From NCBI GenBank assembly GCA_963677595.1, contig OY782041.1:288001-352000 (forward strand): DNA of 64,000 bases, in the 5' to 3' direction. The first letter of the stretch is position 1, and each line of letters starts with the position of its first letter. Positions 1-64,000 of the stretch are shown here, piece by piece. The DNA comes from Spirochaetia bacterium (GTDB lineage: Bacteria; Spirochaetota; Spirochaetia; CAKZLE01). Below the pieces are notes generated by a model, which ran no database searches, was not told the origin of the DNA, and saw only the letters and a list, made by a program, of their open reading frames with translations. Both the position numbers and the translations under genes were made by a program.

Positions 1-12
1 GCTGAAGGCTGC

Positions 13-2274
13 TCACTGATCCAGCTTGTCAGCAGCCTCTCTGGCCTGTGCAGCGAGATCGAGCAGGTCAGGATCCTGTGAGTACTTCTCGATGGAGGCG
101 GCCATGTCACGATAGCTCTCGGCGGCTTTCTTCATATTACCAAGCCCCTCATACGCATTCCCAAGCAGCTGGTACTGCTGGTAGACCGAGTCATTCAGCC
201 CGATAAGGATGTAGATATCCTTTAGGGCCTCATCATACTTCCCAAGCTGCGTATTGGCATACGCACGGTAGTACATCTCCTCTGTCCAGGTGGTGACCAT
301 CCCATCAGGGAACATGAGATCCAGTGAATGGGTGAGATCGTCGACTGCTGCCGTGTAATCACCGCCCTGGAATGAGATCCTCCCTACGTGTGCCCAGTAG
401 ATGGGATTCCCCGGCTTCAGTTCCGTCAGCTTCCTGAAGGTGTCCCTGCTCTTCCTTGCATCCCCGGAGTTGAAGGAACATTCAGCCAGGCCTTCCAGTG
501 CCGCGATATCCCCCGGGTGCCGGGAGAGGAACTCCTCGTAATCGGGAACCGCCTGGGCGGGGTTCCCCATAGCCCGGTACAGCTCAGCCCGGTTGAAGTA
601 TGCCTCGCTGCTCCCGAACACGATCGCCGAGCCGTAACTCCCGGCGGCTAAAAGCTCCTGGGAGAGCTCCCGGTAGCAGTCCCCCTGCCCCAGATAATAC
701 TCATCCAGCTTATCGAAGGGACCGCTGGCATCGATGGCTGACTGGTAATGGTCCAAAGCCTCATCGTAGTGCCCCTGCTCCTGAAGGATCCCCGCGATAT
801 CGGCATAGGAATCGGGGGAGACCTCGGAATCGAGCTCATCGAGCCTGAGGGCTTCCCGGTAGTCCGAGAGGGCCTCATCGGACCTTCCCATGTCTTCGAA
901 CAGCCCTCCCCTCGCCGAGAAGTAGTCGGCTACCGGGTACTGGCTGTGCAGGATCGCCTGGGTTATATCAGAAAGGGCGGCTTCCAGGTTCCCGAGCTTG
1001 ACCTGGGTCATGTACCTGAGGTAGTAGTCGTTCTCAAGGTCCCTGCCCCCGAGCTCGATGACCCGGGTGAAGTCTGAAAGGGCTTCCTCATACCGTTCTG
1101 TCAGGAAATAGGACCGGGCCCTCATGTTGCAGAGTTCGGTCGTCTCCCCGACATGGGCTATCCCGTCGGAGTAGACAGCCTCAGCCTCCTCATACTCCCA
1201 GTTCGTGAAGAGGAGGTTCCCCAGCCTGATATAGTTGTATTCCCGTGCAGGTTCCAGTTCCACCGCCTTCCGGTAATCGGCCTCGGCAGCAGCATCCTCA
1301 CCGAGGGCCTCATAGGAGATGCCGCGGTAGTAATAGTACCGGTAGTCAGCCTCACTGCTGCCGATCCCGTCGGTATAGGCATCGACTGCTTCCTGGTAGT
1401 CACCCCTCGTGCGGTAGTACTTCCCGATATAGATGTAGCCATAGCCGTATGAGGGGTCTATCGAGACCGCCTTCTTATAATCAGCGAGAGCCTTATCCTC
1501 ATCCCCGTTCTTATCATGGATCTCCGCCCGCAAGGTACGGAGCTCACGGTCATTGGGGAACTTTGCTATGGCATCATCACAGGTCGTCAGGGCCCAGTTC
1601 AGGTCAGAGAGTTTCAAGTATGCATCGACGATCATCTTGTAGATCTCAAGGTGGCTCGCGCTCCCTGTCTGCAGGGCCTTGCGGTAATCCCCGATCTCGT
1701 TGAGGTATTCCCCTTTGTTGTAGTAGATGTACGCACGCTTCAGGTAGAGCTTCTGGCTGTTCGGGTACTTCTGCAGGGCAGTGTTCGCCTTCTTCAGGGC
1801 AGTATCGAACTTCTCCTGCTTCAAGTAGGCATCAACAAGGTCGAAGTAGGTGCCCTCGAGGTCGTTCCCGCCGATAGAGACCGCCCATTCCAGGGCCCCT
1901 GCGGCATATGCGTATTGTCCCTTCCGGCTGTAGTTCTTCGCCCGCAGGACATAGATCCCATACCTGATATCATCCGAGACGGCGTACTCGAGGGCCCGGG
2001 ACAGGTTCTTCCCGGCATCCTCGGTGTACCCCTTGTCGAGGTAGAGCCCGCCGATGAGGTAGTACCCCATGGCATACATGTTCTTCTTGTCATCGTTGTA
2101 CTGGGGATTCCCAAGGACATCTTTGAGATCCTGGAAGTAGCGTTCCACGGATTCGACCTGCCTCCGGTCGAAGGCATCGAGCATGTTCTGGTAGAGGTCA
2201 CTGATCTGGTTACCGAATAGTGATGAGGCTGCCGTAAGCAGCAGTATGATGAGGATACCTTTCAATCGTTTCAA
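13..2274 (-). CDS. Exported tetratricopeptide-repeat protein
   Basis: Many TPR-like helices (e.g. YYYRGISYEALGEDAAAEADYRKAVELEP) and an N-terminal signal peptide; TTG at 2274 follows GGAGG (ORF track start 2301). Confidence 0.85.
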   Translation of the reverse strand: MKRLKGILIILLLTAASSLFGNQISDLYQNMLDAFDRRQVESVERYFQDLKDVLGNPQYNDDKKNMYAMGYYLIGGLYLDKGYTEDAGKNLSRALEYAVSDDIRYGIYVLRAKNYSRKGQYAYAAGALEWAVSIGGNDLEGTYFDLVDAYLKQEKFDTALKKANTALQKYPNSQKLYLKRAYIYYNKGEYLNEIGDYRKALQTGSASHLEIYKMIVDAYLKLSDLNWALTTCDDAIAKFPNDRELRTLRAEIHDKNGDEDKALADYKKAVSIDPSYGYGYIYIGKYYRTRGDYQEAVDAYTDGIGSSEADYRYYYYRGISYEALGEDAAAEADYRKAVELEPAREYNYIRLGNLLFTNWEYEEAEAVYSDGIAHVGETTELCNMRARSYFLTERYEEALSDFTRVIELGGRDLENDYYLRYMTQVKLGNLEAALSDITQAILHSQYPVADYFSARGGLFEDMGRSDEALSDYREALRLDELDSEVSPDSYADIAGILQEQGHYDEALDHYQSAIDASGPFDKLDEYYLGQGDCYRELSQELLAAGSYGSAIVFGSSEAYFNRAELYRAMGNPAQAVPDYEEFLSRHPGDIAALEGLAECSFNSGDARKSRDTFRKLTELKPGNPIYWAHVGRISFQGGDYTAAVDDLTHSLDLMFPDGMVTTWTEEMYYRAYANTQLGKYDEALKDIYILIGLNDSVYQQYQLLGNAYEGLGNMKKAAESYRDMAASIEKYSQDPDLLDLAAQAREAADKLDQ

Positions 2275-2380
2275 TGTCGCAACCTCCAGGACGTGAATCA
2301 CGGGTCCGGGCCGTTCCAGGCCCCCCTGTGATTATACCATATGGGGCAGTAATGAAAAGGGGGTGGGAAGGAGCAGCCGG

Positions 2381-4663
2381 TCAGTCCTGGAGTACGGGAA
2401 AATAGATCCTGATCTCCGTCCCAGCCGACTCCTCACTGCTTACGTCGATATAGCCGTTATGCTCATTGACGATCCCGTAGATGATCGACAGCCCGAGCCC
2501 GGCACCGGCTGCAGCATCCTTCGTCGAGAAGAACGGGTCGAACAGGTTAGCCACCTGCTCCCGGCTCATCCCGATTCCGGTATCCCCCATGGTGAGGCAG
2601 ACATACTGGCCAGGCGGCATCATCTTCCCGTATACGGGCATCCTCCCCTCCAGGATCAGCTCTGAGGTCGCTATTGCGAACTCCCCTCCCGCTGACATGG
2701 CATCATTGGCATTCATGCAGATGTTCAGCAGCAGGTGTTCGAGCTGCTGGGGATCGGCGAGGATGTCAGGGAGGGTTTCCGTCTCGAAGAGCTTGAGTTC
2801 CACCCCGTCATGGAACAGGGGGTAGATACTCGGCATCAGCTGCATGATGAGTTCCTGGAGGTTCAGCCGCCGGAGTTCGAGTTCGTTATTCCGGCTGAAC
2901 CTGAGCAGCTGCTCCACAAGACTCTTAGCCTTAGTCCCGGCATCGATGATCGATCTCATCATCACCTGCTCGGCAGGCTCCCCTTCCATCGAATCGAGGA
3001 CGAGTTCACTGTAGCCGAGGATCACCTGGAGGAGGTTGTTGAAATCATGCGCCACACCGCCGGCGAGCCTGCTGACCGACTCTATCCGCTGGGTATGCCG
3101 CAGCTGTTCCTCCAGCCGTTTCCGGTCAGTCATGTCTCTTCCGATGACCAGGTACCCGAACAGGCCTTCCCCCTCCTCCTCGAGGGGGGTGATCACGAGG
3201 TCTATGGGGATCGTGGTGCCGTCCTTCCTGACGGCAGTGATCTCCACCTGCCTGCTGAGCATCCTGCGGCCATGGTCTCTCCGGCCGGCAGACTCCTCCA
3301 GCTCATCGAAGGTCTCGAGGACGACCTGCCGGGATTCCTCGGTCATCAGCGTCCTCACGGGGAGTGAGGCAAGCTCACCTGCAGAATACCCCAGGAGCCT
3401 CTCCGCAGAGGGGGAGATGAACTCAGTCACGAACTGTGAGTCGATCGTCCAGATGATATCGCTCGAGGAGTCGAGGATCGCCTGGATCCTCCCTTCATTC
3501 TCCCTGAGCTGCTGCTCGATGCGCTTCAGCTCGCTGATGTCCGTATAGACACCGAGGATCCCGAAGACCTCACCCTCGGAGTTGATCAGCGGGACCTTGC
3601 TGGTGTAGGACCAGCCTCTTTGCCCCTCTGCATCGAAGAGCTGGTTCACCTCATGGATGACGGGTACCCTGCTCTCCATGATGCGCTGGTCCTGCGCACG
3701 GTAGTACTCATATTCGGCGGTGATATAGGGAAGCTCCCTATCGGTCTTCCCGATGACATCCCTATAGGATGCTACCCCGGTATCATGGGCGAAGACATCA
3801 TTCGCTCCCTGGTAGACAGACTCCGTATCCTTCCAGAAGACCCCGGAAGGCATGTTCGCCAGGATCGTCTTCAGCAGGTTGTTGGTATGTTCGAGTTCCA
3901 CCTTCTTCAGGTGGGCATCCGTGATATCGCGGTTGAGGCCAATGATCTTCGTCGGCTGCCCGTCCTCATCATATGCCGCTGCCAGGGCGAACCCCTCAAG
4001 CCAGATGAGTCCCTTCTCCTCGCTGTCGAAGGGAAAAACAACATGGTAGGAGTCAATCCTCCCGGAGAGGTAGTCATGCATCGTCCGGTAGAGCATCGCA
4101 CTCACCTCTGAGGTGATATGCTCTTCGAAATAGTCATGGAAGTCATCCAGGTCAACCGCTTCAGGCACCCCGTAGAGGGCTTTCCAGTTCTCATCGACCT
4201 GGTTCTCCTCCGTCCTCACATCATAGATCCATCGTGCTCCCTTCCAGAGCTTCATCATCATCCTGAACTGGCTGCTCTCATCAGCCAGGCCGTCCCGGCA
4301 GTCGCAGGGAGAGTTCTGTACCGTATCCAGGAGGAGCGAGATTCCTGAGGCTGCAGCCTGGAGAGTGTTTCTTCCGGGGTCAGTATCGACCCCCGTGATG
4401 ATGAGCATCTGTTCACCTGCTCCGATGTGCAAGGGGCAGAAGAGTGTGGTCCCCGACTGGTCATGTCCTGGGAGTACCCGCATCGGGTCGAACCCCTCGA
4501 GCGGGACCGCCTCGCTGAAGCGACTGAGGAGTTCACCGGCACTGGTGTGATCCACGGTGCCGGAGATGACCTCCTGTCCCTGCAGGAGGATGCACCTGAG
4601 GCCGTAGAGGTCCTCAAGGCGGGGAATACGTTCATTGAGATGGTGCAGCGGATCGTGTTCCAT
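2381..4663 (-). CDS. Multi-PAS sensor histidine kinase (no receiver domain)
   Basis: Three PAS/PAC-like repeats, H-box AGGVAHDFNNLL, N-box NANDAM, G-boxes DTGIGM, FDPFFSTK and GLGLS. Confidence 0.9.
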   Translation of the reverse strand: MEHDPLHHLNERIPRLEDLYGLRCILLQGQEVISGTVDHTSAGELLSRFSEAVPLEGFDPMRVLPGHDQSGTTLFCPLHIGAGEQMLIITGVDTDPGRNTLQAAASGISLLLDTVQNSPCDCRDGLADESSQFRMMMKLWKGARWIYDVRTEENQVDENWKALYGVPEAVDLDDFHDYFEEHITSEVSAMLYRTMHDYLSGRIDSYHVVFPFDSEEKGLIWLEGFALAAAYDEDGQPTKIIGLNRDITDAHLKKVELEHTNNLLKTILANMPSGVFWKDTESVYQGANDVFAHDTGVASYRDVIGKTDRELPYITAEYEYYRAQDQRIMESRVPVIHEVNQLFDAEGQRGWSYTSKVPLINSEGEVFGILGVYTDISELKRIEQQLRENEGRIQAILDSSSDIIWTIDSQFVTEFISPSAERLLGYSAGELASLPVRTLMTEESRQVVLETFDELEESAGRRDHGRRMLSRQVEITAVRKDGTTIPIDLVITPLEEEGEGLFGYLVIGRDMTDRKRLEEQLRHTQRIESVSRLAGGVAHDFNNLLQVILGYSELVLDSMEGEPAEQVMMRSIIDAGTKAKSLVEQLLRFSRNNELELRRLNLQELIMQLMPSIYPLFHDGVELKLFETETLPDILADPQQLEHLLLNICMNANDAMSAGGEFAIATSELILEGRMPVYGKMMPPGQYVCLTMGDTGIGMSREQVANLFDPFFSTKDAAAGAGLGLSIIYGIVNEHNGYIDVSSEESAGTEIRIYFPVLQD

Positions 4664-4723
4664 GGTATCCCCATTCTACCACAGTGTGCTGCCTATGTGG
4701 TAACAGTTTTCCTGGATTCTCCC

Positions 4724-6373
4724 CTACCTCGGGGCAAGGTCCTCGAGAACCCGGAGGATCTCAGGCAGGAGCTGCTTCTTCCTCGAGAGGATTCCCGGGA
4801 GCAGGTACTTGCCGGCTGACTCTTTCTTGTAGACAAGATTCTGCTCAGCCTTCGGGAACTCCGTGGTAAGCAGTACACTGTCCTCCTTGATCACGTTGGT
4901 CACGAGCAGCATGGCCCAGTCAAGGTGGTGCAGCAGCCTCACCCCCTCAAGAGCGGTGATGAACCGTTCCTTGACCTCATCGATGTTCTCCAGCGTCGAC
5001 ACTTCGACCTGCCCGATCCCGAGCCTGACTCCCAACTCCTCGTACTTCTTGAAGTCTGCTTCGATGAGCTCCTTCGGGTCAGCTTCGGTGATCACGGTGC
5101 TGTTGCTGAAGAGCCGCTCCCCGAACTCCCGGTACTCGACATCGAGGATGGCACAGAGGGCATCTACGACGACTTTATCCTCATGCGTGGTCGTCGGGGA
5201 CTTCAGGATCACGGTATCCGAAAGGATCCCCGCAAGCAGCAGGTGGGCGATGTGCTTCTCCACCTCTACTCCGAATCGCTGGTAATGCTGATAGACGAGG
5301 GTGCAGGTCGACCCCACAGGAGCTGCCGAGATATAGATCGGGTACCGGGTCTTCTCTGCCCCAAGCCTATGGTGATCGATGATCTCCACCACATCAGTAT
5401 CCTCGAGCCCGACCACACTCTGGGAGAGTTCGTTATGGTCCATGAGGATCACCTGCTTGCGAGGCCTCCGAATGAAGCACCGCCTCGTGACCGTCCCGAT
5501 GAACTGTTCGCCGGAGAAGACCGGCAGACCACGGAACCCGGACCCGATCAGGGTCTCGAGTGTGTCATCGAAGAGGTCTGTACCCTGGGGTCTTGGGATA
5601 TCGTCCAGGAGGAGGTTCTTGATCGGGAGGCTCAGCCGCATCAGGCGGATGGTCTCTGCTGTATCGAGGTAGGAGATGAAGACACTCCCCTCATAGGAAG
5701 AGAAATCATAATCGATGAGCTCACCCCTGCCGTAGCCGGTGATGATGATGGCCGGGAACTGCTTCCTCACGGCATAGTCGATCAGGTCACGTCGCATGCC
5801 GATGACGAGCACCGGCTTGACCGGCTCGAGTTCGCTGATCCGCTGCATGCTGATCTCATAGGGCATCGCACCGGTCATGATGAAGGTGGAGAACTCACGC
5901 TCGGCTCCTGCCTTGTAGAGGATCCCGTCCACGACCTTGCCGAAGTTCTCGATGAGGAAGTGGTACATCGGGCGGCCGATGCTGTTCTCCCGCATGAAGA
6001 GGCCGGTGATCTCATCGACACTGATGAGCCCGGCATACTGGTCGAGCTCATCGAAGACCGGAACCACGCTGAGGGTCCGGTGGTTGAGCAGGTTGACCGC
6101 GGAGTAGACCGGGTCGTTGATATGGAGCCGCTCATCCGGGAGCTTCGCGATGTCACGAACACGGGGCCTGAGGTCCTTCTCGAACTCCGGAGGCTCGATA
6201 CCTATCTCATGAAAGGCCTCCTTCGTCGCGTTGTTCATATGACCGCACCTGATCGGGATATACTCCTTCGCAGGGTCGATCCTGTTCTTCAGATCGGCAT
6301 AACAGTATGCCGAGCAGACTGAATCCATATCGGGGTTCTTATGCCCCGTTATATACACTTGCACTCTTGCCAA
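4724..6373 (-). CDS. ppaC: Manganese-dependent inorganic pyrophosphatase, family II, with CBS-DRTGG insertion
   Basis: GHKNPDMDS, DHNE, IIDHH, PVGSTCT and GILSRKKQ motifs; real start about 6373 (TTG). The 798-aa ORF-track extension overlaps rpiB and cdd. Confidence 0.9.
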   Translation of the reverse strand: MARVQVYITGHKNPDMDSVCSAYCYADLKNRIDPAKEYIPIRCGHMNNATKEAFHEIGIEPPEFEKDLRPRVRDIAKLPDERLHINDPVYSAVNLLNHRTLSVVPVFDELDQYAGLISVDEITGLFMRENSIGRPMYHFLIENFGKVVDGILYKAGAEREFSTFIMTGAMPYEISMQRISELEPVKPVLVIGMRRDLIDYAVRKQFPAIIITGYGRGELIDYDFSSYEGSVFISYLDTAETIRLMRLSLPIKNLLLDDIPRPQGTDLFDDTLETLIGSGFRGLPVFSGEQFIGTVTRRCFIRRPRKQVILMDHNELSQSVVGLEDTDVVEIIDHHRLGAEKTRYPIYISAAPVGSTCTLVYQHYQRFGVEVEKHIAHLLLAGILSDTVILKSPTTTHEDKVVVDALCAILDVEYREFGERLFSNSTVITEADPKELIEADFKKYEELGVRLGIGQVEVSTLENIDEVKERFITALEGVRLLHHLDWAMLLVTNVIKEDSVLLTTEFPKAEQNLVYKKESAGKYLLPGILSRKKQLLPEILRVLEDLAPR

Positions 6374-6469
6374 AAGTTCCCCCGTTTTTTTATCCGTACC
6401 CATCCTGTATACTTGCATATAGTACCTGAAAGTAGCTACTATGACAACAAACCAGACAAGGGGAATACA

Positions 6470-6913
6470 ATGGGAAAGAAAATAGTGATAGCAAACGACC
6501 ATGGCGCGATCGAGCTCAAGAGCGAGATCGCTGCACACCTGGCAGCACGGGGATTCGAGGTCGTGAACCTCGGTGTCGATGCCAATGAGTCGGTCGACTA
6601 CCCTGATATAGCGGAGAAAGCCTGCAGGGAATACCTCAAAGGGGGGTATGAGTTCGGGATCGTCTGTTGCGGTACCGGGATCGGCATCTCCATCTCTGCC
6701 AACAAGATCGACGGCATCAGGTGCGCCCTGCCGCAGAACATCTTCGCTGCTACCATGGCCAAGGAGCACAACAATGCGAACTTCCTCTCCTTCGGCGGAA
6801 GGATCGAGTACGGTGAGGCAGTCGTCGACATGGTCGATGCCTTCATCGATACCGAGTTCGAGGGCGGACGCCATGCGAACCGCGTCAACAAGATGATGGA
6901 TCTCGAGGGGTAA
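6470..6913 (+). CDS. rpiB: Ribose-5-phosphate isomerase B
   Basis: ANDHG, DYPD, CGTGIG, ANKIDGIR, HNNAN and FEGGRH motifs; ATG at 6470. Confidence 0.95.
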   Translation: MGKKIVIANDHGAIELKSEIAAHLAARGFEVVNLGVDANESVDYPDIAEKACREYLKGGYEFGIVCCGTGIGISISANKIDGIRCALPQNIFAATMAKEHNNANFLSFGGRIEYGEAVVDMVDAFIDTEFEGGRHANRVNKMMDLEG

Positions 6914-6930
6914 CCAACCCTGAACCGGGA

Positions 6931-6964
6931 AAGGCAGCTGTTTGTGAAGGCAGCTGCTTTTTTG
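6931..6964. terminator. Probable bidirectional intrinsic terminator between rpiB and cdd
   Basis: GCAGCTG...CAGCTGC stem followed by a T-run, between convergent genes. Confidence 0.65.
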
Positions 6965-6966
6965 TC

Positions 6967-7383
6967 CTACACGCCCTCCTTCTTCAGGCTGCTCCCGTCG
7001 AATGGGTGCGGGAGGAGGTCTGAGAGGTGGTAGCCGATCTCGATGCCCTCGAGGGTCCCGAGGTAGACCTCGAAGCCCGGGGTACAGAACTCTGTCATGA
7101 CCTGCAGGCACATCGCGCACGGCGGCGCCGGCGGTAAGTCGTCGCTGACGATCACGATAGCGGAGAACTCCCGATACCCTTCTGCCACCGCATGGAGGAT
7201 GGCATTCCGCTCGGCACAGATCGTCGCCCCGTAACTCGCGTTCTCCACATTACAGCCGGTGAAGATGGTATTCCCATCCTTCGTCACCAGTGCAGCACCG
7301 ACCTTGAACCCGGAATAGGGAGCATAAGCAGCATCACGTACGGCCTTCGCCTCTTCGTAGGCATCTTTGATTATCTGTCTCAT
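6967..7383 (-). CDS. cdd: Cytidine deaminase (homotetrameric type)
   Basis: AYAPYSGFKVGAA, GCNVENASYG, CAER and PCAMC zinc motifs. Confidence 0.95.
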   Translation of the reverse strand: MRQIIKDAYEEAKAVRDAAYAPYSGFKVGAALVTKDGNTIFTGCNVENASYGATICAERNAILHAVAEGYREFSAIVIVSDDLPPAPPCAMCLQVMTEFCTPGFEVYLGTLEGIEIGYHLSDLLPHPFDGSSLKKEGV

Positions 7384-7428
7384 AGTACTACAAGTATACT
7401 ATGATACCTGCCTGCCAGGCAAAGATTA

Positions 7429-8400
7429 TCATGAATCGGATCTTCTCAACCGTGAGAGAGCACGACGGACAGGATCCACCTCATCAGGGAAGACGGTACT
7501 GAAGAAGAGGTCGACCGCCTCGTCATACTCAAGCCCCATACAGGCTTTCACGTTCGGGTCGGGTGAGTCTGTATCCGCTGCCGTGTGCCCGTGGGAATCA
7601 CCTCCTTCATGGACCACGGTGACCCGGGCATCGACGGTCCGGAGGAGACGGGGGGCCAAGAGGTAGAGGATGACCAGTACGTCATGGGGGATGAAGCCGG
7701 GCAGGCAGTCGGATTCCCAGTAGAAGTCCGTATAGACCCGCGAGATGCGGTAGAGCATCGTCGATACCGGTGTGCCGATCTGGCGAAGGATCTCCCTGAG
7801 GTTCGCATCGAAGAGGAACTGTGTGGTGGCATCAAGGCCCACCATGACGATCTCCCTAATCCCGGAGGAGAAGACCGCAGCGGCGGCTTCCGGGGCATTG
7901 TAGATGTTCGCTTCGGCGTTATGGGTGATGTTGCCGCCCTTCACTGCCCCTCCCATGATGACGATGCGTTTAAGCAGCCGAACGATATCGGGGGCTTTCT
8001 GAATCGCCTGCGCGATGTTCTCCAGCGGGCCGAGCGTCGCAAGCGTGATCTCATGGGGATGCTCCCTGACGGTCCTGATGATGAAATCCACGGCATGTTC
8101 GTCCTCACATACGGCATCACCGGGCAGGTAGTCGGGCACGTCACCGAGCGCATCCTTCCCGTGGATCTCCTTCACTTCCGTGGTATCGTGGTCCTTGAGG
8201 GAACAGCCCTTATAGACCTTCACATCCAGCCGTCCTGCCGCCTTCAGGATCCTCAAGGCATTGTTCGTCACCTGTTCGAGGGTGCCGTTCCCCTCGACCG
8301 TGGTGATCCCCTCAACTTTCAGAACCTTCGCATGCAGGGCAAGCATGATCGCGAATGCGTCATCCACCCCGGGATCGGTGTCTATGATGATCCTCTCCAT
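7429..8400 (-). CDS. Nucleoside hydrolase (IUNH family)
   Basis: IIDTDPGVDD, LGPLEN, IMGG, AEAN and PHD motifs. Confidence 0.9.
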   Translation of the reverse strand: MERIIIDTDPGVDDAFAIMLALHAKVLKVEGITTVEGNGTLEQVTNNALRILKAAGRLDVKVYKGCSLKDHDTTEVKEIHGKDALGDVPDYLPGDAVCEDEHAVDFIIRTVREHPHEITLATLGPLENIAQAIQKAPDIVRLLKRIVIMGGAVKGGNITHNAEANIYNAPEAAAAVFSSGIREIVMVGLDATTQFLFDANLREILRQIGTPVSTMLYRISRVYTDFYWESDCLPGFIPHDVLVILYLLAPRLLRTVDARVTVVHEGGDSHGHTAADTDSPDPNVKACMGLEYDEAVDLFFSTVFPDEVDPVRRALSRLRRSDS

Positions 8401-8525
8401 ACTGACCTCACTTCATCGGGACTTTGCATAAACTATAGCACAAGAGCGGGGAATCACCAAAGAGGCCTTCAAGTTCCCGCCCCGTTCCGGTAGAATGGGT
8501 ATACGAAACCATCCAGGAGAGCATA

Positions 8526-9038
8526 ATGATAGTACCTATTCATGATAAGAGACCGGTGATCGCCGAGAGCGCGTTCATCTTCGATTCAGCCGATATCGTC
8601 GCGGAGGTGACCATCGGCGAGCACTGTTCGGTCTGGTGCAATGCCACCCTCAGGGGAGACCTTGCCCCCATCACCATCGGGGACGGCACCAACGTCCAGG
8701 ACAATGCCTGCGTCCATGTCAACACCGATATGCCGACTGTCGTCGGGAAAAACGTCACGATCGGCCATACCGCGATCATCCACGGCTGCACCATCGGTGA
8801 CCACTGCCTCATCGGCATGGGAGCCATCATCCTCAATGAGGCCGTGATCGGGGAGAACTCGATCGTCGGGGCAGGGGCGATGGTGACAGCAAGGAAGAAC
8901 TTTCCCCCCAACTCCCTGATCCTCGGCTCACCGGCCAAGGTGGTCAGGCAGCTGACCGATGAGGAGGTCGAGGGAATCAGGGAGAATGCAGCCCACTACA
9001 TCGAGACTGCAGCCGAGTTCAAGGCAGCCCTGGCTTAA
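8526..9038 (+). CDS. Gamma carbonic anhydrase family hexapeptide-repeat protein
   Basis: LRGD, NVQDN, TIGH..IHGC and GSPAK motifs. Confidence 0.9.
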   Translation: MIVPIHDKRPVIAESAFIFDSADIVAEVTIGEHCSVWCNATLRGDLAPITIGDGTNVQDNACVHVNTDMPTVVGKNVTIGHTAIIHGCTIGDHCLIGMGAIILNEAVIGENSIVGAGAMVTARKNFPPNSLILGSPAKVVRQLTDEEVEGIRENAAHYIETAAEFKAALA

Positions 9039-9060
9039 GAGCCCGTGACACTGTCGACAG

Positions 9061-10464
9061 TCAGTGTACGTGCCGCTTATAGACACCCGGGATACCGGCT
9101 CGGATGAACCGGCCCGGTCCCGGGTCGGCAGTATAGACCCCATCCTCTACGAGGATCTCACCCCGCCTGATCGTCATGACACACTTCCCCTGCACCTCGG
9201 TCCCGTTGAAGGGGGTGTACCCCGCAGCGGTATGCTCTGATTCATTGGTGATCGTCCAGGAGGCCTCATCATCGAAGATCATGATGTCGGCATCGGTACC
9301 GACCTGGAGGGACCCCTTCTGGGGGTAGATCCCGAAGGTCTTCGCCGGGTTCACCGAGAGGAGTCCCGCCATCTGCTGGAGCGTTATGAGGCCCCGCTTC
9401 ACACCGAAGGTATGGATGATCGGGAGCATCTCCTCCGTTCCCGGGATCCCGGGGAAGATCGTCCTGCTGTCATTTGATTCGAGCTTCTGCGCATGCGTGA
9501 AGGAGCAGTGGTCGGTCGCGACGATCCGGATCGCCCCGGATGCTATCCCCTGCCAAAGGGCCGCATTGTCATCAGCTGTACGAAGGGGCGGGGTCATGAT
9601 GTAGAGGGAGGCATCCTCGCCATCGAGCAGCTCCCTGGTAAGCATCAGGTAGTGGGGTGTCGTCTCTGCCGAGACCAGCACGCCCTTCACCCTGAGGGAC
9701 TGGACCTCCTTCAGCCCGGCAGCAGAGGAGAGATGGACGATATAGATCGGCATGCCGAGTTCCCCGGCAAGCGACCCTACGGAGCGCACCGCCCTGGCTT
9801 CTGCCTCTGCAGGCCTGAGGTCTGGATGGGTATCAGGGGTGAACGGCCGGTCCCCGTGGGCTTCGAGCAGCTCTTCGATCAGGTCATTATCCTCTGCATG
9901 GACGGTGACCATCAGTTCCAGGTCCCGGCAGGCAGTGAAGAGGTCCCGCAGGCCGGCATGCTCGATGATGTACCCCTCATCCTTATAGGTCGTGAAGATC
10001 TTGATGGTGCGTATCCCCGCCTGCTTCAGCTCCTCGAGCTCCTTCGGTATGCCCTCATGCATCCCGTACACGCCCTGGTGCAAGGCGAAGTCTATAGCCA
10101 TCCCGTCGAGCAGCGTCTGGGTACGCTCTTCGGCAGCATGAAGCAACGTCGTCGATTTGTCGTGGTCGGCAAAATCGATGATGGTGGTGACCCCGCCGAA
10201 CGCAGCGAGCCTGCTGCCCTCGGCGGAACTGTCTGCGGTGACAGTCCCTCGGGAAACCAGGTGGTAGTGGGTATGGGCATCGATGAGCCCGGGAAGCAGG
10301 TACTTCCCCTTCGCGTCGATCACGCGCAGCTCATCTGCATAGTCATGTTCATTGATCTGGTCAGCGATACGGCTGATCAACCCATCGACGATGAGCAGGT
10401 CCGCGTTTCTCACCTGTTCAGAATCAACGAGTGTACCATGTTTGATAAGTAAATTCATCTTCAC
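9061..10464 (-). CDS. hydA: Dihydropyrimidinase/hydantoinase (cyclic amidohydrolase)
   Basis: PGLIDAHTH, GGVTTIIDF, VHAED, VHLSS, ETTPHYL, TPPLR, ATDHC and PGIPG motifs; start may be ATG 10458. Confidence 0.8.
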   Translation of the reverse strand: MKMNLLIKHGTLVDSEQVRNADLLIVDGLISRIADQINEHDYADELRVIDAKGKYLLPGLIDAHTHYHLVSRGTVTADSSAEGSRLAAFGGVTTIIDFADHDKSTTLLHAAEERTQTLLDGMAIDFALHQGVYGMHEGIPKELEELKQAGIRTIKIFTTYKDEGYIIEHAGLRDLFTACRDLELMVTVHAEDNDLIEELLEAHGDRPFTPDTHPDLRPAEAEARAVRSVGSLAGELGMPIYIVHLSSAAGLKEVQSLRVKGVLVSAETTPHYLMLTRELLDGEDASLYIMTPPLRTADDNAALWQGIASGAIRIVATDHCSFTHAQKLESNDSRTIFPGIPGTEEMLPIIHTFGVKRGLITLQQMAGLLSVNPAKTFGIYPQKGSLQVGTDADIMIFDDEASWTITNESEHTAAGYTPFNGTEVQGKCVMTIRRGEILVEDGVYTADPGPGRFIRAGIPGVYKRHVH

Positions 10465-10544
10465 ATCTCCAGTACATTAAGATAATACAAATTATCGTAA
10501 TATTCTCCTTGTTGTGGGCACAGTATGGAAGTACATTTAAGAGT

Positions 10545-12380
10545 ATGAATACGATAACCTATACTAAACATAACACACTCCTCGGAGAATATCAGATAAA
10601 AAAACTCGAGGAGGAGCGCTCCTTCCTCGACCTGATCCACGATCACGGCATCGAGGGCTTCGATGCCCCCTGCGGGGGCAACGGTACCTGCGGGAAGTGT
10701 CGGATCACGATCGTCTCGGGGTCGGTCTCCCATGTGACCGAGAACGAGAAGAAACGCCTCAGCTCCAGGGAGCTGTCCGCCGGTATCCGCCTTGCCTGCA
10801 GCTGCTCGCCGAGGAGCGATGTGGTCATAGACTTATCGCACCACGACCTGGAATCTGCGGTCATCTCAGCTGCCAGCAGCGGGGGGCGGCAAGTCTCACG
10901 CATAAAGCCGAGAATCACCCGCAAGCCCCTGGACATGCTCCCCGACGGATCTCTCGAGGATCAGAGAGCCCTCCTGAGCAAAGCCATCGGGAACGCTTCG
11001 GCTTCCCTTTCCATGAAGGTGCCGTCTGCACTCCTTAGCTCCCTCCACTCCCATATCGGCACGGAAGCTGACCTGGTCCTCAAGGACGGCGTACCGAAGC
11101 GGATCGCACACCGCGGGGAGAAGCTCTACAGTATCGCTGTCGACATCGGGACTACCACCGTGGTCTGCTACCTCGTGGACCTGGAATTCGGGGAGGTCAT
11201 TGACAACTTCTCGGGCCTGAATGCACAGAAGAAGTTCGGTGCGGACGTCATCAGCCGGATCGCCTATGCCACCTCCTCTGTCGAACAGCAGGTACGCCTG
11301 CAGAGAGCCATCGTCTCCCAGATCGATTCAGGGATCAGGGCCCTTGCTGAACGCCATACTATCAGCCCGGAACAGATCATGCAGATCACGATAGCCGGGA
11401 ATACCACGATGATGCACCTGCTCGCAGGTGCCGACACCTCGGGGATCGCCGCATCTCCCTTCATACCGGTATTTACCGACTTCCTCACCGTCCCTGCGGT
11501 GGAGCTGGGTTTCACCTTCACACCGAACCTTGAGGTAGAGCTCCTTCCATCGGTAGCTGCCTATGTCGGGGCTGACATCACGGCAGGCATCCATGTCGCC
11601 GGGATCCATGTGGACAACACCCCCTCCATCCTCCTCGATATCGGGACGAACGGGGAGATGGCCTTCTCCATCTCTGATCATATCATCTGCTGCTCGACAG
11701 CAGCAGGCCCCGCATTCGAGGGGGCGAACATCACCTTCGGGACGGGAGGCGTGAGAGGGGCGATCGATACGGTGAAGCTCGATGACCATACGGTATCCTA
11801 TACCACCATCGGTGGTATTGACCCGATCGGCATCTGCGGTTCGGGGATCATCGACTGTGTCGCCGAGCTGATCAGGACAGGCCTCGTCGATTATACCGGG
11901 AGGCTGCTCACCCCGGAGGAGACTGACCATCCGGGCATCAAGTATTGTGACGGGGACCCGGTATTCTGCATCACGGCACTCGATGAGGAGTCCGCAGACC
12001 ATGCCGTCTACCTGACCCAGAAAGATATCAGGGAGGTACAGCTCGCGAAGGCGGCAATCGCTGCCGGGCTGCAGACCCTGCTTTCCGAGGCCGGGGTCGC
12101 AGAAGCTGACGTGGAACATCTCTACCTTGCCGGCGGGTTCGGGAGCTACATACGTCCCGAGAGTGCCGGGGAGATCGGGCTCATCCCGAAGCAGCTGGTA
12201 GCAAGGACGAAAGCCATCGGAAACAGTTCCGGTGAGGGAGCGGTCCGATTCAGTTGTTGGGAGGACCATGCCCATGATATACTGACGGTAGCACAGCATT
12301 GCCAGTATATCGAGTTATCAGGGCACAGGGAGTTCCAGGATTTCTATATCCAGGAGATGCTCTTCCCGATGGAGGACTAA
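10545..12380 (+). CDS. ATP-dependent reductive activator of corrinoid proteins (RamA/RACo, 2Fe-2S + ASKHA)
   Basis: CGGNGTCGKC...RLAC ferredoxin domain; DIGTTT, FGADVISRI, GNTTM, DIGTNGE, AAGPAFEG, GICGSG and AGGFG motifs. Confidence 0.9.
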   Translation: MNTITYTKHNTLLGEYQIKKLEEERSFLDLIHDHGIEGFDAPCGGNGTCGKCRITIVSGSVSHVTENEKKRLSSRELSAGIRLACSCSPRSDVVIDLSHHDLESAVISAASSGGRQVSRIKPRITRKPLDMLPDGSLEDQRALLSKAIGNASASLSMKVPSALLSSLHSHIGTEADLVLKDGVPKRIAHRGEKLYSIAVDIGTTTVVCYLVDLEFGEVIDNFSGLNAQKKFGADVISRIAYATSSVEQQVRLQRAIVSQIDSGIRALAERHTISPEQIMQITIAGNTTMMHLLAGADTSGIAASPFIPVFTDFLTVPAVELGFTFTPNLEVELLPSVAAYVGADITAGIHVAGIHVDNTPSILLDIGTNGEMAFSISDHIICCSTAAGPAFEGANITFGTGGVRGAIDTVKLDDHTVSYTTIGGIDPIGICGSGIIDCVAELIRTGLVDYTGRLLTPEETDHPGIKYCDGDPVFCITALDEESADHAVYLTQKDIREVQLAKAAIAAGLQTLLSEAGVAEADVEHLYLAGGFGSYIRPESAGEIGLIPKQLVARTKAIGNSSGEGAVRFSCWEDHAHDILTVAQHCQYIELSGHREFQDFYIQEMLFPMED

Positions 12381-12381
12381 T

Positions 12382-13656
12382 TTGGCTTCACGTCAGCATA
12401 CCGTCAGCAGGGACGAAATATTCGCCAGGGCTGCGGAGATCGCGCATCACTACAGTCTCAGTACGGGGATCAAGGTGAGGATCCTCACCGACGATTCCAC
12501 TTCAGGTTCCTTCTGTGACGTCTGCCTCTCCGGCAAGGAGGATACCTGCCTCGAGGTCCACCGGTACAACGCGAAACAGGCGGAACGGTTCGGCGGGAGC
12601 TACATGTACTTCTGCCACTCCTCCATGCTCTACTGGACGAGCCCGGTCATCTTCGAAGGGGTCATGATCGGCTCCTTCACTGCCGGGCCTGCCACGATCA
12701 TCAGCCGGGATGAGATGATCCAGGACATCATCCCGGGAGGTTCGGAAGAAGAACGGTCCCATGCCCATGACCTGCTTGCCGAGGTCCCCTCGGTAACGCC
12801 TGAGCAGTCCAGGTCCTTGGCCGAGATGCTGCTCATGTGTGCCGGCTGGGTCAACAACAGCACCGACCACCAGATCATCGAGAGCAAGGAGTACCAGAAC
12901 CAGCAGGACAGGATCTCGGAGTACATCCACCAGCTGAAGCAGCATGAGTCGACTGAAGAGCTCTCCTACCCGATCGAGCTCGAGGACGAGCTCTACAGCG
13001 CGATATCACAGGGGAAGAAACAGCAGGCGCAGAAGACGCTCAACGAGATCCTCGGTAATGTCTTCTTCGCTTCCGGCAACAAGATGGAACTGATCTCCTT
13101 CCGGGTGACAGAACTCATCGTCCTGCTCTCCCGCGCGGCGATAGGGGGTGGTGCCGACCCTGAGGAGACGCTGAGCATGAACTTCACCTACCTCAGGCAG
13201 GTGACCCAGTTCAGGTCGATCGACAGCCTCGCCTACTGGCTCTCGAAGGTCCTCAATGACTACTCCTCGCTGGTCTTCGACCTCCAGGATACCAAGCATG
13301 TGGACAGGCTCGAGAGGACACTCCACTACATCCATACCCACTACACGGAGAAGGTCACCCTCGTGGAGGCGGCCAAGCGCGCCAACCTGAGCCTGACCTA
13401 CTTCAGCAAGGTCTTCAAGGAGGAGATGGGGCAGAGCTTCACCACCTATATCAACCAGATACGGGTGAACCATGCGAAGACGCTCCTGAAGACCACCCCG
13501 TGCACACTCATCGAGATCGCCGGGATGGTGGGCTTCGATGACCAGAGCTACTTTTCCCGGGTATTCAAGCAGGAGGTTGGGACCTCTCCGGGCAAGTACC
13601 GGTCAAAGAGCGTCAAATGGCTCAAGGACGCCCCGGAGATCCACAGCGAACCGTAG
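12382..13656 (+). CDS. PocR-sensor AraC-family transcriptional regulator
   Basis: N-terminal PocR-like domain (FC..C...C, Y.CH) and C-terminal AraC HTH (YFSKVFK...VGFDDQSYFSRVFK). Confidence 0.9.
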   Translation: MASRQHTVSRDEIFARAAEIAHHYSLSTGIKVRILTDDSTSGSFCDVCLSGKEDTCLEVHRYNAKQAERFGGSYMYFCHSSMLYWTSPVIFEGVMIGSFTAGPATIISRDEMIQDIIPGGSEEERSHAHDLLAEVPSVTPEQSRSLAEMLLMCAGWVNNSTDHQIIESKEYQNQQDRISEYIHQLKQHESTEELSYPIELEDELYSAISQGKKQQAQKTLNEILGNVFFASGNKMELISFRVTELIVLLSRAAIGGGADPEETLSMNFTYLRQVTQFRSIDSLAYWLSKVLNDYSSLVFDLQDTKHVDRLERTLHYIHTHYTEKVTLVEAAKRANLSLTYFSKVFKEEMGQSFTTYINQIRVNHAKTLLKTTPCTLIEIAGMVGFDDQSYFSRVFKQEVGTSPGKYRSKSVKWLKDAPEIHSEP

Positions 13657-13698
13657 GATCCATATCTTTGGATTGAGCTCCAAAGGATGAAATATCCT

Positions 13699-13730
13699 AA
13701 AATAGTCCAAAAAAAATAAAAATAATCAAA
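13699..13730 (+). promoter_or_regulatory. Candidate tandem AraC-type binding sites
   Basis: AAAATAGTCCAA and AAAATAATCAAA repeated at 20-bp spacing in the AT-rich gap between the AraC gene and the riboswitch. Confidence 0.3.
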
Positions 13731-13764
13731 GATTTCTCCCATATTTCAGCGTACTCTTGTCCTA

Positions 13765-13895
13765 TACCAAGGGGAAAGAGGTGAGAATCCTCTGCGAGCC
13801 CGTCACTGTGAACATGGGGATGCATGCAATTCATCCAAGCCATGTAAGCCAGGTTACCTTGAGAAAACAGAGAAGCTTCGTGGATCAAGCTGGAA
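13765..13895 (+). promoter_or_regulatory. Cobalamin riboswitch (short type)
   Basis: CAAGG/CCTTG closing helix, GGGAA, AGAGG-TGAGAAT-CCTCT T-loop hairpin, GCCCGTCACTGTGA, ACATGG/CCATGT helix, B12-box-like AAGCCAGGTTACC, and a downstream AGCTT/AAGCT hairpin. Confidence 0.8.
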
Positions 13896-13915
13896 TACAT
13901 TAAGGAGTTAACGGT

Positions 13916-14554
13916 ATGGCAGTAGATTTGATGGCGCTTTCTGAATTCCTGCAGAAAGGTCGGGCAAAAGAGGTAACGGAACTGGTTCAGCAGGCACTTG
14001 ATGAAGGCATGAGCGCAAAGGAGATCCTTCATGACGGTCTCATGCACGGCATGAACATCATCGGTGAGAAGTTCAAGAACAATGAGGTCTTCGTCCCTGA
14101 GGTACTGATCGCCGCACGTGCGATGAACATGGGGACTGCGATCCTCAAGCCGTTCCTCGCTGATGCAGGGGTACAGGCAGCAGGCAAGGTCGTCATCGGC
14201 ACCGTCAAGGGCGACCTCCATGATATCGGGAAGAACCTGGTAGCCATGATGATGGAAGGGAAAGGCCTCGAGATCATCGACCTCGGCACAGACGTTCCCC
14301 CGCAGAAGTACGTGGACACCGCTATCGAGCAGGGTGCGAACATCATCGCTTGTTCAGCGCTCCTGACCACCACCATGACCCAGATGAAGGCTGTCGTCGC
14401 AGCTGCTGATGCTGCAGGGATCAGGGACAAGGTCAAGATCATGATCGGCGGCGCCCCGGTGACCGAGTCGTTCAAGGAGAGCGTCGGGGCTGACTTCTAC
14501 ACCGCTGACGCTGCTTCCGCAGCGAACGTTGCGGTAGAGATCTGCCAGGCGTAG
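13916..14554 (+). CDS. Methyltransferase corrinoid protein (MtaC/MttC-like)
   Basis: Cap domain (FVPEVLIAARAM) plus DLHDIGKNLV, SALLTTT and IGGAP B12-binding motifs. Confidence 0.95.
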   Translation: MAVDLMALSEFLQKGRAKEVTELVQQALDEGMSAKEILHDGLMHGMNIIGEKFKNNEVFVPEVLIAARAMNMGTAILKPFLADAGVQAAGKVVIGTVKGDLHDIGKNLVAMMMEGKGLEIIDLGTDVPPQKYVDTAIEQGANIIACSALLTTTMTQMKAVVAAADAAGIRDKVKIMIGGAPVTESFKESVGADFYTADAASAANVAVEICQA

Positions 14555-14571
14555 ATACAACTAAAAACCCG

Positions 14572-14605
14572 CAGCTGTGGCCGGTGAGGCCGCAGCTGTT
14601 TTCTT
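14572..14605 (+). terminator. Intra-operon hairpin/terminator after the corrinoid protein gene
   Basis: CAGCTGTGGCC-GGTGA-GGCCGCAGCTG followed by TTTTCTT. Confidence 0.6.
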
Positions 14606-14616
14606 AGGAGAGAGGT

Positions 14617-15963
14617 ATGACAGGAAAAGAGCGTATTACTGCAGTGATGCAGGGGAAGGAGACCGACAAGACTCCCTGGGTCCCCTTCGCCGGTGTCCAT
14701 TCAGGGAAACTGAAGGGGTACACCGCACGAGAGGTCTCACAGGATGGGGACAAACTGTTCGAGTCACTGCTGGAGGTCAACAGACTCTACAAACCAGATG
14801 GACAGCCGGTGATGTTCGATCTTCAGATCGAAGCTGAACTCATGGGCTGTGACCTGGTCTGGGCAGAGGATGCCCCCCCGACCGTATCGACCCATCCGCT
14901 GGAATCGACGGCAGACATCCCGGACTACATCCCTGCAGCCGATGAGGGCCGGCTTGCCCTCGAGATCGATGTGATGAAGCGGATGAAAGAGGCAGTCGGT
15001 GATGAGACCGCCCTCTACGGCCTCTTCACCGGCCCGTTCACCCTTGCTTCCCACCTCCGGGGAACCAACATCTTCATGGACATGATGCTCGATCCCGACT
15101 ATGTCCACAAACTGCTTGCCTACTGCACCGATGTAGCCATCGCCCTGAGCGACTACTTCATCGAAGCCGGCATGGATGTGATCGCAGCGGTCGACCCGCT
15201 CATCTCACAGATCTCCCCTGCCCACTTCAAGGAGTTCATGCACGAGCCGTTCTCACGACTCTTCACCGCGATCAGGGAGAAGGGAGCCTACTCCTCGTTC
15301 TTCGTCTGCGGGAATGCTACCATGAACATCGGTCCCATGTGCGAGACGAAGCCTGACAGCCTATCAGTGGATGAGAACGTCAACCTGGCCGAGGCGAAGA
15401 AGGTCACCGACACCTACGGCGTCGTGATCGGCGGGAACATCCCGCTGACCTCCGTCATGCTCTTCGGGAACCAGCAGGACAACATGAAAGCTGTCGTGGA
15501 CCTGGTCGATTCCGTCACAAAGGAGCGACTGATCATTGCACCCGGCTGCGATATGCCGTATGATATCCCCGTAGAGAACACTATAGCGATCGAACAGGCT
15601 GTGCATGAGACCGAGTCAGTCCGCGAGATGATCAGGAACTATGAGGGTTCGGACCTGGTATTCGAGGGAGAACTCCCCGATTACGAGAACCTCGCAAGGC
15701 CCCTCGTGGAGGTCTTCACCCTCGACTCCGCGACCTGCGCTGCCTGCACCTACATGCTGGCTACTGCCATGGACGCGAAGGCCCATTACGGGGATGCGAT
15801 CGATGTGGTGGAATACAAATACACTACTCCCCAGAATATCGCGCGATGCGGGGCTATGGGAGTCAAGCAGCTGCCGAGTATCTATATCAACGGTGAGCTG
15901 AAGTACTCCTCGATCATCCCGAGCCGTGAGGAGATCCTGGGAGAGATCGGGAAGTACCTGTAA
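14617..15963 (+). CDS. URO-D/MtaA-CmuA family methyltransferase with C-terminal thioredoxin-like domain
   Basis: GPFTLASHLRG, IGGNI and IIAPGCD URO-D-fold motifs; C-terminal CAAC...GVKQLPSIYING thioredoxin-like fold. Confidence 0.85.
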   Translation: MTGKERITAVMQGKETDKTPWVPFAGVHSGKLKGYTAREVSQDGDKLFESLLEVNRLYKPDGQPVMFDLQIEAELMGCDLVWAEDAPPTVSTHPLESTADIPDYIPAADEGRLALEIDVMKRMKEAVGDETALYGLFTGPFTLASHLRGTNIFMDMMLDPDYVHKLLAYCTDVAIALSDYFIEAGMDVIAAVDPLISQISPAHFKEFMHEPFSRLFTAIREKGAYSSFFVCGNATMNIGPMCETKPDSLSVDENVNLAEAKKVTDTYGVVIGGNIPLTSVMLFGNQQDNMKAVVDLVDSVTKERLIIAPGCDMPYDIPVENTIAIEQAVHETESVREMIRNYEGSDLVFEGELPDYENLARPLVEVFTLDSATCAACTYMLATAMDAKAHYGDAIDVVEYKYTTPQNIARCGAMGVKQLPSIYINGELKYSSIIPSREEILGEIGKYL

Positions 15964-16952
15964 TGCAAGAGAACGAGCAGAAGATAACCGGCAAGATACC
16001 ACTGTACATCATCATCGGGTTCCTTGGATCCGGGAAGACCTCCATGCTGAACAATCTGCTCGAACAGCACGGATGGGATAATGTGGGGGTCATCGTCAAT
16101 GAGTTCGGCTCATTGGACATCGACTCCTCACTAATCACATCCGACTCTGATATCATCAAGACGGAACTCTCCGGGGGGCAGATCTTCTGTTCCTGCCTCT
16201 CCGGCAGTTTCGTTGAGACTATCGGTAAGTATGCCGACCTGCCAATTCAGGCACTCTTCGTCGAGGCCTCAGGCCTCGCGAAGCCAAACCCCCTGCTCGA
16301 GATCATGGAATGGGCTGAACGCACCTCCAACCATGCATTCGAGTACCAAGGCATGATCTGCATCATCGATGCAGAACGCTACCACGCACTCTCACAGGCC
16401 CTGATGACCCTCAAGGAGCAGATCGTCTACAGCGATCTCTTCATCATCAACAAGTGCGACCTTGTCTCGGAAGAGGAGCTCTCTTCCCTTGAGCAGGAGC
16501 TCAATGCCATGAAACCCGAGGTCGACATCGTGAAGACCACCTATGGGAAGGTACCGGCAGAGCTGGTGAAGCACCTGAAGCATAATGCGGATGTGCTGCA
16601 TACCTATGATCAGGAACTCTACAAAGGCTGGGGAAAGCAGGGACGACCGGTGCCGCTGAGGCTCACCCCGGAGAGACCGGTAGCCTTCGATGCCCTTGAT
16701 GCCTTCATGAAGACCTACGGGTCAGAGGCGTTTCGGATGAAGGGGTATCTTGAGACCGAGGAACACGGCCTCATCCTTGCGAACGGGGTCGGCACCCACA
16801 TCGAGTATGACCTGGACCTGCCGCATGATGTACGCAAGACCCTGCAGCCGGGGCTGGTGGTCATCGTACCCGGCAACAGCATGCTGAAAGTCTCACTCGG
16901 TACCCACTGGAGGACACAGACGGGTGTGGATGTGGCTGTCCATACAGGCTGA
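15963..16952 (+). CDS. CobW/COG0523-family metallochaperone GTPase
   Basis: GFLGSGKT, NEFG, FCSC, EASG and NKCD motifs. Confidence 0.85.
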   Translation: MQENEQKITGKIPLYIIIGFLGSGKTSMLNNLLEQHGWDNVGVIVNEFGSLDIDSSLITSDSDIIKTELSGGQIFCSCLSGSFVETIGKYADLPIQALFVEASGLAKPNPLLEIMEWAERTSNHAFEYQGMICIIDAERYHALSQALMTLKEQIVYSDLFIINKCDLVSEEELSSLEQELNAMKPEVDIVKTTYGKVPAELVKHLKHNADVLHTYDQELYKGWGKQGRPVPLRLTPERPVAFDALDAFMKTYGSEAFRMKGYLETEEHGLILANGVGTHIEYDLDLPHDVRKTLQPGLVVIVPGNSMLKVSLGTHWRTQTGVDVAVHTG

Positions 16953-16958
16953 CCTGTC

Positions 16959-17642
16959 ATGAAGAAATCATTGATCCACCTGAGGACGAGCTTCGACGCC
17001 TCTTTCGACTGGTTCGCGAAGCAGATACGCCTCGAGCAGTTCCCTGAGTTGACCTCTGAGGCCGAAGACCTGTACGACAAGGCCTCACGGCTGCTGATCC
17101 CGCAATCGGTCCACCTGCAGGCTGACGTTGACTCGTTCGCTGCCGAACAGGACGGTACGTTCACCGTCGTGATCGAGGGTACCCAGTTCAACGGGAAAGT
17201 GCTTGACCGCCTTGACGGGGTACATAGGGTCTTCCCCTATGTCGTCACCTGCGGAACGGGCCTCGAGGACCTCGACCTCTCCACCTATGACTTCTTCGCC
17301 CCCTACTGGGTCGATGCCCTGAAGGTAAAGGCACTGAGGATCGGGATGAGACAGATAAACTCCTATATGCGGGAGACCTACCACCTCAGCAGGGTTAACA
17401 CCCTCAACCCGGGATCCGGCAATGTCGATATCTGGCCGATCGAGCAGCTGCGTGATGTGTTCAGCATCCTTGGTAATGTAGCTGGGGAGACCGGGGTCAC
17501 GATGACCGAGAGCTGCCTCATGATCCCGAACAAGACACTCGCAGGCTTCTTCTTCGACCGGGACCATCTCTATGAGAGCTGTGCCTACTGTGAGCGGGCG
17601 AACTGCCCGGACCGGAGGGTCCCCTACTCGGAGACCCTGTAA
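16959..17642 (+). CDS. Stand-alone B12-dependent methionine synthase activation-domain-like protein
   Basis: VVTCG, NPGS...W, ESCLMIPNKT and C-terminal CAYC..NCPDR, typical of this family in corrinoid clusters. Confidence 0.7.
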   Translation: MKKSLIHLRTSFDASFDWFAKQIRLEQFPELTSEAEDLYDKASRLLIPQSVHLQADVDSFAAEQDGTFTVVIEGTQFNGKVLDRLDGVHRVFPYVVTCGTGLEDLDLSTYDFFAPYWVDALKVKALRIGMRQINSYMRETYHLSRVNTLNPGSGNVDIWPIEQLRDVFSILGNVAGETGVTMTESCLMIPNKTLAGFFFDRDHLYESCAYCERANCPDRRVPYSETL

Positions 17643-17735
17643 TGGTAGTAGATTTTCAATGCAATTTGCCGTGCTGAACCAAGGGGAGAAAGCAGTTTTT
17701 CACTTCAAGGCGGGTAATCGTATCAGTTTGGTTTC

Positions 17736-19208
<1,473 letters not shown>

Positions 19209-20585
19209 TTATCGCTCCCACGGAGGATGCACGTTCCTATGTCCCTCTGTAGGGATCACAGGCGCCTTGATGATCTCAGCCTCAGGTTCCCCTGCTGCAC
19301 GCATATGCGCAAGCAGGCGCTTCCCCATTACTTCTGTGATGTCTTCATACCCTTCCATACCGATGAGATTTGTCAATTCATAAGGATCTGATTCAAGATC
19401 ATATAGAGATTCTTCATAATACGTCCCGGCATAGGGAGTACTCTCTTTGGCCATCTCATTGTTGGAGACACAGTATTTCCATCGATCAGTCCGTACAGCC
19501 CTGCCGATCTGTGATTCGCTGATCTGAATATAGATGTCATCAGGCCAGGCAGGGTCTTCATGCCTGATCAGTGGCATAGCAGATCTCCCGCTCATTGTCT
19601 CGGGGACTTCAATCCCTGCTGCTTCGAGAAGAGTCGGGGCAATATCAATGATACTCGTGAGAGCTTTTATCCTTCCCCCATGTTCAAACCCAGGACCACG
19701 TGCGGCTACAGGAATACGTATCGAACTCTCATGACATGAGCGTTTGTATTCATCATTGCGAGTTTTAAAATGGCATCCATGATCAGACACAAAGAGTACT
19801 ATGGTGTTCTCAAGAAGCTCAATACTTTTCAGGGTATCCATGATCCGGCCGAATGCTTCATCCAGCCGCTTGATCATTCCATAGTATCCACCAATCTGTT
19901 GATATGCGTTCCCCCCTAGGGATGCAAGATCAGGAGGCAGCCATCTACCGGTATATTTCTCAGCATATCCATCAGGTGCTGGGAAATCATCCCGATGATT
20001 CTGAAAATGAGGTTCCAGGTATGATACACAAAGGAAGAATTGTTCTTGCTTGTGGTCCTCTAAGAATCGTACTGCAGCATCGGTATAGGCATCAGCCCGA
20101 TATCCTGGGAGAAAGACCTTCTTATTCTCATTATCAAATAAGACTGTATGATAGGCATCTGAGATGAATTCCGGCAAATCCGATGCGAGCCAATACTCAT
20201 ACCCCCCTCTCCGTTCTTCCGGGACGGGTTGCTGTCCACCATAGAACCCGGGATCTACTCCACCAAGATGCCACTTCCCGATATACCCGGTGCGGTACCC
20301 TTCTTTTCCGAATAGGGTGGCAAGCGTTTGGGCATCATCCTGTAATGGTATGCCATTCTGGTACACCCCTGTCTCTGTCGCATATAAGCCGGTCTGCAAG
20401 CAGGACCTTGCAGGACCGCATAACGGCTGGCACGTAAACGCATTATAGAAATGGGTCCCTTCCTGGGCTATCCTGTCGAAGTTTGGCATCAGATCCAGGG
20501 GGTTCCCATAGAGACTCGAGGCATCCCAACGATGCTGATCAGTGAAGAAAATGATTACATTCGGTCTGTTCGTAGTAGTATGCAT
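19209..20585 (-). CDS. Formylglycine-dependent sulfatase (Cys type)
   Basis: PNVIIFFTDQ, CGPAR (CxPxR), GYIGKWHL, SDHG and LYDLESDPYE motifs. Confidence 0.9.
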   Translation of the reverse strand: MHTTTNRPNVIIFFTDQHRWDASSLYGNPLDLMPNFDRIAQEGTHFYNAFTCQPLCGPARSCLQTGLYATETGVYQNGIPLQDDAQTLATLFGKEGYRTGYIGKWHLGGVDPGFYGGQQPVPEERRGGYEYWLASDLPEFISDAYHTVLFDNENKKVFLPGYRADAYTDAAVRFLEDHKQEQFFLCVSYLEPHFQNHRDDFPAPDGYAEKYTGRWLPPDLASLGGNAYQQIGGYYGMIKRLDEAFGRIMDTLKSIELLENTIVLFVSDHGCHFKTRNDEYKRSCHESSIRIPVAARGPGFEHGGRIKALTSIIDIAPTLLEAAGIEVPETMSGRSAMPLIRHEDPAWPDDIYIQISESQIGRAVRTDRWKYCVSNNEMAKESTPYAGTYYEESLYDLESDPYELTNLIGMEGYEDITEVMGKRLLAHMRAAGEPEAEIIKAPVIPTEGHRNVHPPWER

Positions 20586-20642
20586 AACAACTTCCTATAT
20601 CTTATTGGATACGAGAGCATATCCCACATAAATTCCCAGGAT

Positions 20643-21419
20643 TCACAGCATGAACTGTTTGATATATTTCTGTGTTAATTGAATATATTTTTTCCTATGT
20701 TCATCCGGAGATGCCCAGAAAGGCCCATGTGGTTCGATTACAACATATTCGTCATACTCATGATGGTATAGGATGCTCATGAACTTACCCCATTCTAGGG
20801 TATCCATACCTGGAGGTGGTTCCAGTTCACCTGCCGGCAATTGGGTGAGTCCCTTAACGTGGAAATGTGTGAGTTTATCACCATATCGGTATAGGACATC
20901 ATATGGATCAGCCTTCACATTACGAATGATACCGACAGGGTCCAGCTTCAATCCTATATCCGGGATCATACGATACGTCTGCTGCAAAAGGGCTTCAGAC
21001 GTGATATAGCTCCCTTTATGCCCGAGATAGACCGAAAGCACCAACTGATATGATTCAGCAAGATCCTTCCATGCATTATATTTGGCTGCAAGATACCCTG
21101 GCTTATCCTCAACATCAGGCTCACCTGCCCCGGTAAAGAAATTCACAGCGTTGATGTCGGAAGCGAACTTCATAGCAGTTTTTATGATCTCTGCATCTGC
21201 CCCTTCATTGATATCCGAAAGGCCTACTGCCCATACGCCGAGCGCTGCTACTTCTATCTCGTATCGCTCAAAAATAGCTCGAACTTCTTCAGCATTATCA
21301 AAATCTTCTGCTTTTGGCTCATAGATCATCAACTCAATCCCGTCGATGTGGTGTTGTTTTGCAAATGCTGCCCACATCTCAAGATCACTCTTTAAATCAG
21401 CAATGAATGCAAGTTTCAT
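20643..21419 (-). CDS. Sugar phosphate isomerase/epimerase (xylose-isomerase-like TIM barrel)
   Basis: DGIEL, LKLDP, HFHVKG and VVIEPH metal-site pattern. Confidence 0.7.
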   Translation of the reverse strand: MKLAFIADLKSDLEMWAAFAKQHHIDGIELMIYEPKAEDFDNAEEVRAIFERYEIEVAALGVWAVGLSDINEGADAEIIKTAMKFASDINAVNFFTGAGEPDVEDKPGYLAAKYNAWKDLAESYQLVLSVYLGHKGSYITSEALLQQTYRMIPDIGLKLDPVGIIRNVKADPYDVLYRYGDKLTHFHVKGLTQLPAGELEPPPGMDTLEWGKFMSILYHHEYDEYVVIEPHGPFWASPDEHRKKYIQLTQKYIKQFML

Positions 21420-21443
21420 CAGAATCTCCCTTTATAGTATTTC

Positions 21444-22487
21444 CTAATTGAGTACTTCGACCCAGCCATGCTCCCTGTTGGAACGCCGTGCAGCTTCACA
21501 TACCTGGATGACTGCTAGCCCGTCTTTACCACTCTGGGCAGAGTTATCCGCATTCCGTAAGCTTTCTATGATGGTCTTATGATGGGTATACCCGAAAAAA
21601 GATTTAGCGACATCAGGATAATGCCATGTATACTCCATTGAATCACTTCCACCTTTGCGTGTTGTATACGCTAACGAATGTCCAGTTTCTGGGGTAAAGA
21701 GAAAGATCGTCCCTGATGTCCCATAGATCTCAGCCTCAAACCGCTTCGTCCCGCCAATCTGAGACCATTGAATCTCATGTGATATTGTCGCACCATTACT
21801 CAACCCATATAACATCCAGGCATTTACCTCATTACCAAGCAGGTTCACCTCTTCACGTTCAATCCCTGTAACTGAAGGCTGGCTTTCTTCTTCAAACGTA
21901 AATCGGGAACATACTGTAGAAACTTCCGCACCGGTAAGAAACCGTATCAGGTCTATACCATGGGCCCCGATATCCATGAAGGACCCTCCATAAGACCCGA
22001 CACTTTCCCTCGTGTTCCCGGTAGCATTCCTAAATCGTATGAATTCAATCTCTCCGATTGTTTTTTCTGCAATCAATTTCCTTGCCATCATCGATTCATC
22101 AAAATAATGGTGCATAAAACTGGGGATAATCCTCACATGGTTATCTTGAAAAGCCTGTACAATCTTTCTTCCTTCAGCAACACTCTTCGAGAATGGTTTC
22201 TGCATGAAGACATGCTTCCCAACTTGTGCTGAAGCGATTGCAATCTCAGCATGAGCCTCGATCTTGGTGAAGATACAGACAAGATCTATATCTTCTCTGC
22301 TGAGCACTTCATAATAGTCAGTACAGTATATCTCAGCATGATAGTGTTCTTTTGCCTGTCTTGCCCGCTCCTCAATCAGATCACAGGCTACAATGAACTC
22401 TGCATGCTCTACTTTTGCCAATGCTGGCATATGATAATCATTTGCTATATTCCCGCAGCCTATAACGGCATATCTAATATTCTTCAT
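21444..22487 (-). CDS. Gfo/Idh/MocA oxidoreductase
   Basis: IGCGNIA Rossmann motif, KHVFMQKP and DIGAH. Confidence 0.9.
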   Translation of the reverse strand: MKNIRYAVIGCGNIANDYHMPALAKVEHAEFIVACDLIEERARQAKEHYHAEIYCTDYYEVLSREDIDLVCIFTKIEAHAEIAIASAQVGKHVFMQKPFSKSVAEGRKIVQAFQDNHVRIIPSFMHHYFDESMMARKLIAEKTIGEIEFIRFRNATGNTRESVGSYGGSFMDIGAHGIDLIRFLTGAEVSTVCSRFTFEEESQPSVTGIEREEVNLLGNEVNAWMLYGLSNGATISHEIQWSQIGGTKRFEAEIYGTSGTIFLFTPETGHSLAYTTRKGGSDSMEYTWHYPDVAKSFFGYTHHKTIIESLRNADNSAQSGKDGLAVIQVCEAARRSNREHGWVEVLN

Positions 22488-22498
22488 CTTTTCTTCTC

Positions 22499-23323
22499 CT
22501 ACCTGCTGATGTTTCCCATGCTTCCAAGACCTTTATCCATTGAGGGCTTCACCGAGAAGTAGAACACTATCAACGGGATCAGATAGATAAAGCAGATAGC
22601 GGCCAATAACGAATAGTCGATCTCTCCCGGATCTGTACCAAACGCTGAAAACAATCCAACGGATATCGGGTATTTTGATTTTGAACTAATAAGAATCAAC
22701 GGCATGAGGAACTGACTCCATGAGGACATGAATGACATCATACTCACTGTTGCCAACCCAGGTCTCATCAAGGGGAAGATGATTGAGAAGAACCGTTTCA
22801 GCTTAGAAGCCCCTTCAATCATAGCTGCCTCTTCTATCTCCATGGGTATATTGTCAATAGAACCTTTCATGATCCAGAGATTCAATGGGGTAGCTAACCC
22901 GACAAAGACAAGTACCAGGCCAGAATGTGTATCCATAAGGTTCATCATCAGCATCATACTGAATAGGGGGACCACAAGCAACGTATTCGGGATAATCCTG
23001 CTGAGAAGAATCCCATACATAAGCGTCCCTTTCCCTTTGAATGCCATGCGAGAAAGTGCATACCCGGCAAACCCCGATGTCGAGACTGCGAGAACAACCG
23101 TCGTCAAGGAAATGAATAGACTGTTCTTGATCCACTGGAATACTTCACCGGTAAACAGCGCTTCAAAGCTCTTGAATGTCGGCTCTTTTGGGATCTGGAC
23201 GGAGAGATTTGCTGCCGGATGAATAGATGCAAAAATGATCCAGGTATAGGGAGCCAGTATAATAACCAGAGTTACTCCAAATATGAAATATATGATAGTT
23301 TTTTTTATCAGACTAAATTTCAA
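22499..23323 (-). CDS. Carbohydrate ABC transporter permease
   Basis: Transmembrane helices and EAA loop EEAAMIEGAS. Confidence 0.9.
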   Translation of the reverse strand: MKFSLIKKTIIYFIFGVTLVIILAPYTWIIFASIHPAANLSVQIPKEPTFKSFEALFTGEVFQWIKNSLFISLTTVVLAVSTSGFAGYALSRMAFKGKGTLMYGILLSRIIPNTLLVVPLFSMMLMMNLMDTHSGLVLVFVGLATPLNLWIMKGSIDNIPMEIEEAAMIEGASKLKRFFSIIFPLMRPGLATVSMMSFMSSWSQFLMPLILISSKSKYPISVGLFSAFGTDPGEIDYSLLAAICFIYLIPLIVFYFSVKPSMDKGLGSMGNISR

Positions 23324-24182
23324 CTCTCATACTCCTTATGTAGAACATGCCAAGCAAAAGTGAAATAATAAGAATGATAGTACTAACTGCTCCTGCATAC
23401 CCTAACTGCATATCCTGGAATGCATTATTGTATATAAAAATCGTGAAGACCTCTGTTTTCCCCATAGGCCCTCCCCCTGTCAGCCCATAGATCATATCGA
23501 AGGCTAACAAGGTACTGAACGTACTCACAAGCAACGTCACGAGAATACTGTATTTAATCATTGGCAGCTTGATATGCAAAAGTGTCTGCAGGGTATTGGT
23601 TCCATCAATCTTTGCTGCTTCATAGACACTGACCGGGATATCGGATAGTGCTGAAGAGAGAAGCAGGTAAGCCATCGCTGTCCCACGCGTCCAGTTGACC
23701 AACAGGATGCACATCAGGGGATGTACCTTCAGCCAATCCACAGGATCGTGCCCAAAGAACCCGATGAAGGTGTTAAGCCAACCATACGTTCCATCGAAGA
23801 CGCTGCGCCACATATAGGCAGCGACTAATCCAGGTGTTAACCAGGCTATCAACAACGCAGCTGACACAAGCCCCTTGAACCTTATCTCTTTAAGCCGTAG
23901 AAGATTCGCAAATAAGAATCCGAAAACCAGATGTCCAGAAATGGCTGCAAAGACGAATGATAATGTCACTTTTATGCTGTTCAAGAATGCTACATCTTTG
24001 AACAGACGTTTATAGTTTGCCAATCCAATGAATTTTGTCATCTCACCTGCTGGGGCCCAAAGGTTAAAATTGGTGAACCCCATGATGATGGTCCAAATAA
24101 ATGGGAAAGCAAACAACGCCACCATCAGCAATAAAGATGGCGCAAGTAATCCAATAAATGTTCGCTTTTTCTCAATACTCAC
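23313..24182 (-). CDS. Carbohydrate ABC transporter permease
   Basis: GLANY, YEAAKIDG and TGGGP motifs. Confidence 0.9.
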   Translation of the reverse strand: MSIEKKRTFIGLLAPSLLLMVALFAFPFIWTIIMGFTNFNLWAPAGEMTKFIGLANYKRLFKDVAFLNSIKVTLSFVFAAISGHLVFGFLFANLLRLKEIRFKGLVSAALLIAWLTPGLVAAYMWRSVFDGTYGWLNTFIGFFGHDPVDWLKVHPLMCILLVNWTRGTAMAYLLLSSALSDIPVSVYEAAKIDGTNTLQTLLHIKLPMIKYSILVTLLVSTFSTLLAFDMIYGLTGGGPMGKTEVFTIFIYNNAFQDMQLGYAGAVSTIILIISLLLGMFYIRSMRVEI

Positions 24183-24205
24183 ACTATCCTCCTAGTGGAT
24201 GGGGC

Positions 24206-24238
24206 GATCACTCTGGCCGGACAACGGCCAGGGTGATC
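24206..24238 (-). terminator. Stem-loop after the solute-binding protein gene
   Basis: GATCACTCTGGCCG-GACAA-CGGCCAGGGTGATC hairpin at the usual SBP/permease junction. Confidence 0.55.
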
Positions 24239-24255
24239 TTTCTTGGTTTATAGAA

Positions 24256-25632
24256 TTAGAAAGCGATCTTTGTAATCTGATCCGCGCCTAAAGCATCTTC
24301 TGAGAGCTTTGCATAATTCTCAAGAGCTTCTTCAGCAGTCCATTCGCCTACCATAAGGTGCCCAAGCGCATCAGAGATTCTCTGCTGAGGGCCACTAGCA
24401 TATCCGGGATAGATTCCTGGGCTCAGGTATGTATAGTCCAGCCATGTGCTGATGTCTGATATGAATGCATTCGACTGATAGTTAGGGTTCTCAATTACAT
24501 CAGTTCGTGTGCCAACCTGACCTTTTGCAGCATTGAAGCTTGCCTGCCTGTCAGCTGCTGTCATGAATTCGAGGAATTCATATGCCAGGTCAGGATTCTT
24601 TGATTTTGCCGAGATAGTATAGGCCCATCCACCGGACTGGGTAACATAGTCCTCCCCACGGACACTTGAACCAGGTTCCATTGCCGGCATCTTCACATAC
24701 CCTACGACATCTTCCAGGTTAGGGATCTCATAGCTCTTGCCTTTACCCCAATAAGAAATGTATCCCCAGGGACCATAGCTGCTGATTGCGCCACTTCCAT
24801 CTGCGAAAGCCTGGTATGCCCATTCATCAGCGCTTGCACCCACTCCATGGACTGGATCGATCAACCCTTTTGCTGCTAACTCTTCATAGAATTTAAACGT
24901 ATCATACAGGGGTTTGCTGGAAACGATCCACTTGCCGGTTGATTCATCCATCAGTGTACCGCCTGCGCCATGCAGCAAGAGGTTGAACCTGGTGAACATA
25001 ACCTGGATCCCAGCTTCCTTTCCACCGATGTACAGCAGGGGGGTTACCGTATCAGGGAAGGCTTCCTTGATCTTCACAGCAGCATCGATGATATCCTGCC
25101 AGCTTTTCGGGTTCCAGTCAGCACTCATTCCAGCTTGCACAAACAAGTCTTTTCGGTAGTAGAGAGGGACTGCTGCTGTCTGGAAAGGAATCATATAGGT
25201 ATGTCCGTCAAACCCCATCTTATCTGCAATAGGTTTGAACGTGTATTCCCAAGTATCCGATGTTTTCAGGTAATCATCCAACGGTAACAGGTAACCAGCC
25301 CTCATATAATTCTGGCCTCGCCCAACTTCAACGACAGTCACATCAGCTGCCGTCCCTGATCTCCATAACAAAGTCTTTTTTGTTGCATATTCACCGGAAG
25401 TACCGCCAACGTTGTCCCAATCGACATGAACCGGGGTCCCTTTATCTGCCATCATCTGCTCGAAGTCTGCTATCTCTGCTTCAAGAATCTCCGGGGGAAC
25501 AGGGTTTGTACCTAAATTCATAAAAGAGATCGTAGGAGTCGTATCCTCTTCCTGTCCTCCATTTGCCCATACAGTAAAGCTAACTGCAATCAGCAATACA
25601 AGGATCATACATCGTCTTAGTTTCTTTCGCAT
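24256..25632 (-). CDS. Sugar ABC transporter solute-binding protein
   Basis: Signal peptide, LYYRKDLF, PKSWQD, GGWAYTI and AYEFLEFM family 1 SBP motifs. Confidence 0.9.
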   Translation of the reverse strand: MRKKLRRCMILVLLIAVSFTVWANGGQEEDTTPTISFMNLGTNPVPPEILEAEIADFEQMMADKGTPVHVDWDNVGGTSGEYATKKTLLWRSGTAADVTVVEVGRGQNYMRAGYLLPLDDYLKTSDTWEYTFKPIADKMGFDGHTYMIPFQTAAVPLYYRKDLFVQAGMSADWNPKSWQDIIDAAVKIKEAFPDTVTPLLYIGGKEAGIQVMFTRFNLLLHGAGGTLMDESTGKWIVSSKPLYDTFKFYEELAAKGLIDPVHGVGASADEWAYQAFADGSGAISSYGPWGYISYWGKGKSYEIPNLEDVVGYVKMPAMEPGSSVRGEDYVTQSGGWAYTISAKSKNPDLAYEFLEFMTAADRQASFNAAKGQVGTRTDVIENPNYQSNAFISDISTWLDYTYLSPGIYPGYASGPQQRISDALGHLMVGEWTAEEALENYAKLSEDALGADQITKIAF

Positions 25633-25691
25633 AATTTACTCCTTTTTGTTTATCTTCAACTGGCGCCCTTGTGCATTTGATGTTCAAGTGG

Positions 25692-26948
25692 TTAAAAAGT
25701 AGGACTCATTACCCTGATTTCCTTAGAGTTTATTTCAAGTTCCGGACCTTTGAAAAACTCTTTCTGAATCGGGATAACTGCACCTCGTGCACCAGCATAC
25801 GAATCGTCTAGACTTGCATATTCAACTATCAGATCCTCTCTGAGAATAGGTTGAACATGTTTCTCTATGGTATCTTTGACAAGCTTGAGAAAGCTCTCTC
25901 CACAGGAGACAATACTTCCTCCGATCAAGATGGTATGGGATTCAAGAATGGTAATCAGGTTCGAGATCCCAATACCCAGGTAACGAGCAGCCTCTTCGAG
26001 AACAGGACAGACAACAGGATCGCCTTCTTTATAAAGGCTATAGATTTCCTCTATTGAAATACCTCCATCATCACCAGATCTCTTCTCCTGCAATCGATAG
26101 GCATCAATCACATTCTTGATTACGCCTCTTTCTGACGCATAGGTTTCCAAACAGCCGGAGTTGCCACAAATACACGTTTTCCCATGGCTCTCAACTTTCT
26201 GATGGCTGATAGATCCAGCATTCCCGAACCTTCCACTAATCAGTTCCCCGCTCTGGAAGATAGCGGCGCCAATACCTTCATTGAAAGCAATATATAACAG
26301 GTCATCAGTATCGATGCTTGCATGATGTCCAAACTCGATCTCGGCCAATGCCCTGCTGTCCGTGTCATTAACCAACTGCACCGGCACATGAAAACGCTTT
26401 TGAAACGGATCTATGATAGGAACATTCTTCCAATTCAAGATCCTGGGCGTCATCAAGGAGATCCCATGCACCTGATCGATAAAACCCGAAATAGAGACGC
26501 CAATACCTATGAGTTTTCTCCGATGCCTAGTGTTTGCATTGTTAAGGACTTCATCAACGGCACGTAAGATCATTTCCATGATCAAGGGAGATTCACTTCC
26601 TGTATCAATCTTGAAGCTCTTTCTTTCGATAATATTATCAGCCAGGTCGACAGCAACAATACGTATTCTTGGAATCTCGATATCGACGCCTATAGCGATC
26701 CTGGCATCAGTCTTAAGCTTATAGAGGTCAGGCCTTCTTCCTCCGATAGAATCTCCTTTTCCAATTATCTCGATATAATCATCCTGCAGCAGTTCTTTCA
26801 GTATCTTGGTTACAGTCGGCTTACTGATTCCCGACCCCATCACGATATTATCTACTGATAATGAATCTTGCTGCTTTAACAGCTTGAAAACGATGTACTT
26901 GTTGATCCGTGGGAGAAATTGGCTTTTATTATAGACTCTCTTTTGCAT
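25692..26948 (-). CDS. ROK-family transcriptional repressor
   Basis: N-terminal HTH, GGRRP, VNDT, GIGAA and CICGNSGCLE motifs. Confidence 0.92.
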   Translation of the reverse strand: MQKRVYNKSQFLPRINKYIVFKLLKQQDSLSVDNIVMGSGISKPTVTKILKELLQDDYIEIIGKGDSIGGRRPDLYKLKTDARIAIGVDIEIPRIRIVAVDLADNIIERKSFKIDTGSESPLIMEMILRAVDEVLNNANTRHRRKLIGIGVSISGFIDQVHGISLMTPRILNWKNVPIIDPFQKRFHVPVQLVNDTDSRALAEIEFGHHASIDTDDLLYIAFNEGIGAAIFQSGELISGRFGNAGSISHQKVESHGKTCICGNSGCLETYASERGVIKNVIDAYRLQEKRSGDDGGISIEEIYSLYKEGDPVVCPVLEEAARYLGIGISNLITILESHTILIGGSIVSCGESFLKLVKDTIEKHVQPILREDLIVEYASLDDSYAGARGAVIPIQKEFFKGPELEINSKEIRVMSPTF

Positions 26949-26966
26949 GCTACCCTTCCTGTAAAT

Positions 26967-26993
26967 ACTTTACCTAAACTTATTGACTTAAGT
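26967..26993. promoter_or_regulatory. Candidate ROK operator (copy 1)
   Basis: ACTTT-N17-TAAGT preceded by AAAT; the same arrangement occurs at 28116-28142. Confidence 0.45.
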
Positions 26994-27054
26994 AGGTATA
27001 CGATAATACACCTAATCCCCTACGTCAACATGTTCCCAAAGTGTTACCAGGCAC

Positions 27055-28059
27055 CTACCTTACCAGGACTGCCTTCTCCCTGAATTTTTCTATACAGGCT
27101 ATTGCCTGTAATCCATCTAAACCATTACATGGAGGGACGGTATCCTGCATGATGCAATCTATGAACTCCTGATGTTGCCTCAAACCCATCGGGATATCCT
27201 TCAATTCAGGCTTCTTCATCTCTCCATTCTTCATACACACTGCCAACGTCCCATATCCTGAACGGAGGAACGCACTCCCCTCTTCTCCATGAATCTCAAG
27301 CCAGAATCTGTTACAGTATGCGACCTGGGTCCAGCTCATCTCATGGGAGACCAGAGCCCCAGTCTCCAACCGGTATAATGCATGGGCATAGTCCTCATTA
27401 TCGGGATGGATCACTTCACCGAGTACATACCGTTCAGAAAGGATCTGTCTGGTACTGCAGGAGATTACCTCTTCAATAGCACCAAGCAGATACTGTATCA
27501 GGTCCACTCCATGAACACCGATATCGATCATAACCCCACCCTTACCACACAATCCGCTGTCATACTGCCAGGAAGAGTAATCAGATCCAGGAATTGCATT
27601 CCTGATACGTACCGAATGGATAGTTCCCAAACCGCCATCCTGCAGAAAATCCCTTATCCACCGAGATTCTTCAAAATATCGATGCATATAACTCTGGAAC
27701 AGTTTCACCCCATTACGTTCAGCAGCTTCAATCATATCAGTACATTCTTGAGAGGACGTAGCCATAGGTTTCTGTACGAATATATGCTTCCCAGCTGCAG
27801 CTGCAGCAATGGTCATCTCTTTATGCAGATAGTTTGGGGTCAATATGCATACTGCATCAATAGCCGGATCCAAGAGGAGTTCATGATAATCGGCACACCA
27901 GCCAGCATCAACGCCTGCTGCTGCCTCAGCCTTTGCCGTATCAACATCACAATATGTCGAGATATGAGCCTCAGGAATCAACCGTAACGCATTAATATGA
28001 TAACTACTGATCGACCCGCATCCGATGATTCCTATGTTTACTCTCTTACCCTTCTGCAT
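27055..28059 (-). CDS. Gfo/Idh/MocA oxidoreductase
   Basis: IGCGSIS, TPNYLH, KHIFVQKP and DIGVH motifs. Confidence 0.9.
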   Translation of the reverse strand: MQKGKRVNIGIIGCGSISSYHINALRLIPEAHISTYCDVDTAKAEAAAGVDAGWCADYHELLLDPAIDAVCILTPNYLHKEMTIAAAAAGKHIFVQKPMATSSQECTDMIEAAERNGVKLFQSYMHRYFEESRWIRDFLQDGGLGTIHSVRIRNAIPGSDYSSWQYDSGLCGKGGVMIDIGVHGVDLIQYLLGAIEEVISCSTRQILSERYVLGEVIHPDNEDYAHALYRLETGALVSHEMSWTQVAYCNRFWLEIHGEEGSAFLRSGYGTLAVCMKNGEMKKPELKDIPMGLRQHQEFIDCIMQDTVPPCNGLDGLQAIACIEKFREKAVLVR

Positions 28060-28115
28060 AGCTTCTCCCCTGCAACTTGAACGTAGTATACCATCACTTT
28101 CTATTTAATGCAAAT

Positions 28116-28142
28116 ACTTTTTTATATGCCTTTTACTAAAGT
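28116..28142. promoter_or_regulatory. Candidate ROK operator (copy 2)
   Basis: ACTTT-N17-AAAGT preceded by AAAT, in the divergent promoter region. Confidence 0.45.
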
Positions 28143-28293
28143 TCTTTTATTTTAAAGAGATCTACGTTAGAATATAACTCAGGCAATACACAGCGGTGTA
28201 TTCTTGCGGCAAGAGGTTAGAACCATATTGCATCGATAGCTGCCCCAAAGAACTATACGCTATTGATTATTATATCCTACAGGAGGAAGAACC

Positions 28294-29328
28294 ATGAAGG
28301 CATTAGTTTTGCATAAATCCTTGGAGTTATCGATTGAGGATTTACCACTATACAAAGACCTGGGTGATAATGACATACGGATACGAATCCGAAACGTCGG
28401 TATTTGCGGCAGTGATATCCATTACGTTACCCATGGAGCCATCGGAGACTATGTCGTGAGAGCCCCCATGGTCTTAGGCCATGAAGCTTCTGGGGAAGTG
28501 ATAGAAATTGGGGAACAGGTAACATCACTACAAGTAGGCGATAGGGTGTGTATGGAACCGGGCATACCAAATCAACAGAGTAAAGAGACACGTCTTGGCT
28601 TATACAATCTGGATCCCGATGTAAAATTATGGGCAACCCCACCTGTACATGGCTGCTTATGTGAAACGGTGGTGCATCCTGAATCTCTCACATATAAGCT
28701 GCCGGATACTGTCAGTCTTGAAGAGGGGGCCATGGTTGAGCCGCTGGCAATTGGGCTGCAGGCAGTAAGCAAAGCACATATTAACCTTGGTGATATTGGA
28801 TTGGTTTTTGGGTGTGGAACTATCGGTATCATGGTTGCTCTTGCAGCTCTTGCTGGGGGCTGCAGCAAAGTCTTTATCTCTGACATCAATCAGGAAAAAT
28901 TGAAAATCTTAGAGAATTATAGGAATCTGATACCGGTTAACCCAACTCGAGAAGACCTTCTTAGTAAAGTTAACGAGGATTCTTCAAATTGGGGGGTTGA
29001 TATTGCTTTCGATGCAACCGGAGCACTCTCAATATATAAGGATATACACCGATATGTCTGTCCCGGGGGAAAGGTTGTATTAGTGGGCATCCCCCCTTCC
29101 GGATACGGGGAATTCAATATTTGTGGATTACAGGCTAAAGAAATCACCTTATCAACGGTATTCAGATATGCCCATAAGTTTGAGAAGACAATCAATCTCA
29201 TCTCCTCCGGGGATATCAACGTTAGACCGTTAATCTCTAAAATTTATCCTTTCGAGAAATGCATTGAGGCGTTCCATCATGCGGCGAACCCGGAAAATAC
29301 TGACGTGAAGATCCAGATCTCCCTTTAA
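28294..29328 (+). CDS. Zn-dependent polyol dehydrogenase (xylitol/sorbitol dehydrogenase-like)
   Basis: [33 protein letters not shown] and FRY motifs. Confidence 0.88.
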
Positions 29329-29387
29329 GACCCTACATACACTGGTATGGATTTGGGATTGTCTATACCATCTTCATCAGGGATTAC

Positions 29388-29413
29388 CCCAATGGGACGT
29401 ATGTCCCATTGGG
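29388..29413. terminator. Hairpin between convergent genes
   Basis: Perfect CCCAATGGGAC-GTAT-GTCCCATTGGG stem. Confidence 0.6.
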
Positions 29414-29472
29414 TATGCGTCTTTTCAGGTTCCCATAGTAGTATGTAAACCCCTTTACAGTTGGGAGGTTCC

Positions 29473-30762
29473 CTACAAGCTTGAGATCATCCCCTCTGCC
29501 GCCCTGATGCCGCTCGCCCAGGCTGCGGTGATGCCCCGGCTCGTGCCGGCACCGTCACCTGCCAGGTATACCCCGTCTGCCACCTTGAAGTGTTTGTCGA
29601 GGTAGGTCGGTTTGTTCGCATAGAGCTTGATCTCAGGGTAATACATGATCGTCGATGGATGGAGGATCCCCGGCACGATGGTATCGAGGCGCTTCATCGC
29701 CTTCCAGATGCTCCGGAGGATCCTCGAGGGCATAGCCAGGGAGATGTCTCCCGGGCAGCAGCTGCGCAGGCTCGGCTCGAAGTCATAGAGGTCGGCATTG
29801 AAGCTTGCAGCCTTGGAGCGTGAACCCATCCGGAAGTCCCCTACCCGCTGCATGAGCGGCATCCCGCCTCCCATAAGCATCGCCTGGATCCCGAGGTTCT
29901 CGGCGAACTGCTGGCCGCTGGCCAGTGGTTCGGTAAGCCCCACGGTGTTCAGCATGGCGAAGTTCACCAGGCCGTTCTCCTTCCCGTGGCTCACCGAGTA
30001 GGCATGACCGTTGACGGAGTTGTAGGGAAGGCCTGATGAGGTCTTGTAGTGCTCCTTCACGACATGGGCGTTCCCGCTGTTGGTACAGAAGGTCCGGACC
30101 TTGTCGGGGAAGTGGAACTTCGGGTCGTAGTAGTCCTTCACGATCGGGTAGTGCTCGATGCGCGTCTCTACCCGAATCCCGATATCCACGATATTGTCGA
30201 TGTAGGGGACTCCAAGGGTATCGAGGGTCTCCTGCAGGAACCTGAACCCCTGCCTTCCCGGGGCAACGAGCAGCATTCCGTAGGAGATGGTACGTTTGTT
30301 CGTCTCGATCTTCCTGGCTGCTGCGTCGATGCCTATCATCTCCTCCTCGAGAGCAAGCTCGACATCCCTGGATGAGAGTTCCTTCTGCAGCTGCTTGATC
30401 AGCTTCAGCCCCCCGTCAGTTCCGAGATGGGTCTGCTTGATCTCCAGCAGCTTCGTATCGAGCCGCTCGGCCCGGTGCTGGTAGATCCCGATCCTCGATT
30501 TCGGCAGGATGGAGGGCTTGAGGAACTCCGAGACCTTGTCGAGGTACTCCTCAGCCTGGTACTCATCCCAGTACTCCTTCGGGAACCCGATGGGATAGGT
30601 GAAGTTCATCTTGCAGTCATTGCGCATACCGCCTGATGAGTATTTGAGTTTATCGAGTATGACGATACTCTTCTGCGGGACCTTCTCGCTCAGTTCGAAG
30701 GCGGTACCCATGCCCGCCGGCCCTGAACCGATGATCACCACATCATATGAATCATGCTTCAT
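29473..30762 (-). CDS. FAD-dependent oxidoreductase (uncharacterised family)
   Basis: IGSGPAG, HLGTD, DIGIRVE, VRTFCTN, VNGH and AGDGAGTSRG motifs. Confidence 0.8.
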   Translation of the reverse strand: MKHDSYDVVIIGSGPAGMGTAFELSEKVPQKSIVILDKLKYSSGGMRNDCKMNFTYPIGFPKEYWDEYQAEEYLDKVSEFLKPSILPKSRIGIYQHRAERLDTKLLEIKQTHLGTDGGLKLIKQLQKELSSRDVELALEEEMIGIDAAARKIETNKRTISYGMLLVAPGRQGFRFLQETLDTLGVPYIDNIVDIGIRVETRIEHYPIVKDYYDPKFHFPDKVRTFCTNSGNAHVVKEHYKTSSGLPYNSVNGHAYSVSHGKENGLVNFAMLNTVGLTEPLASGQQFAENLGIQAMLMGGGMPLMQRVGDFRMGSRSKAASFNADLYDFEPSLRSCCPGDISLAMPSRILRSIWKAMKRLDTIVPGILHPSTIMYYPEIKLYANKPTYLDKHFKVADGVYLAGDGAGTSRGITAAWASGIRAAEGMISSL

Positions 30763-31597
30763 TGCAGTCTCCTGGTTGTGTTTCTGATACTCCCTCTGGA
30801 GGATTGAAGATCGTATTGCCTTCTATCGCTGATATCCTCTGCATCGAGTCGATCGAGAGGTGGAAGTCGAATATATCTATGTTCTGCTCGATCCGATCCC
30901 GGTGGGTCGACTTCGGCAGGGGGATGATTCCCAGCTGGTAGTGCCATCTCAGGACTACCTGTGAAGGGCTCTTGCCCACTGACTCCGCGATCTCGATGAT
31001 CACGGGGTCCGTGAAGATATTCCCCCGCCCAAGGGGTGCGGATGCAGACACATGGATCCCGTGCCGGTCGCAGTACCGCCTGAGGTCATCCCGAGCGAAT
31101 CCCGGGTGGATCTCCACCTGGTTGATCATCGGCTTGATATGGTTGGACTCCACGATCTCACGGAGGTGGCTGCAGGAGAAGTTGCTCACCCCGATCGATC
31201 GCACCTTCCCCTCCGCGTAGAGTCTCTCCAAAGCCATCCAGGTACTCATGGTACGCTCAGTCGGCCAATGGATGAGATAGAGGTCAAGGTAGTCGGTCCC
31301 GAGCGCCTTGCAGGAACGCTCGAACGCCTTGAGGGTCCCGTCGTACCCGTCCTCATCGAACCAGACCTTGCTGGTGATGAACAGCTCATCCCTCGGGATC
31401 TCCAACTGGCGGATCGCGGCCCCGATCTCCGTCTCGTTCTCATAGAACGAGGCGGTGTCTATATGCCGGTACCCCGTCTCATAGGCTGCCCGGATCGCCT
31501 CGAGGACAGCCGTCTTCCCATTGATCTTATAGGTCCCGAAGCCGATCGCGGGCATGGTCACCCCATTCCCGATCGGTATATCGTTAGGATCGTTCAT
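30752..31597 (-). CDS. Aldo/keto reductase
   Basis: GYRHIDTA, FITSKVW, DLYLIHWP, IGVSNF and PLPKS motifs. Confidence 0.93.
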   Translation of the reverse strand: MNDPNDIPIGNGVTMPAIGFGTYKINGKTAVLEAIRAAYETGYRHIDTASFYENETEIGAAIRQLEIPRDELFITSKVWFDEDGYDGTLKAFERSCKALGTDYLDLYLIHWPTERTMSTWMALERLYAEGKVRSIGVSNFSCSHLREIVESNHIKPMINQVEIHPGFARDDLRRYCDRHGIHVSASAPLGRGNIFTDPVIIEIAESVGKSPSQVVLRWHYQLGIIPLPKSTHRDRIEQNIDIFDFHLSIDSMQRISAIEGNTIFNPPEGVSETQPGDCNEA

Positions 31598-32165
31598 CCG
31601 TTTGCTCCTTCTCTTCCTTCCTCATGCTGAACTCGCATCCGCAGTACTCCTGCCGGTAGAGCCCATATGCTTTGCTGAGCTCTATACTCCGGTAGAACCC
31701 GCCCTTCTTCTTGAAATCATCAGTGACGAACCCATCCATACCTTCAGCCTCTGCGAATATCTGGGAGGAGCGCTTGTGGGGGCTTATGGTGAGGGTCGTA
31801 GAGAATCTCGGGATCCCAAGCTCCTCAGCCTTCAGCTTCGTCCTGTACAGGCTGTATGCGAAGCAGAGGGAACAGCGTGACCCCTTCTCCGGTTCCTGTT
31901 CATACCCCTTGATGTGAGACAGCCACGCATCATGGTCATACGCATCGACCACCAGTTCGAGAGAGTAGATCCCGGCCATGCGTTCCGCCTCCCCGAGTCG
32001 TTTCTCATACTCTGCTTCCGGGTAGATGTTGGAGTTCGAATAGAAGAGAACCACCTCCTCGCCGCGTTCGATGAGGCGTTCTATTGAGCCTGATGCGCAC
32101 GGGGCGCAGCAGACATGGAGGAGATACTGATCGATTCTACCGCTGTTTGACATTTCGCTACACAT
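31584..32165 (-). CDS. queH: Epoxyqueuosine reductase QueH (DUF208)
   Basis: LLHVCCAPC, NSNIYP, RCSLC, TTLTISPHK and LYRQEYCGC motifs. Confidence 0.88.
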   Translation of the reverse strand: MCSEMSNSGRIDQYLLHVCCAPCASGSIERLIERGEEVVLFYSNSNIYPEAEYEKRLGEAERMAGIYSLELVVDAYDHDAWLSHIKGYEQEPEKGSRCSLCFAYSLYRTKLKAEELGIPRFSTTLTISPHKRSSQIFAEAEGMDGFVTDDFKKKGGFYRSIELSKAYGLYRQEYCGCEFSMRKEEKEQTDERS

Positions 32166-32216
32166 TATACATGATTATCCCGGTTTGGTAACCACCGGAG
32201 GTCCCCCTGCGCACGA

Positions 32217-32238
32217 GAAGCCGGGTCTCCCCGGCTTC
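32217..32238 (-). terminator. Hairpin downstream of ndk
   Basis: GAAGCCGGG-TCTC-CCCGGCTTC stem. Confidence 0.45.
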
Positions 32239-32260
32239 CGCTCGTCATCCCGTCAGCTTG

Positions 32261-33442
32261 CTAGAGCTGCAGGAAGGTCTCGATGATGGTAGAGCAGCTG
32301 TTCTCCTCGATCTTGACGATCTTCATCTCCCTGACTGCATTGTCAGGTGAATCCGAGGCATGGGCTGTGTTGACCATGACGTTCTGGCCGAACTCCCTCC
32401 TGATCGTACCGCCGGGAGCCTTGGTCGGGTCAGTCGGCCCGAGGACCTCCCTGATCTTCGCCACGGCATTCTCCCCTTCATAGATCAGGACCATGCTCTT
32501 GACCGATCCAGGGCTCTTGTACTCGTCCACCGGACAGGTATCAGGACGCTTCCCGGTCATGAACTCCAGGATCTGGTAGAACTGGTCCAGGGCCAGCTCC
32601 TCCCCGAAGGAGGTCGTGAGGGAGGTGTTCACCTCATCACTGCACTTCACCCCGAACTCCCGCTCCAGCACGGCCCTGGCTTTCTCTCCGTAGATCGGGG
32701 AGAGCTTCTTCTTCAGGACATCCTTGACCGGACCATAGAACTCGAGGGCCTGGGCAAGTGCCATCTGCTGCAGCTTGCAGCTGATGATCCTCAAGCCTGT
32801 CCTGCTGAACATGTCTATGATAGTTCCGGGCTTGGAGCTCGCGAACTTCCAGTTATCGGGTTTGATGATGACCAGGGTACGCTCGATCCTCTCGGGATGC
32901 GGATAGGTCATGTTCTCGATGATGGTCGGTTCATCCTTGATGAAGTCCTTGAAGAGCTCCAGGTGCATCTTCGCGGCGACAGCGTTCCTTGGAGTCAGCA
33001 CCGCCGGCTCGTAATAGAGGACGTCATCAGGGTCATCATGGGATGAGACGAAGTCCGCGTAGGTATCGCGGATGGTCTCACCATTGATTCGCTCCCAGTT
33101 CGTGTTCTCCATATAGAGGGGACCTGCGATCTTCGAGAGCTGATCATATGCATTCTCTCCGCTGAAGAGGAGCATCAGGATGCGGTGCCTTCGTCCACCG
33201 CTCGGTGAGAATGCCTGGATGATATACTTCTGGAGCAGTTTCCTGCCCCGCTCGTCGATCCCGCTGAGTGAACTGCTCAGGGACTGGGCATACGCTTCTG
33301 CGAACTCAGCCGTGGGGGCGAACATCTGCGCTCCCACCAGCTCCAGGTTGACCCGTGACAGCAGTCTCGAGACGACCCCGCCCGTCCTGCTCTTCGCTAT
33401 CGTGTAGGGAGTCACGAGAACATATGATAATTCTTGAGCCAT
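32261..33442 (-). CDS. ndk: Long two-domain nucleoside-diphosphate kinase
   Basis: C-terminal domain ERTLVIIKPD, GPTDP, GTIR and NTAHASDS; degenerate N-terminal copy (GETIRD). Confidence 0.85.
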   Translation of the reverse strand: MAQELSYVLVTPYTIAKSRTGGVVSRLLSRVNLELVGAQMFAPTAEFAEAYAQSLSSSLSGIDERGRKLLQKYIIQAFSPSGGRRHRILMLLFSGENAYDQLSKIAGPLYMENTNWERINGETIRDTYADFVSSHDDPDDVLYYEPAVLTPRNAVAAKMHLELFKDFIKDEPTIIENMTYPHPERIERTLVIIKPDNWKFASSKPGTIIDMFSRTGLRIISCKLQQMALAQALEFYGPVKDVLKKKLSPIYGEKARAVLEREFGVKCSDEVNTSLTTSFGEELALDQFYQILEFMTGKRPDTCPVDEYKSPGSVKSMVLIYEGENAVAKIREVLGPTDPTKAPGGTIRREFGQNVMVNTAHASDSPDNAVREMKIVKIEENSCSTIIETFLQL

Positions 33443-33638
33443 TGAAAACCTCCTAGCTCATGTATAAGTTTCTAACCACCATCACACCGTATACCATACC
33501 TGAAGCCTTTTCTCAACCGGCAAACCCGGTATTCACGGGATAATCACGGAGATGGAACGGTATGCCGGCCTTACGCAAAAACAGCATACCGTCATCCCTG
33601 ATGATATGCTGCTGTTACTACCCCTGGAGATAGGGATC

Positions 33639-34337
33639 TTATTTGTAGGTGCCCGTTAACGTGAACTGCCCGACGGCTGCAAGATCCTCTTCATCATAGG
33701 GATTGTAATAGTTATCCCAAGCCAGGGATCCCGTTAGTGTTCCCTGCACATTATATGCAGATTCTCCCACTGATTTTGCCTTCATGCTCAATTCGCCATT
33801 GACCGGGAACATCCCGGAAATATCTCCATTGGCCTTAAAGGTCATGATCGGCAGGCCGCCTTTTATCAGGGTTATATCACTGTGGTTGACACCGGAGAGA
33901 TCGAATGCCCCATACTCATTCAACACCATGCTGAAGTTCGTCGCATTATCCATCATAATCGAAGCGCCATCGATATAGTCCCAGTCCGACTCGACAACAA
34001 GATTGTCCCAGCCGTAATAATAGAGGAGCATTGCCTGCTCTTCTTCAGAGATCCCAGCATACATGGTGAAGTAATCCCAGGTCAGGAATGACTCATCCCG
34101 GGTCAGCCAGCGATCCCCAGCACCTACGGGATACGTATCTGCCGCGATCTGGAACACCCGCACGGTAGCGGTGAATTGTGATGATTCGCCCTTCACCGCA
34201 TCATCGCTGGTGACTCCCCTGCTCTCTATTGCATAATCCTCTGTGACATCCTTCTGCATGAACAGGTCACAGCCTGCCAGACTCATGATCAGGATCATGG
34301 ATACTGCTAACAGTACAAATTTTCTCATAGTCAACAC
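33639..34337 (-). CDS. Hypothetical lipoprotein
   Basis: Lipobox SLAGC after a hydrophobic leader; no recognisable domain; AT-richer than its flanks. Confidence 0.7.
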   Translation of the reverse strand: MLTMRKFVLLAVSMILIMSLAGCDLFMQKDVTEDYAIESRGVTSDDAVKGESSQFTATVRVFQIAADTYPVGAGDRWLTRDESFLTWDYFTMYAGISEEEQAMLLYYYGWDNLVVESDWDYIDGASIMMDNATNFSMVLNEYGAFDLSGVNHSDITLIKGGLPIMTFKANGDISGMFPVNGELSMKAKSVGESAYNVQGTLTGSLAWDNYYNPYDEEDLAAVGQFTLTGTYK

Positions 34338-34464
34338 TCACTCCTTACATCATAACAACTAGCATAATCCTACACGAAAATAAGTTATCATGCAAAGACT
34401 TTAGGAGTTTTCTTATGAGTTTCTCATCATTACCGTAGAAGGATCTGAAACCAGATCAGAATTC

Positions 34465-34689
34465 TCAGCCCTGTACCCCTCCGATGATCAGGAGCACGAC
34501 CCCCGCAGCCCCGATCACGATCGCGGCTACCTGGCAGATCCTCACGGCGGTGTCGTCACTCATGTTCTTCCCGAGTTTCATCTTGACCAGCTTGAGTATG
34601 CCGGGGCTCCTCTTGATCCCCCCGAAATACCCGACGCCACCGAAATACAGCAGGCAGGCAAGCCCTCCAAGCAAATATCCTATTCCCAT
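34465..34689 (-). CDS. Small membrane protein
   Basis: Two hydrophobic helices, AGGAGG RBS, last gene of the exporter operon. Confidence 0.65.
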   Translation of the reverse strand: MGIGYLLGGLACLLYFGGVGYFGGIKRSPGILKLVKMKLGKNMSDDTAVRICQVAAIVIGAAGVVLLIIGGVQG

Positions 34690-34732
34690 AATGAATCCTC
34701 CTATCTATCGTTCTTCGAGTGCTTCCCGCACC

Positions 34733-35737
34733 CTAACTCATCCCCTTCCTGATCCTCGGCATGGCTATGACATAGATGACCATGGAGAGGGCGAATACCA
34801 GTCCTGCGCTCAGCAGGACCTCTCCCCAGCCCGCCGTCTTCGTGAGGATCGACTCATTCGCCTTGTATGCCCAGTAGAACGGGCTCCAGTACATGGTCCA
34901 CTGCCACGTGTCCGAGAGGAACTCATAGCCTGCGATCGACCCTGCGATCGGCAGCAGGAGCATCTTCACACCCGAGGCCGCCTCGATGATGTCATTGCTG
35001 GTGAGTCCCTGGAGGAACCCGATGATGAGGCTCAGGATCATCGACATCAGCCCGATGAGGATGATCATGAACCAGTTGATGTCATAGTAGCCGGTGATCA
35101 GGACCGCTGAGACGATCCCCACCAGGGTCGTGAGCCCCCCGATCATGCTCTTCCCTACGATGAACTCATTCTGCGAGACCGGCGTGACATTGACGGCACT
35201 GATCGTGTTGCTCTGCTTCTCATCGACGATACCGAGCGCGATGAGCATGCCGGAGAGCATGATCGTCATGGCTATGAGCATATTGACCAGCTTCGTCTTG
35301 ATCGGCGATACCGTCCGCCCGAAGTCCACCATCTGAGCGGTGGAGTCCTCCTTCTTCGCATCCAGTTCATAGAGCGCCTGGTAGGTCCTTGCTGCCTCTA
35401 TGATGCTCTCAGCCTCGTTCCCCTGCACCAGGATCTCGTAACTCCCGTCCGTGAGGGGGATGAGCCCCATGATCTCATCCCGCTTGAGGACCCTCCGCTC
35501 CAGTTCATCCATGGAGGGGAACATCTCCACCTTCGCATACCGCTCCATGAAGGCGATATGCTGAGGAGTATCAGCCTCAAGCAGGGCGAACTTCACAGTC
35601 GTATCATTCAGCCCGGGGGCTGAGAAGTTGATGACAACGGCAATGATGATGGGGATGATCATGATATAGAGCATCAGCGCATCCCTCCGTGCCGAGAGGA
35701 GGTCGCGTCCTAACAATGCCAGTAACCGTTTCAACAT
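34733..35737 (-). CDS. ABC-2 exporter permease
   Basis: VDEK...VTP motif and transmembrane pattern. Confidence 0.85.
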   Translation of the reverse strand: MLKRLLALLGRDLLSARRDALMLYIMIIPIIIAVVINFSAPGLNDTTVKFALLEADTPQHIAFMERYAKVEMFPSMDELERRVLKRDEIMGLIPLTDGSYEILVQGNEAESIIEAARTYQALYELDAKKEDSTAQMVDFGRTVSPIKTKLVNMLIAMTIMLSGMLIALGIVDEKQSNTISAVNVTPVSQNEFIVGKSMIGGLTTLVGIVSAVLITGYYDINWFMIILIGLMSMILSLIIGFLQGLTSNDIIEAASGVKMLLLPIAGSIAGYEFLSDTWQWTMYWSPFYWAYKANESILTKTAGWGEVLLSAGLVFALSMVIYVIAMPRIRKGMS

Positions 35738-35750
35738 ACTACCTTCCTCC

Positions 35751-36947
35751 TTATATCCTCAGGCTCTTCCGGAACCTGATGTCCGATAACCAGAGCAGCA
35801 GGACTCCCCCGATGAGGAATCCCGCTGATGCGACCCAGACATAGGTCAGGTCGCCTGACCCCAGCAGCAGGTCCCTGAACCCCTGCAGCAGCGGGTACGA
35901 CGGGAAGAACCGGAGCCAGAGTGGGTCGAAACTCGGGATGTAGTAGGAGAATCCCGGGATCATCAGCGCGATCATCAGTCCGTAGAGGATCCCGAAGGCC
36001 TTGCTGAGGGTATCGAAGAAGCTTGAGATCAGGAGTCCTGCAGCCGAGAAAGCGAACGAGGTGATGATGAGGTACAGGATGAGTACCGGGTAGTTCGGTC
36101 CTGCCCCCATGACCGGGATCACGATGATCGCCGAAGAGAGGATGATCGTAGTGCAGATCACCATGATCTTGCTCAGCAGGTAGCTCATCATCTTCACCGG
36201 CGTGACGACCAAGGCATTGATCACCCCCTCATCCTTGTCGAGATAGACATAGGCGACGACGATGAAGATACCCATGAGAGAGCCTGCGAAAGCGAGGAAG
36301 GCAGGCACGAGGTTCTCGCGGTTGTTCAGGCGGTCTGTTGACCCGAGCTCCCTGACCTGCTGCCTCTCTGCCTGTGCCTCGAGTACGGTAAGGTTCTCAT
36401 TGTGCAGGATGTACATCGCATCGATGAGCCGATCAGTCTCGTAGCCCTGGTTCACATACTCGTAGTGCACCCTCCCATCGTTCCCGAATGAGAGGACTGC
36501 CCCTATTGCCCGTTCCTGGTAAGCGATCCGATAGAGGTCCTCGATAGTATCGAGGAGGTACTGCGTACCTTCCACCCTCCCCGTCTCCGGATCGACCGAA
36601 TGGCGGGTCTCAAGAAGGAGGGTCTTCTCCTCCGGGAAATCATAATCGGTCACCACTCCGGTATCCCGGTTGGTGAGCGTGAACTTCGCGGGCTTCAGCA
36701 CCCACTCCGTCGGCTCCTCGAGGATGACGAGCTTACCCTCCTTCACCCGCTGGGCCTCGAAACTCCCTATGACGGCATCCATCGAGTCGTCATAGAGGAG
36801 GAACTCCTTCATCCTGCTGTCAGGGTTCTCCGAGATCCCGAACAGGAGGATGATGAGCATGATGACAGCGACGAAGAGCTCGATATAGAAGTAGAATCCC
36901 CGCGCCGCTATCTTCATCTCCTTCGCATAGACAGTCAGCAGTTTCAT
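35751..36947 (-). CDS. ABC-2 exporter permease
   Basis: LDKDEG...VTP motif and transmembrane pattern. Confidence 0.85.
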   Translation of the reverse strand: MKLLTVYAKEMKIAARGFYFYIELFVAVIMLIILLFGISENPDSRMKEFLLYDDSMDAVIGSFEAQRVKEGKLVILEEPTEWVLKPAKFTLTNRDTGVVTDYDFPEEKTLLLETRHSVDPETGRVEGTQYLLDTIEDLYRIAYQERAIGAVLSFGNDGRVHYEYVNQGYETDRLIDAMYILHNENLTVLEAQAERQQVRELGSTDRLNNRENLVPAFLAFAGSLMGIFIVVAYVYLDKDEGVINALVVTPVKMMSYLLSKIMVICTTIILSSAIIVIPVMGAGPNYPVLILYLIITSFAFSAAGLLISSFFDTLSKAFGILYGLMIALMIPGFSYYIPSFDPLWLRFFPSYPLLQGFRDLLLGSGDLTYVWVASAGFLIGGVLLLWLSDIRFRKSLRI

Positions 36948-37802
36948 CTATGACAGCCCCCTTCCCGTGACCTGGATGAAGATCTCCTCGAGCGTCGCCT
37001 CCTTGGTGTGCATCGTCTGGACCTGGCAGCTCCTCACGATCTCCCCGATCCGGTTCCGGTCTGAGTCCTCGACCGTCTTGAGGGTCTCTTTCTTCAAGAC
37101 ACCTTTCTCGATGTACTCGATCTCCACCAGCTTCTTCCCGTATTGGAGCTTCAGGTTCTTCGGGGTATCGATGAGCTTGATCTCCCCGTCGATGATGAAG
37201 GCGACACGGTCGCAGAGCTCATCCGCTATATACATGTTGTGGGTGGTGAGGAAACAGGTCGTCCCCGATGCTGCCTTATCCCGGATGATCGACTTGATCG
37301 TCGCTGCGATCGTGGGGTCGAGCCCGGTGGTCGGCTCATCGAGGAACCAGAGCTCGGGATTGTTGATCATGCTCCTGGCAAAGGTCAGCCGGTGCTTCAT
37401 CCCCTTGGAGAACTCCCCAGCCCGTATATCCTCCTTCCCGTCAAGCCCGACTAAGCTGATCAGCTCACGGGGATCAGCCGTGGGGACGTCGAAGAGATTC
37501 GCATAGAATTCGAGGTTCTCCCTGGCAGTCAGCTTGCCGTAGACGTTCGACTGCTCGAAGGAGACCCCGATCTTGTTGAACCGCTCCTTGCTCACCTTCT
37601 TCACGTCATACCCCGCGACGGAGACCTCCCCGGACTGCTGGACAAGGAGCCCGGTGAGGATGCCCTGGGTCGTCGACTTACCGGCACCCGACGGGCCGAG
37701 GAACCCGAAGGTCTCCCCCTTCCCGACCTCAAAGCTGATGTCGTTCACGGCGAACTTCCCATCCCTGTTGTATGAGTGAGACAGATTCTTCACTGAGATC
37801 AT
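36948..37802 (-). CDS. ABC exporter ATP-binding protein
   Basis: GPSGAGKST, FSKGM, LDEPTTGLD and TTH motifs. Confidence 0.95.
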   Translation of the reverse strand: MISVKNLSHSYNRDGKFAVNDISFEVGKGETFGFLGPSGAGKSTTQGILTGLLVQQSGEVSVAGYDVKKVSKERFNKIGVSFEQSNVYGKLTARENLEFYANLFDVPTADPRELISLVGLDGKEDIRAGEFSKGMKHRLTFARSMINNPELWFLDEPTTGLDPTIAATIKSIIRDKAASGTTCFLTTHNMYIADELCDRVAFIIDGEIKLIDTPKNLKLQYGKKLVEIEYIEKGVLKKETLKTVEDSDRNRIGEIVRSCQVQTMHTKEATLEEIFIQVTGRGLS

Positions 37803-38461
37803 TACTCCTCCCCTCCCTCCGGGTCCTTGTATATGGCCCGTTTCAGGATATCTGTATAGGTATCGAACGTCTGCTGGATATCATGGTAATGCCCCGGGTC
37901 ATGCTGCGAATGTTCCGGGGGGTAATACCGCTTCGAGATCCCCTCCATGGTCCATTCGAGCAGCTCGATATACTCCCCGACCCTGCCCGGGTCACGGAAC
38001 CGTGTGAAGTCTATATGTTCTGAGTAGATCCGCTGCATGAGCCCGTCCACGTCGATATCGAACCTGCGGTAGAGGGCCTTCGCCTTCCCGATGTCGATAT
38101 CGCCGGGGTCCGGTGCGATCAGCCGGTAGACGAAGTCGAAGAGGCCGGGATGCCGGTCCTCCATCTGGAGTTTCAGGATCGCGATCTGCCTGATACGGGC
38201 GATGAGGTCCGGCTCACTCCAGTCGAGGTTGTCCTCGATATGGTGGAACATCGTCGTGATGACGTAGGCGGAAAGGGAATCGTAGAGGTCCTGCTTGTCT
38301 GTGAAGTAGTGGAAGAGCAGGCCTTTCGAGATCCCGGCCTTCTTCACGATACTGTTGGTGGAAGCCTTCCCAAAGGGAAGATGTGAGAACTCATCGATCG
38401 CTGCGTTGATGAGACGGGTTCTCTTATCGGGATCCATCTGCTGGAGCTTGTCTTCCACCAT
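37802..38461 (-). CDS. TetR/AcrR family regulator
   Basis: STNSIVKKAGISKGLLFHYFTDKQDL HTH. Confidence 0.92.
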   Translation of the reverse strand: MVEDKLQQMDPDKRTRLINAAIDEFSHLPFGKASTNSIVKKAGISKGLLFHYFTDKQDLYDSLSAYVITTMFHHIEDNLDWSEPDLIARIRQIAILKLQMEDRHPGLFDFVYRLIAPDPGDIDIGKAKALYRRFDIDVDGLMQRIYSEHIDFTRFRDPGRVGEYIELLEWTMEGISKRYYPPEHSQHDPGHYHDIQQTFDTYTDILKRAIYKDPEGGEE

Positions 38462-38472
38462 ACCCTCCTGCG

Positions 38473-38523
38473 TTGACCACTGTGGTCAATACTATCGTAC
38501 TACCATTGACCACTGCGGTCAAT
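38473..38523. promoter_or_regulatory. Two TetR-type palindromic operators
   Basis: TTGACCAC-T-GTGGTCAA (38473-38489) and TTGACCAC-T-GCGGTCAA (38506-38522) directly upstream of tetR. Confidence 0.8.
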
Positions 38524-38599
38524 ATGCGGGGGATGAAGTTTTTTCATGAGTTCCCCGCAAATTTAAATCAAAACGGCCGAATCCCTGTTAGTAACCAGT

Positions 38600-39574
38600 A
38601 TGAGGAGGCATGAAATGATAAGAGAACCTATCACGTATGACGGGAAGCTGCTCCTCCCGATCACGAGCGACATCATGTTCAAGGCTGTGTTCAGCCGACC
38701 CGAGAGCAGGGACCTCTTAGTCGACCTGCTGAACACCTACCTCAAGATGGGGATAGCTTCCCCTGAGGACATAGACCTGGTAGCCGGGGAGAAACTCCTG
38801 CGCTACACCGAGGACAAGCTCTTTCGCCTCGACCTGCGGGTGAAGACAGCCTCCGGTGAACAGGTCAACATAGAGATCCAGGCAGTCAACCATCATGACA
38901 TCATCGAACGCAGCCTCTTCTATGTCACCGGTATGTACCATGACCAGTTTGAGAAGGGAATGCCATATAATAAAGGGAGAAGGACTGTAGGGTTATACTT
39001 TCTGTGCTATAATGAGTTTGCAGGGAGTCACTTCAAACATTCGTTCATCTTCAGAGAAGAGACCGTCGAAGGGCTGCCGCTGAAGGAGTTGCTCAAGGTA
39101 GTCTACGTGGAGCTCCAGAAGGTCCCGAAGGAAGGGGCTGACATCTGGAGCAGGCTGCTCACAGCAGCGAGTGAAGATGACCTCAAGGAGCTTGAAGCCG
39201 AGGCTCCCCTGATACAGAAGGCGGTGGGTATCATGAAGATCGTAAGTGAGGATGATGAGTTACGGTTCATTGAAACGATGAAGCGTAAAGCCGTGATGGA
39301 TGAGTACTCCAGGAGGGCCTCTGCGTTGTCGGAGGGCATGGCTAAAGGCATAGCTAAAGGTAAAGTTGAAGGTAAAGTTGAAGGCCGTGAAGAGACGCAG
39401 CAGGAGATCGCCCTCAAGCTTGCAGAACAGGGCTTCTCAAGCGAGCAAATCATTTCCCTGACTGGTATCGATGCGAACAAGCTTGCCGAAATCTCTCAGA
39501 ACAGGGCTGCCGCTGAAGGAGTTGCTCAAGGTAGTCTACGTGGAGCTCCAGAAGGTCCCGGAGGAGAGGGCTGA
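38600..39574 (+). CDS. Rpn-family PD-(D/E)XK nuclease (recombination-promoting nuclease/putative transposase)
   Basis: DIMFKAVF, RLDLRV, NIEIQ, RSLFY and C-terminal EG-repeat region; reads into a duplicated segment, giving an aberrant 22-aa tail. Confidence 0.85.
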   Translation: MRRHEMIREPITYDGKLLLPITSDIMFKAVFSRPESRDLLVDLLNTYLKMGIASPEDIDLVAGEKLLRYTEDKLFRLDLRVKTASGEQVNIEIQAVNHHDIIERSLFYVTGMYHDQFEKGMPYNKGRRTVGLYFLCYNEFAGSHFKHSFIFREETVEGLPLKELLKVVYVELQKVPKEGADIWSRLLTAASEDDLKELEAEAPLIQKAVGIMKIVSEDDELRFIETMKRKAVMDEYSRRASALSEGMAKGIAKGKVEGKVEGREETQQEIALKLAEQGFSSEQIISLTGIDANKLAEISQNRAAAEGVAQGSLRGAPEGPGGEG

Positions 39575-39927
39575 CATCTGGAGCAGGCTGCTCACAGCAG
39601 CGAGTGAAGATGACCTCAAGGAGCTTGAAGCCGGGGCTCCCCTGATACAGAAGGCGGTGGGTATCATGAAGATCGTAAGTGAGGATGATGAGTTACGGTT
39701 CATTGAAACGATGAAGCGTAAAGCCGTGATGGATGAGTACTCCAGGAGGGCCTCTGCGTTGTCAGAGGGCATAGCCAAAGGTAAAGTTGAAGGTAAAGTT
39801 GAAGGCCGTGAAGAGACACAGCAGGAGATCGCCCTCAAGCTTGCAGAACAGGGATTCTCAAGCGAGCAGATCATTTCCCTGACTGGTATCGATGCGAACA
39901 AGCTTGCCGAAATCTCTCAGAACAGGG
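39070..39927 (+). repeat. Diverged tandem duplication of the rpn 3' half (433-bp and 421-bp units)
   Basis: 39070-39502 matches 39503-39923 with about 9 substitutions and one 12-bp indel; AGGG microhomology at the junctions. Confidence 0.95.
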
Positions 39928-39935
39928 AGGTCTGA
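39759..39935 (+). CDS. Putative stand-alone Rpn C-terminal (RpnS-like) protein
   Basis: AGGAGG 9 nt before in-frame TTG 39759 (alternative ATG 39666); intact to the native stop after ...QNREV. Confidence 0.45.
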   Translation: MSEGIAKGKVEGKVEGREETQQEIALKLAEQGFSSEQIISLTGIDANKLAEISQNREV

Positions 39936-39940
39936 TACCG

Positions 39941-40333
39941 ATGATCGAACATGTCCATGAACACATGCTGGATGAGATCCGGACGAATACCAGGACCGAT
40001 ACCATCTTCGTCCTGGCATCCATCATGCTCAACCTGATCACCCTTGCCGTGAATTCTGGCCTTGGCAGCGATGATGCCCCGAACTACGCGATCATGGCGA
40101 TCTTCACGATCCTCGTCATCGTCGTGAACTCTGTCGCCATCATCGGGCTGCTCAAGGGACGGGCTGCACGGGCAAAGCTCACCGAGGGGATCCTGAAGAT
40201 CTATGCCGATAATGGCGTCGACGGGTATTACGACCGCTCACTGCTCGAATCCTACCGAACACGCTACCTGCTCTTCATGCTCGTCGTACTTGCCACGGGT
40301 CTGGTATCAGCTGTCGTTCCCTATTTCCTCTGA
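39941..40333 (+). CDS. Hypothetical membrane protein
   Basis: Three hydrophobic segments, GGAGG RBS and backbone-like codon usage. Confidence 0.75.
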   Translation: MIEHVHEHMLDEIRTNTRTDTIFVLASIMLNLITLAVNSGLGSDDAPNYAIMAIFTILVIVVNSVAIIGLLKGRAARAKLTEGILKIYADNGVDGYYDRSLLESYRTRYLLFMLVVLATGLVSAVVPYFL

Positions 40334-40353
40334 CACAGGCCAGTACAGCAGGG

Positions 40354-41985
40354 TCAGAATCTCCGAATCGGTCGGACTGGGACGTTAGCTGTTTTGGAGG
40401 CTGCATGATCATCACCATCCTCCATGCTGACGGACCGGGCACTGAGGGAATTCACTTCAGTGGAACTCAAGTACGACCTCTCCATGAAATTCCCAAGCCC
40501 TTTCGATGCAAGGGACTCATACAGGAAATACAGCTCCCCCTTGCTGGGAAGGTACCAGTCATCATAGCCTCCGAACACGAGGTCATCGCAAATCTCTGCG
40601 GCATAGGGCTCCTGCTCGACCGATGAGAGATACGATATGATCATCTTGGTATTGTAGAGTCCTGAATCGCTGGTATCGATCCTGACCTCCGAGATCTTGA
40701 TGCTCCTGCCGCCCCAGTGATACGAAGGATCCTCATCGGTCCCTGCCCAATCTGAAGGGGCTGCCTCGATATAACTCCAGTCGTCGGAGCTCTCTGGATT
40801 CACATAGGCTATGATCCCACCGGCAGGACCGGTGTCCCCGACGGTATACACAGCAGGGGCTGCAGTATCCTGGGGCTCAGGAGGTTCGAGACCATCATCA
40901 ATGAGCAGCTGGCCTGCCGGGGTTCCGGGAACCCTGCTCCCTGCCAGTACGATTTCCCTCAACTTGTCTGTATGGATACCATCGGACCAGAGGACACTAC
41001 CTGCTTCCATATCGATGCAGTAGAGTATCCCGCTCTTCGAACCGGCATAGACCAGACCGTCAGCATCTTCCGCGATCCCGAAGAGTACCTCATCGATGCC
41101 GGTGAACTCACTGATGATACTCCCGTCCTGCGGGTCTATCTTCTTTATGGCCCCGGAAGCATCCGCAGTGAGAACGGAGCCCTCTGCTCCCAAGGTCACA
41201 TAGGTCACATTCCCATCGAAGTCGGTGGTATTCCACAGCTTCTCGCCTGAGGGTGAGAGTTTCAGCAGCCCGTTCCCATTACCGCCTCCATCATAGAGAT
41301 CCCCTGCAGCATCAACGACCAGTTCATTGACATGATTTGCCTTGTAGGTCCACAGTAACTTCCCATCCCCATCAAGCTTCAGGATCCTGCCTGTTGACGA
41401 CCCTGCATAGACATTCCTTTCCCGATCGACGGCAAGGCCGTGCAAGCCTTCGGGGACACGATATGTCCAGACCTCCTCACCGCTGAGGGTGAGCTTCTTC
41501 ACGTGCCCGTCACTTCCTCCGGCAGCGGTATAGATGAAGCCGTTGCCGGCCACCACTTCATTCACTCCATTCCCATGACCAGAGAAGACCCAGACGACAC
41601 TTCCATCAGCAGGATCGATCTTCCGTATCCGGGCATCCCCGCCTGCTGTATAGAGGTAGCCTTCATCATCCATCGAGAGACCTGCCACCCAGCTCCCATG
41701 CCCGGCGAACTCCCAGAGGACCGCACCAGTCCCCAGGTCGACCTTCCTCAATGCACGGTCATGCCCGATGGTATAGATGTACCCGGAGGCTGTCCCTTCA
41801 TCCGGGATGACAGTCTCTTCCGGGGCTTCTTCCGGCTCTTCTATGTCAACGGTTTCTGCAGGTTCAGGAGACTGGACCTGCAGGATCGCAGGCCGCGGGG
41901 CGACTACCGTCGCACAACCAGATACCATGACCACTACTGCAGTCAAGACGATCCAACCTATAGCCCTCTTGATGTGTTCTCTCAT
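40354..41985 (-). CDS. Lipoprotein with beta-propeller repeats and C-terminal DUF1566/Lcl-like domain
   Basis: Lipobox VSGC; WD/PQQ-like repeats (G..LW.F.GH); C-terminal YTVGDTGPAGG...GGYDDWYLPSKGEL...VRPIRRF. Confidence 0.75.
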   Translation of the reverse strand: MREHIKRAIGWIVLTAVVVMVSGCATVVAPRPAILQVQSPEPAETVDIEEPEEAPEETVIPDEGTASGYIYTIGHDRALRKVDLGTGAVLWEFAGHGSWVAGLSMDDEGYLYTAGGDARIRKIDPADGSVVWVFSGHGNGVNEVVAGNGFIYTAAGGSDGHVKKLTLSGEEVWTYRVPEGLHGLAVDRERNVYAGSSTGRILKLDGDGKLLWTYKANHVNELVVDAAGDLYDGGGNGNGLLKLSPSGEKLWNTTDFDGNVTYVTLGAEGSVLTADASGAIKKIDPQDGSIISEFTGIDEVLFGIAEDADGLVYAGSKSGILYCIDMEAGSVLWSDGIHTDKLREIVLAGSRVPGTPAGQLLIDDGLEPPEPQDTAAPAVYTVGDTGPAGGIIAYVNPESSDDWSYIEAAPSDWAGTDEDPSYHWGGRSIKISEVRIDTSDSGLYNTKMIISYLSSVEQEPYAAEICDDLVFGGYDDWYLPSKGELYFLYESLASKGLGNFMERSYLSSTEVNSLSARSVSMEDGDDHAASKTANVPVRPIRRF

Positions 41986-42131
41986 GTTCCCTCCCTGGTT
42001 ACAATCAGGTACCGTCATTATGAGGTACCCTATCACTCTCTTTCAGGTTAGCACAGCTGAAAGCAGGAGTTAAGGGTAACAGGGAGGAAAAACCGCCAGC
42101 CCCATCCAGAAGCACCTGTGCGGTATGCTTT

Positions 42132-42242
42132 ACCGCAGAAATAGGCAGGCAGTGGACTTCCGTGCTATGATACTGGTATGGGATGCAGGTCTAAGGGAGA
42201 ACGGCTATGATCACACGTGTGAGGTTCACGATCACCGGACGG
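42132..42242 (+). repeat. 111-bp direct repeat copy 1 (acyP promoter plus first 12 codons)
   Basis: Near-identical (3 mismatches) to 45506-45616. Confidence 0.95.
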
Positions 42243-42291
42243 AACCCTGCACCTGCTCTTCATGCTCACCGTATTTGCACAAGGCTTGGTC

Positions 42292-42654
42292 TCAGCTCTC
42301 ACCCCTAATTGCCTGTAGGGAGAGGATCTCCGACACAGATCTTCTTAACTCGGGAACATCAGCGATGGCGATCCGATAGATCCGCTCCTCAAGGATCTCC
42401 CCATATTCATGAGCAATGATGTTTCTCAATCCTATGATCAGCTTCCATGGAATATGATTATACACATCCCTACAACTTACCGAGAGATGAGCGGCGGCCT
42501 CACCTATGACAAGCAGTTGACGTTCAACAGCGAACCGCCTCATCTTATTCTGGGAGAACTCCGAGAATGATATATCCTGCATGAACTTGATGATATCAAT
42601 ACAGGCATCCTTGATATCCCAGAGATAGCCCTGATCCCTTTCATCAAGCTGCAT
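42292..42654 (-). CDS. HEPN/DUF86 (HepT-like) ribonuclease toxin
   Basis: IGEAA, IPWK and RNIIAHEY (RX4H) motifs; start overlaps the MNT stop. Confidence 0.9.
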   Translation of the reverse strand: MQLDERDQGYLWDIKDACIDIIKFMQDISFSEFSQNKMRRFAVERQLLVIGEAAAHLSVSCRDVYNHIPWKLIIGLRNIIAHEYGEILEERIYRIAIADVPELRRSVSEILSLQAIRGES

Positions 42655-42949
42655 AGATGACCTTTGCATTCTTTAGGATATGCTCTTTCCTGTAGGGGTT
42701 TCTCAGACTCCCTTTCTCAACAAGATCAACGCTCCTTCCCAGTGCTTTCTCAAATACCTCCTGTATGGCGAACAGGTCAAACAAGGAGTATGCAACACCT
42801 TCATTGAAAACAACCAGGAGATCTATATCACTCTCCTCAGTGAAGCTTTCAGTGAGTATCGATCCGAACAGGGAGAGCTCCTCGATGTGGTATGCTAAAG
42901 AGATAGCTTCTATTACCGTATCATCGATCTCATACTTAGGGAATCTCAT
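42644..42949 (-). CDS. MNT (minimal nucleotidyltransferase) antitoxin
   Basis: LFGSILTESFTEESDIDLLV (GSX10DXD) and LGRSVDLV motifs. Confidence 0.9.
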   Translation of the reverse strand: MRFPKYEIDDTVIEAISLAYHIEELSLFGSILTESFTEESDIDLLVVFNEGVAYSLFDLFAIQEVFEKALGRSVDLVEKGSLRNPYRKEHILKNAKVIYAA

Positions 42950-43258
42950 AGCTTTATTGTATATTCCACAGAATTATTGTCAAGAGAGAGGATTCAGCAA
43001 ATAAGACCAGATTCCCGTCAGCAGGATTAGTTTCACCCCACATTCCTCACTTTCATGACGCACACATAGCAGGATTTTCCATTTCAGGAAAGGATTGAGA
43101 CTACGAAGGGCTATTCATCCTTACCGATCCTCCACACGGCATAAAAATCGGCAAATCCGCCTGGTTGCTACCCCGTCTGAACAGACATGCTGATGATCAG
43201 GACAGTAACCAGCCTTCTCATAGGTTCTGAGGATCAGACGCAGGTACACCTACGAAGT

Positions 43259-44962
43259 TCATGCATGCAGAGAGGTCAGGACACACCTCACCCCCTTGTC
43301 GTAGAATACGCGTTCATCAAGACCCAATGCAGACAGGAAGGCCAACTGACGGGAAGAGAGCGGATTTACCAGCACCGCTTCTGCTCCCATCTCTGCCGCC
43401 ATGATACCGCCAAACACGGTACTCATCATGAATGAAGTCGGCTTTGCCGTCGGTTTGTTGTCCCAGCCTGGTACCGTAGTACCTTCCTTCTGGAGATACC
43501 GCCGCATCTGCCGCTCCATCAACCGCCAGACCATCAGGGCGATCACGAGAATCATCCCCAATGCATCTATGCGGGAAGGGGTTTTCAGAAACAGGTCATT
43601 GACTACCAGGGGATCCTTGAGGAATGAAAAATCACTCTCGATCCCATACTGGCCTTTGTACGTACGCAGTACCGATGCGGCATCAAGCGATGCAACAGCA
43701 ACATTGGTAAGCAGCACAAAACATCCTGCCTGCTCTCTGAGCACCTGCAGCTTGTCCGACTTTTCGGTGATCTCCCAGTTCAACTCATACCGCAGATCTA
43801 CAGGCGGCGGACCCTCCTTCGGGGGACGTCCACGACGCCGAACCGCCACTTCTTGGATCGTAACCGTTAACGAGTGCAGCGGGGAAGAGACCGCAGCGAG
43901 GTTGGCAGCAGCAACCTGCGCATCTTCGCTGCAGTAATACTGTCGCTGAACTTTCTTCAATTTCCCGTTCAGCTCCTTCAACGATTGCTCAATCGCTTTG
44001 TCAATCTTCTTCTGCCTTCGCTTATCATGGGAACTCGAATGTATCACGACCCCGCGATAGGGCTTTTCATACAACGTTACCGTCGTCTCGCACCCCTTAT
44101 AGATCGCAGGAGGCCGGTTCTTCCCTGTTGGTGTTTCAGCCATCATGCCTATGGGACTCCAGCGACCCGCTCCGATCGCTTCCCTTATTGCCTGGTCACA
44201 TGCGCCGTAGGTTGCCGGAAGACGGCTGATGAATGGCATCGACCCTAAAGCCTCCAGATTCTCCTGCGTCACCATGGCCGAGTCTGCAACATAGATACAG
44301 GCCCCATCTCCCAACCCATGTCGGGAGAGCAGTGTACTGATCCGTGTGAGCATCGCATTGTTAGACGTCTTGTCTGAGGAGTTCCCATTGAGGGTACTGC
44401 TGAAGATTGGGACCCCATGATCCACGCACAGTAACTCCGTCATGAACTGCTTGAGATCCGGTCGGTGATCCTTGGAGTGCCCCAGGACGATCGAAGGCCC
44501 CGGGGTCTTTTCCTGCTCACTCCCCCGGTATTCCCCCCAGACACTCGTACTGGTAGTATCGTAACTGAGGGCATGCATATCCAGATCGAAGACCTGTGCT
44601 GCCCGAATCCCCAGTTCGGTCACAATCTTCGATGGGCCGGCATCGAAGATCGCATCCAGGGACCGAGCTATGTTCGTGTCATTGAACAGATGCGGATCTA
44701 CCTCCTGTCCCAGCAATAGGCTGCGGTTCTGCTGCTCGATGAACTGCTCGATCCGATACAGCGGCGACCGTCCATGCAGGACATCGAGCACCATCGTCTG
44801 TACCACGAGCCCCGGAGATAGCTGCATACGGGTCTCCACCGCCGCATCCACGATGTCTCTCAACCCGAGCATGCGGCAGTAGGCCGCCGCAATGGGCAGG
44901 TAGGAATGGGTATAGATTCTGGTATGCTGAAACAGGGTTGAAAGGGGCGGAGTACTGGCCAT
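43259..44962 (-). CDS. IS1634-family DDE transposase
   Basis: YDTTS, GHSKDHRPDLKQ, GNSSD, VADSA and YKGQYGIESDFSFLK motifs. Confidence 0.9.
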   Translation of the reverse strand: MASTPPLSTLFQHTRIYTHSYLPIAAAYCRMLGLRDIVDAAVETRMQLSPGLVVQTMVLDVLHGRSPLYRIEQFIEQQNRSLLLGQEVDPHLFNDTNIARSLDAIFDAGPSKIVTELGIRAAQVFDLDMHALSYDTTSTSVWGEYRGSEQEKTPGPSIVLGHSKDHRPDLKQFMTELLCVDHGVPIFSSTLNGNSSDKTSNNAMLTRISTLLSRHGLGDGACIYVADSAMVTQENLEALGSMPFISRLPATYGACDQAIREAIGAGRWSPIGMMAETPTGKNRPPAIYKGCETTVTLYEKPYRGVVIHSSSHDKRRQKKIDKAIEQSLKELNGKLKKVQRQYYCSEDAQVAAANLAAVSSPLHSLTVTIQEVAVRRRGRPPKEGPPPVDLRYELNWEITEKSDKLQVLREQAGCFVLLTNVAVASLDAASVLRTYKGQYGIESDFSFLKDPLVVNDLFLKTPSRIDALGMILVIALMVWRLMERQMRRYLQKEGTTVPGWDNKPTAKPTSFMMSTVFGGIMAAEMGAEAVLVNPLSSRQLAFLSALGLDERVFYDKGVRCVLTSLHA

Positions 44963-44993
44963 CGGTATCCTCCTGTAGCGGTCGTGGAAACAG

Positions 44994-45052
44994 GACTTGA
45001 CTGATCACTGAACCTACTGTATTATACAGTAGGACAAGAGAGGAGTCAAGTC
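44994..45052. promoter_or_regulatory. Mirror-symmetric bidirectional sigma70 promoter with central palindrome
   Basis: Plus strand TTGACT-N17-TATTAT; minus strand TTGACT-N17-TATAAT; CCTACTGTA-TTA-TACAGTAGG centred on 45023. Confidence 0.8.
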
Positions 45053-45415
45053 ATGACCACCGAGACGGCACAGAAGCGCCTTCAGGTACTTCGCCGCAAA
45101 CAGCAGGAACTCGCCAAGGAACTGAGCACGATCGAATTTATCTGGTCAGGATCCATCTCCAAACGGTTTCTTACCTGCGGGAACCCCTCGTGCAAGTGTC
45201 ATACAGACACTGAGGCCAAGCATGGACCGTATTACTATTGGACGACCAAAAAGGGCGGGAAGACCGTAGCCAGGAAGCTCACAGAGCAGCAGGCTGAGGT
45301 CCTCCAACCATGGATTGAGAACAGGAGAACCCTGGAGAAGACGATGAATGCCATGAAGAAGCTCTCTCAGGATGCGTATGAAGCCATTTTGGTCCTCTTG
45401 GACGATGAAGGGTAG
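45053..45415 (+). CDS. DUF6788-like small Cys/His protein inside the IS
   Basis: GSI...CGNPSCKC...HGPYYYW motif flanked by coiled-coil-like helices; AGGAG RBS. Confidence 0.8.
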   Translation: MTTETAQKRLQVLRRKQQELAKELSTIEFIWSGSISKRFLTCGNPSCKCHTDTEAKHGPYYYWTTKKGGKTVARKLTEQQAEVLQPWIENRRTLEKTMNAMKKLSQDAYEAILVLLDDEG

Positions 45416-45505
45416 CGCTTTTTAAACCGATTTTAGCCCGAAATTAAATACCCGTTTTTTGCTGAGAAATAGTGAGGAATGTGGGTTTCACCGTTTGGCA
45501 TCTTA

Positions 45506-45616
45506 ACCGCAGAAATAGGCAGGCAGTGGACTTCCGTGCTATGATACTGGTATGGGATGCAGGTCTAAGGGAGAACAGCTATGATCACACGAGTGAGGTT
45601 CACGATCACCGGGCGG
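45506..45616 (+). repeat. 111-bp direct repeat copy 2
   Basis: Matches 42132-42242 and contains the acyP RBS and start. Confidence 0.95.
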
Positions 45617-45856
45617 GTGCAGATGGTAGGCTTCCGGTATTTCACCATCCACCAGGCACGTGATCTTGGGATCACCGGGTACGTACGCAACCTGCCCGAT
45701 GGTTCCGTGGAGGTCGTTGCCCACGGGGAAGAGTTTGCTGTCGAAGTACTATCCCTGCGACTGAGGCAAGGTCCCCCTTCCGCCCGGGTGGACTGGGTGT
45801 TCAGGGATGAGCTCGATCCTGCGGGAGAGACATTCCGAAACTTCTTCGTCAGATAG
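45581..45856 (+). CDS. acyP: Acylphosphatase
   Basis: [21 protein letters not shown] and GPPSARV motifs. Confidence 0.93.
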
Positions 45857-45865
45857 GAGCATCGC

Positions 45866-46291
45866 ATGAGCCTGAACCATATCAACATCATCGTCACGGA
45901 CCTCGAACGGGCCGCAGGGTTCTTCTCCCTCTTCGGCTACAGCCGAACCAATGCGAAGCATCTCTCTGGTTCCTGGTTCGAGGAGGTCACCGGGTTCCCT
46001 GCTGCCGAGGCTGACTACCTCGCTCTCAACCATCCCGATTCACCGGTACGGCTGGAACTCCTGTGCTACACCACTCCGCCCTCCCCGCCTCCCGTTGATA
46101 TAGGCTCCCTGAACCTCATCGGTTACCGGCATATTGCCCTTGAGGTCGACTATATCGAGGAGAAGCGCAAGCAGGTCGAGCAGGCTGGATACCGGTTCAC
46201 GAGCGCCATCAGGAGGAACTCCTACGGCAGGAAGATGTGCTACTGCATCGGACCGGACGGCATCGTGGTGGAGCTGCTCTCCCGTACCTGA
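45866..46291 (+). CDS. VOC/glyoxalase family protein
   Basis: LNHINI...DLERA, LELL, HIALEV and GPDGIVVEL motifs. Confidence 0.85.
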   Translation: MSLNHINIIVTDLERAAGFFSLFGYSRTNAKHLSGSWFEEVTGFPAAEADYLALNHPDSPVRLELLCYTTPPSPPPVDIGSLNLIGYRHIALEVDYIEEKRKQVEQAGYRFTSAIRRNSYGRKMCYCIGPDGIVVELLSRT

Positions 46292-46388
46292 TGAGAAATC
46301 CCCATGTAGAACTTTCCCATCCTGCGATTATCAAGTATGATGAATACATAGCTATGCACCTAATTCAGGGAACCTCGTAATCAATGGA

Positions 46389-47879
46389 GTGAACACAGCC
46401 ATGTCGCTTGAAACCTATTTCTCCCCGTTCAGGGAACAGACGATCGGATCAGACCATACCATCTTCCTGCCGGATACCGGCAGGGAGCAGCCCCTGGTCT
46501 ACGCCGACTGGATAGCCTCCGGCCGGCTCTACCGGCCGATCGAGGAGTATATGCAGCAGGAGATCGGCCCTCTCATCGGGAACACCCATACCGAGACCTC
46601 CTACACCGGTACGGCGATGACCAGGGCCTATCATGACGCCCGGAAGGTGATCAAGCAGCATGTCAATGCCGGCGAGGAAGACCTGCTCTTCCTGGTGGGC
46701 AACGGTATGACGGGCACCGTCAACAAGATGCAGCGAATGCTCGGCCTCAGGGTCCCGGAACACCTTGTTCCTGAGAACCGTGAGGGGAAGCGACCGGTCG
46801 TCCTCATCACCCATATGGAGCACCACTCGAACCAGATCACCTGGGAGGAGTGCAATGTCGACCTCATCATCGTCCCCTACGTACAGGAGACCGGCCTCCC
46901 GGACCTCGAGGCCCTCGAGCAGCTGGCGATGAAATACGGGAAAGAACGTCCGATGCTCATCGGGTCCTTCACGGCCGGGTCCAATGTCACCGGTATCCTG
47001 ACCCCAGTCCACGAGATGGCTAAGATCATCCACCGCCACGGGGGATACTGTTTCGTCGATTATGCTGCGGCAGCTCCCTACGTTGAGATGGATATGCACC
47101 CGGAGGACCCTGAAGCCCGTCTGGACTGCATCATGTTCTCCCCGCACAAGTTCCTCGGCGGTCCGGGAACGGCAGGGGTCCTGGTGATGACCAGGTGCCT
47201 CTACCACAACGAGATACCGGACAACCCCGGCGGCGGTACGGTACGATGGACCAACCCATTCGGGCACCACCTCTATATCGAGGATATCGAGACGCGGGAG
47301 GACGGGGGCACCCCGGGCTTCCTCCAGGCGATCAGGACGGCCCTGACGCTCAAAGTCAAGGAGGCGATGGGGGTCGGGCAGATACACGACCGGGAGGAGG
47401 AGCTCATGGAGATCATCTTCTCACGCCTGGGGAAGGAAAAGGACATCGTCATCCTCGAGGGCCATAACCGGAACCGGCTCGGCATCATCTCCTTCTTCAC
47501 ACTCAGTGTCCACCATAACCTGATCGTGAAGCTCCTCAACGACCGTTTTGGGATCCAGACACGCGGCGGCTGCAGCTGTGCGGGCACCTACGGCCATATC
47601 CTCTTCCACATCAACAAGAACTCAAGTTCACGCATCGAGGAGATGGTAACGCATGGGGACCTTACTGAGAAGCCGGGATGGGTCAGGATATCGGTCCACC
47701 CGACCATGACCGATGCAGAGGCCGAATATATCGCTGAGAGCGTGATCAAAATCATCAGGAACAGTGATGATTGGGGGAAGGACTACCGGTTCGACAAGCA
47801 GTCCGCGGAGTTCATCAGGATCAGGGGCACAGGCCCGACCGTGCCGGACCTGGTCGAGGGATTCTCGCCGAAGGGCTAG
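46389..47879 (+). CDS. Class V PLP-dependent aminotransferase/cysteine desulfurase-like enzyme
   Basis: YADWIASG, MEHHSN, SNVTG, SPHKFLGGPG, GGTP and RGGCSCAG motifs. Confidence 0.85.
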   Translation: MNTAMSLETYFSPFREQTIGSDHTIFLPDTGREQPLVYADWIASGRLYRPIEEYMQQEIGPLIGNTHTETSYTGTAMTRAYHDARKVIKQHVNAGEEDLLFLVGNGMTGTVNKMQRMLGLRVPEHLVPENREGKRPVVLITHMEHHSNQITWEECNVDLIIVPYVQETGLPDLEALEQLAMKYGKERPMLIGSFTAGSNVTGILTPVHEMAKIIHRHGGYCFVDYAAAAPYVEMDMHPEDPEARLDCIMFSPHKFLGGPGTAGVLVMTRCLYHNEIPDNPGGGTVRWTNPFGHHLYIEDIETREDGGTPGFLQAIRTALTLKVKEAMGVGQIHDREEELMEIIFSRLGKEKDIVILEGHNRNRLGIISFFTLSVHHNLIVKLLNDRFGIQTRGGCSCAGTYGHILFHINKNSSSRIEEMVTHGDLTEKPGWVRISVHPTMTDAEAEYIAESVIKIIRNSDDWGKDYRFDKQSAEFIRIRGTGPTVPDLVEGFSPKG

Positions 47880-48220
47880 AAGGTCCCACCGTCCCAACCC
47901 CACTTATCATGCGGGGAATCAGTAAACTCGATATAGACCCGGTCGCCGGGAACCGAGAACAGCTCCTCGACGGCACTGCAGATACCCGCACTCAACCGGG
48001 ATGGGGAATCACCGGGCAAGCCGATGCTCTTCACCTCGATGAAGAGTGCCGGCTCATCACTCCCTCCAAAGCGTATGGGTTTCTGTTCATCCACCATGAC
48101 CATGATATAGGCCTTCGGCTTGTGGAGGACCTCCTCGACGACCGAGCAGAGCCGATCCTGCATATTCGATATATCTCCCGTCTCGATCGGGAAATTCCTG
48201 TGGACTATGACACACGGCAT
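47876..48220 (-). CDS. MIF/phenylpyruvate tautomerase-like protein
   Basis: Catalytic N-terminal Pro (MP), KPKAYIMV, FGGSDEP, KSIG, DRVYI and WGWDGGTF motifs. Confidence 0.85.
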   Translation of the reverse strand: MPCVIVHRNFPIETGDISNMQDRLCSVVEEVLHKPKAYIMVMVDEQKPIRFGGSDEPALFIEVKSIGLPGDSPSRLSAGICSAVEELFSVPGDRVYIEFTDSPHDKWGWDGGTF

Positions 48221-48240
48221 ACGAACCTCCTCGTTACGGA

Positions 48241-49053
48241 CTATCCCAGTGCTACATCGAGGAGCATCATCACGGTGAACCCGCCCATGGCTCCCCAGGT
48301 AGCGAAATGGGAGTGTGACTGCGAATGGGACTCAGGCACGAGTTCCTCTACGACTACATAGATCATAGCACCGGCTGCAAATGCCAGTGCATAGGGCAAT
48401 AGCGGCCTCACATAGACGACCGCAAGGGCCCCGAGCACACCGGAGATCGGTTCGACCAAACCAGAAAGCTGTCCGTACCAGAAAGCCTTCGCCCTGCTGA
48501 GGTTCTCCTTACGCAAGGGAACCGATACCGAAGCACCTTCCGGGAAGTTCTGCAGCCCGATACCGATCGCCAGGGCAACAGCCCCTGCCACGGTCGCAGC
48601 AGGATACCCTGCGGCAGCCGCCCCGAAGGCAACACCGACTGCCAGCCCTTCCGGTATGTTATGGATCGTGATGGCCAGCACCAGCAGGATGCTCCGCTGC
48701 CAGGAGGTCTTGATCCCCTCGGCCTCGTTTGTCGCGAAACCGGGATGGAGATGAGGCAGGAGTTTGTCCACAGCGAAGAGGAACACCCCGCCGAAGAGGA
48801 ATCCCACTACGGCAGGAACCCAGGGTATGCCCCCCAGTTCCTCAGCCATGCTGATGGACGGTGCCAGCAGGGACCAGAAGCTTGCCGCGATCATGACCCC
48901 GGCAGCGAATCCCATCATGAAGTCGAGGGGCTTCCTTGAGATCTTCTTGAAGAAGAAGACCATGGCAGCGCCGAGGGCGGTCACGAACCAGGTGAAGAGG
49001 GTGCCGATGAAGGCCTGCACCAAGGGCGGGAACTGGGAAATCCACTGAATCAT
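48241..49053 (-). CDS. ZIP (GufA-type) metal transporter
   Basis: FAAGVM, HNIPEG, QNFPEG and FAAGAM motifs. Confidence 0.93.
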
Positions 49054-49104
49054 AGCTGCCTCCTTTTTTAAGACAGTATACCCTCAAGCCCATACTGTTA
49101 GCAA

Positions 49105-50887
49105 CCCAAATTCCCGATAATTTGTAACTAGGAGAGAGGCGTGATGGTTTCGAAGGGATCCTGATCACCCTCATTCACCAGCTTTCCCTTCCAGGAATAC
49201 TGGACACCGAACAGGTCAAAGATAAGGCGCTGAGCTTTGGTCGGGACCGTAAAAACGTCACCATACTTGCCTCGGTAATGAACTTTCGAGTACGTATTTA
49301 CCTTATCCAGTACTTCCTTGTAGTTCCAATACTTGCGCTGCTTCGCAGGAATGAGCTTGATGCGTTCCTTCAGAGCAGTGAGAATAATCAGAGTTATGAA
49401 ATTAACGAAGAGCCTTCCCTGCATCACCTTGTCAGTATGGACTCTCAAGCGATTGCAATCGACAAGATTCTTCATATCATCGAAGAGCAGTTCAATGTCA
49501 TTTCTCTGCCGGTAGGCATATAAAGCCTGAACAGGATCCTTTTCTGCATTGGTATAGAGAACCCAGAATCCGCTTTGCCCATCGATGAAAGCCTGAACTT
49601 CCTGATCCTTAAGAATCACTCTCCTTCCTCTTTTAGGCGTCTCTTTCACTTCGAAGTATCGCTTATAGTACGACTGATGGTATTTAATTGGCTCATTCGC
49701 ATCAAGCTCGGCTTTGCATTTCTGCAGTCGCTCCATCAGACGGGCAACGTCCCGCTCTTTTCTTGCCGCATCGAAATAGACATGAGCCCACATTCTTCCG
49801 TGTTCAGTCTTCCTGATGGTCTTCAAACCATAGATGATGGCATCGGTATCATCCGCAGGAATAAGCGTGTTTGGACGTTGAATGGTACGGCGATGTTTCT
49901 CTATAAGTTCTCTAGCCCAGGTCACGTTCGAAGGAACAGGTATGAGGAATTCGTGACCATGATCGCTCAAATGAGCGATGTTATCGACAGAGCAGAACGC
50001 TCTGTCCCCTATGATCACAGAGGAAGGGATCTCAAGTTTTTTCAGCTGTTCGAGCACCTGTTGAAGAACTATTGAATCGTTCATACTTCCAGGCATTTCT
50101 GAAAACCAGAGAGGAAGGTGAGTTTCATAGGAACTGAGAAGCCCGATATTGATCTGAGGGATCTTTTCTTTGTCTCGGTTATACCCACGCTCTACATAGG
50201 GATTATGCTTCGCATAGCTGGAGATGCTGCTGATGTCGAATAACAGATTCTTCTTTTCCATGTTCTTTCCTATCCAGGAAGAGAAGAATGTGTTCTGAAT
50301 GTCCTTATCAAGTCTTTTCAGGAGTTCGGTGATCCTCTGTGAACAGAGGCTGGAACCATTGAATCCTCGGTCATCAAGCCAGGACTCAGCATAGCTGAGA
50401 GGTCTGCCGGTACAGATTGAGTATTTCGCAAGCTCGAGAACAGAGATCGCATCCTGAGATCCTAATGCCTTTGAAAGAATACGCCCCAGTCCGATGCGCC
50501 TGATGATAGGATCGAGGAGGAGATTCTGACCGAGCAGGGTTGTCTTTGATACAACAGGGACAGGAAGCTCTTTGGCTTGATTCTCTTGCTGCCGGGATAG
50601 GTAAAATGAGTTATAGATGATCTGTCCATGAGTATCAAGCTTACCGATACACTTACGGCTATGACGACCTTGCTTTTTCTCGCTATCCCAATAGGCGGTG
50701 TCTTCGTAGACATACGTGACATTGGATTTCTTGTTGTGGACCTTGATAATTTTGGCGGTATTCCCTGCTTTTGTCATAGTTCTAATTATAACTATGTTTT
50801 ACAGAATATTCAATCACCAAATAGATATCTAATACATATATTTAATGAATTTATGATTCCCTAGTTACAATTTATCGGGAATTTGGG
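49105..50887. mobile_element. IS1634-like insertion sequence (1783 bp)
   Basis: 28-bp IRs CCCAAATTCCCGATAA(T/A)TTGTAACTAGG with 1 mismatch; 7-bp target duplication TTAGCAA (49098-49104, 50888-50894). Confidence 0.92.
49128..50777 (-). CDS. IS1634-like DDE transposase
   Basis: FDISSISSY, GYNRDKE..PQIN, GDRAF and YRQRNDIELLFDDMK motifs; the stop codon lies in the left IR. Confidence 0.88.
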   Translation of the reverse strand: MTKAGNTAKIIKVHNKKSNVTYVYEDTAYWDSEKKQGRHSRKCIGKLDTHGQIIYNSFYLSRQQENQAKELPVPVVSKTTLLGQNLLLDPIIRRIGLGRILSKALGSQDAISVLELAKYSICTGRPLSYAESWLDDRGFNGSSLCSQRITELLKRLDKDIQNTFFSSWIGKNMEKKNLLFDISSISSYAKHNPYVERGYNRDKEKIPQINIGLLSSYETHLPLWFSEMPGSMNDSIVLQQVLEQLKKLEIPSSVIIGDRAFCSVDNIAHLSDHGHEFLIPVPSNVTWARELIEKHRRTIQRPNTLIPADDTDAIIYGLKTIRKTEHGRMWAHVYFDAARKERDVARLMERLQKCKAELDANEPIKYHQSYYKRYFEVKETPKRGRRVILKDQEVQAFIDGQSGFWVLYTNAEKDPVQALYAYRQRNDIELLFDDMKNLVDCNRLRVHTDKVMQGRLFVNFITLIILTALKERIKLIPAKQRKYWNYKEVLDKVNTYSKVHYRGKYGDVFTVPTKAQRLIFDLFGVQYSWKGKLVNEGDQDPFETITPLS

Positions 50888-50934
50888 TTAGCAAGATAGT
50901 TCACCCGATTGTGTTGAGTACTGCAAACGTAACA

Positions 50935-50970
50935 CGCCCCTGTATGGAGTGTTCTCTCCATACAGGGGCG
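50935..50970 (-). terminator. Hairpin terminator of the rubrerythrin operon
   Basis: 15-bp perfect stem CGCCCCTGTATGGAG/CTCCATACAGGGGCG. Confidence 0.7.
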
Positions 50971-50992
50971 CTGTATTATGCTTCAGGCAATC

Positions 50993-52168
50993 CTAGTAGT
51001 TCTCTTTCCGTACCTCGAAGAAGCTCTGAGAGAACTTGCAGACAGGGCAGACCTGGGGAGCTTTCTTCCCCATGACCAGGTGACCGCAGATGCGGCATTC
51101 CCACATGGTCTCCTCCCCTTTCTCGAAGACCTGCTGCATCTCGACGTTCTTCAGCAGGGCACGATACCGTTCTTCATGGGACTTCTCGATATCGGCTACA
51201 CGACGGAACCTGGCGGCCAGGTCGGCGAAGCCCTCTTCCTCTGCATCCTTGGCGAACCCGGCATACATCTCGGTCCACTCATAGTTCTCGCCCTCTGCCG
51301 CATGGAGCAGGTTCACTGCGGTCGATCCCAGGTTCCCCAGTTCCTCGTACCAGATCCTTGCGTGTTCCTGCTCATTCCTGGCCGTCTTGAGGAAGATCTC
51401 GGAGAGCTGGTCGTAGCCTTCACGCTGTGCGATGTTGGCGAAGTAGGTATACTTGTTTCTTGCCTGGCTCTCTCCTGAGAACGCCTCCATCAGGTTCTTC
51501 TCAGTCTTCGTTCCTGCATACTTGTTGACAGCAGGTTCCTGCTCCACGATCAGCTCGAAGGCTGAAGCCGGCTGCTTACACTGCGGGCAGGTGAAATCTG
51601 CTGTCAGTTCCCCTTCATGAATATAGCCGCATACGGTACATCGATATCGTTTCATCTTGTTCTCCTCGTTTTGTGAATGTGTGTTGCGTAATGATCGGAT
51701 CAGCTGCTCGGCAGCTGCCCTCGGGAAATCGCCTGACTGGTCAGATGCCGCCAGGTGTTCTACCAGAGTCAGGGCCTCCTGGCTCTGCTGCAGCATGAAA
51801 CCTGCCTCCCTGAGGAAATCCTCCGCCATGAGACGGTTGGACATCTCCACAGCAGCCGCCAGCTGCCTGGCCAGCGGGTCTTCAGAACTCTCCTTGACCT
51901 CCCGGGCGATCAGTTCCTGCTCTGTCTTGCTTTCAGAGAGGATACCGAGCACCTTCTTCACGTCATCAGTCTTCTCCTGCTGTTTCGGGTACTCCTCGGG
52001 CACCAGCGAGATCGCATGGGATGGACAGGCATCCACACACAACCGGCAGCCGCTGATGCACGTGTCCGGGTCTATCTGGCCGGACTCGGTATCAGTGGCA
52101 CCGGTCGGGCATACGAACAGGCAGAGACAGTCCTTCGTACAGAGACGGATATTTCTTACAGCATGCAT
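50993..52168 (-). CDS. Ferredoxin-rubredoxin-rubrerythrin fusion
   Basis: N-terminal Fe-S motifs ([25 protein letters not shown]), CTVC/CPQC rubredoxin, [19 protein letters not shown] ferritin-like domain, C-terminal CRIC/CPVC. Confidence 0.85.
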
Positions 52169-52169
52169 A

Positions 52170-52841
52170 TCAGGCCCCCCTCTGGATCTGTGTCATCTTC
52201 ATATTGGGTACTTTGCAGACCGGGCACACCGCCGGCTTCTCATCCCCGATGAAGATGAATCCGCAGATCTCACAGACATAGACATGCGTATCCTCCAGGA
52301 ATGCAGAGGACGAAGCTTCCAGCCTCGCAAGATGGGCATTGGTCATCCTGGTCACCTGCTCGGCCCATTTCAAGGCACGCAATGCCCCGCGGTCCTTCGC
52401 GGCTCCGGCGACACCGTTCGCAGCGGTGAAATGGGATGAGAGGTCAGCCTCAACCATTGGATTCAGGTCAGAGAGCCCGGAACCACTTTTCGCTCCAGCT
52501 TTCTTCCCGTAGTAGGCTGCCAGCTCCCCATAGAGCGCCGCAGTCTCCGGGTCATACTGCTTCTCACAGCCCTTCTCAAGGTTGGAGAAGATCGCAGAGA
52601 GCTCAGCCTCGGTATAGCTGATCTCATCAGGCAGCGGGATGGCAGCTGCTGCTGCCGGTTCAACCGGTTCAGCCGGCTCTTCCGCCTGCTCCCGAAATTC
52701 CGATTTTGATGCCCCGCATAAGGGGCACTTGAATGAAGCCGGCACATCGTCCCAGACGGTTCCCGGCTGAATGCCTCCTTCAGGGTACCCCGATGATTCA
52801 TCATAGATGAACCCGCAGATCGTACATACATAGTTCTTCAT
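52170..52841 (-). CDS. Rubredoxin-domain protein (rubredoxin, degenerate helical bundle, rubredoxin-like)
   Basis: CTICGFIYD...FKCPLCG at the N-terminus and CEICG...CPVC at the C-terminus. Confidence 0.85.
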
Positions 52842-53117
52842 ATCGTATTGGTCTCCTTAGATAAAAATTATACGTGATTACCTTGTGATATGCAATATTT
52901 TTAGCATATTCTCATATATAACTCACAAGCAGCCGGTTCATGCTACACCAATCGAGCAGTCCATCTTGTCGAGGCGTTCTTCAGCAGCAACTGATCCCTG
53001 AGTTCAGGGGAACTGCGCTCACCAGGATCCCCGACTCCGCAGGGACGTATGGCTCCTGCCGTTATAGTTTGCCGATACGCCCCTCCTGTCAGTATATTCA
53101 TACTGAGGGAAGCCGTT

Positions 53118-53843
53118 ATGAACGAGGCAGATGCAACCAGAAGGGTCCTCCTCATTGAGGACGACAGGGAGATCGCCAGTGTCGTATCCATGAACCTGGA
53201 GAGTCAGGGGATTGGTACGGAAGAGGCCTATGATGGTCTCACCGGCCTGAAGCGGGCACTCTCAGGAGTATTCTCCCTCATCATCCTGGACATCATGCTC
53301 CCCGGCCTCGACGGCATCAGCCTGTGCCGCAGGATCCGGGAATCCGACCCGGACACCCCGATCCTCATGCTCACAGCCAGGACAGAAGAAATCGACCTGA
53401 TCCTGAGCCTGGAGGTGGGGGCTGATGACTATATGACCAAACCGTTCAGCATGCGGGAGCTCATCGCCAGGATCAATGCTCTGCTCAGGCGTTCAGGAAA
53501 GATCGAGCCTGACCAGAAGGGGATAGAGACCCTTAAGCTCGGGGAGTTCCTCCTTGATACACAGAAGCATCAGGCATTCCTGAGAGGTGAACCGTTGGAC
53601 CTGACGGTGAAGGAGTTCGAGCTGCTGAATCTCTTTATGAGGAATCCCGGCCGGGCCTTCAGCCGTTCGGAATTGCTGAACCGCATCTGGGGCTACAGCT
53701 TCGAGGGGTATGAGCATACCGTCAACACCCATATAAACCGGCTGAGGAACAAGATCGAACCTGATCCGGCCCACCCGGGACACCTCGTGACCGTATGGGG
53801 TATAGGATACCGGTTCTTGGACTTCGAGGAGGGTGAGCCATGA
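53118..53843 (+). CDS. OmpR-family response regulator
   Basis: IEDD, LDIMLP, GADDYMTKPF and VNTHINRLR...TVWGIGY motifs; ATG at 53118. Confidence 0.95.
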   Translation: MNEADATRRVLLIEDDREIASVVSMNLESQGIGTEEAYDGLTGLKRALSGVFSLIILDIMLPGLDGISLCRRIRESDPDTPILMLTARTEEIDLILSLEVGADDYMTKPFSMRELIARINALLRRSGKIEPDQKGIETLKLGEFLLDTQKHQAFLRGEPLDLTVKEFELLNLFMRNPGRAFSRSELLNRIWGYSFEGYEHTVNTHINRLRNKIEPDPAHPGHLVTVWGIGYRFLDFEEGEP

Positions 53844-55300
53844 TCCTCCGTTCATTCTATGCCAAGGTCTCGCTGCTCTTCCTGCTCCTCGTCCTCATCC
53901 TGGGCGGGATGAGCCTCGTGATCGCCTTCCGTGCATCCCGACACCTCTTCGATGAGGTCGAACAGCTGCTCAACCGGGAATATGCCGCCAGTATCGCATC
54001 AGAGCTGGAAGCGATCGTCGGGGATGACATCTCAAGTGAGGCTGTCCCCGAGGCTATCCACTACATGATGGTCCTCAACCCCATGGTCGAGATCTACCTC
54101 ACCGACAGCGAGGGGACGATCCTCAGCTATTTCGCCGGGGGCGATGATGAGGTGATCAGGAAGAGGATCGACACTGCCCCGCTGGAACGGTTCCAGACCA
54201 GCAGAGGGTATGAGACCATACTCGGGGATGATCCCAGGACAGCAGACAGCAGCAAGCCGTTCTCAGCCGCCCCCCTCCATGCCGCAGGTGAGGACGGATG
54301 GGTCTATGTCATCCTCAGGGGCCAGAGTTACGACCATTCCCTTGCCATGGCACAGTCCAACTACTATATACGAACCGGGTTGACCACGTTCCTCATCGCT
54401 ACACTGGCCACCCTCACCCTCGGGCTCTTCCTATTCTTCCTCCTCACCGGTCGGCTGAGACGGCTCAGCATGGCTGTCGAGGCATTCAAGGATGGGCGGT
54501 ACGACCACAGGATCACCATACAGGGAGATGATGAGATCGCACGGCTGGGGACCGCCTTCAATGAGATGGCTTCCTCCATCGAGAGCGGTATCGAGAGGCT
54601 CAAGGAGGCTGACAGGATGCGGGGGGAACTGGTAGCCAACATCTCCCATGATCTGAGAAGCCCGCTGACCTCCATCAGGGGCCGTCTTGAGTCACTGCTC
54701 CTGAGCGAGAACAACATCTCAGAGGATGAACAGCGGGAATTCATCGCATTGACCCTCCGCACTGTCGCGGGCTTCCAGAGACTGGTAGAGGAGCTGCTTG
54801 ACCTGGCGAGACTGGAAGCCAGGCAGGTCTCACCGGAACGGCTCCCCTTCTCTCCCGCGGAGCTGGTGCAGGATGTGGTCCTGAAGCTGCGTCCACAGTC
54901 TGAGAAGAAACAGATAACCATGGTGTATGACCCGGACCCTGACCTTCCTGCCTACACTGGCGATATCGGGCTCATCGAACGCGCATTGACCAATATCATC
55001 GGGAATGCGGTCGAACACAGCCCGGATGGCGGGACCGTTACCGTTTCCGTGAAGCACATGCACCACAGGTATAGCATCTCGGTGACTGATAGGGGAAGCG
55101 GTATCCCAGAGAAGGACCTTCCCCATATCTTCGAGCGGTTCTACCGGGCAGACAAGAGCAGGGACAGGAGATCCGGGGGGGCAGGCCTCGGGCTGGCCAT
55201 TGCCAGGGAGGTGGTACAGCTCCACGGAGGCACGATCGAGGCACATAATACCAAAGACGGCGGAGCCGTCTTCACTATCACCCTCCCCTGTATTGTTTAA
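53840..55300 (+). CDS. HAMP-domain sensor histidine kinase
   Basis: Two TM helices, HAMP domain, SHDLRSPL, NAVEH, DRGSG and GLGLAI motifs. Confidence 0.95.
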   Translation: MILRSFYAKVSLLFLLLVLILGGMSLVIAFRASRHLFDEVEQLLNREYAASIASELEAIVGDDISSEAVPEAIHYMMVLNPMVEIYLTDSEGTILSYFAGGDDEVIRKRIDTAPLERFQTSRGYETILGDDPRTADSSKPFSAAPLHAAGEDGWVYVILRGQSYDHSLAMAQSNYYIRTGLTTFLIATLATLTLGLFLFFLLTGRLRRLSMAVEAFKDGRYDHRITIQGDDEIARLGTAFNEMASSIESGIERLKEADRMRGELVANISHDLRSPLTSIRGRLESLLLSENNISEDEQREFIALTLRTVAGFQRLVEELLDLARLEARQVSPERLPFSPAELVQDVVLKLRPQSEKKQITMVYDPDPDLPAYTGDIGLIERALTNIIGNAVEHSPDGGTVTVSVKHMHHRYSISVTDRGSGIPEKDLPHIFERFYRADKSRDRRSGGAGLGLAIAREVVQLHGGTIEAHNTKDGGAVFTITLPCIV

Positions 55301-55317
55301 CCTTTCTTGCAGGTTAT

Positions 55318-55334
55318 GTGACACTTTCGTGACA
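55318..55334 (+). promoter_or_regulatory. Candidate OmpR/PhoB-type direct-repeat site
   Basis: GTGACA repeated at 11-bp spacing just upstream of the thioredoxin gene. Confidence 0.4.
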
Positions 55335-55367
55335 ATCGGGGAGTACCTTTCAACCAGGAGGCAACCT

Positions 55368-55856
55368 ATGAAAGTGTTTATATTCTTGACTATTTTAGTA
55401 GTATTTACAGGAACGACCCTCTTCGCAGGCGGCCAGAAAGAGGAACCGCAGGAGTCCGTACCGGCCATGGCACCGGCTGGTTCCATGGTCATGGAGAACA
55501 CCATGACCATGACTGCCGGTGACACAAGCATGGCACAGGGCCCGTTCATCCCCTACCGGGACCCAGCGCAGACCATGATGCTGGCAGAGGGCAAGCCTAC
55601 CGTCCTCTTCTTCAATGCCAGCTGGTGTCCTGACTGCAGGGCCGCACGGGAGGACTTCACCGCACGGGCAGATGAGCTTACCGGGGTGAACCTCATCCTC
55701 GTCGATTATGACAATTCAGATGAGCTCCAAGCGAGATACGGCGTCACCTACCAGCACACCTTCGTCCAGATAGACAGCAATGGCAATGTACTGGCAACAT
55801 GGAACGGCGGCAGCACTGATGAACTCCTGGACCATCTGAGGAAAGAGGAGATGTGA
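55368..55856 (+). CDS. Exported thioredoxin-family protein with Met-rich linker
   Basis: Signal peptide, FNASWCPDC and YGVTYQHTFV motifs; AGGAGG RBS before ATG 55368. Confidence 0.85.
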   Translation: MKVFIFLTILVVFTGTTLFAGGQKEEPQESVPAMAPAGSMVMENTMTMTAGDTSMAQGPFIPYRDPAQTMMLAEGKPTVLFFNASWCPDCRAAREDFTARADELTGVNLILVDYDNSDELQARYGVTYQHTFVQIDSNGNVLATWNGGSTDELLDHLRKEEM

Positions 55857-57553
55857 CCATGGCACTGCTGACGTTCTTCGCCTTTCTGGCAGGCATCGTG
55901 ACGATCCTCTCCCCCTGTATCCTGCCGGTTCTCCCCATCGTCCTCTCGGGGAGCATCGGGGGGAGGCGCAAGCCGCTCGGCATCATCACCGGGTTCATAG
56001 CCAGCTTCAGCCTCTTTACCCTGGCGCTGTCGGCAATCGTACAGACACTCTCCATTCCCCCTGACACACTCCGGTTCGCGGCGGTAGCCATCATCCTGTT
56101 CTTCGGGATCACGTTAGCGATCCCGAAACTGCAGATGAGATTAGAGGGCATCCTCTCGCGTACCGCAAAGAGCAGGAAGGCCTCAAGGAGGCAGGGGTTC
56201 GCCGGCGGGATACTGACAGGCATCAGCCTTGGGCTGGTCTGGACACCCTGTGTCGGGCCGATCATGGCATCGGTCATCAGCCTTGCGGTGAGCCGCCAGG
56301 TGGACGGCGGTGCAGTACTCATCATCGCAGCCTACTCTGCGGGTACAGCTATCCCCATGTTCGCCCTCATGGCAGGAGGCAGGAAGCTCCTTGCCAGGTT
56401 CCCCCGCCTTACTGCCCGTACTGCGGCCATCCAGCGGATCTTCGGCATCATCATGATCGCCGCAGGCCTCTCTATCGCTGCCGGGGTCGACAGGAAGTTC
56501 CAGACATTCGTGCTGGAGGTGTTCCCGAACTACGGGTCCGGACTCACAGCCATCGAGGAGCATGATGCCGTACGGGAAGCTTTGGATGCCAGAAGCGGCC
56601 AGTCTGGCTGGGAGTCCGCAGATACCGGCCTGCTTGGGGACTATGGGGAAGCCCCGCCCCTGATCGCAGGAGGCCCCTGGATCAACAGCGAGAAACCCCT
56701 GTCCATGGAGGGTCTCCGGGGTAAGGTGGTCATCGTGGACTTCTGGACCTACAGCTGTATCAACTGCGTGAGGACCCTGCCCTACCTGCGGGACTGGTAT
56801 GATACCTACTCAGCTTACGGTCTTGAGATCATCGGAGTACACTCGCCCGAGTTCCCCTTCGAGCGGAACATAAACAACGTGAAGAAAGCGGTGGAAGAAC
56901 TCGGGGTCACCTGGCCGGTCGTCCTCGATAACGACTTCGCTCAGTGGAACGCCTACAGCAACCGGTACTGGCCGGCCCACTTCTTCATCGATGCATCAGG
57001 GACCATCCGATACTTCCATTTCGGGGAGGGGGCTTACGAGGAGTCTGAGGCTGTCATCAGGGAGCTGCTCACGGAGGCCGGCTACGAGCTTCCTGATTCA
57101 TCAAGCTCCCCTGAGGCACAGGTACTTGGCAGCCGTACTCCGGAGATCTATCTCGGGTACAGCAGGTCGGAAGGTTTCCTCTCGGATACAACGCTGCATG
57201 ACGAAAAGGCAGCATACCAACTTGCCGCTGACCATGGACGGGGACAGTGGTCCCTCGAAGGTGAGTGGGTCATCAGGAATGATTTCATAGAGATTGACGG
57301 TACCGGCAGCCTTGAGCTCAGCTTCGAGGCAAAAGACCTCTACATCGTCATTGAACCCAGGGATGAGGAGAGCCGGGTGCATATCGAGATCGACGGCATG
57401 ACACCAAGGGACACTCCCGATGTGATGAATGGGCTCCTGAAGCTCGATGAGAGCAGGCTCTACCATCTTGCAGACTTCGATGAGTCTTCAGGGCATCTTC
57501 TCAAACTGACCATAGACGGTCATGTACGACTGTATACCTTCACCTTCGGGTAA
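55853..57553 (+). CDS. dipZ: DipZ-like CcdA + redoxin fusion
   Basis: [33 protein letters not shown] and YWPA motifs. Confidence 0.85.
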
Positions 57554-57570
57554 GGACAAAGGAGCAAGAT

Positions 57571-58779
57571 ATGAGAACGAGACAAGTATTCATCTTCGCA
57601 GTGGTCTTCGTGACCCTGCTGATAACCTTCCCGCTGTTCGCAGGCGGGAAGAAAGAGATCCAGGATGCCCCGGCTATGACACCGGACGCCGGGGAGGCAC
57701 TCCCCCCCCCGGGCTTCGACGGCAGCAGTTGGCAGAAGCCGGCTGATGAACAGTTGCGGCAGGAACTGACCGACCTCCAATACCAGGTGACCCAGCAGGA
57801 GGGGACCGAGCCGGCCTTCCGAAACGAACTGTGGGACAACCATGAGGAGGGCCTCTATGTCGATATCGTATCGGGGGAACCGCTCTTCAGTTCTACTGAC
57901 AAGTTCGACTCCGGTACCGGCTGGCCGAGTTTCACGAAGCCCATAGCAGAAGGGAACATCCTCGAACTCACCGACTCCTCTTACGGGATGGTGCGGACAG
58001 AAGTCCGGAGCCTCTTCGCTGACTCTCACCTCGGCCATGTATTCAATGACGGGCCAGACCCCACGGGCCTTCGCTACTGCATCAATTCCGCCTCTCTCAG
58101 GTTCATCCCTGTAGACCAGATGGAGTCTGCCGGGTACGGCAGCTACCTCTACCTGTTCGGGATGGGACCAGCCAAGGAGGTACAGGAGTTCAGTATACGG
58201 GGACAGCTTCCTGACTGGACGACCATGTATACCGAGGAACAGACAGCATCCGCGGTATTCGCAGGCGGCTGTTTCTGGGGCGTGGAAGCAGTATTCGAAC
58301 AGCTGCAGGGAGTCCTTGCCGTCGATTCCGGCTATGCCGGGGGCGAGGCTGACACAGCCCAGTATTATACTGTTGCATCAGGTACCACCGGGCATGCGGA
58401 ATCGGTGAGGATCATCTATGACCCGAAGCAGATAGACTTTTCAACGCTGCTCGAGGTATTCTTCACCGTAGCCCATGACCCTACCCAGCTCAACTACCAG
58501 GGCCCGGACCACGGGACGCAGTACCGGTCAGCGGTATTCTACGAGAACAATGACCAGAAACTGGAGGCAGAGAAGTATATCGCGCAGCTAACCAAACAGA
58601 AGGTCTACCCTGACCCGATCGTGACTGAAGTATCACCGCTGAGAGCATTCTACCCCGCAGAGGCCTACCACCAGGACTTCCTGAGGCTGAACCCGACTTA
58701 CCCCTACATCACCTACTGGGATATACCCAAGCTCAAGGACCTGAACCGGAAGTTCCCCGAACTGCTGGCTGAAGAATAA
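57571..58779 (+). CDS. msrAB: Exported bifunctional methionine sulfoxide reductase (MsrB-MsrA order)
   Basis: GTGWPSF, RTEVR, HLGHVF and RYCINS (MsrB); AGGCFWG, GHAE, QGPDHG and AEAYHQ (MsrA); signal peptide. Confidence 0.92.
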
Positions 58780-58958
58780 AGCTGTGTATTTACAGAAACC
58801 TAGCTGCGAGAGATACATCTACCGCAGCTGGGTTCCTATCGATCCTTGTTCTAGAATCTATTCAGAACGTTCATTAACAAGGGCTCTTTGGAGAAAAACC
58901 ACCACAAAGAACGCCTCATGTACAAATCCCCGAACCCTGCCATATGGTACGGCAGCAG

Positions 58959-59609
58959 TCAGTTCTTCTGTGTGGGAAGCATACAGTTCAGCTGCTGTAT
59001 GATGTCATGGAAGGTATCGTAAGGGAAGTAGGGGATTTCGTGCTTATTAAGGTTCTCGGCAAGCCTGTCGCGGGCAAAGATGATATCAGCAGCTTGTGCC
59101 ATGATGAAATCAGTATAGGAATCACCGATACAGATAGAAGTGTCGTAGCTGTAGCGAGACATAACCTCCCGTTTCCCCACGATCTCTAGGTCAGTCTCAT
59201 AATCAGACCAGTAGCGGACATACTTTTCGTTCAAGTCGACTTCCGCGGTATATAACTGCTGAATCCCGTCCATGAACGGTTCCAGGTTTCTCACCACCAT
59301 CTCCCTGATACCACCAGAGATAACCACAAGGGGAATTTGGTTCTGCTGCAGTACCTTCACAAATTCAGGGAATCCTCGACGAATCGTAAGAGTATCGAAG
59401 AACCACGTGTTCTGCAGGTACTCCTCGACGGGTATACGCGACATCATTTCACGAATTCCGCCTTTCACGGAATAGCCTTCCTGAAGCATCCGTGCCGCTG
59501 CATCCTGAATATCTTCATTGATGAACAGCTGAATAAACTCTTCCAAGCTCTCTTTCTCGGTAATCGTACCGTCAAAGTCTGAAAAAACTATCAGGGGATA
59601 GTGTTCCAA
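58959..59609 (-). CDS. HAD-IB phosphatase (MtnX-like)
   Basis: DFDGTIT, VISGG, IGDSYTD and FARD motifs; TTG 59609 after GGAGG. Confidence 0.85.
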   Translation of the reverse strand: MEHYPLIVFSDFDGTITEKESLEEFIQLFINEDIQDAAARMLQEGYSVKGGIREMMSRIPVEEYLQNTWFFDTLTIRRGFPEFVKVLQQNQIPLVVISGGIREMVVRNLEPFMDGIQQLYTAEVDLNEKYVRYWSDYETDLEIVGKREVMSRYSYDTSICIGDSYTDFIMAQAADIIFARDRLAENLNKHEIPYFPYDTFHDIIQQLNCMLPTQKN

Positions 59610-59693
59610 GGGACAGCCTCCATGACGCAGTTTCACATGGAAATGGAGGCAGATGGATATCCGCCTCCATTTCATAATCGATTGTACTATGAA

Positions 59694-61010
59694 TTATTTC
59701 ATCAGGTCGAAATTGCTCTGTGCATCCCAGCCTAATCGGTCAGCCATAGCCATCAGCTCAGGTGCATCTTTTGCATATTCTTTCAGGGGAATTCCCTTCT
59801 GAGCTGCATCGATAGCCTGTCTCATTGACTTAGCACCTGCTTGTGATCCCTGCGGGTGCCCGTGAATTGCTCCACCAGCGGCGATGATGCAGTCCGTTCC
59901 CAGGTCCTTGATGACTTCAGGAACGATCAACTGTGTGGTACCGCCTGAGGCTGCGCACATTGTCGGCTTGATATCCCACATGGGCTGGCTGAAGTTACGT
60001 GCTGTTCTTAGATAGGTGCGCTTGTTCAGAGGGAACTTGCCATACGGGCTTCCCCATATAGCCAGGTCGGCTCCGATCATCCTACTCATCTTTCCCACGA
60101 GCAGTGGTGCAGAAACACCATAATAGGGTGAACTGATTGAAGCCCCGGCGAAATCGATGTGGGACATGACCGGGAGGTTGATCTCCGGGTCCTCAATAAC
60201 GGATCGGGCAGCCGAGAATCCGGCAGTGTAGAAGTTGATCATCAGCGCATTGGCACCGGCTTCCTTAGCACGCATTGCATTTTCCCGCAGTTTGTCAGCA
60301 CGGTCCGTGATATTCACACAGTAGAGGGTATGCTCACCGGTTTCCTCAAACACCTGGCGTTCCTTCTCGATAAAGAGCTTTACACGCTTCTCAAGAGGGC
60401 AGTACGGGTGGTCAGCAGGCAGTAGCTCATCATCCTTGATGACATCACAGCCGCCTTTTGCTGCCTGGTAGAACAATTCTGCTCCCTCTTCAGGGGTCCA
60501 GCCTGTATTCGGCTTGATCATGGCGTTCAGCAGAGGTCGATCATATACGTTCAGCTTCTCCCTCAGTCCATGTGTACCGAATCTTGGCCCCTGGTATTTA
60601 TCAACATAACTTTTAGGGAATGCACAGTCGAGGAATTTCACCTTCCCTGCAGATGCCACATTCCCGATAACCGTTGACATGAGCATTGGCCAGCTGTCCC
60701 CGATAAAGAAGGAAGGAAAGGCGACCTGCACGATGACCGGCCTTTCACCGATGATCTCATCGCCGCAAGGGTCGGGTATCTCATACACAGCAACGACCTT
60801 CGCACCGAATCGTTTCTGGACTTCAGTAGTTTCTCCCCCGACAGAAATCCAGGTACCGGTTGACTGCTCGTCAGCCAATGCCTTGGCAAAAGCCTCTACA
60901 TTTGATGTAGGTGTGTGGACCAGGTAGGTAGCGATGATGTAGTCCTCGGAATAGGCCACTTCCGGATACGAGTGAAGCAGGTTCCAATCGTCAATAGATT
61001 TTACATACAT
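59694..61010 (-). CDS. RuBisCO-like protein (form IV)
   Basis: EQSTGTW, GPRFG, IKPNTG, KDDE, ASGG and AGGAIHGHP motifs; lacks the canonical KPK and HRA residues of true RuBisCO. Confidence 0.9.
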   Translation of the reverse strand: MYVKSIDDWNLLHSYPEVAYSEDYIIATYLVHTPTSNVEAFAKALADEQSTGTWISVGGETTEVQKRFGAKVVAVYEIPDPCGDEIIGERPVIVQVAFPSFFIGDSWPMLMSTVIGNVASAGKVKFLDCAFPKSYVDKYQGPRFGTHGLREKLNVYDRPLLNAMIKPNTGWTPEEGAELFYQAAKGGCDVIKDDELLPADHPYCPLEKRVKLFIEKERQVFEETGEHTLYCVNITDRADKLRENAMRAKEAGANALMINFYTAGFSAARSVIEDPEINLPVMSHIDFAGASISSPYYGVSAPLLVGKMSRMIGADLAIWGSPYGKFPLNKRTYLRTARNFSQPMWDIKPTMCAASGGTTQLIVPEVIKDLGTDCIIAAGGAIHGHPQGSQAGAKSMRQAIDAAQKGIPLKEYAKDAPELMAMADRLGWDAQSNFDLMK

Positions 61011-61060
61011 AATAATTCTCCTTATAATAGGTAAGTCAATTTATTCAGATATACTATCTG

Positions 61061-62101
61061 TTAAGCTAAGACTTCGGGATTGAGGCAGTACTTGAGTTCC
61101 TCATTCCGATGGAATCGAGCCAGATCCCCGATTGCACGCTCTATGGCACAGCGAATGGTTATCTGGGATGCTCCCCCGATATGGGGAGTGATGGTCACGT
61201 TCTCGAGCGGAAGATACCGGCTGTCCTTTTTCAGCGGTTCATGCTCAAACACATCCAATGCAGCACCGCCAATACGTTCATGTACCAATGCATCATAGAG
61301 CGCATCCATATCAACAAGCTCAGAACGTGCAGTATTAACCAAGAGGGCATCCTCTTTCATCATGTGAATCTGTTCACTCCCGACCATGTTATGATTAGCT
61401 TCTGTCACCTTAGCATGGACAGTAACAACGTCGCTGCCGGCACAGAGTCCATTGAGGGACATTGGTATACAACCTGCCTCACGTACGGCTTCGTCCTTCA
61501 CATAGGGATCGAACACCGCAACCTTACTGCCCAAAGCCTTGAAGAGCGATGCAACCTGTCGGCCGATATTCCCGAACCCGATAATCCCCACCTGAATTTC
61601 GGTAATCTCCCGGCTGACCTTTGCTGCACTGTAAAAATCACTTCGCCACTTGCCTTTTCTCAGGTCATGGTTTGCAATCGGGATATTCTTCAAGTGGGCC
61701 AGTACCAATGCCAATGTGAACTCCGCCACGGCTGAGAGATTCCTGCCGGGACTGTTGAACAATGGGATCCCGCGCTTTGTCAATTCTGCCAGGTCGATGT
61801 TCACTGCCCCTCCCCTGGTAGCTGCCACCGCCTTCAATTGAGGGAGGGCATCCAACACTTTGGCTGTGACGGGAGCAACATCAGTTACCAGATATTCAGC
61901 ACCAAGCGCTGCCTCAATAACCTCATCCTCGTTTCCGTCGTATTCTGAAATAGCCCCAGTCCCCTTTGCCACGGCCTGGCTCAGATCCAGAGGCCAGCCG
62001 GTACTGTATCCTCCTACCTCCGCGTCGGGAAAGTTCCGCTTGATCTCTTCAGCCATAACCTCATAACGGATGAACTGATTTCCAATTGCCGCTATTTTCA
62101 T
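61061..62101 (-). CDS. D-isomer-specific 2-hydroxyacid dehydrogenase
   Basis: AVAEF, GFGNIG, NTAR, LDVFEHEP and TPHIGG motifs. Confidence 0.9.
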   Translation of the reverse strand: MKIAAIGNQFIRYEVMAEEIKRNFPDAEVGGYSTGWPLDLSQAVAKGTGAISEYDGNEDEVIEAALGAEYLVTDVAPVTAKVLDALPQLKAVAATRGGAVNIDLAELTKRGIPLFNSPGRNLSAVAEFTLALVLAHLKNIPIANHDLRKGKWRSDFYSAAKVSREITEIQVGIIGFGNIGRQVASLFKALGSKVAVFDPYVKDEAVREAGCIPMSLNGLCAGSDVVTVHAKVTEANHNMVGSEQIHMMKEDALLVNTARSELVDMDALYDALVHERIGGAALDVFEHEPLKKDSRYLPLENVTITPHIGGASQITIRCAIERAIGDLARFHRNEELKYCLNPEVLA

Positions 62102-62130
62102 ATGGTAAATCCTCCAATCTGTACTTTATA

Positions 62131-62337
62131 GCACATTTGTTCTGCACATTTGTTCTTATTAAAAACACATTACCATAGGGATTCCAGGTTGTCAAGAAAA
62201 AATATGTTAATTCTACCCTCTGTAAAGGCAGTCATTTTCATCTCCAAAACTGACGGTACTAAGTTTATTACATATTTGACAGATGGGGAAACCCATGCTA
62301 ACGTAATTGAGGAACATATTTTATGCACATTTGTTAT
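62131..62337. promoter_or_regulatory. Tandem 13-bp operator-like repeats in the divergent promoter
   Basis: GCACATTTGTTCT twice (62131-62156) and GAACATATTTTAT-GCACATTTGTTAT (62312-62337). Confidence 0.55.
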
Positions 62338-62381
62338 TTCCTAATCGATAAAATATATTTCAGGTAGAAAGGAGAAGAAGT

Positions 62382-63911
62382 ATGGGGAACAGTTATATCA
62401 TAGGTATTGATGCCGGCACCTCAATGGTTAAAAGCATTGTTTTTGGTAAGGGGGGAGAAGAACTTGCTGTCTCGAGCCGTAAGGTAGAGCTTATCATTCC
62501 TTCCCAGGGCCGGGTAGAACAGAACATGGATGAGGTATGGGATTCTGTGGCTGAAACCATTCGCGAGGTCCTGACTATGACAGCCATAGACCCAAATGAT
62601 GTGGCAGCTGTCGCTGTCACTGCAGAAGGTGACGGTTTATGGATGATCGGCTATGACGGTAACCCGGCAGGGAATGCCATCAACTGGATGGACAGCCGGG
62701 GGTCAGATCTCTGTGTAAGATGGTACACTGATGGTACGGCAACCAAGATTTATGGAGTAAACGGTTTCCCCATGTATCCAGGCAATTACCTCTGTCTGGT
62801 TCGCTGGGTGATAGAGAACGATCCCGAACTTCTGGAAAACACCGCCTGGCTCGCTGACTGTAAAGACTGGCTGAAGTTCAAGATGACCGGAAAAGTCAGC
62901 AGGGATGAGAGCATGGCCCTGCTGCACGATATCGCCACCACAGAATTCGAACCTGCCATGATCGAGATCTGCGGGTTTGAATCCGTGAAGGATAAATTCC
63001 CCGAGACCTTAGGATGCCTGGAGAACCATGCACCGCTCACTGAGGACATGGCGGTTAAACTGGGATTGCCGGCAGGGATTCCGGTATTTGGCGGGCCCTT
63101 CGATGTCATTGCCTGTGCTGTGGGGGCAGGAGTCCTGGGTGAGGGAGATGCCTCAGTGACGATTGGGACAACAACCATGGTGGCATTGGGCCAGAACAGC
63201 CCGTATGTGGACTCTATCAGCCCTACCCTCAATAACGGCTTCCCGAATAGCTGGTTACGGGTACAGGGCGTCATGACCGGTACACCCAACATCGAATGGG
63301 CTATAAAGAATCTCGGAATGAAATATGAAGAATCCGCAAAACTCAACAACTGCTCCATCTATGAAGAGATTGAGCGGCACATATCCACCGTCAACCCCGG
63401 CTGTGACGGGGTCATGTATCACCCATACCTCTCACCGTCCGGGGAACGGTCGCCTTTCGTCAAACCATCTGCCAAGGCCCAGTTCTTTGGGATTTCCACT
63501 GAGCACACGACAGATCACCTGTTTCGCGCCGTCTACGAAGGTATCGGGTTCTCGGTCATGAACTGTATTGATTTGAGCCAAGCCACCCTGAAATCTTTGC
63601 GGCTGATCGGTGGCGGGTCCAAGAGCCCGTTCCTATGCCAGCTCATGGCAGACATGACAGGGTTGGAAATTCTGGTGGTCGACGGTGAGCAGGTCGGGGC
63701 AAGGGGCAGTTCCATTGTTGCCAGCGTCGCACTTAACCTGTACCCCTCAGCAGAAGAGGCACGGAACCAGTGCATCGAGATCAAGGGCAGATATACACCG
63801 AACCCGGAGCTTGTGGAAAAATACCAGAAGCTGTACAAGCTGTATGTTGCAGTCTATAAGAGCCTCTGGGATACCTGGGATCTTCGGGCAGAGATACTTC
63901 AAGGTCTGTAG
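62382..63911 (+). CDS. FGGY-family carbohydrate kinase
   Basis: GIDAGTS, WMDSR, IGTT, GERSPF, AVYEG and GGGSKS motifs. Confidence 0.9.
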   Translation: MGNSYIIGIDAGTSMVKSIVFGKGGEELAVSSRKVELIIPSQGRVEQNMDEVWDSVAETIREVLTMTAIDPNDVAAVAVTAEGDGLWMIGYDGNPAGNAINWMDSRGSDLCVRWYTDGTATKIYGVNGFPMYPGNYLCLVRWVIENDPELLENTAWLADCKDWLKFKMTGKVSRDESMALLHDIATTEFEPAMIEICGFESVKDKFPETLGCLENHAPLTEDMAVKLGLPAGIPVFGGPFDVIACAVGAGVLGEGDASVTIGTTTMVALGQNSPYVDSISPTLNNGFPNSWLRVQGVMTGTPNIEWAIKNLGMKYEESAKLNNCSIYEEIERHISTVNPGCDGVMYHPYLSPSGERSPFVKPSAKAQFFGISTEHTTDHLFRAVYEGIGFSVMNCIDLSQATLKSLRLIGGGSKSPFLCQLMADMTGLEILVVDGEQVGARGSSIVASVALNLYPSAEEARNQCIEIKGRYTPNPELVEKYQKLYKLYVAVYKSLWDTWDLRAEILQGL

Positions 63912-64000
63912 GAGAGTTTCCTCTTCAACACGGGTACTGAGGCACAATGGGGGTGGCGATGAGTCGCCCCAAGTGCAGCCCAGGATAATCATATATGGAG

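Follow-up and report, generated by a model that had tools for sequence, protein, structure and literature searches.

The insertion sequence described here, located in a Spirochaetia genome, carries its transposase gene and a small DUF6788 gene head to head around a symmetric two-way promoter. On balance, the DUF6788 protein is likely to repress both the transposase gene and its own gene by way of a palindrome at the centre of this promoter. This reading is drawn from sequence comparison, in which the palindrome travels with DUF6788 through unrelated transposon families. More tentatively, and with somewhat less confidence, DUF6788, the palindrome and the two-way promoter could form a self-contained repressor-operator cassette, with a DNA-binding fold that has no solved relative, that was acquired repeatedly, for burst-then-silence control, by transposons with unrelated transposases (at least four families, perhaps eight). 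All positions refer to the window, which is the whole stretch of 64,000 nucleotides that was analysed.

Element structure

The IS1634-family element spans 2,449 bp (43037..45485), with two genes that diverge from a 59-bp dyad between them (Table 1). The first-pass annotation had described an intact element with 15-bp inverted repeats and a TTTCAC duplication, in which the transposase on the minus strand and a 120-aa gene on the plus strand are divergent, and both descriptions agree with the repeats, duplications and open reading frames read from the sequence. The transposase matches the NCBIfam model NF033559 of the IS1634 family (E = 2.8e-85, 287.2 bits with a cut-off of 100) and PF14104 (E = 1.2e-17). 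Eight copies of the element are present in the host genome, comprising six full copies, which are identical or one base apart, and two interrupted ones. A separate 6-bp duplication was found at each of the six copies read on both flanks (five full, one interrupted). The element has been active recently.

The family transposase, the terminal inverted repeats, the short target duplication of 6 bp and the multiple copies are all as in the IS1634 family. IS1634 elements are typically described in ISfinder as having a single ORF. The present element differs from this description by a second, conserved and divergent gene, DUF6788, within the inverted repeats and by an internal promoter. A second gene in the IS1634 family was not found in the titles and abstract openings among the literature matches listed. 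In relatives, the terminal inverted repeats also enclose both the transposase and the DUF6788 gene, and those of two loci, L011 and L012 (CCCACATTCCTCAC), are related to the left inverted repeat (IRL).

Table 1. Features of the IS1634-family element, with positions in the window
Feature	Position	Strand	Basis
Left target-site duplication, TTTCAC	43031..43036	.	Sequence read directly
IRL, 15 bp, CCCACATTCCTCACT	43037..43051	+	Read directly and repeat search, 100% complementary
IS1634-family DDE transposase, 567 aa, N-terminal DUF4277 domain	43259..44962	-	NF033559, PF14104
Dyad of 59 bp with both promoters, centre 45023	44994..45052	.	Read directly, repeat search, alignment
Predicted DUF6788 promoter: TTGACT 44997-45002, 17-bp spacer, TATTAT 45020-45025	44997..45025	+	Consensus scan, 10/12
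Candidate operator, 21-bp palindrome CCTACTGTAT-T-ATACAGTAGG, covering the two -10 boxes and the two predicted starts	45013..45033	.	
Predicted transposase promoter: TTGACT 45049-45044, 17-bp spacer, TATAAT 45026-45021	45021..45049	-	Consensus scan, 11/12
DUF6788 protein, 120 aa, basic (pI 9.2)	45053..45415	+	PF20586, model, invariant residues
IRR, 15 bp, exact reverse complement of IRL	45471..45485	-	Read directly and repeat search
Right target-site duplication, TTTCAC	45486..45491	.	Sequence read directly

Shared promoter region

The dyad has the layout GACTTGACT-N10-CCTACTGTA-TTA-TACAGTAGG-N10-AGTCAAGTC and, in the repeat search, ranks longest among the inverted repeats of the region (32-nt arms, 78%). 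Its inner part is a palindrome of 10+1+10 bp, and when the upstream region of the element was shuffled 50 times, no equally good palindrome arose. The proposal that this dyad builds TTGACT-N17-TATAAT towards the transposase and TTGACT-N17-TATTAT towards the small gene was confirmed by direct reading and by a sigma-70 consensus scan, which detected two strong promoter-like sites, and no more, within the element; they are opposed and have overlapping -10 boxes. The start sites inferred from them lie at about 45031-45032 on the plus strand for DUF6788 and at about 45014-45015 on the minus strand for the transposase. The same promoter arrangement is present in relatives, in which the predicted starts are separated by 18 bp at 12 loci and by 23 bp at 16 loci, compared to 18 bp here.

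The core promoter geometry is that of the bidirectional promoters described by Warman and Grainger, as far as the available text of that work goes, and is not new to this element. As in their promoters, the -10 boxes overlap on opposite strands so that position 2 pairs with position 6, and the predicted start spacing of 18 bp (mostly 18 or 23 bp in the relatives) is among the preferred spacings reported in that text. Their E. coli examples, as presented there, have low basal activity and mostly do not show such complete symmetry. In the present element, by contrast, the two -35 boxes lie close to consensus, and past each -10 box the symmetry continues for 7 bp into the covarying, DUF6788-linked palindrome.

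That a near-consensus promoter of the transposase calls for repression proved a weak argument. Promoter-like sites of the form TTGACA-N17 are also found upstream of the transposase in IS1634 relatives without DUF6788, and since these elements manage with strong-looking promoters, a repressor is not obviously required.

Conservation and distribution of the palindrome

Among the divergent neighbour ORFs of DUF6788, 37 of the 45 scanned are IS1634 transposases, and the head-to-head layout recurs down to a transposase identity of 22-31%. The symmetry was also found in homologous elements, with best palindrome scores of at least 8 in 30 of 60 DUF6788 upstream regions compared to 1 of 60 control stretches within the gene. 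In 33 of the 60 upstream regions, at most one of 50 shuffles matches the best palindrome; in the 30 regions scoring below 8, the palindrome is imperfect by the score used.

The arms of the palindrome covary, with the variants CTGT/ACAG, GAGT/ACTC, CTAT/ATAG and CGGT/ACCG, whereas the flanking N10 spacers are not conserved. Covariation of the dyad had been named as a check in the first-pass annotation, and compensatory changes of the arms were indeed found. In an alignment of 20 loci (A2), four of the ten palindrome pairs change on both sides, with a covariation score reached by none of 500 shuffles, and 170 of 200 cells form Watson-Crick pairs, which none of 2000 shuffles equalled. The 20 rows are mutually related and were hand-chosen among loci whose centre is clear, so that both the percentage of paired cells and the shuffle test overstate the case.

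The distribution of the palindrome was compared between elements with and without DUF6788. Thirty IS1634 loci were taken from a sample of the phylum; a DUF6788 ORF is missing from 27 of them, and the palindrome is absent from all 17 of these 27 that had upstream sequence (scores of 4-7, none of at least 8). At these 17 loci, the promoter ahead of the transposase is one-way. Conversely, the palindrome is kept in DUF6788-bearing elements of other types, namely three IS4-type elements (L078, L080 and L033), the IS66-type element L071, which has 32-bp inverted repeats and an 8-bp duplication, and two IS1182-like elements (L064 and L065). It was also found where DUF6788 adjoins IS630 and IS701-like genes, and judged from the neighbouring genes, palindrome and DUF6788 possibly lie inside IS630, IS701-like and ISAs1 elements.

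One operator class, ACATACCATA, is common to the IS66-type L071 and the IS1634-type L077, L067 and L070, and the DUF6788 proteins of these four loci form one starred clade. Joint variation of protein residues and operator class, inspected by eye, is confounded by phylogeny and was set aside as evidence. In the tandem case L066, DUF6788 is followed by an IS66 transposase in a one-way arrangement, and perfect 12-bp arms lie over the promoter. In the sequences compared, the palindrome follows DUF6788 rather than the transposase.

Within the host genome, the palindrome occurs with up to three mismatches only in the eight copies of the element, and thus lies outside any host regulon. At the ends of the element, including the inverted repeats, no half-site was found within two mismatches, and the idea that DUF6788 also binds the inverted repeats was dropped for this reason. 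The sequence TACTGTAT..ATACAGTA resembles the SOS box of gamma-proteobacteria. A LexA/SOS operator would be a CTGT-N8-ACAG box present at several genes of its host. An SOS box as the identity of the palindrome was rejected, since the spacing here is CTGT-N5-ACAG and the genome copies are only in the element.

The DUF6788 protein

The small protein had been called DUF6788-like in the first-pass annotation, and it does match Pfam PF20586 (DUF6788; E = 2.6e-32, 111.5 bits with a cut-off of 27.2), with residues 12-110 covering positions 3-101 of the 103 in the profile. PF20586 was the only Pfam match, and neither a recombinase domain nor a MerR-family domain was detected. The family comprises 4,317 sequence clusters at E <= 1e-3, and only one longer protein was found in a search for longer forms. 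Matches in the protein atlas are restricted to unnamed clusters with scores of at most 0.86, and a tblastn search of the plasmid collection returned one weak match with 25% identity, annotated as a hypothetical protein. The name DUF6788 was not found in the literature search.

The confidently predicted fold (pLDDT 96.1) begins with an N-terminal helix, followed by a three-stranded sheet that carries a CCCH site, and ends in a long helix at the C-terminus. In this model, DUF6788 is a helical hairpin bearing a basic three-stranded sheet, and zinc is probably held. The expected CxxxxCxC...H motif was retained in part: the residues C42, C47, C49 and H57 are invariant across the wider family and form the CCCH set, whereas H50 is not invariant. 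The core of the sheet is basic: among 46 relatives its net charge has a median of +6.5, and the median pI of the whole protein is 10.35.

Structure searches did not place this fold. Foldseek against the PDB gave no match at E <= 1e-3 for either the whole model or its 54-residue core. With VIA-align, the best Z score for the core was 2.7, and the whole model matched only generic helical hairpins (Z of 8-9.2, about 60 residues aligned), from which no fold was assigned. A profile search of PDB sequences with DUF6788 gave nothing below E = 0.36. A likeness of the sheet to the integrase arm-type or AP2-like sheet, considered at first, found no support in the fold searches.

Discussion

The first-pass annotation saw in the small protein a probable regulator of both promoters that acts by binding the palindrome. 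Four lines of evidence are in favour of this, namely the covariation of the arms, the linkage of palindrome and DUF6788 across transposase families, the absence of the palindrome from IS1634 elements where DUF6788 is absent and its position outside any host regulon. The confident model, the invariant CCCH residues and the basic sheet core of the protein are suited to such a role, but its DNA binding is not arguable by homology because the fold has no solved relative. Binding of the palindrome by DUF6788 is a prediction from sequence and the best-supported reading of these data.

According to this reading, a zinc-holding DUF6788 dimer would sit on the 21-bp palindrome over both -10 boxes and repress both genes. 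RNA polymerase would load in one orientation at a time. Without DUF6788, for instance on arrival in a fresh host, both genes would be expressed, and as DUF6788 builds up, the palindrome, which extends from start site to start site, would become occupied and both promoters would be shut. Transposase would thereby be made in a burst and then fall silent, in line with what is described for TnpR of Tn3. Promoter, operator and regulator would form a compact cassette independent of the transposase, which could therefore be captured by unrelated IS families.

An unlikely alternative is that the palindrome is a by-product of two mirrored strong promoters, which share the -10 region and mirror each other in discriminators, leaders and start codons. 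Control would then come from competition between RNA polymerases alone, and DUF6788 would not bind the palindrome but act as a transposition helper, for instance by assembling the transpososome, bending DNA or selecting the target. The geometry is of a described bidirectional kind, with predicted starts at the two spacings given above, and, in the part of the published account available, a polymerase bound in one direction prevents binding in the other (PMC12825309). The start codons of several relatives are situated within the arms or within the -35 box of the opposite promoter, and in the L077 class both start codons are within the arms; mirrored promoters together with mirrored leaders could thus give part of the symmetry. 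The structure searches, which recognised no DNA-binding fold, are also compatible with a helper. However, the coupled changes of the arms are not required for promoter function, and the one-way tandem L066 retains its perfect arms. In addition, a helper of a single transposase is not expected beside IS1634, IS4, IS66, IS1182-like, IS630 and IS701-like enzymes, and copies of the half-site are absent at the ends of the element.

It is improbable that DUF6788 acts on the palindrome as a direction switch or activator, which would fix the orientation of RNA polymerase in the manner of MerR-type factors at bidirectional promoters and set the ratio of transposase to DUF6788. The position of the palindrome between the -35 boxes and over the common -10 region would suit such a role, and the evidence tying the palindrome to DUF6788 fits it equally well. 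Nevertheless, a symmetric dimer on a perfectly symmetric site offers no obvious directional bias, and Pfam detected no MerR-family domain. Activation also seems unnecessary because both promoters have optimal 17-bp spacers and near-consensus boxes.

Most improbable, and disfavoured, is a site for the transposase or for a host factor, such as a LexA-like or other global regulator, with DUF6788 as an unrelated passenger: the SOS-box likeness and the frequent binding of transposases inside their own elements are outweighed by the N5 instead of N8 spacing, the lack of a further genome copy at up to three mismatches, arms that vary between element lineages from many hosts, one operator class shared by IS66 and IS1634 transposases, the DUF6788-free IS1634 elements without the palindrome and the missing half-site in the inverted repeats.

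Repression by DUF6788 would have its closest parallel in Tn3/gamma-delta. There, as far as the source describes it, tnpA and tnpR are divergently transcribed from promoters in one intergenic site, to which the regulator binds to repress both genes, with a burst on entry into a new host (PMC7157771). The layout of the present element matches this tnpA-res-tnpR arrangement, and by analogy the proposed function would match as well. The differences are that TnpR is a serine recombinase whereas DUF6788 has no recombinase domain, that res is a recombination site with three subsites whereas a single 21-bp palindrome with predicted binding is present here, and that the element is a 2.4-kb IS without a cointegrate-resolution function.

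InsA of IS1, in the available part of the source, is a small IS-encoded repressor of the transposase promoter and contains a zinc-finger motif (PMC12428005). DUF6788 would be similar as a small IS-encoded protein with a predicted zinc-type motif and a proposed role as transposase repressor. In contrast to DUF6788, the DNA-binding domain of InsA is common to the transposase InsAB' and binds the terminal inverted repeats, which carry the promoter. The DUF6788 HMM matches no transposase ORF in the 30 IS1634 loci, its gene is separate and divergent, and the site is internal, with no half-site in the inverted repeats. InsA has a helix-turn-helix, which the DUF6788 model does not show. Autoregulation encoded by transposons is known; its DUF6788-palindrome form would be new, with DUF6788 slightly more likely than not to be a repressor.

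The means by which insertion sequences hold down their transposase levels are known for only a handful of model elements. DUF6788 is an unstudied family that appears as a separate regulatory cassette moving between IS families, and because it marks the inside of an element, it would allow better IS annotation. If DUF6788 binds the palindrome, it would represent a new small DNA-binding fold, and the several arm classes would make up a natural set of matched repressor/operator pairs. In that case, these elements would also provide unusually clean natural examples of bidirectional promoters with full symmetry, suited to tests of polymerase competition and of repression.

Anatomy of the element and its copies in the host genome

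The insertion sequence (IS) that the first-pass annotation had placed at 43037-45485 was found as described, and its terminal inverted repeats (IRs), target duplication, divergent ORFs and dyad could all be read in the sequence. The 567-aa transposase carries a DUF4277 N-terminal domain (Pfam) and lies head to head with the 120-aa DUF6788 ORF within the IRs. The 90-bp gap between them contains the dyad GACTTGACT-N10-CCTACTGTAT-T-ATACAGTAGG-N10-AGTCAAGTC, whose inner 21 bp form a palindrome considered here as a candidate operator.

The host genome, a 4.33-Mb single contig, holds six full copies, identical or one base apart, and two interrupted ones. A distinct 6-bp duplication is present at each of six copies with both flanks read, and the IS is active. 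One interrupted copy contains another copy of the same IS; the second contains an insert of about 2.15 kb in which the IS1634 model scores as well, with its own duplication CTGTGA retained. Allowing up to three mismatches, the palindrome occurs in this genome only inside the eight IS copies, and a reversed control pattern gave 0 matches. A second IS1634-family type in the same genome is without a DUF6788 gene and without a strong upstream palindrome (best score 7).

To the left of the IS, the HepT-like RNase and nucleotidyltransferase ORFs overlap, an arrangement typical of a HepT/MNT toxin-antitoxin pair. To the right, the strong DUF6788 promoter is directed outward through IRR, with the acylphosphatase gene 95 bp past the IS. 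The consensus scan found no terminator-like site after the DUF6788 gene (window positions 45416-45580), and read-out into the acylphosphatase gene is possible.

Features of the element, its neighbours and the loci retrieved for comparison (L-numbers; G000:C1 is the contig of the element's own genome)
Feature	Location	Strand	Details
Terminal IRs	43037-51 and 45471-85		15 bp, perfect (inverted-repeat search)
Target duplication	both flanks of IRs		TTTCAC
Transposase ORF		-	567 aa; IS1634 family, NF033559 E 2.8e-85
DUF6788 ORF		+	120 aa; full-length, PF20586 E 2.6e-32
DUF6788 model	residues		helix 3-25; strands 34-40, 57-67, 70-76; helix 78-119
Dyad	44994-45052		59 bp, centre 45023
Palindrome	45013-45033		21 bp
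Promoter toward transposase	within dyad	-	TTGACT-17-TATAAT; 11/12 (consensus scan)
Promoter toward DUF6788	within dyad	+	TTGACT-17-TATTAT; 10/12 (consensus scan)
HepT-like RNase (PF01934) and nucleotidyltransferase (PF01909)	42292-42949	-	about 80 bp left of IS
Acylphosphatase	45581-45856		right of IS
Glyoxalase-family gene	45866-46291		right of IS
Interrupted IS copies	G000:C1:1683475-1688378 and 1734198-1738806		L002, L007-L010
Second IS1634-family type	G000:C1:757243-758880 and 1576431-1578068		L115, L131; 600-aa open frame
L033 palindrome			ATTCTTATGGTA-gtta-TACCATAAGAAT
L071 palindrome			ATACATACCATA-gtat-TATGGTATGTAT
L095 palindrome			AGTATAGCAT-gtat-ATGCTATACT
L066 palindrome			ATATCCTACTAT-tgtact-ATAGTAGGATAT
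Distant DUF6788-like gene	L047:123-2171		138 aa, 27% identity
Group II intron reverse transcriptase/maturase	L076:534-1964		TIGR04416, E 2.8e-131

The DUF6788 protein

The AlphaFold2 model of DUF6788 was confident (pLDDT 96.1, pTM 0.78), and the 54-residue core modelled alone reached a pLDDT of 91.9. Residues G33, C42, G43, C47, C49, H57, G58, P59 and Y60 are invariant over 46 diverse members, with the CCCH set adjoining an HGPYYYW motif. The core is basic (median net charge +6.5 over 46 sequences), as is the whole protein with a median pI of 10.35. In the model, the C-terminal helix exceeds the N-terminal one packed against it by about 20 residues, which would suit dimerisation. Sequence-profile and structure searches gave no convincing solved look-alike for the whole model or the core, and no mention of DUF6788 was found in the literature searched.

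The family is large, with 4,317 clusters at E<=1e-3. Among the 120 matches listed, the longest contigs are mostly IS-sized and the names nearly all 'hypothetical' or 'DUF6788'. Fused forms are rare, as a search for longer members gave one 251-aa protein, although this is weak evidence. A close homologue (P0003) is named 'septal ring factor EnvC (AmiA/AmiB activator)' in one source, which is probably a misannotation driven by its coiled coil.

Conservation of the palindrome

A profile of close DUF6788 homologues retrieved 7 loci from genomes and 68 from metagenomes, and a Pfam search detected the domain in 11 of 301 genomes of the phylum. Removal of identical proteins left a comparison set of 60 ORFs; the records of relatives are Sphaerochaetaceae and Spirochaetia MAGs. 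IS1634 transposases make up 37 of the 45 divergent neighbour ORFs scanned, including ones with only 22-31% identity to that of the window. Terminal IRs were sought in the 30 loci whose divergent ORF is 430 aa or longer and whose sequence continues on either side. Convincing IRs surround both genes in most of them, with element sizes of 1.9-2.46 kb; the best IR pairs of L068 and L040 are short and weak.

A palindrome between TTGAC...GTCAA was seen in nearly all DUF6788 upstream regions viewed. By strict score, the best palindrome reached at least 8 in 30 of 60 upstream regions, compared to 1 of 60 intragenic control stretches. Its arms covary between lineages (CCTACTGTA/TACAGTAGG, CCTAGAGTA/TACTCTAGG, CCTACTATA/TATAGTAGG, CCTACGGTA/TACCGTAGG, CTTACTGTA/TACAGTAAG), and the neighbouring N10 spacers are not conserved. 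Across 20 aligned loci, 4 of 10 palindrome pairs changed on both sides (covariation score reached by 0/500 shuffles) and 170 of 200 cells were paired when counting Watson-Crick pairs only (0/2000 shuffles), figures that lean toward structure because these rows were picked by hand for a clear centre and are mutually related.

Association of the palindrome with DUF6788

Three tests based on sequence comparison, including the host-genome search above, suggest that the palindrome goes with DUF6788 and not with the transposase or host. The 30 IS1634 loci drawn from a sample of 201 genomes of the phylum include just 3 with a DUF6788 ORF. For the 17 IS1634 loci without DUF6788 and with upstream sequence present, the best palindromes scored only 4-7, none reaching 8, and a one-way promoter lies upstream of the transposase; in several of them, a common motif, taken by eye as the IR, adjoins this promoter.

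DUF6788 also occurs with other transposases. Above the family cut-off, these are IS4 (L078, L080, L033), IS66 (L071, divergent; L066, tandem), ISAs1 (L057) and IS630 (L093, tandem); significant hits under the cut-off are IS1182-like (L064, L065, L068), IS701-like (L095) and IS6-like (L091). IR boundaries, checked for the IS4, IS66 and IS1182-like types, place DUF6788 and the transposase inside common IRs of 22-25 bp (IS4), perfect 32-bp IRs with the 8-bp duplication TAACGCCG (IS66) and common 20-bp IRs (IS1182-like). A palindrome was seen in most of these loci with a non-IS1634 partner; none was found in the ISAs1 and IS6-like loci.

The 60 DUF6788 proteins were placed on a maximum-likelihood tree, whose midpoint root serves for drawing only; in it, non-IS1634 partners are scattered among the IS1634-linked ones. 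One starred clade unites the IS66-type L071 with the IS1634-type L077, L067 and L070, and all four share the ACATACCATA operator class. Judging from these sequences, several exchanges of DUF6788 between IS families appear to have taken place, for which no direction is claimed. At L047, the distant DUF6788-like gene has its own ATAGCCTAT/ATAGGCTAT-type palindrome, in which the 18-bp arms differ by two mismatches, and stands opposite a 541-aa ORF, both within 14-bp IRs. This ORF gave no Pfam or NCBIfam match and could be a transposase from an undescribed family. At L076, the reverse transcriptase/maturase gene lies directly upstream of DUF6788, in the place of the transposase, and the usual palindrome is absent upstream of DUF6788.

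The bidirectional promoter and its proposed control

A consensus scan of the whole element found exactly two strong promoter-like sites, both within the dyad and pointing apart, with opposed -10 hexamers overlapping by five bases. As described by Warman, Grainger and colleagues, -10 elements of bacterial bidirectional promoters overlap on opposite strands, divergent start sites are most often separated by 18 bp and frequently by 10 or 23 bp, and in the 18-bp configuration hexamer position 2 pairs with position 6 of the opposite hexamer (bioRxiv 10.1101/2020.01.31.928960; PMC12825309). By its predicted start sites, the promoter pair of the element has precisely this configuration, and so the bidirectional promoter itself is not new. 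Two features go beyond the described class: the symmetry is complete, taking in both -35 boxes, and the palindrome continues for 7 bp beyond each -10 box, as far as the predicted start sites. Under strict criteria, an opposed pair was found in 34 of 60 DUF6788 upstream regions, with predicted spacings of 18 bp (n=12), 21 bp (n=5), 23 bp (n=16) and 29 bp (n=1). In many relatives (upstream regions of L077, L067, L043, L092, L102 and L104 examined), the -35 box (ATGTCAA) of the opposing promoter contains the DUF6788 start codon. Both start codons of the L077 class are inside the palindrome arms, just 7-9 nt off centre, and therefore leaderless mRNAs are predicted in both directions.

The covarying palindrome covers the common -10 region of two opposed near-consensus promoters, from predicted start to predicted start, and is inherited together with DUF6788. 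With moderate confidence, these observations suggest, in line with the first-pass annotation, a mechanism in which a DUF6788 dimer would occupy the palindrome and stop polymerase in both orientations, repressing its own gene and that of the transposase. Entry into a cell without DUF6788 would then lead to a burst of expression followed by shut-down, as is discussed for TnpR of Tn3 (PMC7157771). It is rather unlikely that the symmetry is purely promoter-related and that DUF6788 acts elsewhere. That DUF6788, bound at the same -10 region, is a direction switch or an activator is doubtful. Least probable is that the palindrome serves a host factor or the transposase, given its association with DUF6788.

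Relation to known systems

The proposed working of the element resembles that of Tn3 tnpA-res-tnpR (PMC7157771) and, more loosely, of IS1 InsA (PMC12428005). However, DUF6788 has no recombinase domain in Pfam, unlike TnpR, and shares no domain with the transposase, unlike InsA. Since in addition no palindrome half-site was found at the IRs of the element, it belongs to neither the Tn3 nor the IS1 type. The element is a proposed case of transposon-encoded autoregulation at a divergent promoter, which is known in kind. What would be new here is the unstudied protein family that carries it and its portability between IS families.
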